A stretch of 38,751 bases of DNA. It comes from a phage. Location of the stretch: the sequence record PZ465525.1; one strand, 5' to 3'. Positions 1 to 38,751 of the stretch are shown here, piece after piece. The notes under the pieces are model-generated. The model searched no databases, had not been told where the DNA came from, and saw only the letters and a program-made list of their open reading frames with translations. The translations under genes and the position numbers were made by a program. Every line of letters starts with the position of its first letter. Within the stretch, counting starts at the first letter, position 1.

Positions 1-174
1 GACATAATGGACGTGACGAACTTGGTGATTGACCCAGAGTTCGAGTCGCGGGAACTCCATAAGTTCCTGAGTGGTCGCTTTAAGGAGCTGGCCGAGCTGA
101 ATGGTCTACAATGGGTGTCCCGCTGCAAGCACGACTCTGCGGGAACGATGAAGGTTTACTTTAAGGGGGTATGA
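1..174 (+). CDS. 7: Gene 7 host-range/virion protein, C-terminal part (continues in frame from 38394-38630 across the permuted window ends)
   Basis: Frame 1 is open from base 1 to TGA at 172-174; it joins in frame with the ORF starting ATG 38394, giving ~136 aa resembling T7 gp7 (recalled). Confidence 0.8.
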   Translation, partial: DIMDVTNLVIDPEFESRELHKFLSGRFKELAELNGLQWVSRCKHDSAGTMKVYFKGV

Positions 175-177
175 GTC

Positions 178-447
178 ATGGGTAAGAAAATCACGAAGGC
201 TGTGAAGAAGGTTGTCAAAGAGGTTACCCGTCCGATCAAGCAGGTTGCTGGTGCGCTGGCGGGTGCTCCCGACATGCCTGAGATTGCACCGCCGACACCT
301 TCTGCTGCACTGATTGAAGTTCCTCAACAAGAGGAGGTGCAGACCGATACTGATGCTGCTACCGAATCCAGCCGTAAGAAAGCCCGAGCAGGCGGTAAGA
401 AATCGCTGAGCGTGGCCCGTAGTGCTGGCGGTGGCATCAACATCTAA
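178..447 (+). CDS. 7.3: gp7.3 tail/virion protein
   Basis: 89-aa ORF MGKKITKAVKK...SVARSAGGGINI; Lys-rich N-terminus and C-terminus resemble T7 gp7.3 (recalled); RBS AAGGGGG upstream. Confidence 0.85.
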   Translation: MGKKITKAVKKVVKEVTRPIKQVAGALAGAPDMPEIAPPTPSAALIEVPQQEEVQTDTDAATESSRKKARAGGKKSLSVARSAGGGINI

Positions 448-460
448 AGAGGAGTGACAC

Positions 461-2071
461 ATGGCTGAGAAACGCACTGGATTTGCCGAGGAGGGCGCGA
501 AGTCCGTGTACGAACGCTTGAAGAACGACCGTGCTCCCTATGAGACACGAGCCGAGAACTGTGCGAAGTACACCATTCCGTCCCTCTTTCCGAAAGACTC
601 CGATAACGCCTCTACAGACTACACAACTCCGTGGCAAGCGGTAGGTGCCCGTGGTCTGAACAACCTAGCGTCTAAGCTCATGCTGGCGCTGTTCCCGATG
701 CAAACATGGATGAAGCTGACTATCTCCGAGTTTGAAGCCAAGCAACTGTTAGGAGACCCCGAAGGTCTCGCCAAGGTTGACGAAGGACTCTCGATGGTTG
801 AGCGAATCATTATGAACTACATCGAATCCAATAGCTACCGCGTGACCCTCTTTGAGGCCATTAAGCAACTGGTGGTGGCTGGCAACGTCCTGCTGTACCT
901 ACCGGAACCAGAGGGTGTCTCGTATAACCCGATGAAGCTGTACCGATTGTCTTCTTATGTTGTCCAGAGGGACGCATACGGCAACGTCCTTCAAATGGTT
1001 ACTCGTGACCAGATTGCCTTTGGTGCCCTCCCCGAGGATGTTCGCAAGGCTGTAGAAGGCCAAGGTGGCGAGAAGAAGCCCGACGAAATCGTTGACGTTT
1101 ACACTCACGTCTACCTTGACGATGAATCTGGCGAATACATCCGGTACGAGGAGGTGGAAGGTAACGAGATTCAGGGCTCTGACGGTTCATACCCGAGGGA
1201 CGCCTGCCCGTACATTCCGATACGCATGGTTCGTCTTGACGGTGAATCCTATGGCCGCTCCTACATTGAGGAGTACCTTGGGGACTTGCGTTCCCTTGAG
1301 AACCTTCAAGAGTCCATCGTGAAGATGTCGATGATTAGCTCCAAGGTCATTGGTCTGGTTAACCCTGCTGGTATCACCCAGCCGCGCCGACTGACCAAAG
1401 CCCAAACGGGAGACTTTGTGACTGGCCGACCGGAGGACATTTCGTTCCTCCAACTGGAAAAGCAAGCAGACTTCTCCGTGGCCAAGGCTGTCAGTGACGC
1501 TATCGAGGCTCGCCTCTCGTTTGCCTTCATGTTGAACTCTGCGGTTCAGCGTACTGGCGAGCGGGTGACTGCCGAGGAAATCCGATACGTTGCGTCCGAA
1601 CTCGAAGATACTCTTGGCGGTGTCTACTCCATCCTCTCTCAGGAACTCCAATTGCCTCTGGTACGTGTGCTGCTCAAGCAACTCCAAGCAACCCAACAGA
1701 TTCCTGAGTTACCGAAGGAAGCCGTAGAGCCGACCATTAGTACCGGTCTGGAAGCAATCGGTCGGGGCCAAGACCTCGATAAGTTGGAACGCTGTGTGGC
1801 CGCTTGGGCCGCCCTTGCGCCTATGCAGGAAGACCCTGACATTGATATTGCAGTCATTAAGCTGAGAATCGCTAACGCTATCGGTATCGACACGTCTGGC
1901 ATCCTGCTGACTGACGAACAGAAACAACAGCGGGCCGCAATGAAGGCTGCTCAGATGGGCATGGACTCTGGTGCTGCTGCACTTGGTCAGGGCATGGCCG
2001 CTCAGGCTACCGCTTCGCCAGAGGCGATGGCTGCTGCTGCCGACTCTGTGGGCCTCAAGGTAGGACTTTAA
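461..2071 (+). CDS. 8: gp8 portal (head-to-tail connector) protein
   Basis: 536-aa ORF, same length as T7 gp8; RBS AGAGGAG; stop TAA overlaps the phi9 promoter. Confidence 0.95.
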   Translation: MAEKRTGFAEEGAKSVYERLKNDRAPYETRAENCAKYTIPSLFPKDSDNASTDYTTPWQAVGARGLNNLASKLMLALFPMQTWMKLTISEFEAKQLLGDPEGLAKVDEGLSMVERIIMNYIESNSYRVTLFEAIKQLVVAGNVLLYLPEPEGVSYNPMKLYRLSSYVVQRDAYGNVLQMVTRDQIAFGALPEDVRKAVEGQGGEKKPDEIVDVYTHVYLDDESGEYIRYEEVEGNEIQGSDGSYPRDACPYIPIRMVRLDGESYGRSYIEEYLGDLRSLENLQESIVKMSMISSKVIGLVNPAGITQPRRLTKAQTGDFVTGRPEDISFLQLEKQADFSVAKAVSDAIEARLSFAFMLNSAVQRTGERVTAEEIRYVASELEDTLGGVYSILSQELQLPLVRVLLKQLQATQQIPELPKEAVEPTISTGLEAIGRGQDLDKLERCVAAWAALAPMQEDPDIDIAVIKLRIANAIGIDTSGILLTDEQKQQRAAMKAAQMGMDSGAAALGQGMAAQATASPEAMAAAADSVGLKVGL

Positions 2072-2091
2072 TACGACTCACTATAGGGAGA
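2069..2091 (+). promoter_or_regulatory. Phage RNAP class III promoter (phi9)
   Basis: Exact match to TAATACGACTCACTATAGGGAGA; +1 G near 2086. Confidence 0.95.
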
Positions 2092-2136
2092 CCACACAAC
2101 GGTTTCCCTGTAGTTTTAACTTTAAGGAGATTGATA

Positions 2137-3057
2137 ATGGCTGGTGAATCTAACGCTGACGTTTACGCATCCTTTGGTGTTAACTCTGCCGTGATGACTG
2201 GGGACTCCGTAAGTGCCCATGAGCAAAACATGCTGACTCTTGACGTTGCTGCCCGTGATGGCGATGATGCAATCGAGCTGGGTGAACCGACCGAGCGTGA
2301 CCTTTATGACAACTCTGACCCGTTCGGTCAAGAGGACGATGAAGGCCGCATTCAGGTTCGTATTGGTGAAGACGGTCAGGTCGTTGAAGAAGCCGCTGAG
2401 GTTGAGACTGGTGGCGAACAGGATGGCGAACCTACCGAGTTCACTCCGCTGGGTGATACCCCTGAGGCACTGAAAGCTGCCCAAGCGCAACTGGCTGAGC
2501 ACGACGCTGGCTTCCAAGAGATGATTAGCATGGCGATGGAACGTGGCATGACCGCTGAGACCATCGAGCGCATCCAAGCCGAGTACGACTCCGAAGCGGG
2601 TATCTCTGAGAAGTCCTATCGGGAACTCGCTGAGATTGGCTACACCAAGGGTTTCATCGACTCTTACATCCGTGGTCAAGAAGCTCTCGTTGAGCAATAC
2701 GTTGCGGGTATCGTAGAGTACGCTGGTGGTCGTGAGCAATTCGATGCTCTGTACCAGCACCTTGAGAACACCAACCCCGAGGCGTCAAAGGCCCTTGAGA
2801 CTGCCCTTGAGAACCTTGACGTTGCAACCGTTAAGGCAATCATCAATCTGGCTGGCGAATCCCGTGCGAAGACCTTTGGTCGCAAGCCGACCCGAAGTGT
2901 CACTCAACGTGCTGTCCCTGCGAAACCTCAAGCTCCCAAGAAGGTAGGCTTTGAGTCGCGCGCTGAAATGGTCAAAGCAATGAGCGATGTGCGCTACCGG
3001 ACTGACGCTAAGTATCGCGCAGAAGTTGAGCAGAAAGTGTGGAACTCCAACTTCTGA
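2137..3057 (+). CDS. 9: gp9 capsid scaffolding protein
   Basis: ORF track starts at TTG 2131; the ATG at 2137 (MAGESNADVYASFGV...) after RBS AAGGAG matches the T7 gp9 N-terminus; acidic protein of ~306 aa. Confidence 0.93.
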   Translation: MAGESNADVYASFGVNSAVMTGDSVSAHEQNMLTLDVAARDGDDAIELGEPTERDLYDNSDPFGQEDDEGRIQVRIGEDGQVVEEAAEVETGGEQDGEPTEFTPLGDTPEALKAAQAQLAEHDAGFQEMISMAMERGMTAETIERIQAEYDSEAGISEKSYRELAEIGYTKGFIDSYIRGQEALVEQYVAGIVEYAGGREQFDALYQHLENTNPEASKALETALENLDVATVKAIINLAGESRAKTFGRKPTRSVTQRAVPAKPQAPKKVGFESRAEMVKAMSDVRYRTDAKYRAEVEQKVWNSNF

Positions 3058-3069
3058 CCAACGGTAAAT

Positions 3070-3092
3070 TAATACGACTCACTATAGGGAGA
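3070..3092 (+). promoter_or_regulatory. Phage RNAP class III promoter (phi10)
   Basis: Exact consensus TAATACGACTCACTATAGGGAGA upstream of the capsid gene. Confidence 0.95.
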
Positions 3093-3156
3093 AGGTAACC
3101 CGCCGACTCCCTGTAATCCAACTTTGAAGTTAACTTTGATAGAAGGAGAATGAACA

Positions 3157-4194
3157 ATGGCTAACATGCAAGGCGGTCAACAACTGGGCACTAACCAAGG
3201 CAAGGGTGCTAGCAACGCTAGTGACAAACTCGCGCTGTTCTTGAAGGTATTCGGCGGCGAAGTCCTGACTGCGTTCGCTCGCACCTCTGTGACCACTTCT
3301 CGTCACATGATGCGCTCCATTTCAAGCGGTAAGTCCGCTCAGTTCCCTGTTCTGGGTCGAACCAATGCGGCCTATTTGGCACCCGGCGCGAACCTCGATG
3401 ACATCCGTAAGGATATTCCGCATACCGAGAAGACCATTTCAATTGATGGCCTACTGACTGCGGACGTTCTGATTTATGACATCGAAGACGCAATGAACCA
3501 CTATGATGTTCGCTCAGAGTACACCGCACAACTGGGTGAGTCTCTGGCGATGGCTGCTGACGGCGCTGTACTGGCTGAAATCGCCGGTCTGTGCAACCTG
3601 CCGGAAGCTGCCAATGAGAACATCGCTGGTCTTGGCAAGGCAACCATTCTGGAAACCTCTAAGCCGAAGGGCGCGCTGTCAACCCCTGCGGCAATCGGAA
3701 CCGAAGTCATTGAGCTGCTGGCCCGTGCCCGTGCTGCTCTGACCAAGAACTACGTTCCGGCTTCCGACCGTGTGTTCTTCTGTGACCCTGACACCTACTC
3801 TGCGATTCTGTCTTCGCTGATGCCGAATGCTGCGAACTACGCTGCAATCATCGACCCTGAGCGTGGCTCTATCCGCAACGTAATGGGCTTTGAGGTCGTT
3901 GAGGTTCCGCACCTGACCTCTGGTGGTGCTGGCGATAGCCGTGAGAAGCTGGATACCAACCAGAAGCACCAGTTCCCTGCTACCGTTCATGGTAACGCCA
4001 AGGTTGCCAAGAGCAACGTTATCGGCCTGTTCATGCACCGCTCTGCGGTAGGTACTGTCAAGCTGAAAGATTTGGCTCTGGAACGCGCTCGCCGTGCTAA
4101 CTTCCAAGCTGACCAAATCATCGCTAAGTACGCTATGGGCCACGGTGGTCTGCGACCGGAAGCTGCTGGTGCCATCGTTTTCAAGGCGGGGTAA
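3157..4194 (+). CDS. 10A: gp10A major capsid protein
   Basis: 345-aa ORF, strongly similar to T7 gp10A along its length (recalled, roughly 85% identity); strong RBS GAAGGAG. Confidence 0.97.
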   Translation: MANMQGGQQLGTNQGKGASNASDKLALFLKVFGGEVLTAFARTSVTTSRHMMRSISSGKSAQFPVLGRTNAAYLAPGANLDDIRKDIPHTEKTISIDGLLTADVLIYDIEDAMNHYDVRSEYTAQLGESLAMAADGAVLAEIAGLCNLPEAANENIAGLGKATILETSKPKGALSTPAAIGTEVIELLARARAALTKNYVPASDRVFFCDPDTYSAILSSLMPNAANYAAIIDPERGSIRNVMGFEVVEVPHLTSGGAGDSREKLDTNQKHQFPATVHGNAKVAKSNVIGLFMHRSAVGTVKLKDLALERARRANFQADQIIAKYAMGHGGLRPEAAGAIVFKAG

Positions 4195-4352
4195 TGCTGG
4201 GAGTGACCTCAACGGTCACTGCTAGTACCGAGGAGGTGAGTGTTACTTCAACAGAAGAAACCTTAACGCCAGCGCAGAAGGCCGCACGAACACGCGCTGC
4301 TAACAAAGCCCGAAAGGAAGCTGAGTTGGCTGATGCCACCGCTGAGCAATAA
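4194..4352 (+). other. 10B: Gene 10B extension: -1 frame continuation of the capsid ORF (minor capsid protein 10B by programmed frameshift)
   Basis: The -1 frame is open from just before the 10A stop to TAA 4350-4352 and encodes ...EETLTPAQKAARTRAANKARKEAELADATAEQ, near-identical to the T7 10B tail; GTTTTC slippery run at 4177-4182. Confidence 0.75.
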
Positions 4353-4400
4353 CTAGCATAACCCCTTGGGGCCTCTAAACGGGTCTTGAGGGGTTTTTTC
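4353..4400 (+). terminator. T-phi late terminator for phage RNAP
   Basis: CTAGCATAACCCCTTGGGGCCTCTAAACGGGTCTTGAGGGGTTTTTTC, a GC-rich hairpin plus U-run matching the T7 T-phi sequence (recalled). Confidence 0.93.
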
Positions 4401-4424
4401 GTGTTAACCACATAAGGAGGCTCT

Positions 4425-5015
4425 ATGCGCTCTTATGACATGAGTGTTGAGACCGCCGCTGAGCTTGCAGCCGTGAACGACATCTTGGCCGCTATCGGTG
4501 AACCTCCGGTATCGACCCTTGAAGGTGACTCGAACGCTGACGTTGCGAACGCCCGCCGGATTCTCAACAAGATTAACCGTCAAGTCCAATCACAGGGCTG
4601 GACGTTCAACATTGAGGAAGGCGTAATGCTTCTCCCTGACGTGTTCTCCAACCTGATTACCTACAGTGACGATTACCTGTCCATTATGTCCCCCTCTGGA
4701 CAATCCACCTACGTCAATCGTGGTGGTTACGTCTACGACCGGACTAACCGGACAGACCGCTTCACTGAGGCTATTACCGTAAACCTGATTCGTCTCCGTG
4801 AGTTTGACGAAATGCCAGAGTGCTTCCGCTATTGGATTGTCACTAAGGCGTCCCGTCAGTTCAACAACCGGTTCTTCGGGGCACCAGAAGTAGAGGGCGT
4901 CCTCCAAGAGGAAGAAGACGAAGCACGGCGACTCTGCATGGAGTACGAAATGGACTACGGTGGGTACAACATGCTGGACGGTGACGCGTTCACTTCTGGT
5001 CTACTGACTCGCTAA
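4425..5015 (+). CDS. 11: gp11 tail tubular protein A
   Basis: 196-aa ORF, same length and near-identical to T7 gp11 (recalled); RBS AAGGAGG. Confidence 0.95.
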
Positions 5016-5026
5016 TAGGAGGCCCT

Positions 5027-7408
5027 ATGGCTCTAATTTCGCAATCCATTAAGAACTTGAAGGGGGGTATCAGCCAACAGCCTGACATCCTTCGCTATCC
5101 TGACCAAGGCTCTCGCCAAGTCAATGGGTGGTCTTCGGAGTCTGAGGGTCTTCAAAAGCGCCCTCCTATGGTGTTCATCAAGACCCTTGGCGACAAAGCC
5201 GCTTTGGGTCAGTCTCCGTACATCCACTTGATTAACCGTGACGAATATGAGCGGTACTACGTTGTGTTCACTGGAAGCGGTATCCGCGTGTTCGACCTTG
5301 CTGGTAACGAGAAGGCTGTCAAGTACAGCGCGAACAAAGCGTACATCACCACGGCCACCCCAAGGGAAGACCTTCGGATGGTAACGGTGGCTGACTACAC
5401 GTTCATCGTGAACAGGGACTACACGGTTGCTTCCGGCGGTTCCATCAACATGAGAGGGTTCAACCCTAAGCAGGACGCCTTGATTAACGTTCGAGGCGGC
5501 CAGTATGGACGAACTCTGCAAGTGATGATTAACGGTGGTACTCAGGCGACATACCAGATTCCAAATGGTGACAACCCTACGCACGTTCAGAATACCGATG
5601 CCCAATGGCTGGCAGAGGAGCTGGCCAAGCGGTTGCGAGCCAACCTCCCTACGTGGTCAGTCACAGTCGGCCAAGGGTACATCCATATCGTGGCACCTGC
5701 TGGTCAACAGATTGATTCCCTTGTGACGAAGGACGGTTACGCTGACCAGCTAATCAGCCCTGTGACTCACTACGCTCAGACCTTCACTAAGTTGCCGCTC
5801 AACGCTCCTGATGGGTACATCGTGAAGATTGTTGGGGACACCGCTAAGTCTGCCGACCAGTATTACGTGAAGTACGATGCGTCCCGTAAGGTCTGGTCTG
5901 AGGTTGTCGGGTGGGACGTTGAGGTTAACCTTCGGGCCGAGACGATGCCACATGCGCTCGTTCGGGCTGCTGATGGTAACTTCGAGTTCAAGACTCTGAG
6001 CTGGTCTGACAGGAAGTGTGGTGACAACGACACTAACCCGTGGCCCTCATTTGTTGACTCGACCATCAACGATGTGTTCTTCTTCCGTAACCGTCTTGGC
6101 TTCCTGACTGGCGAGAACATCGTGCTAAGTCGAACCGGTAAATACTTCAACTTCTTCCCTGCGTCCGTTGCGAACCTTAGCGATGATGACCCGATTGACG
6201 TTGCTGTGAGTGTTAACCGGATTTCCATCTTGAAGTACGCCGTTCCGTTCTCTGAGGAGCTGCTGATTTGGTCTGACGAGACTCAGTTCGTGTTGACCTC
6301 TGCGGGAACCTTAACGTCCCGTTCGGTTGAGCTGAACCTGACCACTCAGTTTGATGTGCAAGACCGAGCGCGTCCCTATGGGATTGGTCGTAACGTGTAC
6401 TTTGCGAGCCCACGGTCTAGCTTTACGTCCATCAGCCGTTACTATGCGGTGCAGGATGTAAGTTCCGTGAAGAACGCCGAGGACATTACCGCCCACGTCC
6501 CGAACTACATCCCGAATGGTGTGTTCGCAATCTGCGGCTCTGGCACCGAGAACTTCTGCTCAGTGTTGACCGATGGAGACCCTAGCAAGATTTTCATCTA
6601 CAAGTTCCTGTACCTCAACGAGGAGCTTCGCCAACAGTCTTGGTCTCACTGGGACTTTGGGCCGAACGTTCAGGTACTAGCTTGTCAAGCTATCGGGTCT
6701 GACATGTACGTGGTGATGCGGAACCAATACAACACCTTTATGTCTCGAATCTCTTTCACTAAGAACGCCATCGACATCATTGGGGAGCCTTACCGAGCCT
6801 ATCTGGACTTCAAGGTTGCCTACACGATTCCCGCTGGTACTTACAACGATGATACCTACGAGACAACCATCAACCTCTCGACCCTCTACGGAGCTCGTTT
6901 TGACCGTGGCAAGGTGACAGTTCTTGAGCCAGATGGTCGTGCCCACATCTTTGAAGACCCTGATGGTGGCTGGGCCAATGCGCCGCTGATTCGCCTAGCG
7001 GGTAACATGGAGGGCAAGAGGGTGTTCCTTGGGTTCAACTTCACGTTCCTTTACGAGTTCTCGAAGTTCCTCATTAAGCAAACCGCTGACGATGGCTCAA
7101 CGGCTACCGAGGACATTGGGCGACTTCAACTGCGAAGGGCTTGGGTGAACTACGAGGATTCCGGTACTTTTGACATCTACGTGGAGAACCAATCGTCAAA
7201 CTGGAAGTACACGATGGCTGGTGGCCGCTTGGGCTCCAACTCACTGAGGGCCAGTAAGTTGAACCTTGGCACGGGCCAGTACCGATTCCCTGTAGCGGGG
7301 AACGCCAAGTTCACTACTGTCTTAATCGCATCTGACGAGGCAACACCGCTGAACGTTATCGGCTGTGGCTGGGAAGGCAACTACCTGCGCCGGAGTTCCG
7401 GCATCTAA
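5027..7408 (+). CDS. 12: gp12 tail tubular protein B
   Basis: 793-aa ORF at the position and size of T7 gp12 (794 aa); RBS TAGGAGG. Confidence 0.95.
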   Translation: MALISQSIKNLKGGISQQPDILRYPDQGSRQVNGWSSESEGLQKRPPMVFIKTLGDKAALGQSPYIHLINRDEYERYYVVFTGSGIRVFDLAGNEKAVKYSANKAYITTATPREDLRMVTVADYTFIVNRDYTVASGGSINMRGFNPKQDALINVRGGQYGRTLQVMINGGTQATYQIPNGDNPTHVQNTDAQWLAEELAKRLRANLPTWSVTVGQGYIHIVAPAGQQIDSLVTKDGYADQLISPVTHYAQTFTKLPLNAPDGYIVKIVGDTAKSADQYYVKYDASRKVWSEVVGWDVEVNLRAETMPHALVRAADGNFEFKTLSWSDRKCGDNDTNPWPSFVDSTINDVFFFRNRLGFLTGENIVLSRTGKYFNFFPASVANLSDDDPIDVAVSVNRISILKYAVPFSEELLIWSDETQFVLTSAGTLTSRSVELNLTTQFDVQDRARPYGIGRNVYFASPRSSFTSISRYYAVQDVSSVKNAEDITAHVPNYIPNGVFAICGSGTENFCSVLTDGDPSKIFIYKFLYLNEELRQQSWSHWDFGPNVQVLACQAIGSDMYVVMRNQYNTFMSRISFTKNAIDIIGEPYRAYLDFKVAYTIPAGTYNDDTYETTINLSTLYGARFDRGKVTVLEPDGRAHIFEDPDGGWANAPLIRLAGNMEGKRVFLGFNFTFLYEFSKFLIKQTADDGSTATEDIGRLQLRRAWVNYEDSGTFDIYVENQSSNWKYTMAGGRLGSNSLRASKLNLGTGQYRFPVAGNAKFTTVLIASDEATPLNVIGCGWEGNYLRRSSGI

Positions 7409-7436
7409 CACTTTCTCCCTGTAGTTGGGTCAATAT

Positions 7437-7459
7437 TAATACGACTCACTATAGGGAGA
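7437..7459 (+). promoter_or_regulatory. Phage RNAP class III promoter (phi13)
   Basis: Exact consensus, followed by the partial repeat ACAATACGACTACGGGGAGGG as in T7. Confidence 0.93.
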
Positions 7460-7487
7460 ACAATACGACTACGGGGAGGGTTTCTTA

Positions 7488-7895
7488 ATGTTCATCCGTA
7501 ACACTACACCTAACGATTTCACTATGTTCACTCCGGCCTACCATGACATTCTTGAGGCTAAGGCTATAGGTATCACCCCAAGTTTCCCTGACGCTTCCGA
7601 GTGTGTCACGCTAGACCACGGTGGAACTCCTCTGGCTATCGGAGGTAACTGCGGTGATAGATGCTGGTTCGTAACGAGCGACCGAGCGTGGAAGCTCTCA
7701 AGGAAAGACAAGATGCGTTTCCGTAAGGCAATCATGGAGTACCGCGATAAGATGCTTGAGAAGTACCCTGTGCTCTGGAATTATGTGTGGGTGGGTAATA
7801 CCACTCACATTAGGTTCCTCAAGACTATCGGAGCGGTGTTCCATGAAGAATACACTCGTGATGGTCAGTTTCAACTATTCACGATAAGGAGGTGA
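7488..7895 (+). CDS. 13: gp13 internal virion protein A
   Basis: 135-aa ORF between phi13 and gene 14; RBS GGGGAGGG; size and position as T7 gp13. Confidence 0.85.
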   Translation: MFIRNTTPNDFTMFTPAYHDILEAKAIGITPSFPDASECVTLDHGGTPLAIGGNCGDRCWFVTSDRAWKLSRKDKMRFRKAIMEYRDKMLEKYPVLWNYVWVGNTTHIRFLKTIGAVFHEEYTRDGQFQLFTIRR

Positions 7896-7899
7896 CGCT

Positions 7900-8490
7900 A
7901 TGTGCTGGATGGCCGCAATTCCTATCACAATGGCGGGCGCTCAGGCCATTAGTGGTCAAGCCACTGAGGCCAACATGCTTGGTGCTCAGATTAACGCGGG
8001 TCGCCGTCAAGCGATGGAACTGTTAAAGCAGACCAACATTCAGAATGCGGACTTAACGCTACAAGCAAAGTCCAACCTTGAGGAAGCCTCTGCGGAACTG
8101 TCTACTCAGAACATGCAGAAGGTTCAAGCTATGGGTGCTATCCGTGCTGCTATCGGAGAGTCCAACCTTGAGGGCCGCTCAATGGAGCGAATCCAGAGAG
8201 TGACCGAGGGACAATTCGTCCGAGAGGCCAACATGGTCACTGAGAACTACCGCCGGAACTATCAGGCTATCTTCGCTCAACAGATTGGTGCTCACCAGTC
8301 TACCGTAAGTCAAATCAAAGAGATTTACAAAGGGGAGCAGAAAGGTAAGAGCAAGCTGCAACAGATTCTCGACCCGCTGGCTGCTGTCGGTAGTCAGGCT
8401 GCCTCTGCATATGCTTCTGGTTCGTTCGATGGGCCAGCCTTCGGAGGCAAGTTCTCTAGCAAGTCCACCGCGAAAGGAGGTAAGAAATGA
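7900..8490 (+). CDS. 14: gp14 internal virion (core) protein B
   Basis: 196-aa ORF, same length as T7 gp14; RBS AAGGAGG; ATGA overlap with gene 15. Confidence 0.9.
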   Translation: MCWMAAIPITMAGAQAISGQATEANMLGAQINAGRRQAMELLKQTNIQNADLTLQAKSNLEEASAELSTQNMQKVQAMGAIRAAIGESNLEGRSMERIQRVTEGQFVREANMVTENYRRNYQAIFAQQIGAHQSTVSQIKEIYKGEQKGKSKLQQILDPLAAVGSQAASAYASGSFDGPAFGGKFSSKSTAKGGKK

Positions 8491-10742
8491 GTAAACTGAG
8501 TGCCGCACTTCAAGCGGCCCAACCGGGTCTTAGCCGTCTGCGGTCTGGTGGAGGTGGTATGGGCTACCGTGCTGCCACTACTCAAGCGGAAGGCGTAAGG
8601 CCAAGCCTGCTGGACTCCGTGATGCGATTCGCTAAGGCTGGTGCTGACATGTACCAAGCAAAGGAGCAACGCCAACGTGACCTTGCGGATGAACGCTCCA
8701 ACGAGATTATCCGTAAGTTGACCCCTGAGCAACGCCGTCAAGCCCTGAACAACGGGACTCTGCTGTATCAGGATGACCCATACGCTATGCAAGCACTTAG
8801 GGTCAAATCTGGTCGTAACGCTGCGTACCTTGTCGATGACGAGGTGATGCAGAAGGTACGCATGGGCCACTTCCGTTCCCGAGAGGAAATGGAGGAGTAC
8901 CGCCACCAGCGTCTCCAAGAAGGCGCTAAGTCCTACGCTGAGTCCTTCGGGATTGACCCTGATGACGCTGACTTCCAACGAGGGTTTAACGGTGACATCA
9001 CCGAGCGTAACATTTCGCTGTACGGTGCCCATGATGCCTTCCTGAGCGAACAGGCTCAGAAGGGTGCCATCGTGAACAACCGAGTGGAACTCAACGCTGT
9101 CCTTAATGACCCTGAGCTGCTGCGCCGCCCTGACTCTGGGCATTTCTTCGAGGCATGGATGAACAACAACCTCGCCTCTGGTGCAATCCCTAGTGATGCC
9201 CAAGCGACCCAGCTTATTAGTCAGTCGTTCAGTGACATTTCTAATCGGGCTGGTGGTGCTGATTTCCTGCTGCAAGTCGAGAACAAGAAGGTGACACTCA
9301 ACGGGGCCACTTCGACTTACCGAGAGTTACTTGGGGACGAACAGTGGAATGCCCTGATGGTCAACGCTCAGAAGTCCCAGTTCGAGAATGACGCAAAGCT
9401 CAACGAGAAGTACCGCTTGCAGATTAACTCTGCGCTCAATCAGGATGACCCTCGTCAGTCTTGGGAAATGCTTCAAGGCATCAAAGAGGAGCTGGACAAG
9501 ATTCAGCCTGACGAGCAGATGACACCGCAACGGGAATGGCTCATTAGTGCTCAGGCCCAAGTGCAGGACAAGATGCGAGCATGGACAGACGCCCAAGCGA
9601 AGGCTCTGGACGATGCCCAAAAGTCCCTCAACAAGCGAGCCGTTATTGACGCTCAGTTCGAGAAGCGCATGGCTGGTCAGTGGGTCTCTACCGACCTCAA
9701 AGACATGCCTACCAACGAGAACACTGGGGAGTTCAAGCGGAGTGACTTGGTGAACTACGCCAGCGCTAAACTCGCTGAGATTGACCAGATGCAGATTCCC
9801 GATGGGGCCAAAGACCGCTTGAAGTTGAAGTACCTTCGGGCCGACTCAAAGGATGGAGCTTTCCGTTCCGCCTTCGGCACTATGGTTACTGATGCTAGTC
9901 AAGAGTGGTCTTCTGCTGTGATTAACGGTAAGATGCCCAACGAGACTCCTGCTCTGGATGCTCTGCGCCGAGTTCGTAACGCTGACCCTCAACTGATGGC
10001 CGCTCTCTACCCAGATGCCGCCGAGTTGTTCCTCACGATGGACATGATGGACAAGCAAGGGATTGACGCTCAAGTCATTATTGATGCTGACCGTCTGGTT
10101 TCCACTCGCTCCAAGGAGCAACGGTTCGAGGACGATAAGGCGTTCGAGTCTGCCCTGAACAGCTCCACGGCTGCCGAGATTGCCCGTATGCCCGCTTCCC
10201 TTCGGGACTCTGCACGGAAGATTTATGACTCCGTGAAGTACCGCTCAGGGAACGAGAACATGGCAATGGAGCAGATGACTAAGTTCCTTCAAGGTTCCAC
10301 CTACACCTTCGAGTCTGAGGACGTGGAGAGTGGGACTATCGGTGTCATTCCGAAGAACATGATGCAGGTCAGTGATGACCCCAAATCGTGGGAGCAGGGA
10401 CGTGACATCCTTGAGGAGGCCCGTAAGGGCATCATTGCTCAGAACCCTTGGATTACCAACCAGCAACTCACCATGTACGCCCAAGGCGAGTCTATCTACA
10501 TGATGGACACCACTGGTGAGGTTCGCATCCGGTACGACAAGGAGCTGCTGACTAAGGTGTGGCAGGAGAACTCCCGCCGAGCCGAAGAGAAAGCCCGAGA
10601 GGAAGCCTTAGCCAAGGCCAACAAGCGAGCACCAATCACTGCGGTCAACAAGGCCAAGGAAACCGCTCGGAAACGTGCCGAGGAGAAACGCAAGCGCACT
10701 CCGAAGTGGATTTACCGTAAACCGCCGGAGGGCGAACAATAA
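8487..10742 (+). CDS. 15: gp15 internal virion (core) protein C
   Basis: 751-aa ORF at the conserved position (T7 gp15 is 747 aa); RBS AAAGGAGG. Confidence 0.92.
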   Translation: MSKLSAALQAAQPGLSRLRSGGGGMGYRAATTQAEGVRPSLLDSVMRFAKAGADMYQAKEQRQRDLADERSNEIIRKLTPEQRRQALNNGTLLYQDDPYAMQALRVKSGRNAAYLVDDEVMQKVRMGHFRSREEMEEYRHQRLQEGAKSYAESFGIDPDDADFQRGFNGDITERNISLYGAHDAFLSEQAQKGAIVNNRVELNAVLNDPELLRRPDSGHFFEAWMNNNLASGAIPSDAQATQLISQSFSDISNRAGGADFLLQVENKKVTLNGATSTYRELLGDEQWNALMVNAQKSQFENDAKLNEKYRLQINSALNQDDPRQSWEMLQGIKEELDKIQPDEQMTPQREWLISAQAQVQDKMRAWTDAQAKALDDAQKSLNKRAVIDAQFEKRMAGQWVSTDLKDMPTNENTGEFKRSDLVNYASAKLAEIDQMQIPDGAKDRLKLKYLRADSKDGAFRSAFGTMVTDASQEWSSAVINGKMPNETPALDALRRVRNADPQLMAALYPDAAELFLTMDMMDKQGIDAQVIIDADRLVSTRSKEQRFEDDKAFESALNSSTAAEIARMPASLRDSARKIYDSVKYRSGNENMAMEQMTKFLQGSTYTFESEDVESGTIGVIPKNMMQVSDDPKSWEQGRDILEEARKGIIAQNPWITNQQLTMYAQGESIYMMDTTGEVRIRYDKELLTKVWQENSRRAEEKAREEALAKANKRAPITAVNKAKETARKRAEEKRKRTPKWIYRKPPEGEQ

Positions 10743-10761
10743 GTGAAAGAAGGAGACCCTA

Positions 10762-13700
10762 ATGGATAAGTACGATAAGAACGTACCAACTGAGTACGAT
10801 GGTCTGTTCCAGAAAGCTGCTGATGCCAACGGGGTCTCCTATGACCTTCTGCGCAAAGTGGCGTGGACAGAATCCCGCTTCAAGCCTACCGCCAAGTCTA
10901 AGACTGGCCCGTTGGGCATGATGCAATTCACAAAGGCCACCGCTACGGCGATGGGCCTCAAAGTAACCGGAGGTGATGACGACGAACGTCTGGTGCCAGA
11001 ACTGGCAATCAACGCTGCCGCTAAGCACCTAGCGACCCTCGTTGGGAAGTTCGATGGTGACGAACTCAAGGCTGCCCTTGCGTACAACCAAGGGGAAGGC
11101 CGAGTTGGCGGTAAGCAACTGGAAGCCTACGCCCGAGGCGACTTCGCGTCTATCTCCGAGGAAGGTCGCAACTATCTGCGCTCCCTGATGGACGTGGCTA
11201 AATCCCCTATGGCTGGTCAATTGGAGTCCTTTGGTGGTATCACCCCAAAGGGTAAAGGCATCCCTGCTGACCAAGCGTTTGCAGGGATCACCAACGACCG
11301 GAAGCGCAAGGTAGGCACTGACCTGCCGGAGTCCACTGGGTTTGACGTTAAAGGTATCACACAGGAGGAAAAGGCAGACTCGTTCGGCCATTCCTTTTGG
11401 AAGTACCACGGCGAAACCCTTGACGAATACAACGAGCGTTCCACATTCTTCGGATTCTCTGATGCTGCCGAAGCAGAACTCTCTAATTCACTCCTTGGAG
11501 TTGCCGCTCGTGCTGCTCGCCTCGATAACGGTTACGATGTTTTCATCGACACTATTACGCCGACTAAGTGGAACTCTCACGTCTGGACTCAAGAAGAGCT
11601 AGAGAAGATTAGAACCGAGGTGAAGAACCCTGCGTACATCAACGCGGTGACTGGTGGTTCACCAGAGAACCTTGACGCCCTCATTAAGCTGGCTAACGAG
11701 AACTATGGGCTGGACGCTAAGGCGGCTGATGCTGGTCTTGGGGCTAAGCTGAGTGCGGGTGTCTTGGGTGCTGGTGTTGACCCGTTGAGTTACGTTCCGG
11801 TGGTAGGCGTGACCGGTAAGGGCTTCAAACTGGTGAACAAGGCGATGGTAGTAGGTAGCCAGAGTGCTGCACTTAACGTGGCCTCTGAGGGTCTGCGTAC
11901 CTCCGTTGCTGGTGGTGATGCTGACTACGCTGGTGCTGCCTTGGGTGGCTTTGTGTTCTCCGCTGGTATGACTGCCTTGGGTGACACCTTGGCTTCCAGA
12001 ATGAGCCGCACTAAGCCGGACGCTGAGTTCACCAACGAGTTCGCTGGGCCAGCCATCCGAATGGAAGCCCGAGAGACTGCACGTAACGCCAACTCCACTG
12101 ACCTGTCCCGAGTGAACACTGAGGGTATGGAGTTCAAAGGAGAACACAACGGCGTTCCGTATGCAGACTTCAAGGCCGAGGAAGGAGCGGTAGTCCTGCA
12201 CGATGGTTCAGTCATTAGTGCTGGCAACCCGATTAACCCGAAGACTCTGAAAGAGTTCTCCGAGGTTGACCCAGAGAAGGCAGCTTGGGGCATCCGCCTT
12301 GGTGGGCTGACCGAGATTGGCTTGAAGACCCTTGGGTCTACCAATGCCGACGTTCGGAGACTTGCGAGTGACCTTGTGCGCTCACCGACTGGTATGGAGT
12401 CCGGTTCTTCCGGTAAGTTCGGGGCTACCGCCTCTGACATCTATGAGCGCCTTAAAGGCACCGACCAGCGAACCTACAACGAGCTGTATGCTGCGATGCG
12501 GGTAGCGATGGATGGCCCTGAGTTCTCCACTGGTGCTGCCAAGATGTCTCGGGAACAGGCTCGCTACGAGGTTTACCGTAGGGCTGCCCTTGCGATTGAG
12601 CGACCGGAACTCCAAGCCAACCTGACGAAGGCTGAGCTGGGTGTGATGAACATCATCAAGCGACACTTCGACACTAAGCGTGAGCTGATGGAGAACCCTG
12701 CGACCTTTGGCCGATTGGATGCCAAGAGTATCTTCCCAGAGAGTCGCCATAAGGGAACCTACGTCCCACACGTTTACGACCGGAGTGCTAAGCAACTGAT
12801 GATTCAGCGGTACGGTGCCGAAGGTCTCCAAGAGGCCATTGCCCGTTCGTGGCTCACCAGCTACGCATCCCGTCCAGAGGTTAAGGCCCGAGTTGACGAA
12901 ATGTTGGCTGAACTTCATGGTGTCAAAGATGTAACGCCGGACATGGTGACTAAACACGCTATGGACAAGGCTTATGGTATCTCTCATTCCGACCATTTCT
13001 CCAACAGCTCTATCATTGACGAGAACATCGAGGGTCTGGTAGGTATCGAGAACAACTCCTTCTTGGAGGCTCGTAACCTCTTTGACTCTGACCTTCCGGT
13101 GACTCTGCCGGACGGCCAACAGTTCTCCGTGAATGACCTGCGTGACTTCGATATGTTCCGCATCATGCCAGCGTATGACCGCCGTATCAACGGTGACATT
13201 GCCATCATGGGCTCAACAGGGAAGACCGCTAAGGAACTCAAGGATTCCATCATGGAGCTGAGCAAGAAGGCCGAGAACAACGGTCAGCTCAAGGGCGAAG
13301 TGGAGGCTCTCAAGGATACCGTCAAGATTCTCACTGGGCGAGCCCGTAGGAACCATGACACTGCCTTTGAGACTGCACTACGTTCCATCAATGACCTTGG
13401 CTTCTTCGCAAAGAACGCCTACATGGGCGCTCAGAACATCACCGAGATTGCTGGTATGCTGGCAACAGGTAACGTTCGAGCACTGGGCCACGGTATCCCG
13501 ATTCTGTGGGACACTCTCTACAAGTCAAAGCCTGTAAGTGCTTCTGAGCTCAAGGAAATCCATGCGTCCCTGTTCGGGCGTGAGATTGACCAGTTGATTC
13601 GTCCCAAGCGAGCTGACATTGTGCAGCGCCTTCGGGAATCGACCGACACTGGGCCACTTCTCGCCAACATCGTTGGAACCTTGAAGTACAGCACTCAGGA

Positions 13701-14727
13701 ACTTGCAGCCCGCTCTCCGTGGACTAAGCTACTGAACGGCACGACCAACTACATTCTCGATGCTGCCCGTCAAGGGCTACTTGGGGATGTCATTGAGGCG
13801 ACCCTCAAAGGCAAGACAACCAAGTGGGAATCTGCTGGTTTCCTTCGAGGTGCCTCTGTGTCTCCTGAGCAGATGGCCGGAATCCGGTCACTAATTAAGG
13901 AACACATGGTTCGTGGAGAGGACGGTAAGTATTCCGTTAAGGACAAGCAGGCATTCAGTCTTGACCCACGGGCGATGGACTTGTGGCGACTGGCCGATAA
14001 GGTGGCCGATGAAGCGATACTGCGGCCACACAAGGTTTCCTTACAGGACTCCAAGGCGTTCGGTGCGCTTGGCAGGATGGCGTTGCAGTTCAAGACCTTC
14101 ACCATCAAGTCCCTGAACTCCAAGTTCCTGCGGACGTTCTATGATGGCTACAAGAACAACCGAGCGATTGACGCTGCACTCACTGGGATTATCTCAATGG
14201 GTCTTGCTGGCGGATACTACGCTATGGCTGCCCACGCTAAAGCCTACGCTCTACCTGAGGAGCGGCGAAAGGCGTACCTTGAGAAAGCACTGAACCCGAC
14301 CATGATTGCTCACGCTTCATTGTCCCGAAGTGCCCAACTGGGTGCCCCGATGGCGATGGTTGACCTTGTAGGTGGTGGCGTCTTTGGCTTTGAGTCCTCA
14401 AAGATGGTCCGTTCGTCAATCCTTCCGAAGGACACTTCGTACCAGCGCGACCCTAACAAGCCGTACACCGCTCAGGAGGTATTGGGAAACATGGGGTCTA
14501 ACCTGCTGGAACAGATGCCTTCGGCTGGCTTTGTGGCTAACGTTGGTGCTTCCGTGCTTAACGCTGCGGGAGTCGCTACGGCAACCAACAAGGCTACTGA
14601 GCAGGACTTTATGACTGGCTTGATGAACTCCTCTAAGGAGCTCGTACCGAATGACCCGTTGACCCAACAGTTAATCCTCAAAATATACGAAGCCAATGGC
14701 ATCAATTTGAAGGAGAAGCGCAAGTAA
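10762..14727 (+). CDS. 16: gp16 internal virion protein D with N-terminal lytic transglycosylase domain
   Basis: 1321-aa ORF (T7 gp16 is 1318 aa); N-terminal transglycosylase-like signature (...TESRFKPTAKS...GPLGMMQFTKAT...); stop TAA is the first three bases of phi17. Confidence 0.95.
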   Translation: MDKYDKNVPTEYDGLFQKAADANGVSYDLLRKVAWTESRFKPTAKSKTGPLGMMQFTKATATAMGLKVTGGDDDERLVPELAINAAAKHLATLVGKFDGDELKAALAYNQGEGRVGGKQLEAYARGDFASISEEGRNYLRSLMDVAKSPMAGQLESFGGITPKGKGIPADQAFAGITNDRKRKVGTDLPESTGFDVKGITQEEKADSFGHSFWKYHGETLDEYNERSTFFGFSDAAEAELSNSLLGVAARAARLDNGYDVFIDTITPTKWNSHVWTQEELEKIRTEVKNPAYINAVTGGSPENLDALIKLANENYGLDAKAADAGLGAKLSAGVLGAGVDPLSYVPVVGVTGKGFKLVNKAMVVGSQSAALNVASEGLRTSVAGGDADYAGAALGGFVFSAGMTALGDTLASRMSRTKPDAEFTNEFAGPAIRMEARETARNANSTDLSRVNTEGMEFKGEHNGVPYADFKAEEGAVVLHDGSVISAGNPINPKTLKEFSEVDPEKAAWGIRLGGLTEIGLKTLGSTNADVRRLASDLVRSPTGMESGSSGKFGATASDIYERLKGTDQRTYNELYAAMRVAMDGPEFSTGAAKMSREQARYEVYRRAALAIERPELQANLTKAELGVMNIIKRHFDTKRELMENPATFGRLDAKSIFPESRHKGTYVPHVYDRSAKQLMIQRYGAEGLQEAIARSWLTSYASRPEVKARVDEMLAELHGVKDVTPDMVTKHAMDKAYGISHSDHFSNSSIIDENIEGLVGIENNSFLEARNLFDSDLPVTLPDGQQFSVNDLRDFDMFRIMPAYDRRINGDIAIMGSTGKTAKELKDSIMELSKKAENNGQLKGEVEALKDTVKILTGRARRNHDTAFETALRSINDLGFFAKNAYMGAQNITEIAGMLATGNVRALGHGIPILWDTLYKSKPVSASELKEIHASLFGREIDQLIRPKRADIVQRLRESTDTGPLLANIVGTLKYSTQELAARSPWTKLLNGTTNYILDAARQGLLGDVIEATLKGKTTKWESAGFLRGASVSPEQMAGIRSLIKEHMVRGEDGKYSVKDKQAFSLDPRAMDLWRLADKVADEAILRPHKVSLQDSKAFGALGRMALQFKTFTIKSLNSKFLRTFYDGYKNNRAIDAALTGIISMGLAGGYYAMAAHAKAYALPEERRKAYLEKALNPTMIAHASLSRSAQLGAPMAMVDLVGGGVFGFESSKMVRSSILPKDTSYQRDPNKPYTAQEVLGNMGSNLLEQMPSAGFVANVGASVLNAAGVATATNKATEQDFMTGLMNSSKELVPNDPLTQQLILKIYEANGINLKEKRK

Positions 14728-14747
14728 TACGACTCACTATAGGGAGA
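14725..14747 (+). promoter_or_regulatory. Phage RNAP class III promoter (phi17)
   Basis: Exact consensus TAATACGACTCACTATAGGGAGA. Confidence 0.95.
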
Positions 14748-14797
14748 GGGAAGACCTCCTTCTCCCGATTTCTGATTCACTTTAAGAGGAGGTTTGC

Positions 14798-16660
14798 ATG
14801 GCTAACGTGATTAAAACTGTGCTGACTTATCCGCTGGATGGCTCGACTACGGACTTCAACATCCCGTTCGAGTATCTGGCCCGTAAGTTTGTCGTGGTGA
14901 CTCTGCTCGGTGTAGACCGCCGAGTCCTGACGTTGCCCACCGATTACCGATTCGCTACCCGCACGGTCATTGCAACCAACAAGGCGTGGGGGCCAGCCGA
15001 TGGTTACACTCAAATCGAAATCCGCCGAGTGACTTCGGCCACTGAGCGACTGGTGGACTTTACGGATGGCTCGATTCTCCGAGCGTATGACCTGAACGTC
15101 GCCCAAATACAGACCATGCACGTTGCTGAGGAGGCCCGTAACATGACCGCCGATACTATCGGTGTCAACAACGATGGTCATTTGGACGCCCGTGGTCGTA
15201 GGATTGTTAACTTGGCGTATGCCACAAGTGACCATGATGCCGTTCCTTTAAAGCAGATTAAAGAGCGTGAATCCTCTGCATGGAATGCCGTAACAAAAGC
15301 TAACGAACATGCTGACCGTTCCAATAGGGAGGCAAACCGTTCTCGTGACGAGGCCAGCCGCGCTCAACGTGAAGCTGACCGCTCAGCTCAACAGGCAGGT
15401 GTCTCTACGCAACAAGCAGTCGAGGCCAAGAAGCAAGCTGACCGTTCCAGCTCCGAGGCTGACCGAGCCAAAGGTTATGCTGACAGTATGACCGCAAGTG
15501 TCGCTGAGGCCAAGAAGCAAGCTGACCGTTCCGGCTCTGAGGCCAATCGTGCCAGTGATGGGGCCAATCGTGCTGCCGGAGAAGTGACTAAAGCTGCTGC
15601 TGAGGTTGCCAAGGCTGCTACACACGTTGGGACCGCTAAGGGACATGCTGATAGGGCTAACATTGAGGCAAACCGCTCCAAAGGTGAGGCTGACCGTGCT
15701 AAGTCTGAGGCCGACAAGTTGAAAAACATGAACGAGTTCGCTGGGGCGATTAAGGAGGTAACACCGAACAGCATTACGTTCAACCGTGGGGTTGTAGCCA
15801 ATAGCGCTGGGTTCCGATCAATGGTGGCCCCCCACCAGACTCCAAACGTTGGTGTTTGGCGGCAGGACAAGTCCGAGCTGAACATGACTGTTGACGAGAG
15901 TGGAAACACTGGATTCGTTGGGGCTGTTGGTACTCCGTGGCTTGGTTACTGGAACACCACTAAGGACACCTACGTTAGCACGACTACGTGGAACTACGAC
16001 AGCGGGGGTCGCCAAATCAAGGGAACTCTTGAGGTAGGGTACGGAAACAACTCGTCTATCCTTACAAGCTCTTTGGGTGAAAGTGATGCTGGCAACTGGA
16101 CATGTTTGACCAACTATAAGTGGTACAATGGGGGTGTCCGGATTGGCTCTGTACGTGGAAGCGGTCAAGATTGCAACGGACTCCTCCGCACAATCGATGG
16201 CTCTATAGGAAAATACATGGACTACTGGCAGAAAGTTGGTGAGAACAAGCATATTTTCTATAACCGCGAAGGTGGGAAAGCTCTTGAGGTACACGCAAAC
16301 GGCGATATGATTATGGAGTGGGGCGGCCTCCTGTCAGACCAAATACGAGCACGCTCACCCAAGCGGTGGACTTGGGTATACCTTGGGGCTGTAGCTGTTT
16401 CCAGTGACTTCGTTCTGAACTTCGGTCGCGATGTACGCGGGCTCCGTGGGTTCTTCGGCTTCCGTGGTGATCGAAGAGAGGTGGTGTATAAGCCGTTCAC
16501 GTTCCCGCCGCTGGACTGCAACTTCCAGATTAACCGAAAGGGGGACTGGCAGGTGTTCCAACTGACAAACGGTGGAACCACACTGATTCGCCGCTACGGA
16601 TGGCATGAGGGCGGGGACAACTACGAGTTCTACGCTGAGACTCCAAACGACAACTACTAA
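14798..16660 (+). CDS. 17: gp17 tail fibre protein (conserved N-terminal adaptor domain, coiled-coil shaft, divergent C-terminal receptor-binding region)
   Basis: 620 aa; N-terminal ~150 aa MANVIKTVLTYPLDGS...FEYLARKFVVVTL...ILRAYDLNVAQIQTMHVAEEAR nearly identical to T7 gp17; the shaft has repeated ADRS-type heptads; the C-terminal half has no resemblance to T7 gp17 (553 aa) as recalled. Confidence 0.93.
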   Translation: MANVIKTVLTYPLDGSTTDFNIPFEYLARKFVVVTLLGVDRRVLTLPTDYRFATRTVIATNKAWGPADGYTQIEIRRVTSATERLVDFTDGSILRAYDLNVAQIQTMHVAEEARNMTADTIGVNNDGHLDARGRRIVNLAYATSDHDAVPLKQIKERESSAWNAVTKANEHADRSNREANRSRDEASRAQREADRSAQQAGVSTQQAVEAKKQADRSSSEADRAKGYADSMTASVAEAKKQADRSGSEANRASDGANRAAGEVTKAAAEVAKAATHVGTAKGHADRANIEANRSKGEADRAKSEADKLKNMNEFAGAIKEVTPNSITFNRGVVANSAGFRSMVAPHQTPNVGVWRQDKSELNMTVDESGNTGFVGAVGTPWLGYWNTTKDTYVSTTTWNYDSGGRQIKGTLEVGYGNNSSILTSSLGESDAGNWTCLTNYKWYNGGVRIGSVRGSGQDCNGLLRTIDGSIGKYMDYWQKVGENKHIFYNREGGKALEVHANGDMIMEWGGLLSDQIRARSPKRWTWVYLGAVAVSSDFVLNFGRDVRGLRGFFGFRGDRREVVYKPFTFPPLDCNFQINRKGDWQVFQLTNGGTTLIRRYGWHEGGDNYEFYAETPNDNY

Positions 16661-16671
16661 AGGACAACCTC

Positions 16672-16687
16672 AGGCCCACGGAAGGGC
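16672..16687 (+). promoter_or_regulatory. Short hairpin downstream of gene 17
   Basis: GGCCC-ACGGAA-GGGCC: perfect 5-bp inverted repeat with a 6-nt loop; possible RNA processing or stability element. Confidence 0.35.
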
Positions 16688-16692
16688 CATCT

Positions 16693-16715
16693 TTATGACT
16701 CACTATAGGAGACAT
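16693..16715 (+). promoter_or_regulatory. Degenerate phage-promoter-like element between genes 17 and 17.5
   Basis: TTTATGACTCACTATAGGAGACA: matches the consensus core but has -12 T for C, one G missing at +1..+3, and a weak AT-rich upstream part. Confidence 0.35.
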
Positions 16716-16722
16716 TTCGTGT

Positions 16723-16926
16723 ATGTTGACACTAGATTTTAATAACGAGGTCATTAAGGCAGCGCCTATCGCTGGCGTTGCTGGGGCCGATGGTGTGGCT
16801 CGCCTGTTCTGGGGCCTGTCACTTAACGAGTGGTTCTACGTGGCCGCTATCGCCTACACAGTGGTTCAGATTGGTGCCAAGGTAGTCGATAAAGTAATTG
16901 ATTGGAAGAAAGCCAGTAAGGAGTAA
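16723..16926 (+). CDS. 17.5: gp17.5 class II holin
   Basis: 67 aa, MLTLDFNNEVIKAAPIAG...WFYVAAIAYTVVQIGAKVVDKVIDWKKASKE, near-identical to the T7 holin (recalled); one hydrophobic segment. Confidence 0.93.
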   Translation: MLTLDFNNEVIKAAPIAGVAGADGVARLFWGLSLNEWFYVAAIAYTVVQIGAKVVDKVIDWKKASKE

Positions 16927-16931
16927 CCACT

Positions 16932-17210
16932 ATGAGTAAACAACAGGACAAGAGCCTGACGGTGTTCCTTGAAATGCTGGACACAGCGATGGCTCAACGA
17001 ATGCTTGCAGACCTTGGGGATGACGACCGCCGTTCTCCTCAGCTCTACAACGCAATCAACAAACTGCTTGACCGACATAAGTTCCAAATCGGCAAGCTGC
17101 AACCTGACGAGCACATTCTCGGTGGACTTGCGGGTGCCTTGGAGGAATACAAGGCGAAGGTGGGCGATACTGGTCTGACTGACGACGACCTGTACTCTAC
17201 CATCCAGTGA
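16932..17210 (+). CDS. 18: gp18 terminase small subunit (DNA maturation protein A)
   Basis: 92-aa ORF after RBS AAGGAG at the conserved position; T7 gp18 is 89 aa. Confidence 0.9.
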   Translation: MSKQQDKSLTVFLEMLDTAMAQRMLADLGDDDRRSPQLYNAINKLLDRHKFQIGKLQPDEHILGGLAGALEEYKAKVGDTGLTDDDLYSTIQ

Positions 17211-17248
17211 TATACTCAAGGTCTCCCATTCGGGTGGCCTTTATGGAT
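17211..17248 (+). promoter_or_regulatory. RNase III-type processing hairpin (R18.5-like)
   Basis: TATACTCAAGGTCTCCCATTCGGGTGGCCTTTATGGAT fits the T7 RNase III site pattern ACTCAAGG...GGCCTTTATGAT. Confidence 0.7.
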
Positions 17249-17276
17249 GTCATTGGCACAAACAGAAGGAGGTACT

Positions 17277-17714
17277 ATGGGACTTCTCAAGAAGCTGGTT
17301 CCGTGGGTCTTCGCTGTGATGCTGTTCGGAACCGGATGGCATCTTGGCGCTGACTCTATGGATACTAAATGGAAACAGGAGGTACATCGTGAGTACGTTA
17401 AGAAAACCGAGGCAAGAGCTGCCACTCAAGCAGAAGTCAATAAGATTAGCCAAGGATACCAGCAAAAGCTGTCCACTCTGGAAGGCGACACTGATAGGCT
17501 TGTTACTGGCCTGCGTAGCGACAATAAGCGGCTGCGCGTCCGCGTCAAGCAACTTAGTGAAACCCCAAATGGTGACAGTGGATGCTTCACTGATGGTCGA
17601 GCCGAACTTGACGAACGAGATGCTAAGCGTATTCTCGCAGTGACCCAAAAGGGTGACGCATGGATTCGCGCTCTGCAAGAGACTATCAGGAAACTTCAAG
17701 AACAAAATCAATAG
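17277..17714 (+). CDS. 18.5: gp18.5 i-spanin (Rz-like)
   Basis: ORF track starts at ATG 17247, but the ATG at 17277 after RBS GAAGGAGG gives MGLLKKLVPWVFAVMLFGTGW..., an N-terminal TM segment plus coiled coil similar to T7 gp18.5 (recalled). Confidence 0.88.
   Translation: MGLLKKLVPWVFAVMLFGTGWHLGADSMDTKWKQEVHREYVKKTEARAATQAEVNKISQGYQQKLSTLEGDTDRLVTGLRSDNKRLRVRVKQLSETPNGDSGCFTDGRAELDERDAKRILAVTQKGDAWIRALQETIRKLQEQNQ
17389..17643 (+). CDS. 18.7: gp18.7 o-spanin (Rz1-like lipoprotein) embedded in the +1 frame of gene 18.5
   Basis: Embedded ORF with likely GTG start at 17389 after AGGAGG; lipobox ...ATISGC-ASASS; C-terminus MVTVDASLMVEPNLTNEMLSVFSQ resembles T7 gp18.7 (recalled). Confidence 0.8.
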   Translation: MSTLRKPRQELPLKQKSIRLAKDTSKSCPLWKATLIGLLLACVATISGCASASSNLVKPQMVTVDASLMVEPNLTNEMLSVFSQ

Positions 17715-17750
17715 GAGTAATCCGTTAGAGATAACATTTGGAGGAACGCA

Positions 17751-19511
17751 ATGTCTGTGCAGTCTAACCGTAATGCGCTCGTAGTGGCGCAACTGAAAGG
17801 TGACTTCGTGGCGTTCCTGTTCGTCCTTTGGAGGGCTCTGAATCTGCCGGAGCCCACAAAGTGTCAAATCGACATGGCCCGAACGCTGGCGAATGGGGAC
17901 AACAAGAAGTTCATCCTACAGGCTTTCCGAGGTATCGGTAAGTCGTTCATTACGTGTGCCTTCGTTGTGTGGTCGCTATGGCGTGACCCTCAATTGAAGA
18001 TTCTCATTGTGTCTGCCTCTAAGGAACGTGCAGACGCTAACTCAATCTTTATCAAGAACATCATCGACCTGTTGCCATTCTTGGCTGAGTTGAAGCCTAG
18101 AGCTGGTCAGCGGGACTCCGTAATCAGCTTTGACGTTGGCCCTGCGAAGCCTGACCACTCTCCGAGTGTGAAGTCCGTAGGTATCACTGGTCAGTTGACT
18201 GGTAGCCGTGCTGACATCATCATTGCGGACGACGTTGAGATTCCGTCTAACAGTGCGACTATGGGTGCCCGAGAGAAGCTGTGGACTCTGGTTCAGGAGT
18301 TCGCTGCGTTGCTTAAGCCCCTTCCGACTTCCCGAGTGATTTACCTTGGTACGCCTCAGACCGAAATGACCCTCTACAAGGAACTGGAAGATAACCGTGG
18401 GTACACCACCATCATCTGGCCTGCCATGTACCCGAGGAGCCGTGAAGAAGACCTGTACTACGCACAGCGTCTCGCACCGATGCTCCGAGCGGAGTACGAA
18501 GAGAACCCTGAGGCCCTGTCCGGTACACCTACCGACCCTGTGCGATTCGATAGGGAAGACCTGAGGGAACGTGAGCTGGAATATGGTAAGGCTGGCTTTA
18601 CGTTGCAGTTCATGCTCAACCCGAACCTGAGTGATGCCGAGAAGTACCCTCTGAGGCTCCGTGACGCTATCGTAGCGGCTCTGGACTTGGAGAAGGCACC
18701 GATGCACTACCAATGGCTGCCGAACCGTCAGAACCTCATTGAGGAGCTGCCAAACGTGGGCCTTAAGGGTGATGACCTTCATACGTATCACGCTTGCTCC
18801 AACAACACCAGTAAGTACCAACAGAAGATTCTGGTCATTGACCCGAGTGGTCGTGGTAAGGACGAAACTGGCTGGGCAGTGCTCTACACGCTCAACGGCT
18901 ACATCTACCTTATGGAGGCCGGAGGTTGCCGTGATGGTTACTCCGATAAGACGCTCGAACTGCTCGCTAAGAAGGCCAAGCAGTGGCAAGTCCAGACTGT
19001 GGTCTTCGAGAGTAACTTCGGTGACGGTATGTTCGGTAAGGTGTTCTCTCCGATTCTCCTTAAGCACCACAACGCTGTCCTTGAGGAAATCCGTGCGAGA
19101 GGCATGAAGGAGGTTCGCATCTGCGATACTCTGGAACCTGTCATGCAGACGCACCGCTTGGTTATCCGAGACGAGGTGATTAGGGCCGACTATCAGACCG
19201 CTAGGGACGCTGATGGTAAGCATGACGTGAAATACTCATTGTTCTACCAGATGACCCGTATCACCCGAGAGAAGGGCGCACTGGCTTACGATGACCGATT
19301 GGATGCTCTGGCGCTTGGCGTAGAGTTCCTTCGGGAGTCCATGCAGCTCGACTCAGTGAAGGTGGAGGGTGAACAGCTCGCAGACTTCCTTGAAGACCAC
19401 ATGAACCGTCCTACGGTCTCTGGTCACAACATCATGGAGCTGACTGTTGTTGGCCTTCACATCTACTCTGAGGATGACGATGGGTTCTCCGGTGGGTTCA
19501 TTGAGTGGTGA
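17751..19511 (+). CDS. 19: gp19 terminase large subunit (DNA maturation protein B)
   Basis: 586-aa ORF, same length as T7 gp19; RBS GGAGG; ATPase and nuclease gene at the conserved position. Confidence 0.95.
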
Positions 19512-19590
19512 TTTAGTCACGTAATGTGCATAAGGAAGCATAGGGAGCCAAGGAAGGCCCACTTGTAAGTTATTGATTCCTGAGGTGAAT

Positions 19591-19613
19591 CAATTCGACT
19601 CACTATAGGGAGA
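19591..19613 (+). promoter_or_regulatory. Phage RNAP promoter (phiOR-like) near the right end
   Basis: CAATTCGACTCACTATAGGGAGA: consensus core with two changes in the AT-rich upstream part; sits after gene 19 as phiOR does in T7. Confidence 0.85.
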
Positions 19614-19767
19614 GGAGGGACTAAAGGTTATATATAGTATACTGAATGAATAGACTTTGAGTGCATAAAGACCGCATAAAGTCCTACCTAAAGTTTACAC
19701 TAAGTGGTGGTGGTTATTATCAACAATACACCACCTAACTCTAAGAACACTCTAAGGAGGAGACCTC

Positions 19768-19920
19768 ATGTTCCGCTTTGTGCTGACCCCGCTGAAACAT
19801 CGGGTCACTTACCGATTTCTCGTTGTACTTGTTGCTGCCCTTGGGTGTGCATCAACTATTGGAGACACCATCGGTACATTGGAGTCTTACGTCTGTGCTG
19901 TACTCTCTTGTAGCGATTAA
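19768..19920 (+). CDS. 19.5: gp19.5 small hydrophobic protein
   Basis: 50 aa, MFRFVLTPLKHRVTYRFLVVLVAALGCASTIGDTIGTLESYVCAVLSCSD, similar to T7 gp19.5 (recalled); RBS AAGGAGG; too short for the ORF track. Confidence 0.8.
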   Translation: MFRFVLTPLKHRVTYRFLVVLVAALGCASTIGDTIGTLESYVCAVLSCSD

Positions 19921-19974
19921 GGTTCTAGTGACCGAATGGATTAACATTGCTTTCCGCTTAGCTGTGGACTACTG

Positions 19975-20365
19975 GGTCTGCCTAAGGCTCAACGCTGAGG
20001 GATTCAGCGGTATGATTGCATCACACCACTTCATCCCTATAGAGTCAAGTCCTAAGGTATACCCTAAAGGCCACACCTTAGGATTATCAATGGGTCTACC
20101 CAGAAGTCCACCTAAGGGTGGGCTGTACTGTGTGTGTGGTCTTAAAGAGGGAACCTAGGGAGTGCCCTAAGGAGACCCTTTAAAATATACCACAAAAATC
20201 TGAGCGACTATCTCACAGTTCAGAAACCCAAAGTTCCCCCATAGGGTATCCCAAGGGGTGGCCCTCTTAATGGCCCCACTTGAGACGCTTTGAGAGACCC
20301 TAAGGGATGACCTAAGGTTTACCATTGAGAGACCCTAAGGACTAAGCCTAGACCTAAGGGGAGGC
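19975..20365. repeat. Cluster of short CCTAAGG / CCTTAGG palindromic motifs at the right-end / concatemer-junction region
   Basis: About nine CCTAAGG-type motifs by eye (e.g. GCCTAAGGCTC, GTCCTAAGGTATACCCTAAAGG, CCACCTAAGGGTGG, GACCCTAAGGGATGACCTAAGG, GACCTAAGGGGAGG). Confidence 0.6.
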
Positions 20366-20442
20366 CATTAGGGGAGCTTTGAGGGGGGACATTGAGGGAC
20401 GTTGAGTGTCCTAGTGTCCCTATCTGTTACAACCTCTTAAAG
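20211..20442. repeat. Putative terminal repeat (single collapsed copy) marking the mature genome ends
   Basis: Begins TCTCACAG... like the T7 left end and ends ...CCCTATCTGTTACAACCTCTTAAAG like the end of the T7 terminal repeat; boundaries are by analogy only. Confidence 0.5.
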
Positions 20443-20633
20443 TATCCTCATAAAGCCACCTCTTAATGTCATTCCTAAAGCCTACACCTAAAGACTACAC
20501 CTAAAGACGCCATCGAGTCAATGCCTATCTTAAAGTATCCTCATAGAGTCACCTCTTAATGTCCTTCTTAAAGCCTACACCTAAAGATGCCCTGTTGTTA
20601 GCCATACAGAGATAATCTTCAATCATTGTCTCT
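20443..20633. repeat. Left-end array of ACCTAAAG-type short repeats with a duplicated ~80-bp unit
   Basis: CTCTTAAAGTATCCTCATAAAGCCACCTCTTAATGTCATTCCTAAAGCCTACACCTAAAGA recurs with small changes ~90 bp downstream. Confidence 0.6.
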
Positions 20634-20656
20634 TAATTCGACTCACTATAGGGAGA
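20634..20656 (+). promoter_or_regulatory. Phage RNAP promoter (phiOL-like) at the left end
   Basis: TAATTCGACTCACTATAGGGAGA: one mismatch to consensus. Confidence 0.85.
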
Positions 20657-20714
20657 CCACTTAAAGACCTTAAAGACCTTAAAGGGATTAATTTAAGATT
20701 TTAATAAAAGAGTA

Positions 20715-20751
20715 TTGACTTTAGGTCTAGCCTATAGGATATTTTGAGCCA
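20715..20751 (+). promoter_or_regulatory. Host sigma70 early promoter A1-like
   Basis: AAAAGAGTATTGACT-17 bp-GATATT...CCATCGAGAGGGACACGG: -35 TTGACT, -10 GATATT; near-identical to T7 A1 (recalled). Confidence 0.85.
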
Positions 20752-20841
20752 TCGAGAGGGACACGGTGAGTAGCCTTCCCAACCGATACCGGAGTCAACC
20801 GGATAAGTAGACAGCCTGCTCAGTCATACGAAAAACAGGCA

Positions 20842-20871
20842 TTGACAACACGAAGTAACCTGAAGTAAGAT
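20842..20871 (+). promoter_or_regulatory. Host sigma70 early promoter A2-like
   Basis: AAAAACAGGCATTGACAACACGAAGTAACCTGAAGTAAGATA: -35 TTGACA, -10 TAAGAT; as T7 A2 (recalled). Confidence 0.8.
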
Positions 20872-20940
20872 AATTAGCGTCAACACAACGGTGGCCCTCT
20901 GAAACGATACCGAAGGCGTCACGGCAAGAAAACCTAAGGG

Positions 20941-20972
20941 TTGACACTGAACGACAAACACGAAGTACACTG
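20941..20972 (+). promoter_or_regulatory. Host sigma70 early promoter A3-like
   Basis: GGTTGACACTGAACGACAAACACGAAGTACACTG: -35 TTGACA with a TACACT-type -10 at 18-19 bp spacing. Confidence 0.6.
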
Positions 20973-21112
20973 TAAGCACCTTAACGAAGACACCGAACGG
21001 CACGGTATACTGTCGGGCTCAGGATGAATTCCCTCTTGTGGGATGAAAAAGTGGGCATGGCGAAGGCACGAACTGCTACGCAAAGTAGCTATACCCAACG
21101 CCGAACACTGAA

Positions 21113-21158
21113 TGACTAACTCAAGGTCGTTCGCTAAGAGCGGCCTTTATGATAGTCA
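21113..21158 (+). promoter_or_regulatory. RNase III-type processing hairpin (R0.3-like)
   Basis: AACTCAAGGTCGTTCGCTAAGAGCGGCCTTTATGATAGTCAC. Confidence 0.75.
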
Positions 21159-21187
21159 CTCAACGAACCAACATGAGGTAACACAAA

Positions 21188-21643
21188 ATGATTTTCACTA
21201 AAGAACCTGCGAACATCTTCTATGTGCTGGTCTCTGCTTTCCGCTCAAACCTCGACGACGCTGAGAATATGAGCAGACACCGCCATATGGTTAGCACTTT
21301 ACGTGCCGCAGAAGGTCTTTATGGCTCCATTGAGTCAACCGATTTGACCGGATGCTATCGTGAGGAAATCGCAAGCGCGCCGACTGAGGAAAAAACTGTT
21401 CGTGTACGCTGCAAGGACGAGGCGCAGGCGCTCAATGTTGCACGTCTGGCTTGCAATGAGTGGGAACAAGATTGTGTGCTGGTATACAACTCCCAGACTC
21501 ACACTGCCAGCCTGATGTACGCTAAAGGCACCGATGGGCATAAGACCGAGCGTCTGGGGAGATTCCAAGAAGTGTCTAAAGGCGCACCGCTGCAAGGCTG
21601 CTACACGATTGACGAGTTTGGTCGCCGCTGGCAAGTACAATAA
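21188..21643 (+). CDS. S-adenosylmethionine-cleaving enzyme (T3 gene 0.3-type SAMase / SAM lyase), anti-restriction
   Basis: 151 aa, MIFTKEPANIFYVLVSAFRSNL...GAPLQGCYTIDEFGRRWQVQ, near-identical to the T3 SAMase as recalled; RBS GAGGT. Confidence 0.9.
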   Translation: MIFTKEPANIFYVLVSAFRSNLDDAENMSRHRHMVSTLRAAEGLYGSIESTDLTGCYREEIASAPTEEKTVRVRCKDEAQALNVARLACNEWEQDCVLVYNSQTHTASLMYAKGTDGHKTERLGRFQEVSKGAPLQGCYTIDEFGRRWQVQ

Positions 21644-21647
21644 GTGA

Positions 21648-21688
21648 TAAACTCAAGGTCGCTCTGTACGAGTGGCCTTTATGATTAC
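21648..21688 (+). promoter_or_regulatory. RNase III-type processing hairpin
   Basis: AAACTCAAGGTCGCTCTGTACGAGTGGCCTTTATGATTACC, close to the T7 R0.5 sequence (recalled). Confidence 0.75.
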
Positions 21689-21718
21689 CACTTTGAAACA
21701 ACGCACGGGATTACTGTC

Positions 21719-21856
21719 ATGCTGAAATATTACGTTATGCCAATCCGTCACTCCACTGGTGCCACTGTATGCACTCCAGATGGGTTCGCAATGAAAGCAC
21801 GTATCGAGCGCCTTAAGCGCGAACTCCGCACCAATCGCAAACTGAACAACATCTGA
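21719..21856 (+). CDS. 0.6: gene 0.6-like small early protein
   Basis: 45 aa, MLKYYVMPIRHSTGATVCTPDGFAMKARIERLKRELRTNRKLNNI, very similar to T7 gp0.6A (recalled); the ORF-track start 21644 lies inside the hairpin. Confidence 0.75.
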   Translation: MLKYYVMPIRHSTGATVCTPDGFAMKARIERLKRELRTNRKLNNI

Positions 21857-21888
21857 TAGCACACACACACAAACTGAGGTAACACACT

Positions 21889-22410
21889 ATGAAACGCAAT
21901 GCTAATGCTTATTACGAACTGCTGGCCGCTACTGTTGAGGCATTCAATGAGCGCATCCAAGAAGACAAGTTGACCGAGGATAGTGATTACCACGATGCCC
22001 TGCATAAAGTGGTTGACCGGATGGTTCCGAGCTACTACTGGGAAATCTTCATGGTCATGGCGGCTGACGGTATTGACGTTGAGTTTGACGATGATGGTCT
22101 GATGCCAGACACCAAGGATGTTACCCGAATCCTGCAAGCCCGCATCTACGAGGCGCTATATAACGATGTGCCCAACGATAGCGGGGTCGAATGGTACGAA
22201 GGCGAGGAGGAGGAGGAGCCCGAGGAGCCAAGCCAGTGGTATGTAATCAATGATGAAGAACACGGGAGCTTTGTGGTCTCCTTTCACGACTCACTAAAGG
22301 CAGCCATTGAGGCAGCCGATGAACGATACAATACGCTGGGCAAGCGGTGCCACGTTGAGGATGATACCAGCTCAGATGTGCTTTACAATCCGGTAACTGC
22401 TGACGAGTGA
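21889..22410 (+). CDS. ocr: Ocr-like DNA-mimic anti-restriction protein with a ~65-aa C-terminal extension
   Basis: 173 aa; residues ~30-100 (HDALHKVVDRMVPSYYWEIFMVMAADGIDVEFDDDGLMPDTKDVTRILQARIYEAL) align to T7 Ocr (117 aa, recalled); RBS CTGAGGTAACACACT-ATG is the T7 0.3-type initiation region. Confidence 0.85.
   Translation: MKRNANAYYELLAATVEAFNERIQEDKLTEDSDYHDALHKVVDRMVPSYYWEIFMVMAADGIDVEFDDDGLMPDTKDVTRILQARIYEALYNDVPNDSGVEWYEGEEEEEPEEPSQWYVINDEEHGSFVVSFHDSLKAAIEAADERYNTLGKRCHVEDDTSSDVLYNPVTADE
22281..22303 (+). promoter_or_regulatory. Promoter-like relic inside the Ocr-like coding sequence
   Basis: CTTTCACGACTCACTAAAGGCAG matches the consensus core ACGACTCACTA-AGG but lacks the TAATA upstream part; probably nonfunctional. 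Confidence 0.3.
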
Positions 22411-22450
22411 TAGACTCAAGGTCGTTCTTTAATGAGCGGCCTTTATGATT
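22411..22450 (+). promoter_or_regulatory. RNase III-type processing hairpin upstream of gene 0.7
   Basis: TAGACTCAAGGTCGTTCTTTAATGAGCGGCCTTTATGATTACC. Confidence 0.75.
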
Positions 22451-22485
22451 ACCACTTGAAACCTAATCATAAGGACAAACTTGAA

Positions 22486-23586
22486 ATGAACGTTAACGAA
22501 ATCTCCGCCCGTGTCTCTGAAATAGCTGCTCTGGGTCTCTCTGAGTTGACCAAACTCCAGCCGATGCTGGTGAAGCTAATTGCCGACATTGTGAACCACG
22601 AAACGGAAAACGGCTATTTGACAATGAAAGAAGGCGACCGTGCGCTAGGGGCGATGCCCTATTGGAACAGCCTGATGGTTTACTTGAAGGATGCTGGCTT
22701 TGAGCTGCTGGGCAATGGTCACTTTTCGGCTGCCTTTAAGCACCACCTTCTGCCACAAAAGGTTATCAAGGTCGGGTTCAAAAAAGAGGACTCAGGGGCA
22801 GCATACGCTGCGTTCTGCCGCATGAACCAAGGCAAGCAAGGCATCCCTACCATCCACGACATTCAACGTCACGCTGGCTGTTACACTGTGGTTCTTGACG
22901 AGCTGCGCAGCATCCAGACCGATGGGTGGGGGCTCATGGCTGATAGCCAATGGGTCGACGAACAATACGACTGCGCCCGTCAGGTAATCCAGTACGGTCT
23001 CTGCCCGAGCTACTACGAGGGCTTCGCGGCGGACGAACTCGCCAAGACCTGCGCGGAAATACGCAAGTTCTTCGAGGGAATCGCAGTCTTCGATATGCAC
23101 GCCGGTAACGCAATGGTTGACAAAGACGGCAATCTGGTAATTACCGACCCTGTATCGTTCGCCTCTGCGCTGCCTGAGAATGAGTTCCTCGTAGACCCCG
23201 AGGAACTCCTAGCGGAAATCGAGCAGATAGCCGAGCGCAAGATTATTGAGCGGTGCCGTGAGCGAAAAGCCAAGCGCGACCCTAACGGAATATTCCGGTT
23301 CAACCTCAAACAGCGCCAAAAGCGCCGCAAGGAATGCAAGAAGGCCGAACGCCTCCGGAAACGGGATGCTGCCAAGCTGGCGCTCCAAGCGCACAACCGT
23401 GATGTGGCCCTTAAGGAGCTTGGCATAACTCTCTGGATGAAAGCCTACTTCGACCTCCCAAACGCAAAGATGGTCGAAATGGAGGCGCAAGTTGCCGCCA
23501 AGGTCGCTAACCGCAACCACAAAGCAATTGCACTGGGTCAGGCTCTCGATATTGACAAAGAACTTGACGCAATGTTCCAAGGTTGA
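22486..23586 (+). CDS. 0.7: gp0.7 serine/threonine protein kinase / host transcription shutoff protein
   Basis: Start at ATG 22486 (ORF track 22432 is upstream in the hairpin); conserved blocks FELLGNGHFSAAF, VIKVGFKKEDSGAAY, RHAGCYTVVLDEL, KFFEGIAVFDMHAGN, ITDPVSF and ...IDKELDAMFQG match T7 gp0.7 (recalled). Confidence 0.9.
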   Translation: MNVNEISARVSEIAALGLSELTKLQPMLVKLIADIVNHETENGYLTMKEGDRALGAMPYWNSLMVYLKDAGFELLGNGHFSAAFKHHLLPQKVIKVGFKKEDSGAAYAAFCRMNQGKQGIPTIHDIQRHAGCYTVVLDELRSIQTDGWGLMADSQWVDEQYDCARQVIQYGLCPSYYEGFAADELAKTCAEIRKFFEGIAVFDMHAGNAMVDKDGNLVITDPVSFASALPENEFLVDPEELLAEIEQIAERKIIERCRERKAKRDPNGIFRFNLKQRQKRRKECKKAERLRKRDAAKLALQAHNRDVALKELGITLWMKAYFDLPNAKMVEMEAQVAAKVANRNHKAIALGQALDIDKELDAMFQG

Positions 23587-23588
23587 GT

Positions 23589-23622
23589 ATTATCTTCAAG
23601 GTCACTGCGGTGGCCTTTATAG
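23589..23622 (+). promoter_or_regulatory. RNase III-type processing hairpin (R1-like)
   Basis: TCTTCAAGGTCACTGCGGTGGCCTTTATAGG. Confidence 0.7.
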
Positions 23623-23652
23623 GTACGATTCACTGACACAACGAGGCACAAA

Positions 23653-26304
23653 ATGACTGTAATCGCAATCGAAAAGAACGACTTCTCCGACGTTGAGCTG
23701 GCTGTTATCCCGTTCAACACACTGGCAGACCACTACGGTGAGAAGCTGGCCCGTGAGCAGTTGGCACTTGAGCACGAAGCTTATGAAATGGGCGAGGCCC
23801 GTTTCCGCAAGATATTCGAGCGTCAGCTTAAGGCTGGTGAGGTTGCAGATAACGCTGCCGCTAAGCCGCTTGTCGCAACCCTGCTCCCCAAGATGATTGA
23901 GCGAATCCACGCTTGGTTCGAGGAGGTTTCCGTTAAGCGTGGCAAGCGCCCGACTGCCTTTAAGTTCCTGCAAGAGGTAAAGCCAGAGGCTATCGCTTAC
24001 ATCACCATCAAGACCGTTCTGGGTGCTCTGACAAGCGCTGAGCAAACCACTGTGCAAGCCGCCGCGTCTGCTGTTGGTCGCGCCATTGAGGACGAAGCCC
24101 GCTTTGGTCGCATCCGTGACCTTGAGGCTAAGCACTTCAAGAAGAACGTGGAGGAACAGCTTAACAAGCGTGTGGGCCACGTCTACAAGAAGGCTTTCCT
24201 GCAAGTGGTTGAGGCTGATATGCTGAGCAAGGGCCTGATGGGCGGTGAAGCGTGGTCTAGCTGGCACAAAGAAGACTCCATCCACGTTGGCGTTCGCTGC
24301 ATCGAAATGCTCATTGAGTCAACCGGTCTTGTTGTCCTTGAGCGTCAAAACGCTGGCGTCGTTGGCGCTGATGCTGAGACCCTGAGCCTTGCCTCTGAGT
24401 ATGCTGACGTAATCGCAACCCGCGCTGGTGCTCTGGCTGGTATCTCTCCAATGTATCAGCCTTGCGTAGTTCCGCCTAAACCTTGGACAACTGTGACTGG
24501 CGGTGGCTACTGGGCTAACGGTCGCCGTCCGCTTGCTCTGGTGCGTACCCACGGCAAGAAGGCGCTGATGCGCTACGAGGACGTTTACATGCCTGAGGTT
24601 TACAAAGCGGTCAACCTTGCGCAATCCACCGCATGGAAAATCAACAAGAAGGTGCTGGCGGTAGCCAACGAGATTACCAAGTGGAAGCACTGCCCTGTTG
24701 AGGACATTCCGGCAATCGAGCGCGAGGATCTGCCAGTTAAACCGGACGACATTGACGAGAACCCTGAGGCGCTGATCAACTGGAAACGTGCTGCGGCGGC
24801 TGTGTACCGCAAGGACAAGGCCCGCAAGTCTCGCCGTCTGTCCCTTGAGTTTATGCTTGAGCAGGCCAACAAGTTCGCAAACCACAAGGCCATTTGGTTC
24901 CCTTACAACATGGACTGGCGTGGTCGCGTTTACGCGGTCTCCATGTTCAACCCGCAAGGCAACGATATGACCAAGGGCTTGCTGACTCTGGCTAAGGGAA
25001 AGGCAATCGGCAAGGAAGGTTTCTACTGGCTGAAAATCCACGGTGCAAACTGCGCTGGTGTCGATAAGGTTCCGTTCCCTGAGCGCATCAAGTTCATTGA
25101 GGACAACCACGAGCACATCATGGCGTCCGCTAAGAACCCGCTTGAGTACACTTGGTGGGCCGAACAAGATAGCCCGTTCTGCTTCCTTGCGTTCTGCTTT
25201 GAGTACGCTGGGGTAATGCACCACGGCTTGTCTTATAACTGCTCCCTGCCGCTGGCTTTCGACGGCTCCTGCTCTGGCATCCAGCACTTCTCCGCGATGC
25301 TGCGCGATGAAGTTGGTGGTCGTGCGGTGAACCTGCTCCCGAGCGAGACCGTGCAGGACATTTACGGCATCGTAGCCAAGAGGGTGAACGAAATCCTGCA
25401 ACGCGATGTTATCTTTGGGACTGACGACGAGTTGGTCACTGAGACTGACAAGACCACTGGGGAAATCACTGAGAAAACCGTACTGGGCACTCGCACTCTG
25501 GCGGGCCAATGGCTGGCCTATGGGGTCAACCGTAGCGTAACCAAGCGTTCCGTAATGACTCTGGCGTATGGCTCCAAGGAGTTCGGTTTCCGTCAGCAAG
25601 TCCTTGAGGACACTATCCGTCCGGCTATCGACTCCGGCAAGGGCCTGATGTTCACCATCCCGTACCAAGCGGCTGGCTACATGGCTAAGCTGATTTGGGA
25701 CTCTGTGAGCGTGACCGTAGTTGCTGCGGTAGAGGCCATGAAGTGGCTGCAAAGTGCCGCTAAGCTGCTGGCCGCTGAGGTCAAGGACAAGAAGACTGGT
25801 GAGGTTCTGCGTAACCGCTGCGCTGTTCACTGGGTAACTCCCGATGGGTTCGCCGTATGGCAGGAGTACCGCAAGCCTCTGCAAACCCGTCTGAATCTGA
25901 TGTTCCTCGGTCAGTTCCGCTTGCAGCCGACCATCAACACCAACAAGGACTCTGGGATTGATGCTCATAAGCAGGAGTCTGGCATTGCACCTAACTTCGT
26001 ACACTCTCAGGATGGCTCTCACCTGCGCAAGACCGTAGTGTGGGCTCACGAAAAGTACGGCATCGAGTCTTTCGCTCTGATTCACGACTCTTTCGGAACC
26101 ATTCCGGCTGACGCTGGCAACCTATTCAAGGCTGTGCGTGAGACTATGGTTGACACCTACGAGAAGAACGATGTGCTGGCCGACTTCTACGAGCAGTTTG
26201 CTGACCAGCTCCACGAGTCCCAACTGGACAAGATGCCTGCTCTGCCGAAGAAAGGCAACCTGAACCTGCGGGACATTCTTGAGTCTGACTTCGCGTTCGC
26301 GTAA
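23653..26304 (+). CDS. 1: gp1 single-subunit DNA-dependent RNA polymerase
   Basis: 883 aa, identical in length and highly similar to T7 RNAP (MTVIAIEKNDFSDVELAAIPFNTLADHYGE..., ends ...LRDILESDFAFA). Confidence 0.98.
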   Translation: MTVIAIEKNDFSDVELAVIPFNTLADHYGEKLAREQLALEHEAYEMGEARFRKIFERQLKAGEVADNAAAKPLVATLLPKMIERIHAWFEEVSVKRGKRPTAFKFLQEVKPEAIAYITIKTVLGALTSAEQTTVQAAASAVGRAIEDEARFGRIRDLEAKHFKKNVEEQLNKRVGHVYKKAFLQVVEADMLSKGLMGGEAWSSWHKEDSIHVGVRCIEMLIESTGLVVLERQNAGVVGADAETLSLASEYADVIATRAGALAGISPMYQPCVVPPKPWTTVTGGGYWANGRRPLALVRTHGKKALMRYEDVYMPEVYKAVNLAQSTAWKINKKVLAVANEITKWKHCPVEDIPAIEREDLPVKPDDIDENPEALINWKRAAAAVYRKDKARKSRRLSLEFMLEQANKFANHKAIWFPYNMDWRGRVYAVSMFNPQGNDMTKGLLTLAKGKAIGKEGFYWLKIHGANCAGVDKVPFPERIKFIEDNHEHIMASAKNPLEYTWWAEQDSPFCFLAFCFEYAGVMHHGLSYNCSLPLAFDGSCSGIQHFSAMLRDEVGGRAVNLLPSETVQDIYGIVAKRVNEILQRDVIFGTDDELVTETDKTTGEITEKTVLGTRTLAGQWLAYGVNRSVTKRSVMTLAYGSKEFGFRQQVLEDTIRPAIDSGKGLMFTIPYQAAGYMAKLIWDSVSVTVVAAVEAMKWLQSAAKLLAAEVKDKKTGEVLRNRCAVHWVTPDGFAVWQEYRKPLQTRLNLMFLGQFRLQPTINTNKDSGIDAHKQESGIAPNFVHSQDGSHLRKTVVWAHEKYGIESFALIHDSFGTIPADAGNLFKAVRETMVDTYEKNDVLADFYEQFADQLHESQLDKMPALPKKGNLNLRDILESDFAFA

Positions 26305-26305
26305 T

Positions 26306-26328
26306 CAATACGACTCACTATAAGGAGG
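26306..26328 (+). promoter_or_regulatory. Phage RNAP class II promoter (phi1.1A-like)
   Basis: CAATACGACTCACTATAAGGAGG: consensus with A at +1. Confidence 0.8.
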
Positions 26329-26345
26329 GCTCCCGATGGTGGTCT

Positions 26346-26368
26346 TAATACGACTCACTATTGGGAGA
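26346..26368 (+). promoter_or_regulatory. Phage RNAP class II promoter (phi1.1B-like)
   Basis: TAATACGACTCACTATTGGGAGA: one mismatch at -1. Confidence 0.85.
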
Positions 26369-26459
26369 CCTTAAGGTTCTACTTTAAGACCCTTAAGACT
26401 CTTACTTTAAGATTTAATTTAAGACCAAATTTAAGACTTAACTCTAAGGAGACTTTAAG
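26369..26459. repeat. AT-rich TTTAAGA/CTTAAG repeat region downstream of the phi1.1A/B promoters; candidate primary replication origin
   Basis: CCTTAAGGTTCTACTTTAAGACCCTTAAGACTCTTACTTTAAGATTTAATTTAAGACCAAATTTAAGACTTAACTCTAAGG; T7 places its primary origin in the equivalent AT-rich region. Confidence 0.5.
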
Positions 26460-26582
26460 ATGCGTAATTTCGAGAAATTCACCAAGCGTTCTTCCCACAA
26501 AGACTTCGCTGAGTTCGCCCAAGAGGGACGCAAGATGAACAAGGTCAAGCGTGACCGTTCTCACAAACGCAACTGGGCATAA
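26460..26582 (+). CDS. 1.1: gp1.1 small basic protein
   Basis: 40 aa, MRNFEKFTKRSSHKDFAEFAQEGRKMNKVKRDRSHKRNWA, similar to T7 gp1.1 (recalled); RBS TAAGGAG; too short for the ORF track. Confidence 0.8.
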   Translation: MRNFEKFTKRSSHKDFAEFAQEGRKMNKVKRDRSHKRNWA

Positions 26583-26592
26583 GGAGGTCTTT

Positions 26593-26832
26593 ATGGCGCT
26601 CGACGTGATGTTCTTTGAGAACCGCCTCAATAAGCTGGCCGCCTACGCTAACAGCATGGGTCTGCGCCTCCGGTGGATGAACGAACCGATGACCCTATCG
26701 CTGCGAGTGGGCATCTTTGAGCGAGGCTTTCAGGAGCCACTTGCAGAGAAGACGTTCGAGTGGGGCGCTAGTAGCCTTGACGTAGAACGCTGGGTCGCCA
26801 AGGTATGCAAGGACTACGCGAGCTGGGACTAA
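26593..26832 (+). CDS. Gene 1.2-position protein (possible functional analogue of the T7 dGTPase inhibitor; sequence-divergent)
   Basis: 79-aa ORF from ATG 26593 after RBS AAGGAGG; occupies the T7 gene 1.2 slot but shows little similarity to T7 gp1.2 as recalled. Confidence 0.6.
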   Translation: MALDVMFFENRLNKLAAYANSMGLRLRWMNEPMTLSLRVGIFERGFQEPLAEKTFEWGASSLDVERWVAKVCKDYASWD

Positions 26833-26852
26833 TACGACTCACTATCGAGAGA
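26830..26852 (+). promoter_or_regulatory. Phage RNAP class II promoter (phi1.3-like)
   Basis: TAATACGACTCACTATCGAGAGA: deviations at -1/+2 (the T7 phi1.3 is also nonconsensus downstream). Confidence 0.75.
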
Positions 26853-26862
26853 GAGAGGAAGA

Positions 26863-26896
26863 ATGCCCAAGGTCGCTCGCTGAGTGGCCTTCATCA
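26863..26896 (+). promoter_or_regulatory. RNase III-type processing hairpin (R1.3-like)
   Basis: ATGCCCAAGGTCGCTCGCTGAGTGGCCTTCATCATT. Confidence 0.7.
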
Positions 26897-26929
26897 TTCT
26901 ACTCACATAATCTGCAAAGGAGAATCGTC

Positions 26930-28048
26930 ATGATGAACATCAAGACCAACCCGTACAAAGCTGTGTCCTTCAACGAGAAAGCCGTTGAGAAGGCGCTCAA
27001 GCGTTCGCACTACCTGATTGCTGACATCAAGTATGATGGTGTGCGCGGGAACACTCTGGTCAAACCGTCTCAAGGTGCTTGCTGGCTCTCTCGGGTATCG
27101 AAACCGATTCCGGCGATTGAGCACCTGAACGATGGCGCTGCCCGTTGGGACAACCTGCTCAAGGATAACCGCTGCATGTTCCCGACTGGCTTTATGCTTG
27201 ATGGCGAGCTGATGGTTGACGGTGTGGACTTCAACACTGGCTCCGGCCTGCTGCGAACCAAGTGGCTAGACTCCAAGAATCAGGAGTTCCACAACGAGTT
27301 CCTGCCGCGCAACGTCAAGAAGTCCGAGAAGATTCCGTTCCGTCTGGACGCTGGCCTGCTCAAGGTCGTCATTTACGCCGTGCTCCCGATTGAAGTAGTG
27401 GAGTCCGGTGCCGACTATCCGGTCAAGAACCTGCTGATGCAGGAACACGTCAAGAACATGCTGCCTCTGCTCCGCGCTCACTTCCCTGAGATTAGCTGGC
27501 AAGCGGCTGAGTCCCATGAGGTGTATGATATGACCGAACTGTCTGCACTGTACGAAATGAAACGCGAGGAGGGTCACGAAGGTCTCATTGTGAAAGACCC
27601 GAGCGACACCTACAAGCGCGGCAAGAAGACTGGCTGGTGGAAGATGAAGCCAGAGAACGAGGCTGATGGTGTCATTCAGGGTTTGGTATGGGGCAACAAG
27701 GGTCTTGCTAACGAAGGCAAGGTGATTGGCTTTGAGGTGCTGCTAGAGTCTGGCCGTGTGGTCAACGCTTGCAATATCTCCAAGGCCCTGATGGACGAGT
27801 TCACGGCTGCCGTCAAGGCTAACACTCCGTGCGCTGGTAGCGGAATCTGTCAATACGCTCAGGACATTGCGATGCCTGAACATCACTGCTCTGGACAGTG
27901 CCAGTACGAGGGCCACGCGATGGCCAACCCGTACCACGGCTGGGCTTGTCAAATCAGCTACATGGAGGAGACCCCTGACGGCTCCCTTCGCCACCCTTCC
28001 TTTGTGATGTTCCGTGGCACCGAAGCGGAACCGACCGAGAAGATGTAA
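26930..28048 (+). CDS. 1.3: gp1.3 ATP-dependent DNA ligase
   Basis: 372 aa; MMNIKTNPYKAVSF...IADIKYDGVRGN (adenylation motif KYDGxR) ...EGLIVKDP...WWKMKPE...DGSLRHPSFVMFRGTE; highly similar to T7 ligase (recalled). Confidence 0.96.
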   Translation: MMNIKTNPYKAVSFNEKAVEKALKRSHYLIADIKYDGVRGNTLVKPSQGACWLSRVSKPIPAIEHLNDGAARWDNLLKDNRCMFPTGFMLDGELMVDGVDFNTGSGLLRTKWLDSKNQEFHNEFLPRNVKKSEKIPFRLDAGLLKVVIYAVLPIEVVESGADYPVKNLLMQEHVKNMLPLLRAHFPEISWQAAESHEVYDMTELSALYEMKREEGHEGLIVKDPSDTYKRGKKTGWWKMKPENEADGVIQGLVWGNKGLANEGKVIGFEVLLESGRVVNACNISKALMDEFTAAVKANTPCAGSGICQYAQDIAMPEHHCSGQCQYEGHAMANPYHGWACQISYMEETPDGSLRHPSFVMFRGTEAEPTEKM

Positions 28049-28068
28049 TTCGACTCACTATTGGGAGA
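28046..28068 (+). promoter_or_regulatory. Phage RNAP class II promoter (phi1.5-like)
   Basis: TAATTCGACTCACTATTGGGAGA. Confidence 0.8.
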
Positions 28069-28073
28069 CTAAT

Positions 28074-28110
28074 GGCCTGCACCTTCTTAGGGTGTGGGCC
28101 TTTGTAGTTT
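28074..28110 (+). terminator. Putative intrinsic terminator for host RNAP (TE-like early terminator after the ligase gene)
   Basis: GGCCTGCACC-TTCTTAG-GGTGTGGGCC: 10-bp stem with two G-U pairs, then TTTGTAGTTT; at the position of T7 TE. Confidence 0.55.
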
Positions 28111-28133
28111 CTATAAGGCTCACTAAAGGAGAC
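28111..28133 (+). promoter_or_regulatory. Degenerate phage promoter-like element (phi1.6 position)
   Basis: CTATAAGGCTCACTAAAGGAGAC: CACTAAAGGAG core as in T7 phi1.6, but -12/-10 changed; activity uncertain. Confidence 0.4.
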
Positions 28134-28137
28134 AACT

Positions 28138-28407
28138 ATGAAATTCAAGCTGCATTACCATAAGCTGTTCAAGCACTTTACCGTTCGCCGCTCCGATACC
28201 CGAGCAATCGTGTTCACCACCGAGCGCCGCTTTGTCATTCCGATGATTGGTCGGACTGTTGAGCTGTCCCCGAAGGTTCACGTAATCATCACCCGTGGCA
28301 AATTCCAAGAAGCAACCAACAAGACCCGTCCGGTTCTTAACGTGGCAGTGACCCGTTTCCCGTTCGTCAAGTTGCTGATTGAGCGCATCAAGGAGGTGCT
28401 GAAATGA
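28138..28407 (+). CDS. 1.6: gp1.6 protein
   Basis: 89 aa, ...[18 protein letters not shown]...[23 protein letters not shown], similar to T7 gp1.6 (recalled). Confidence 0.85.
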
Positions 28408-28715
28408 TTGCCGAAGCGTTTAACACTGAGCTGGCTGGTGAGCTGCCAGAGCTGCCGAAGATAACCGCACCTAAGGAAATCGAAGGCGTCCAGAAGCCGT
28501 CCCACTATTACCTGTTCGATGACATCGAGGTCATTGAGGTAATCGCACGTAGCATGACCCGCGAGCAATTCAAGGGTTACGTCTTTGGGAACATCCTCAA
28601 GTACCGCCTGCGGGCTGGTAAGAAGGGTGAACTGGCCTACCTTGAGAAGGACATGGCGAAAGCCGAGTTCTATGAGACCCTTTACGAACAACACAAAGGG
28701 AAATGCTATGCGTAA
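28404..28715 (+). CDS. 1.7: gp1.7-like protein (matches only the C-terminal domain of the T7 gp1.7 nucleotide kinase)
   Basis: 103 aa; ...[76 protein letters not shown] aligns to the last ~80 aa of T7 gp1.7 (196 aa, recalled). Confidence 0.8.
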
Positions 28716-28899
28716 CCAACGCCAAGCCCCAACCTACCGTAATGCGCCAGACGACAAGGACTTTCAGTCCAGCCCACATCATGGTCTGTGCTCCGACTGG
28801 TGCTATAGGCAGTGGGGGGCTGCCCTGAATCAGGGAGACCAGCGAGCCGCTGACGCCTACATGAAGATGTACGACATGTGGAAAGAGAGGAACCAATAA
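28708..28899 (+). CDS. 1.8: gp1.8-like small protein
   Basis: 63 aa from ATG 28708; C-terminus ...CSDWCYRQW...[14 protein letters not shown] resembles T7 gp1.8 (recalled); the ORF-track start 28585 lies inside gene 1.7. Confidence 0.65.
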
Positions 28900-29120
28900 T
28901 GACTACTCTGTATGATACAACTACCAACAACCGCATGGACAAAGGGTCTGCCGTGGTGGAAAACCGGAAGTTCTGGGCGACCATCCAGTCGTCTGAGCAC
29001 TCCTACGATATGCCCATTTACGCTGTGAGCCTTGACGAGGCCACCGAGTTGGCTGAGCGTCAGTACGTTCCGGCTGGCTTTGAGGTAATCCGAGTGCGCC
29101 CTTGCCGCCTTCCGGTTTAA
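28899..29120 (+). CDS. 2: gp2 inhibitor of host RNA polymerase
   Basis: 73 aa from ATG 28899 (TAATG overlap with 1.8); ...[48 protein letters not shown]... matches T7 gp2 (recalled). Confidence 0.88.
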
Positions 29121-29140
29121 TACGACTCACTATTGGGGAC
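29118..29140 (+). promoter_or_regulatory. Phage RNAP class II promoter (phi2.5-like)
   Basis: TAATACGACTCACTATTGGGGAC. Confidence 0.85.
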
Positions 29141-29183
29141 ACACCCCGCATCAACATTCACAATCACTTTAGGAGACTCATTT

Positions 29184-29876
29184 ATGGCTAAGAAGATTTT
29201 CACTTCCGCTCTGGGCACCGCTGAGCCTTACGCTTACATCGCCAAGCCTGACTACGGCAACGAGGAGCGTGGTTTCGGCAACCCGCGAGGTGTCTACAAG
29301 GTTGACCTGACTATTCCCAACAAAGACCCGCGCTGCCAGCGTATGGCCGATGAAATCGCGAAGTGCCACGAGGAGGCTTACGCTGCTGCCGTTGAGGAAT
29401 ATGAAGCGAACCCGCCCGCTGTAGCTCGTGGCAAGAAACCGCTGCAGCCATACGAGGGCGACATGCCGTTCTTCGATAATGGTGACGGCACCACTACCTT
29501 CAAGTTCAAGTGCTACGCGTCCTTCCAAGACAAGAAGACCAAGGAGACCAAGCACATCAATCTGGTTGTGGTTGACTCCAAGGGTAAGAAGATGGAAGAC
29601 GTTCCGATTATCGGTGGTGGCTCTAAGCTGAAAGTCAAATACTCTCTGGTTCCGTATAAGTGGAACACCGCTGTAGGTGCAAGCGTCAAGCTGCAATTGG
29701 AATCCGTGATGCTGGTCGAACTGGCTACCTTCGGTGGTGGCGAGGATGACTGGGCAGACGAGGTGGAAGAAGGTGGTTACGTTGCCTCTGGCTCTGCACG
29801 AAGCAAGCCACGCGATGAAGAAGACTGGTCTGAGGACACCGAAGAAGAGTCTGCGGGTGACGATGAGGACTTCTAA
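29184..29876 (+). CDS. 2.5: gp2.5 single-stranded DNA-binding protein
   Basis: ATG 29184 after RBS TAGGAGA (ORF-track TTG 29133 is upstream); MAKKIFTSALGTAEPYAYIAKPDYGNEERGF... with acidic C-terminal tail ...DDEDF; ~97% identical to T7 gp2.5 as recalled. Confidence 0.97.
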   Translation: MAKKIFTSALGTAEPYAYIAKPDYGNEERGFGNPRGVYKVDLTIPNKDPRCQRMADEIAKCHEEAYAAAVEEYEANPPAVARGKKPLQPYEGDMPFFDNGDGTTTFKFKCYASFQDKKTKETKHINLVVVDSKGKKMEDVPIIGGGSKLKVKYSLVPYKWNTAVGASVKLQLESVMLVELATFGGGEDDWADEVEEGGYVASGSARSKPRDEEDWSEDTEEESAGDDEDF

Positions 29877-30332
29877 ATGTCTGGCGCATACGCTGCGCGT
29901 GGTATCCGAAAGGTCGGGGCATTCCGCTCCGGCCTTGAAGATAAGGTCTCTAAGCAGCTAGAGAGTAAAGGAGTGAAGTTTGACTACGAGTTGTGGAAGA
30001 TTCCATACGTAGTCCCTGCAAGCAATCATGGGTATACACCAGACTTCCTGCTGCCTAATGGAATCTTCATTGAAACCAAAGGTTTATGGGATAGTGACGA
30101 CCGAAAGAAACACTTATTGATTCGTGAACAGTTTCCCGAACTGGACATCCGTCTAGTGTTCTCAAGCTCTCGCACGAAGCTGTACAAAGGGTCTCCGACC
30201 AGTTACGGTGAGTGGTGCGAGAAGCACGGTATCCTGTTTGCTGACAAATTAATTCCTGTAGAATGGCTCAAAGAACCCAAAAAGGAGGTGCCATTTGACA
30301 AGCTGAAACAATTGAAGGGAGGAAAGAAGTAA
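29877..30332 (+). CDS. 3: gp3 endonuclease I (Holliday junction resolvase)
   Basis: 151 aa, ...GIRKVGAFRSGLEDKVSKQLESKG...PDFLLPNGIFIETKG..., highly similar to T7 gp3 (recalled). Confidence 0.96.
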   Translation: MSGAYAARGIRKVGAFRSGLEDKVSKQLESKGVKFDYELWKIPYVVPASNHGYTPDFLLPNGIFIETKGLWDSDDRKKHLLIREQFPELDIRLVFSSSRTKLYKGSPTSYGEWCEKHGILFADKLIPVEWLKEPKKEVPFDKLKQLKGGKK

Positions 30333-30787
30333 TGTCTCGAGTACAATTCAAACAGAGGGAGGCGACTAACGCCATTTTTGTACACTGCTCTGCAACCAAG
30401 GCAACTCAGGACGTTGGTGTCCGTGAGATTCGCCAGTGGCACAAGGAGCAAGGCTGGCTTGACGTAGGCTACCACTTCATCATTCGCCGTGATGGCACTA
30501 TCGAAGATGGCCGAGACGTTAACGCCGTGGGCTCTCATGCCCGTGGTTACAACCACAACTCCGTAGGCGTGTGCCTTGTTGGGGGCATTGACGAGAAGGG
30601 TCGGCACGAAGCCAACTTCACTCCTCAACAGATGTCTGCCCTGCGCACACTGCTGGAAGTCCTGATGGACAAGTACCCGAGCGCGGTACTTCGCGCCCAC
30701 CACGATGTTGCACCGAAGGCTTGCCCTTCGTTCGACCTGCAACGCTGGTGGAGGCACAATGAGCTGGTCACTTCTGACCGAGGCTAA
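30332..30787 (+). CDS. 3.5: gp3.5 lysozyme (N-acetylmuramoyl-L-alanine amidase; RNAP inhibitor)
   Basis: 151 aa, MSRVQFKQREATNAIFVHCSATK...AHHDVAPKACPSFDL..., highly similar to T7 lysozyme (recalled); TAATG overlap with gene 3. Confidence 0.97.
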   Translation: MSRVQFKQREATNAIFVHCSATKATQDVGVREIRQWHKEQGWLDVGYHFIIRRDGTIEDGRDVNAVGSHARGYNHNSVGVCLVGGIDEKGRHEANFTPQQMSALRTLLEVLMDKYPSAVLRAHHDVAPKACPSFDLQRWWRHNELVTSDRG

Positions 30788-30807
30788 TACGACTCACTAA
30801 AGGGATG
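30785..30807 (+). promoter_or_regulatory. Phage RNAP class II promoter (phi3.8-like)
   Basis: TAATACGACTCACTAAAGGGATG. Confidence 0.85.
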
Positions 30808-30870
30808 ACCGAAAGGTTGTCCCTTTGTTTCAACACAGGGAGGAAGCTATAGAGGCCATGTCTAACTTGA

Positions 30871-32586
<1,716 letters not shown>

Positions 32587-32605
32587 GCGCATCCTTGACG
32601 ACTTT

Positions 32606-32628
32606 TAATACGACTCACTAATGGGATA
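32606..32628 (+). promoter_or_regulatory. Phage RNAP class II promoter (phi4.3-like)
   Basis: TAATACGACTCACTAATGGGATA. Confidence 0.8.
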
Positions 32629-32659
32629 ACCCACACATCAACCGAGAAGGAAGCACACT

Positions 32660-32878
32660 ATGAGCATCATGAAAATCATCAAAGGCTTTGGCCGCATTGT
32701 CGTTCGCATGTATAACCACGAGGCTGCCCGCCTGAACAAGGTTGCCCGTGCGGAAGCCACTCTGGCCCGCGAGCTGGCCGAGCGTTCCAACAAGCTGAGC
32801 GCAAGCTCCATGAAGAACATCGATGAGGCCGCTAAGGTAGCCTCTCAGGCCCAAGAGCTGTCCAAGTTCTTCGCTTAA
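32660..32878 (+). CDS. 4.3: gp4.3-like small protein
   Basis: 72-aa ORF with RBS GAAGGAAG, at the T7 gene 4.3 position. Confidence 0.7.
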   Translation: MSIMKIIKGFGRIVVRMYNHEAARLNKVARAEATLARELAERSNKLSASSMKNIDEAAKVASQAQELSKFFA

Positions 32879-32921
32879 TCCTACAGATACCAACCTGACA
32901 ACCACAAGAGGAGAGTTCACT

Positions 32922-33194
32922 ATGAGCAAGGTATCCCAGACTATCGCCCTGTCCGACACCATCGACCAGTGGGGCCGCAAGGTTCACATCAACGTTCGCA
33001 ACGGCAAGGCCACTATGGTCTACCGCTGGAAGGACACCAAGTCCAACAAGAAGCATACCCAGCGCATGACTCTGAGTGACGAGCAAGCGTTACGTCTGCT
33101 GAAAGCATTGACAGGCGCTGTTGTCCACGCGGTTGAGGCCAGTGGTCGCCAAGAGCAGGCTATGGAGATTCTGAACCGAATCGAGGCTGAGTGA
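32922..33194 (+). CDS. 4.5: gp4.5-like small protein
   Basis: 90-aa ORF with RBS AAGAGGAG, at the T7 gene 4.5 position. Confidence 0.7.
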   Translation: MSKVSQTIALSDTIDQWGRKVHINVRNGKATMVYRWKDTKSNKKHTQRMTLSDEQALRLLKALTGAVVHAVEASGRQEQAMEILNRIEAE

Positions 33195-33195
33195 T

Positions 33196-33234
33196 AGGCT
33201 TAAGGTCGTTCCTTCGGGAGCGGCCTTTGTGACT
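33196..33234 (+). promoter_or_regulatory. RNase III-type processing hairpin (R4.7-like)
   Basis: GGCTTAAGGTCGTTCCTTCGGGAGCGGCCTTTGTGACTG. Confidence 0.7.
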
Positions 33235-33236
33235 GT

Positions 33237-33262
33237 TATTCGGCTCACTTCTATAGATAGGT
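33237..33262 (+). promoter_or_regulatory. Decayed phage-promoter-like remnant (phi4.7 position)
   Basis: TTATTCGGCTCACTTCTATAGATAGG resembles the consensus but has an insertion and substitutions; no gene 4.7 ORF follows. Confidence 0.3.
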
Positions 33263-33299
33263 TGGGGAATGCCATAAGGTATCTTAAAGGAGAACTCTA

Positions 33300-35258
33300 A
33301 TGATTGTCTCAGACATCGAATCAAACGGCCTACTTGAGACCACTACTAAATTCCATTGCGCGGTTATCTATGACTACAGTACAGGAGAATACAGCAAGTA
33401 TCGCCCTGTGGACTTTAATAAATACCTTGACGCATTAGAAGCTGAGGTAGCAAAGGGAGGACTCATAGTAGGACATAACTTCGCTAAATTTGACATCCCT
33501 GCGTTAACCAAGTTGGCTAAGTTGCAATTGAACCGAGAGTTCAACATTCCTCGTGAGAACTGTGTGGATACCCTCGTGCTGTCCAGACTGATTCACTCGA
33601 ACCTCAAGGACACCGATATGGGTCTCCTGCGCTCCGGTAAACTGCCGGGCAAACGCTACGGTTCCCACGCTCTGGAAGCATGGGGCTACCGCTTAGGCGA
33701 AATGAAGGGTGAGTACAAGGACGACTTCAAGGCTGCTCTTGAGGAGCAAGGTGAGGAGTACGTTGAGGGAATGGAGTGGCGCTCATTCAACGAGGACATG
33801 CTGGCCTATAACGTTCAGGACGTTGTGGTCACTAAGGCCCTCCTTGAGAAGCTACTTTCCGACAAGCACTACTTCAAGCCTGAGGTGGACTTCACGGATG
33901 TCTCTGCGGATACCTTCTGGATGGAGGCTATCGAGGCGATTGACGTGGAGCACCGAGCCGCTTGGTTGCTCGCTAAGCAGGAGCGCAACGGCTACCCGTT
34001 CAACACCAAGGCTATCGAAGACCTGTACGTTGAGCTGGCCTCTCGCCGCTCTGAGTTGCTGAAGCGACTGACCGAGACGTTCGGCTCTTGGTATCAGCCT
34101 AAGGGTGGCACCGAAATGTTCCTACACCCACGCACTGGTCAGCCGCTCCCGAAGTATCCGCGAGTGAAGACCCCGAAGGTCGGAGGCATCTTCAAGAAGC
34201 CCAAGAACAAAGCCCAGCGCGAAGGTCGTGAGCCCTGTGAGCTGGACACTCGGGACTTCGTTGCTGGTGCCGTTTACACTCCGGTGGAGCACGTTGTCTT
34301 CAACCCTTCGTCCCGCGACCACATCCAGAAGAAGCTCCAAGAGGCTGGCTGGGTGCCCGAGAAGTTCACCGATAAGGGTGCTCCGGTAGTGGACGACGAG
34401 GTGCTTGAAGGCGTTGTTGTGGACGACCCTGAGAAGCAAGCAGCCATCGACCTCATTAAGGAGTACCTGATGATTCAGAAGCGAATCGGTCAGAGTGCTG
34501 AGGGCGACAAGGCGTGGCTGCGCTACGTTGCGGAGGACGGTAAGATTCATGGTAGCGTTAACCCTAACGGTGCGGTTACTGGTCGTGCCACTCACGCCTT
34601 CCCGAACCTTGCGCAAATCCCAAGTGTTCGGTCTCCGTATGGCGAACAGTGCCGTGCTGCATTCGGGGCTGAACACCATCTTGATTACGTCACTGGGGAA
34701 CCTTGGGTTCAAGCTGGTATCGACGCATCCGGTCTTGAGCTGCGCTGCTTGGCCCACTTCATGGCTCGATTCGACAACGGCGAGTATGCCCATGAGATTC
34801 TGAACGGTGACATTCACACCAAGAACCAGTTGGCTGCCGAGCTGCCGACCCGAGACAACGCCAAGACCTTCATCTACGGTTTCCTCTATGGGGCCGGAGA
34901 CGAGAAGATTGGTCAGATTGTTGGTGCTGGTAAGGAACGCGGTAAGGAACTCAAGAAGAAATTCCTTGAGAATACCCCTGCGATTGCTGCGCTCCGTGAG
35001 TCCATCCAATCGACTCTCGTTGAGAGTTCCCAATGGGTGGCTGGTGAACAGCAAGTCAAGTGGAAGCGCCGTTGGATTAAGGGCATGGATGGCCGTAAGG
35101 TTCACGTCCGTAGCCCACACGCTGCGCTGAACACTGTGCTGCAATCCGCTGGTGCGCTTATCTGCAAGCTGTGGATTATCAAGACCGAGGAAATGCTCAT
35201 TGAGAAGGGCTACAAGCACGGCTGGGATGGAGACTTTGCGTACATGGCATGGGTGCAT
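33300..35258 (+). CDS. 5: gp5 DNA polymerase, exon 1 (codons 1-653)
   Basis: Near-identical to T7 DNA polymerase through ...GWDGDFAYMAWVH, then drops into 8 unrelated codons and a stop (35282); the real coding sequence resumes at 35861. Confidence 0.93.
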
Positions 35259-35860
35259 AAACTATCTCATTGTGCACGTTAAATCTGGTGAACTCGGTGA
35301 AACCCTTCTGGGGGCAATACCGAGCCAAGCCATAGGGAGGATATATGAGAGGCAAGAAGTTAATCCTTGCGACCACAGAGAGTGGTTGTATCATCCCTAC
35401 GTCACACAAACTTAATGCTGATGGTTATTTCCGAAAGAAGACGAACGGTGTCCTAGAGATGTATCACAGGACAGTCTGGAAGGAGCACTACGGAGATATA
35501 CCAGAAGGGTATGAAGTAGACCATAGGTGTAGGAACAGGGCGTGCTGTAACGTAGAGCACCTTCAGTTACTAGAAGGTTCTGAGCATACAGTAAAGACAA
35601 ACAGGGAACGCTACGCTGACCGTAAAGAGTCCGCGAAGGAATACTGGTTGGAGACTGGATGCACAGGAACACACTTAGGTGAGAAGTTTGGTGTAACGTT
35701 CTCTGCAGCTTGTAAGTGGATTAGAGAGTGGAAGGCGTAGAGACTATCCGAAAGGAGTAGGGCCGAGGGTGAGACTCCCTCGTTACCCGAAGCGCCAGAC
35801 AGTCAACTCAAAGACTGATGATATAGTCCGACACTCCTAGTAATAGGAGAATACAGAAAG
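35259..35860 (+). mobile_element. Group I-type self-splicing intron interrupting gene 5 at polymerase motif C, carrying an HNH homing endonuclease ORF
   Basis: 602-nt insertion between the H and DE codons of the conserved VHDE motif; exon 1 ends in T (35258) and the insert ends in G (35860); GTGCAC at 35272-35277 can pair with the exon end GTGCAT to form P1 with a U-G pair at the splice site; downstream helices (GACTAT/ATAGTC, GAGGG/CCCTC, GGAGT/ACTCC) present. Confidence 0.85.
35345..35740 (+). CDS. Intron-encoded HNH homing endonuclease
   Basis: 131-aa ORF with RBS GGGAGG; HNH/zinc motif ...EGYEVDHRCRNRACCNVEHLQLLEGSEHTVKTN... Confidence 0.88.
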   Translation: MRGKKLILATTESGCIIPTSHKLNADGYFRKKTNGVLEMYHRTVWKEHYGDIPEGYEVDHRCRNRACCNVEHLQLLEGSEHTVKTNRERYADRKESAKEYWLETGCTGTHLGEKFGVTFSAACKWIREWKA

Positions 35861-36016
35861 GATGAGATTCAAGTAGGTTGCCGTACCGAAGAGATTGCTC
35901 AGGTAGTCATTGAGACCGCCCAAGAGGCTATGCGCTGGGTAGGCGAGCACTGGAACTTCCGGTGTCTGCTGGATACCGAAGGCAAGATGGGGCCTAACTG
36001 GGCCGTGTGCCACTAA
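35861..36016 (+). CDS. 5: gp5 DNA polymerase, exon 2 (C-terminal 51 codons)
   Basis: In-frame continuation DEIQVGCRTEEIAQVVIETAQEAMRWVGEHWNFRCLLDTEGKMGPNWAVCH*, matching the T7 DNA polymerase C-terminus; joined product is 704 aa, the T7 length. Confidence 0.9.
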   Translation, partial: DEIQVGCRTEEIAQVVIETAQEAMRWVGEHWNFRCLLDTEGKMGPNWAVCH

Positions 36017-36036
36017 TACGACTCACTAAAGGAGAC
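36014..36036 (+). promoter_or_regulatory. Phage RNAP promoter overlapping the gene 5 stop codon (drives 5.5-5.7-5.9-6)
   Basis: TAATACGACTCACTAAAGGAGAC: class II-type variant (CACTAAAGGAG); the TAA stop of gene 5 is its first three bases. Confidence 0.8.
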
Positions 36037-36040
36037 CACT

Positions 36041-36343
36041 ATGGCTATGACCAAACGATACAAAGTAACCTTCGAGATTACCGCGAAGCTGGCCACCAAG
36101 GAGGTGGAGACGTTCACCAATGGTCTTATCGAGACCTCTCGCAAAATCGTTGAAGGTAAACCCGTTAACCCAGAACTTCGTGCTTGCGTAATGGCTGCCC
36201 TTGAGGGAGGCGTTGAGGCCGCTGTTGAGTGCGTCTATCGCCGTGGTGTTCGTGAACTGATTCGCGATGCCTACAACGAAATGTGCAGCGAAGAACGTGC
36301 AGCCACTAAGTTCTCACCAGCAACCGTGGAGGTGTTGAAATGA
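36041..36343 (+). CDS. 5.5: gp5.5 (H-NS-binding protein homologue)
   Basis: 100 aa starting MAMTKRYKVTFEITAK..., ending ...SPATVEVLK, like T7 gp5.5 (99 aa, recalled). Confidence 0.85.
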   Translation: MAMTKRYKVTFEITAKLATKEVETFTNGLIETSRKIVEGKPVNPELRACVMAALEGGVEAAVECVYRRGVRELIRDAYNEMCSEERAATKFSPATVEVLK

Positions 36344-36549
36344 GTGAGTACATCAAGGTTCTTCAAGCAATCAAGGGCTGCCCTAAGTCCTTTCAGTCTA
36401 ACTACGTGCGGAACAATGCGAGCATCGTTGCGGAGGCCGCTTCCCGTGGGCACATTTCGTGCCTGACTACCGGTGGCCGTAACGCTGGGGTCTGGGAGAT
36501 TACCGCATACGGTGTCCAATTCCTTGACGAAATGGGAGGTTGCGTATGA
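36340..36549 (+). CDS. 5.7: gp5.7 protein
   Basis: 69 aa, MSEYIKVLQAIKGCPKSFQSNYVRNNASIVAEAASRGHISCLTTGGRNAGVWEITAYGVQFLDEMGGCV, near-identical to T7 gp5.7 (recalled). Confidence 0.92.
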   Translation: MSEYIKVLQAIKGCPKSFQSNYVRNNASIVAEAASRGHISCLTTGGRNAGVWEITAYGVQFLDEMGGCV

Positions 36550-36776
36550 GCGTCCGTAAGAGCTGGAATGACGAGGTGGTCTCTATGACTGCCGAAGCAT
36601 GGAACGAGACCTTGAAGAACATCAAGGAACTCGAAGACCGCATTGAGGAGCTTGAGCAGATTCTGGCTGACCATGAAGAAAACGTTGCGTTCCTGTATGC
36701 GCTGGAAACTGCTGGCGTGGACAACTGGGATGGCTACGAGCTTGCTTGCAAGATTTACAAAGGGGAGGGTTTCTGA
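36546..36776 (+). CDS. gp5.9-like acidic protein (probable RecBCD inhibitor / DNA mimic), longer than the T7 version
   Basis: 76 aa from ATG 36546 (RBS GGGAGG); acidic (WNDE..., LEDRIEELEQILADHEENVAFL) resembling T7 gp5.9 (52 aa, recalled) plus ~25 extra C-terminal residues. Confidence 0.65.
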   Translation: MSVRKSWNDEVVSMTAEAWNETLKNIKELEDRIEELEQILADHEENVAFLYALETAGVDNWDGYELACKIYKGEGF

Positions 36777-37690
36777 TGGCTGTGCTGAGTCTAAAAGAGT
36801 TCCGCGATATGCGCGAAGGCTGCGACGGTAAGGGCATCCTTGTGATGGATGGCGACTGGCTGGTCTTTCAAGCAATGAGTGCCGCTGAGTTCGATGCCTC
36901 TTGGGAGGAGGAGATTTGGCACCGCTGCTGTGACCACGCTAAGGCCCGTCAGATTCTTGACGACTCCATCAAGTCCTACTCAACCCGCAAGAAGGCGTGG
37001 AACGGTGCGCCTATCGTTCTAGCCTTTACGGACACCATCAACTGGCGCAAGGAGCTGGTTGACCCGACCTACAAGGATAACCGGAAGGCCACCAAGAAGC
37101 CAGTTGGCTACTTCGAGTTCCTTGACGCCCTGTTCGAGCGTCCTGAGTTCTACTGTGTGCGCGAGGACAAGCTGGAAGGTGATGACGTTATGGGCATCAT
37201 TGGGTCTAACCCCAGTGCCTTTGGCGCTCGCAAGGCGGTCATTATCTCCTGCGACAAGGACTTCAAGACCATCCCTGACTGCGATTTCCTGTGGTGTACC
37301 ACTGGGAACATCCTGACTCAGACCCAAGAGTCTGCCGATTGGTGGCACCTGTTCCAGACCATCAAGGGTGACATAACCGATGGCTACTCTGGGATTGCTG
37401 GCTGGGGAGACTCCGCTGAGGGCTTCCTCAATGACCCGTTCATAACCGAGCCTCAAGTCTCCATATTGAAGTCCGGTAAGAACAAAGGGCAGGAGGCCAC
37501 TAAGTGGGTCAAACGCGCTCCTACCGAATCTGAGACGCTGTGGGACTGCATCGTGTCGATCGCTGCGAAAGCTGGGATGACCGAGGAGGATGTTATTAAG
37601 CAAGGCCAGATGGCCCGCATCCTTCGGTTTAACGATTACAACATCGACACCAAGGAGATTACGCTATGGAGACCTTCGGCATCGTTCTGA
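36776..37690 (+). CDS. 6: gp6 5'-3' exonuclease
   Basis: Start at ATG 36776 (TGATG overlap with 5.9; ORF-track TTG 36746 is upstream); ...EGCDGKGILVMDGDWLVFQAMSAAEFDASWEEEIWHRCCDHAKARQIL... near-identical to T7 gp6 (recalled). Confidence 0.96.
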   Translation: MAVLSLKEFRDMREGCDGKGILVMDGDWLVFQAMSAAEFDASWEEEIWHRCCDHAKARQILDDSIKSYSTRKKAWNGAPIVLAFTDTINWRKELVDPTYKDNRKATKKPVGYFEFLDALFERPEFYCVREDKLEGDDVMGIIGSNPSAFGARKAVIISCDKDFKTIPDCDFLWCTTGNILTQTQESADWWHLFQTIKGDITDGYSGIAGWGDSAEGFLNDPFITEPQVSILKSGKNKGQEATKWVKRAPTESETLWDCIVSIAAKAGMTEEDVIKQGQMARILRFNDYNIDTKEITLWRPSASF

Positions 37691-37776
37691 TAGTCGGCCT
37701 TGCGGCATTACCATATGTGGTGATGATTTTCAAGACTGTCAAGTTCTTCAACGCAATGTCTAAGATTAAGTGGTAA
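37666..37776 (+). CDS. gp6.3-like small hydrophobic protein
   Basis: 36-aa ORF METFGIVLIVGLAALPYVVMIFKTVKFFNAMSKIKW with RBS AAGGAG; overlaps the 3' end of gene 6; at the T7 gene 6.3 position. Confidence 0.5.
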   Translation: METFGIVLIVGLAALPYVVMIFKTVKFFNAMSKIKW

Positions 37777-37842
37777 ACTCAAGGCCCTTATCGAGTCCGA
37801 AATTAATACGACTCACTATAGGGGATAGGGGCCTTTATGATT
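37777..37842 (+). promoter_or_regulatory. RNase III-type hairpin (R6.5-like) with the phi6.5 promoter in its loop
   Basis: ACTCAAGGCCCTTATC...(promoter)...GATAGGGGCCTTTATGATT; arms AAGGCCCTTATC / GATAGGGGCCTT are near-complementary. Confidence 0.7.
37804..37826 (+). promoter_or_regulatory. Phage RNAP class III promoter (phi6.5)
   Basis: TAATACGACTCACTATAGGGGAT. Confidence 0.9.
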
Positions 37843-37890
37843 ATTACTTAAAGACCTTTAAGGTTTAACTTAGAGTGAGGAATCATTATC

Positions 37891-38139
37891 ATGTTAAAAC
37901 CAATCCAACACTTTATGAATCACCCTGAGGATGTGCCCGATGTGCCCCTAGCGGTCGCTGAGTACCTACAGGTTCGATTCAACTATGCGTACCTCGAAGC
38001 AACCGGTCACATTGGTCATATGCGAGCCTCTGGCTGTAGTGAAGCGCACATCCTTGGGTTCATCCAAGGTCTGCAATACGCGGCCAACGTGATTGACGAA
38101 ATCGAGTTGCGTAAGGAGCAACTGAACGAGGAGGAATAA
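37891..38139 (+). CDS. 6.5: gp6.5 protein
   Basis: 82-aa ORF at the conserved position after phi6.5. Confidence 0.8.
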
Positions 38140-38142
38140 GCT

Positions 38143-38394
38143 ATGTGCTTTTCGCCTAAGATTAGAGTCCCTCAGATGAACGTGGAGAAGGCCCCTGAGC
38201 CCGCACCGCTGACCGAGCTACCAACTGGGGTAGAGTTCGGCGGTGACACTCCGACCGATGGGACTGGGGAGGAATCCGGTCGCAAGACTCTCAAGGTTGA
38301 ACGGAAGGAGACTCCGATGACCAAGCCCAAGAGCGGCCCTAGTGGTAGCATGAAGGCAACAATCCGTAAGTCCGCGTTTGGGAGCACTAAGTGA
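38143..38394 (+). CDS. 6.7: gp6.7 virion protein
   Basis: 83 aa, MCFSPKIRVPQMNVEKAPEPAPLTE...SGRKTLKVER...IRKSAFG..., clearly similar to T7 gp6.7 (recalled). Confidence 0.9.
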   Translation: MCFSPKIRVPQMNVEKAPEPAPLTELPTGVEFGGDTPTDGTGEESGRKTLKVERKETPMTKPKSGPSGSMKATIRKSAFGSTK

Positions 38395-38751
38395 TGACCA
38401 AGAAGCGGTTCGTTAGCGTAGAGGCGGTCAGTCGCTTCCACGCGATTATGTGGACTGTGCAGTACCTTGGGGTGCCCACTGGTTTCCGCGACTTCTGGGA
38501 TTACGAAGGATACGTCAATAACATCATGGACGCTGCTGAGTTCGAGGAGGAGTACATCATGGACTCCACTACTGGCAACTTGGTGGCCTACTTCACGTGG
38601 TGTGTCAGTAACGACATTCACCACAAGGGAGACATAATGGACGTGACGAACTTGGTGATTGACCCAGAGTTCGAGTCGCGGGAACTCCATAAGTTCCTGA
38701 GTGGTCGCTTTAAGGAGCTGGCCGAGCTGAATGGTCTACAATGGGTGTCCC
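38394..38751 (+). CDS. 7: Gene 7 host-range/virion protein, N-terminal part (truncated by the window end; continues at 1-174)
   Basis: ATG 38394 overlaps the 6.7 stop (TGATG); MTKKRFVSVEAVSRFHAIMWTVQYLGVPTGF... is in frame with bases 1-174 once the 121-bp end overlap is removed. Confidence 0.8.
   Translation, partial: MTKKRFVSVEAVSRFHAIMWTVQYLGVPTGFRDFWDYEGYVNNIMDAAEFEEEYIMDSTTGNLVAYFTWCVSNDIHHKGDIMDVTNLVIDPEFESRELHKFLSGRFKELAELNGLQWVS
38631..38751. repeat. 121-bp exact duplicate of window positions 1-121 (circular-assembly overlap, not a biological repeat)
   Basis: 38631-38751 (GACATAATGGACGTGACGAACTTGG...ATGGGTGTCCC) is identical to 1-121; it lies inside gene 7. Confidence 0.9.

Follow-up and report, generated by a model that had tools for sequence, protein, structure and literature searches.

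The 602-nt insert that interrupts gene 5, the DNA polymerase gene, in the phage genome analysed here (the window, 38,751 nt, sequence record PZ465525.1) is very probably a mobile group I intron of subgroup IA2, which carries an allele of the homing endonuclease I-TslI in its P6 loop and was acquired by homing from a 13a-like donor. The evidence, obtained in silico, concerns the anatomy of the element, the conservation of its structure, the restored reading frame, homology and a recombination footprint. Its sequence is nearly the same as that of an annotated intron, whose family was first described in phages ΦI and W31. Reports of the element go back to 2004, and its splicing and mobility were described between 2004 and 2009.

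Table 1. Positions of features in and around the gene 5 insert. RNA helices are predicted.
Feature	Position	Strand	Remarks
Gene 5 (DNA polymerase), exon 1	33300..35258	+	653 codons, ending ...AYMAWVH (CAU); from ORF list and translation
In-frame UAA ending unspliced exon 1 translation	35280..35282	+	just 5' of P3
Gene 5, exon 2	35861..36016	+	51 codons (DEIQVGC...NWAVCH) and stop codon
Group I intron, subgroup IA2 (predicted)	35259..35860	+	602 nt, terminal G 35860; from Rfam, absence at this place in IME15, covariation
P1	35253-35258 / 35272-35277	+	exon GUGCAU with internal guide GUGCAC; wobble U35258-G35272 at splice site
P10	35264-35270 / 35862-35868	+	AUCUCAU with exon 2 AUGAGAU, 7 bp
P3	35284-35290 / 35793-35799	+	UCUGGUG with CGCCAGA; three pairs changed on both sides
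P4-P5 hairpin	35293-35324	+	P4 35293-35299 / 35318-35324; P5 35303-35306 / 35311-35314
P6	35329-35333 / 35732-35736	+	GCCAU with AAGGC
P7	35742-35747 / 35823-35828	+	GACUAU with AUAGUC; pseudoknot with P3
P7.1	35748-35755	+	CCGAAAGG
P7.2	35760-35788	+	joined to P7.1 by A-GUA linker; IA2 signature spans 35748..35788
P8 hairpin	35800-35817	+	sequence differs in each lineage, hairpin unchanged
P9 hairpin	35834-35849	+	three pairs changed on both sides, 100% of cells paired
HNH homing endonuclease gene (putative)	35345..35740	+	131 aa; I-TslI allele, 13a type
Predicted hairpin	35333..35399	+	Shine-Dalgarno region with codons about 55 nt downstream
Imported segment (intron with co-converted exon flanks)	minimum 35249-35900, maximum 35232-35904	+	from informative sites

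Interruption of gene 5 and the predicted spliced product

The sequence up to position 35258, which belongs to the gene 5 ORF starting at 33300, reads ...GWDGDFAYMAWVH, and exon 1 aligned collinearly with residues 1-653 of T7 DNA polymerase. Past this point the frame runs through seven out-of-context codons (KLSHCAR) and then meets TAA. The first-pass annotation had counted eight such codons, the sole error among its statements about the sequence. Polymerase coding sequence resumes after the insert: the coding part of exon 2 (35861-36013) specifies DEIQVGCRTEEIAQ...NWAVCH and is followed by the stop codon at 36014-36016. When the 602 nt are left out, the 653 and 51 codons add up to 704 amino acids, and this product could be aligned gap-free with T7 DNA polymerase (PDB 6n7w), 1-704 on 1-704. 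The exon junction falls between His653 and Asp654. The predicted ligated junction is ...GGGUGCAU/GAUGAGAUU (here and below the slash marks the junction), and the junction peptide of the predicted 704-aa polymerase is ...AWVHDEIQVGCR. In a blastn comparison with the intronless phage IME15 the extra DNA sits between IME15 positions 15464 and 15465. Translation and alignment thus bore out what had been claimed on first reading: a T7-like frame as far as ...AYMAWVH, a C-terminus resuming at 35861, a product of T7 length, and an insertion between the His and the Asp-Glu codons.

Between the stop codon at 35819 and the Asp-Glu codons at 35861 no in-frame ATG, GTG or TTG was found, and no entry in the ORF list of the window covers exon 2. 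Since exon 2 has neither an in-frame start codon nor a listed ORF, its 51 residues, of which Asp654-Glu655 are the first two, could be made only by translation of spliced RNA. T7 DNA polymerase has two catalytic aspartates, and Asp654 is one of them. The lack of an in-frame start upstream of the Asp-Glu codons supports the earlier claim that full-length polymerase would depend on splicing.

The proper annotation of gene 5 is join(33300..35258,35861..36016). Automatic pipelines call a truncated polymerase of 660 aa and miss exon 2; in contigs carrying I-TslI the polymerase product is annotated at 660 residues, and in Sal_R1S, SU7 and FH3 the polymerase is annotated in pieces.

The UAA that ends unspliced translation may shield the RNA fold from ribosomes. 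An early in-frame stop is also present in most other copies examined, at positions that differ between copies: in K1F it is the first codon of the intron, and in the SP6-like contig L007 it lies ten codons in. No early in-frame stop was seen in the readthrough translation of LNA7.

The predicted group I ribozyme

A search with the Rfam model RF00028 gave a match at 35249-35850 covering the full length of the model (positions 1-253) with E = 7.6e-8 and 37.7 bits, which falls short of the curated gathering score (50), an operational cut-off and not a biological feature. Eight other copies of the intron scored 31-45 bits, all below the gathering score, and the intron that specifies I-TslI of ΦI residue for residue likewise remained below it (44.5 bits). 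There was no match in the intronless (IME15) and T3-like loci. The low score is consistent with a trait of the family and fits an intron that has no P2 and holds 400 nt of ORF in P6. P2 is absent from the intron of the window, and L007 has one.

RNA structure was compared in a set of introns comprising Teseptimavirus copies (13a, HZP2, LNA7, Sal_R1S and a metagenome contig), Kayfunavirus copies (K1F and Ro45lw), the SP6-like 46.7-kb contig L007, and Gordonclarkvirinae copies (SU7 and FH3). Covariation was tested on a MAFFT alignment from which the ORF had been deleted. Three records were left out of the RNA analysis. In NS1 exon 1 is frameshifted and the intron is followed by non-polymerase sequence, which is probably due to the start of the record; in NTNC80A and Mak the endonuclease gene is free-standing and the intron core is absent.

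Without guidance, RNAalifold recovered P1, P3, P4, P5, P7.1, P7.2, P8 and P9 with 16 compensatory pairs. In an explicit model, which adds P6, P7 and P10, 94.6% of the cells were paired and 17 pairs were changed on both sides. When the 3' partners were slid by 1-3 columns as a control, only 34-46% of the cells were paired, with 2-5 doubly changed pairs. Shuffling of the columns gave 5.7 ± 1.8 doubly changed pairs, and the observed value was reached in none of 500 shuffles. The P4-P5, P7.2, P8 and P9 hairpins came out alike, despite their different sequences, when the lineages were folded separately. MAFFT misplaces SU7 and FH3 in P7.2-P8 and L007 in P6, as checked by per-lineage folding, and the counts of doubly changed pairs for P6 and P7.2-P8 are therefore underestimates.

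Substitutions in individual helices agreed with the predicted pairing. In P1 the U-G pair is constant in 10 of 10 copies, and the neighbouring G-C is replaced by A-U in SU7 and FH3. In P10 a C-G pair is replaced by U-A in four copies, where a change from C to U in the intron (35266) goes with a synonymous change of the exon codon from GAG to GAA. Thus in both P1 and P10 the guide and exon strands co-vary. Compensatory pairs are also present in P4-P5, for which separate folding of each lineage yielded the same hairpin. The GCC/GGC pairing of P6 is replaced by GCU/AGU in SU7 and FH3, and by ACUGU/ACAGU in L007. P7 is invariant in all ten copies (100% paired), so this helix is neither supported nor contradicted by covariation. 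Subgroup IA2 is distinguished by the presence of P7.1 and P7.2 between P7 and P3', with a G-U-A linker (PMC3428280), and the intron was assigned to this subgroup because its P7.1 and P7.2 are linked by GUA.

The ribozyme core differs at four positions from that of 13a and at seven from that of the ΦI-type intron. These differences lie outside helices or in loops, or change U-G to U-A, and as we read them they break no helix pair.

The full-length Rfam match, the core recovered by RNAalifold and the doubly changed pairs support the assignment of the insert as a group I intron. This is what the first-pass annotation had proposed, citing the group I boundary rules and a P1 formed by GTGCAC (35272-35277) with the exon end GTGCAT. 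The 5' exon does end with U35258 and the insert with G35860, the P1 was recovered with its U-G pair at the splice site, and the covariance-model search that it had suggested for the insert returned the group I match given above. By analogy with the experiments on ΦI and W31, the intron of the window would be capable of GTP-dependent self-splicing.

The HNH endonuclease ORF and its ribosome-binding site

The 131-aa translation of the ORF in the insert matched Pfam HNH_3 (E = 1.6e-16, 60.1 bits, cut-off 24.8) and phrog_6254 'HNH endonuclease' (2.2e-46), and a Shine-Dalgarno sequence, GGGAGGA, is located 5' of the ORF at 35335-35341. The protein differs in one residue from the 'endonuclease' of 13a (99.2% identity). 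A gap-free alignment with I-TslI of phage ΦI (AAV53690.1), located among the members of the top homologue cluster, gave 86% identity. Residues H60, C62, C67, N69, H72, H81 and N86 are invariant across 23 homologues. These data support the identification of the ORF as an HNH homing endonuclease gene with its own ribosome-binding site, as had been read from the sequence at first, and they answer the comparison with known phage intron endonucleases that had been suggested at the same time. By analogy with the experiments on ΦI, W31 and T3, the enzyme is expected to cleave the intronless allele site-specifically and to bring about transfer of the intron, for which the co-conversion tract around the insertion site (see below) is indirect support.

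An AlphaFold model of the protein had a pLDDT of 88.8. The best PDB match in a fold search with this model was I-HmuI (1u3e), over the full length and with probability 0.97, although the match is weak (E = 3e-3, TM 0.36). A phmmer search of the PDB with the single 131-aa protein gave no match, and a search with the profile of the endonuclease family gave only T-cell-receptor matches, which are spurious. None of three proteins, the endonuclease and the polymerase in its spliced and truncated forms, had a verbatim entry in the protein collection.

The ORF ends in AAG GCG UAG; these codons supply the 3' strand of P6, with the stop codon right next to P7. Because the 3' strand of P6 lies inside the final endonuclease codons, the ORF occupies the P6/P6a loop.

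The Shine-Dalgarno region can be folded into a hairpin with codons of the endonuclease (MFE -23 kcal/mol, z = -3.97, none of 200 shuffles as stable). The same fold was obtained in all lineages but L007, and in K1F it shows one compensatory change, from A-U to G-C, through a synonymous Cys codon. This single compensatory change and the z-score, to be read with the other functional constraints acting on both strands, suggest that the hairpin may dampen translation of the endonuclease. Regulation at the ribosome-binding site would also be in line with the experiments on ΦI, W31 and T3.

Screening for other signals gave no host-type promoter or terminator above chance in 35000-36200 and no phage promoter inside the intron. 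The antisense ORFs at 35197-35409, 35412-35672 and 35837-36013 had no Pfam match.

Known relatives and the origin of this copy

The gene 5 intron of ΦI and W31 with I-TslI was reportedly described by Bonocora & Shub in 2004 (J Bacteriol 186:8153), and we take GenBank AY769989 and AY769990 to be the records of these introns. The DNA polymerase genes of ΦI and W31 are interrupted at site 881, as numbered on E. coli Pol I, by self-splicing IA2 introns whose P6a holds an HNH ORF (PMC3428280). Both introns are 601 nt long and encode the 131-aa I-TslI (PMC1995217), whose activity has been reported for ΦI (summarised in PMC3984707 and PMC8845596) and which is listed among the intron-encoded homing nicking enzymes (PMC8845596). 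The statement in the first-pass annotation that some T7-like phages have gene 5 introns was therefore correct. The intron of the window shares with them the gene, the His/Asp site, the subgroup and the location of the ORF in P6a, and it is alike in size (602 nt and 131 aa). Its ribozyme core is 94-98% identical to that of the ΦI-type intron, which encodes the exact I-TslI, and carries an additional G at 35310, in the loop of P5. The endonuclease, in contrast, is a diverged allele (86% amino-acid and 81% DNA identity), and the backbone of the phage, unlike those of ΦI and W31, is of the IME15 type.

A near-identical relative is the intron of Escherichia phage 13a (EU734174), in which gp5 is annotated as a join together with an 'endonuclease'. 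It is 98.5% identical to the window over the tract described below, and the exons agree in every base over the 27 nt before and the 44 nt after the insertion site, whereas outside the tract gene 5 of 13a is only about 70-90% identical and the rest of the window genome belongs to the IME15 group. A joined, two-piece gene 5 with an internal endonuclease is found in GenBank for 13a, K1F and JeanTinguely. Matches to the segment were found in 65 phage records, and in 40 of these the match covered 80% or more of it.

More distant systems differ in context or site. Phage T3 has a homologous HNH protein adjoining gene 5, which is 48% identical over residues 6-94. This bears out a second statement of the first-pass annotation and supplies the comparison that it had suggested. 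In T3 gene 5 is intact, and the endonuclease gene stands alone downstream of it and has no ribozyme; its 101-aa product does not have the C-terminal helical region (about 37 residues) of the intron-encoded form. It is presumably F-TslI, the product of T3 gene 5.3; F-TslI and the intron enzyme are said to cut at identical positions (Bonocora & Shub 2009, Curr Biol 19:223). That the free-standing endonuclease and the intron target the same site is also given as the 2009 finding in a summary (PMC3984707). The polymerase introns of SPO1 and SP82 (I-HmuI and I-HmuII) are likewise of the IA2 type, reside in a phage family A polymerase gene and encode HNH nicking endonucleases, but are inserted at site 674, not 881 (PMC3428280), and no sequence similarity between I-HmuI and the ORF of the window was detected by phmmer or with the family profile.

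The window has an IME15-type genome in circularly permuted form, with an identity of about 96% over the greater part. In IME15, PZL-Ah1, avDM11-UST, Ebrios and KFSA9 the intron-free junction was matched as one uninterrupted piece, and among the deposited relatives found there was no intron-bearing member of the IME15 group. The bases around the insertion site were compared in an alignment of the junction containing four phages of the IME15 group, T7, T3 and three intron-bearing phages. Sites were listed one by one against IME15 and 13a for spliced positions above 1300; in this listing 17 successive informative sites, at 35249-35900, are of the donor (13a) type, with IME15-type sequence on either side. 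Apart from this run, most of gene 5 past its first ~300 nt is of the IME15 type in the window. In the 17-site run IME15, Ebrios and avDM11-UST have essentially one set of recipient-type bases; KFSA9 is more divergent, yet shares the recipient-type bases upstream, and the three intron-bearing phages carry the bases of the window.

The boundaries of the tract were mapped to within 17 nt upstream (35232-35248) and 4 nt downstream (35901-35904), so that 10-27 nt of exon upstream and 40-44 nt downstream of the intron were co-converted. The segment 35232-35904 is 98.5% and the intron alone 98.3% identical to 13a, and the adjoining exon sequence is not 13a-like. The 17-site donor run and the identity to 13a indicate that the imported piece consisted of the intron and short exon flanks. 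As judged from these bases, the tract is the signature of homing with co-conversion. It turns the recipient CAC/GACGAAAUC into CAU/GAUGAGAUU, and the imported exon bases supply the U at the splice site and the exon strand of P10, as the ribozyme needs. The window thus appears to offer a clean case, from nature, of homing with co-conversion, in which the intron carries along the exon bases that it pairs with.

Other origins of the arrangement were weighed against these data. The mosaic could be an assembly chimera, built from reads of two phages in one sample, one IME15-like and intronless and the other 13a-like with the intron, since the window was assembled as a circular contig whose ends overlap by 121 nt and the close identity to 13a is confined to the intron segment in otherwise IME15-type sequence. 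The stretches shared at the two switch points, however, measure just 17 nt and 4 nt, far below the overlap of ~121 nt suggested by the contig ends, which makes a chimera unlikely. Two such joins 650 nt apart are improbable as well, and homing, by the general mechanism of co-conversion, does leave a short tract with the insertion site at its centre (PMC3984707). A chimera was accordingly rejected as very improbable. Even less credence is due to a gene 5 that is truly split into two assembling polypeptides, or to an intein. Records exist that could be read as a split gene: K1F (AM084414) is annotated as gp5, gp5.3 and gp5.4, and SU7 with two 'DNA polymerase' CDSs. The absence of a start codon and of a listed ORF for exon 2, as well as the conserved, covarying group I fold of the insert RNA, argue against two polypeptides, and the stop codons in the polymerase frame exclude an intein; both were rejected.

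A decayed relic that no longer splices, in a gene 5 pseudogene or a defective genome, has a slightly better but still very small chance. It could account for the Rfam score below the gathering threshold, and decay does occur among related copies, as the endonuclease gene of L007 is frameshifted. Yet the ΦI-type intron is likewise under the threshold, all helices of the window intron are intact, the differences from the 13a and ΦI cores being read as harmless to pairing, and the ORF is of full length with its single amino-acid difference from 13a. The co-converted flanks, moreover, provide the splice-site U and the P10 partner. Gene 5 is essential in T7-like phages, which also speaks against a relic.

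For a functional, mobile intron the following course is proposed. The phage RNA polymerase would transcribe through the intron, and ribosomes on exon 1 would halt at the UAA. The RNA would fold into P1 and the P3-P9 core, and an external guanosine would attack after U35258. P10 would then align exon 2, and the terminal G35860 would be released on joining of the exons (CAU/GAU). Splicing would restore the His653-Asp654-Glu655 motif of the active site and, with it, the 704-aa polymerase. The ribosome-binding site of the endonuclease would probably be partly hidden in the hairpin. In a mixed infection the endonuclease would cut or nick an intronless gene 5 near the insertion site, and repair would copy the intron with short flanking exon sequence into the recipient. 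In this way the IME15-type lineage of the window would have gained the element from a 13a-like donor.

All introns collected are located at the homologous H/DE junction, although the polymerases have diverged widely: those of SU7 and FH3 are 28-29% and that of L007 38% identical to the polymerase of the window. In these three the homologous introns are unannotated. Taken with the footprint, their presence at the same H/DE site makes it likely, if less firmly so than the nature of the insert, that a recent natural homing event brought the intron into the IME15 group and that a single intron-endonuclease family has crossed podophage subfamilies by way of the invariant motif C.

History of the intron core and its endonuclease

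When the intron (35259-35860) was compared with the intron-bearing loci L005, L016 and L027, the ribozyme core proved 92-98% identical to those of the ΦI-type, L005 and LNA7 introns, whereas the endonuclease ORFs shared only 78-82% identity. Core and ORF have had separate histories, and the gap between the two identities points to recombination inside the intron.

The free-standing T3 homologue (L015, 2483-2788) is a protein of 101 aa and, in contrast to the intron-encoded protein, lacks the C-terminal helical region (Table). In the window endonuclease helices are predicted at residues 108-115 and 119-130, and residues 105-130 gave weak helix-turn-helix matches. The final codons of this region also form the 3' strand of the ribozyme helix P6.

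Coordinates of the endonuclease C-terminal region and of homologous introns
Feature	Locus or record	Coordinates	Remarks
C-terminal helical region of the window endonuclease	window	35627-35737	ORF residues 95-131
SU7 intron	L013, MZ342906	1409-2015	homologous, H/DE site
FH3 intron	L019, OR886155	1410-2016	homologous, H/DE site
SP6-like contig intron	L007	1088-1732	homologous, H/DE site; P2 hairpin present

Related introns in other polymerase genes

Homologous introns were found at the same site in phages SU7 and FH3 and in an SP6-like contig, whose polymerases are just 28-38% identical to that of the window. The Rfam score for the SU7 and FH3 introns was only 26 bits (E = 0.002), and each of the two records lists the polymerase exons as individual genes. 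A literature search, which was poorly specified, turned up no paper on the SU7-type intron. In the intron of the SP6-like contig the P2 hairpin is accompanied by an endonuclease gene carrying a frameshift.

The record of Citrobacter phage NS1 (L018, MN715150.2, 780-1560) begins within gene 5. It has a frameshift immediately 5' of the intron and non-polymerase sequence beyond the intron 3' end; these irregularities are probably an artefact of the assembly or of the record start.

Flanks of gene 5 and genome organization

Over the initial ~300 nt of gene 5 and the preceding 50 nt (33195-33600), the window shares 96-97% identity with Aeromonas phage KFSA9, compared with only 63-75% for IME15. Directly 5' of gene 5, KFSA9 carries an 'endonuclease VII' gene; in IME15 this position is occupied by the unrelated gene 4.7. 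Relative to KFSA9, the window has lost the endonuclease VII gene by a clean 398-nt deletion (junction at 33249), and its final ~50 nt alone remain (...WNAIRYLKGEL-stop). The segment looks like the relic of a second homing endonuclease, free-standing and of the F-CphI/Endo VII type (PMC6083498), located at the end of gene 5 opposite to the intron.

At the other end, a perfect T7-type promoter-like sequence, TAATACGACTCACTAAAGGAGA (36014-36035), begins at the gene 5 stop codon and lies shortly ahead of gene 5.5 (Pfam Phage_T7_55). Elsewhere in the window, sequences within 3 mismatches of it were detected at only three positions, 29118, 30785 and 37804.

Nucleotides 1-121 of the window are identical to nucleotides 38631-38751. 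The assembly is circularly permuted; its unique length is 38,630 bp, and window position 20284 corresponds to IME15 position 1. In the tail-fibre region (15250-16696) IME15 gave no match or only 67% identity, compared with 96% in the flanks. This divergence probably reflects exchange of a host-range module.

Follow-up and report, generated by a model that had tools for sequence, protein, structure and literature searches.

Introduction

The cryo-EM structure of RecBCD bound to gp5.9 of bacteriophage T7 (PDB 8B1R; Wilkinson et al. 2022, PMC9836394) revealed a parallel coiled-coil dimer with a short N-terminal sheet brace, in which acidic residues form ion pairs that imitate the phosphates of DNA. 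The short β-sheet brace of the dimer is formed by the T7 strand DLVTIPRD, which contacts the RecB/RecC core, and the ion pairs to RecB/RecC involve D4, D11, D15, D21, E24, E36, D38, E39, and E45 (PMC9836394). RecB residues R254, R255, and R761 are contacted alike by DNA, gp5.9, and Gam. Only N-terminal tags have been reported to impair inhibition by gp5.9, and T7 gp5.9 does not inhibit AddAB (PMC9836394). The substitution L23P in T7 gp5.9 abolishes triggering of the retron Ec48. T7 gp5.9 also binds MukE and inhibits MukBEF (PMC7617805), and it activates type III Sir2-HerA (PMC13434337), so members of this family can have several targets.

Here, we analysed a gene in the position of gene 5.9 in a T7-like phage genome. 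Its product combines a coiled-coil rod of T7 length with a C-terminal module that T7 gp5.9 does not have. The gene itself is of little consequence, being the candidate against RecBCD that one would expect in a T7-like phage; what remains of interest is the uncharacterised module, built around the motif GVDNWxGY.

Results

The stretch of DNA analysed (hereafter the window; 38,751 nucleotides, sequence record PZ465525.1) is a T7-like phage genome of the genus Teseptimavirus. Between positions 36000 and 37700 it shares 96–97% nucleotide identity with the phages avDM11-UST, PZL-Ah1, vB_AroA_KFSA9, IME15, and Ebrios. With gene 5 at 33.3 kb and large ORFs of late-gene size filling the first 20 kb, the window (1–38751) looks like a complete genome of ~38.7 kb, written, it seems, as a circular permutation of the T7 order.

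The gene of interest, gene 5.9, lies on the plus strand at 36546..36776 and comprises 76 codons and a stop codon, beginning with ATG. By inspection of the sequence, a ribosome-binding site GGAGG (36535–36539, plus strand) is located 6 nt before this ATG, within the 3' end of the upstream gene. A TTG start at 36540, given in the ORF-finder listing, was ruled out because it is too near the ribosome-binding site. The upstream neighbour on the same strand is gene 5.7 (36340..36549; 69 aa; phrog_1334, E 5.8e-38), labelled 5.7 in IME15 and itself preceded by gp5.5 (PF11247, phrog_1452). Downstream, also on the plus strand, follows the gene 6 5'-3' exonuclease (36776..37690; 304 aa), which has ~81% nucleotide identity to T7 gene 6, a weak match to PF02739, and the label exonuclease in all relatives. 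With 5.7 upstream and gene 6 downstream, the ORF occupies the 5.9 slot. Its ATG overlaps the stop codon of 5.7 (ATGA) and its stop codon overlaps the ATG of gene 6 (TGATG): gene 5.9 is translationally coupled to both neighbours, as is usual for this gene block. Three minus-strand ORFs overlapping the gene (157, 74, and 71 aa) had no PHROG match and were dismissed.

The encoded protein is acidic (pI 4.26, net charge −11, 18 Asp and Glu against 7 Lys and Arg). Residues 9–74 match PF25708 (Phage_T7_Gp5_9) with 46.4 bits, above the gathering cut-off of 24.5 (E 3.8e-12), and the protein matches phrog_4790 ("host RecBCD nuclease inhibitor") with E 6.6e-25. Together with the slot between 5.7 and gene 6, these above-threshold profile scores make it a member of PF25708/PHROG 4790. 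The ORF is intact and of the same length in six related genomes. Among T7-like phages it belongs to the IME15/Ebrios/avDM11 clade, as that clade's orthologue of gene 5.9: avDM11-UST, an Aeromonas phage, encodes a protein (UYD60875.1) that is 100% identical over 76 aa, and the proteins of IME15 (YP_006990225.1) and Ebrios (YP_009799407.1), with the RefSeq label "host RecBCD nuclease inhibitor", are 87–89% identical. Overall, the orthologues in avDM11-UST, Aeromonas PZL-Ah1, vB_AroA_KFSA9, Stenotrophomonas IME15, and Escherichia Ebrios have the same 76-aa architecture at 87–100% identity and differ from the window protein by few substitutions, mainly in the module flanks. The labels "host RecBCD nuclease inhibitor" on the vB_AroA_KFSA9, IME15, and Ebrios orthologues were given by homology only. 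Identical or near-identical proteins carrying the RecBCD-inhibitor label are thus already in GenBank and RefSeq, and the gene is already known. A preliminary description, made from the sequence alone, had read the ORF as a gene for an acidic, gp5.9-like protein in the 5.9 slot, which agrees with the coupling signals, the neighbours, and the family matches; the 52 aa that it gave for T7 gp5.9 are correct, and its functional label coincides with the one already used in public records.

Other features of the region were noted in passing. Between gene 5 and gene 5.5 (window 36016–36041), gene 5.3 is missing, as it is in IME15; the counterpart region of T7 holds a 357-nt gene 5.3. A group I intron of ~603 nt (window 35258–35860; RF00028, 37.7 bits, E 1e-7, full model length, Rfam match 35249–35850) interrupts the DNA polymerase gene 5 after ...MAWVH and carries an HNH homing endonuclease ORF at 35345–35740 (phrog_6254, E 2.2e-46). 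Exon 2 restarts with DEIQVGCR... at ~35861 and ends at ~36016. Gene 5 is uninterrupted (2115 nt) in the five closest relatives, and the intron is 97–98% identical to that of Escherichia phage 13a and of about 40 other records. By these comparisons it is a known mobile intron of recent acquisition.

In a direct comparison, the window protein resembles T7 gp5.9 only modestly: BLASTP aligned nothing between the two, and only 12 of 52 residues are identical. We used instead Smith-Waterman alignment, scored against composition-preserving shuffles of the T7 protein. An ungapped alignment of 41 residues, pairing window residues 10–50 with T7 residues 4–44 (offset +6), scored 49 compared with 26.2 +/- 5.1 in shuffles (z = 4.4), a score reached by 5 of 5000 shuffles. 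By this alignment, residues 9–16 (DEVVSMTA; 36570..36593, plus strand) are the counterpart of the T7 N-terminal strand and presumably form a strand as well; the AlphaFold2 (AF2) monomer model gives them as helix, not strand. Residues 17–53 (36594..36704, plus strand) follow as an acidic heptad-repeat helix, delineated by the heptad register, by contact mapping, and by the AF2 model. Its a and d positions are W19, T22, I26, L29, I33, L36, L40, H43, V47, and L50; L29 corresponds to the L23 of T7 gp5.9 and is conserved. The register over ~5 heptads is identical with T7 and stops at E54/G57, where the module turns.

With the +6 offset, the T7 ion-pair residues map to E10, E17, E21, K27, E30, D42, E44, E45, and Y51. 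Seven of these nine positions are acidic, compared with at most five at any other offset (shuffle P = 0.00025). The two contacts lost are T7 D21, replaced by K27, and T7 E45, replaced by Y51, which stands in for the residue pairing with RecB R254. The window protein is therefore homologous to that portion of T7 gp5.9 which binds RecBCD (residues 1–49, the N-terminal strand and the coiled coil) and has acidic residues at positions that pair with Arg and Lys of RecB/RecC.

A bridge between the two proteins came from P0014, a 54-aa gene 5.9 (L009:3001-3165) in the 5.9 slot of a T7-like contig of 40.5 kb (Logan DRR848634). P0014 aligns with the window protein at z = 21 and with T7 gp5.9, over its full length, at z = 11, and the three proteins have the a/d register in common. 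Over its first ~37 residues, P0014 hardly differs from the window protein; its 3' end (QLQEATDYITELEYKHG) belongs to the T7 type. By these alignments, P0014 puts the homology between the window rod and T7 gp5.9 on a firm footing. At the DNA level, the window and the P0014 contig are similar up to about codon 37 and unrelated beyond. That the similarity ends there is evidence for a modular swap of the gene's 3' half.

Residues 48–76 of the window protein (FLYALETAGVDNWDGYELACKIY, that is AFLYALETAGVDNWDGYELACKIYKGEGF, beginning AFLYALETAGVDNWDGYELACKIY; 36687..36773, plus strand) constitute a GVDNWxGY helix-turn-helix module according to the PF25708, PHROG, and AF2 results. Scanned by itself, this segment reaches 41.9 bits on PF25708 (E 9.2e-11); residues 1–47 alone gave no PF25708 match. 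The whole of T7 gp5.9 scores only 27.8 bits, close to the cut-off of 24.5, and neither half of it was detected by the Pfam scan. The Pfam match of the window protein thus rests wholly on a module that T7 gp5.9 is without; comparison of the module with T7 gp5.9 found no similarity (z = −0.5). The module has no name of its own and is covered by PF25708 positions 20–45 and by phrog_6234, phrog_6163, and phrog_14858, all three of which it matches; the PHROG matches span residues 41–68. The window protein shows the motif [FL]L-x-AL-x-x-x-GVDNW-x-GY-x-x-A as FLYALETAGVDNWDGYELA, matching its nearly invariant columns. In an alignment of 85 sequences, L50, L53, G57, V58, D59, N60, W61, G63, Y64, and A67 reach a conservation of 90% or more.

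Many other phage proteins carry the module. It is found in 143 records of phiYeO3-12/Berlin-type phages, and an exhaustive HMMER search with the window protein against 1.84 billion cluster representatives retrieved 106 clusters at E <= 1e-3, nearly all of which match query residues ~25–74, the heptad helix followed by the module. Annotated phages carrying it infect Yersinia, Klebsiella, Erwinia, and Escherichia as well as Enterococcus, Bacillus, and Acinetobacter. The module is autonomous, occurring as a single copy, in tandem without a coiled coil (P0025, P0050, P0054, P0062, P0072, P0079, P0098, P0099, P0102, and P0109–P0111, among others), after other N-terminal domains, and fused to an exonuclease. 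In the fusion, a 261-aa protein of Bacillus phage PK-1 (WYD68268.1; L097:1862-2647), a DEDDh 3'-5' exonuclease domain is followed at the C-terminus by a heptad helix and a GVENWSGY module (PF00929, E 5.5e-24; PF25708, E 4.5e-9), an arrangement that may hint at the role of the module. The genomic neighbourhoods of four distant module proteins, on short contigs with unannotated small genes, gave no consistent partner or functional hint.

These comparisons change how the C-terminus is to be seen. The preliminary description had regarded the protein as a divergent gp5.9 with an extra tail, an emphasis that is not borne out by the module's own profile score, its presence in the 59–60 aa gp5.9 of phiYeO3-12, phiSG-JL2, and Berlin, and its occurrence in ~100 other clusters. 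Judged by sequence conservation, the tail is a hallmark of the family and its most conserved part, not a new extension, and T7 gp5.9, having lost the module, is a truncated outlier. The proposed extra length of ~25 aa holds in that ~26 C-terminal residues have no T7 counterpart, similarity ending at ~50, but the difference in length of 24 residues is made up of 6 at the N-terminus and 18 at the C-terminus.

The AF2 model of the monomer, based on the 85-sequence alignment, is of moderate confidence (pLDDT 75, pTM 0.43, with pLDDT 89–90 at residues 21–40) and places a helix at 2–56, a loop at 57–60 (GVDN), and a second helix at 61–72. A Foldseek search of the PDB with this model found no match. 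As a proxy for paired modules, we modelled the tandem two-module protein P0102, which was predicted as a compact four-helix domain (pLDDT 93.4, pTM 0.75), a model that shows two modules can pair. A significant structural neighbour of this domain was not found in the PDB. Sequence searches of the PDB with the single protein and with the 85-sequence profile retrieved generic coiled coils only (GCN4 etc.), neither gp5.9 nor a module-like chain.

By sequence comparison, three forms of gp5.9 can be distinguished: a long rod with the module in the window, a long rod without it in T7, and a short rod with it in phiYeO3-12. T7 gp5.9 (52 aa) resembles the window protein in its slot, in the strand motif (VVSMT in the window, LVTIP in T7) followed by W-N, and in its pI (4.08 against 4.26), whereas the window protein has 6 more N-terminal residues and a module of ~26 residues in place of the last ~8 of T7. 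The gp5.9 proteins of phiYeO3-12 and phiSG-JL2 (Teetrevirus) and of Berlin, Yepe2, and Kvp1 (Berlinvirus), with 59–60 aa, share the slot, an N-terminal motif (TMTRDAWND), and the module (FLNALKACGVDNWDGYSDAVEM), and are 42–45% identical to the window protein (z = 17). They differ by a single 14-residue gap, placed by local and MAFFT alignment, at exactly two heptads of the coiled coil, residues 35–48 (ELEQILADHEENVA; 36648..36689, plus strand). These heptads are present in the window protein, T7 gp5.9, and P0014 and missing from the 59–60 aa proteins of the phiYeO3-12/phiSG-JL2/Berlin type, where the module would stand ~2 nm nearer the N-terminal brace. Residues ~9–30 (DEVVSMTAEAWNE..IKELE) are common to the T7 and phiYeO3-12 types.

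The gp5.9 of phage T3 (NC_003298, T3p31; L098:993-1151) is a 52-aa protein of the T7 type, one substitution from T7 and without the module, in contrast to the 60-aa module-bearing form of its close relatives phiYeO3-12 and phiSG-JL2. The short form should therefore not be called T3-type. The published gp5.9 tests used the T7 protein or the T7-type T3 protein (T3: PMC13192584). We had considered the experiment with "T3 Gp5.9 in trans" (PMC13192584) as in vivo support for module-bearing proteins and rejected it, because the T3 protein is of the 52-aa T7 type; published experiments with T3 Gp5.9 are hence uninformative on module-bearing proteins. A literature search found no experiment on any module-bearing member of the family, only annotation transfers.

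Lambda Gam is the other DNA mimic that blocks RecBCD. It is an acidic, helical dimer that sits in the same DNA site of RecBCD (PMC9836394), likenesses that the window protein would share as a predicted dimer. The two are related neither in sequence nor in fold, and no lambda Gam family is among the listed Pfam matches of the window protein. More generally, lambda Gam, Ocr, and Abc2 gave no Pfam or PDB sequence match, and Foldseek against the PDB found nothing. The only match to a family named Gam was a weak, sub-threshold one of P0014 to the unrelated Mu Gam family.

The 5.9 slot is variable and a hotspot for gene replacement. We surveyed 75 T7-like IMG/VR loci, anchored on gp5.7, with a simple ORF caller. 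After 5.7, the T7 type of 52 aa was found in 16 loci, the phiYeO3-12 type of 59–60 aa in 5, further proteins with the module (54 and 74 aa) in 2, and the window type in 1, which is IME15 itself; the remaining loci have unrelated small ORFs or no ORF recognised by the simple caller. The unrelated ORFs (in loci L031-L085, on contigs mostly of 40–41 kb) are of 66–68 aa (MKDFLG...), 94 aa, 127 aa, and 54–58 aa. Only one small clade has the 76-aa form. Among the six genomes of this clade, gene 5.9 has a pN/pS of 0.64, above those of gene 5.7 (0.07), gene 6 (0.08), and gene 5.5 (0.32); it thus changes more quickly than its neighbours, in line with the fast evolution that the preliminary description ascribed to phage DNA-mimic inhibitors. 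Within residues 48–76 it rises to 0.87, yet AGVDNWDGY is unchanged in all six genomes.

Discussion

We consider the window protein to be a mimic of the T7 gp5.9 type that would act on RecBCD through its rod and would carry the C-terminal module as a cap; this explains the observations best, and we give it somewhat better than even chances. Inhibition of RecBCD by DNA mimicry is the best-supported mechanism by sequence comparison, and the retained heptad register and seven of nine acidic contacts make a RecBCD-blocking DNA mimic a reasonable functional call, one that would rest on the rod and not on the module. The pN/pS of 0.64 indicates weak constraint on much of the protein and counts against it, as do the two lost contact positions, the modest direct similarity to T7, and a Pfam match that comes from the module.

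According to this mechanism, two chains would pair in parallel as a coiled coil, with a short β-sheet at the N-terminus as its brace and with Asp and Glu on the surface imitating the phosphates of DNA. The dimer would fill the duplex-DNA binding site of the host RecBCD, its N-terminus at the RecB/RecC core and its distal coiled coil on the RecB arm, and the linear phage genome might thereby escape degradation. The architecture is a composite of a coiled coil of T7 length and the conserved GVDNWxGY helix-turn-helix module. The two modules of the dimer could pack as a small four-helix cap at the end of the rod pointing away from RecBCD, where they might stabilise the dimer and lengthen its acidic surface. 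Such a C-terminal cap is sterically plausible, because the distal end lies on the outward RecB arm and only N-terminal tags impair inhibition.

The module may do more than cap the rod. Bacillus and Enterococcus hosts use AddAB/RexAB. Since the module is common in phages of such hosts and T7 gp5.9 does not inhibit AddAB, the module is unlikely to be a RecBCD-specific element, and the label of RecBCD inhibitor is doubtful for proteins that consist of the module only. We tentatively propose, as a possibility to which we give clearly less than even chances, that the GVDNWxGY hairpin is an autonomous, widespread, and uncharacterised phage mini-domain, which a single query already traced to ~100 clusters at 50% identity. 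As T7 gp5.9 is without it, the hairpin would be dispensable for RecBCD mimicry and would lend the window protein an additional property, be it another target or a dimer cap that is obligatory. If so, the T7 structure that has been solved would represent its family in an atypical, truncated form, and the RecBCD-inhibitor label would be unfounded on the module-only proteins of Bacillus, Enterococcus, and Acinetobacter phages.

Another explanation, which we regard as rather unlikely, retains the acidic, dimeric coiled-coil mimic but directs it mainly or additionally at a different machine that binds DNA, for example MukBEF or a defence system that senses DNA, with the module giving specificity. 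The actions of T7 gp5.9 on MukE and on Sir2-HerA are precedents. The fastest-evolving positions of the window protein are the module flanks around an invariant core motif, and the slot is hypervariable among T7-like phages, as expected in an arms race. However, the RecBCD contact residues are kept well above chance, and the conserved residues of the module (G, V, W, G, Y, L, A) resemble a structural core, not a binding surface; direct evidence of another target was not found for the window protein.

It is less probable still that the module is the functional unit with a host-independent role, for instance docking onto one of the phage's own replication or recombination proteins or serving generic dimerisation, so that the protein would not primarily be an inhibitor of a host nuclease and the label would have spread from T7 via a motif that T7 is without. 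The module alone carries the Pfam score, occurs as a single copy, in tandem without a coiled coil, and in the PK-1 DEDDh fusion, is present in phages of Gram-positive, actinobacterial-looking, and Acinetobacter hosts, and has no significant structural match in the PDB. In the window, however, it follows a segment that is collinear with all of T7 gp5.9 that binds RecBCD, the same N-terminal part exists in P0014 as a stand-alone gene with a T7-type end, and the neighbourhoods of module proteins lack a consistent partner. Lastly, a chance or non-functional reading frame, to which the small size and the relatively high pN/pS might point, can practically be discounted in view of the identical length in six genomes, the coupling signals, the strong family matches, and the invariant AGVDNWDGY.

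With RecBCD mimicry by the rod as the favoured explanation, the consequences lie mainly with the family. The Pfam and PHROG models respond chiefly to a motif that is absent from the only characterised member (T7, and identically T3). In hundreds of cases, phages of AddAB hosts among them, the label "RecBCD inhibitor" therefore rests on an uncharacterised module. The window protein joins a full T7-like rod to this module and offers a handy natural construct with which to probe the module's contribution.
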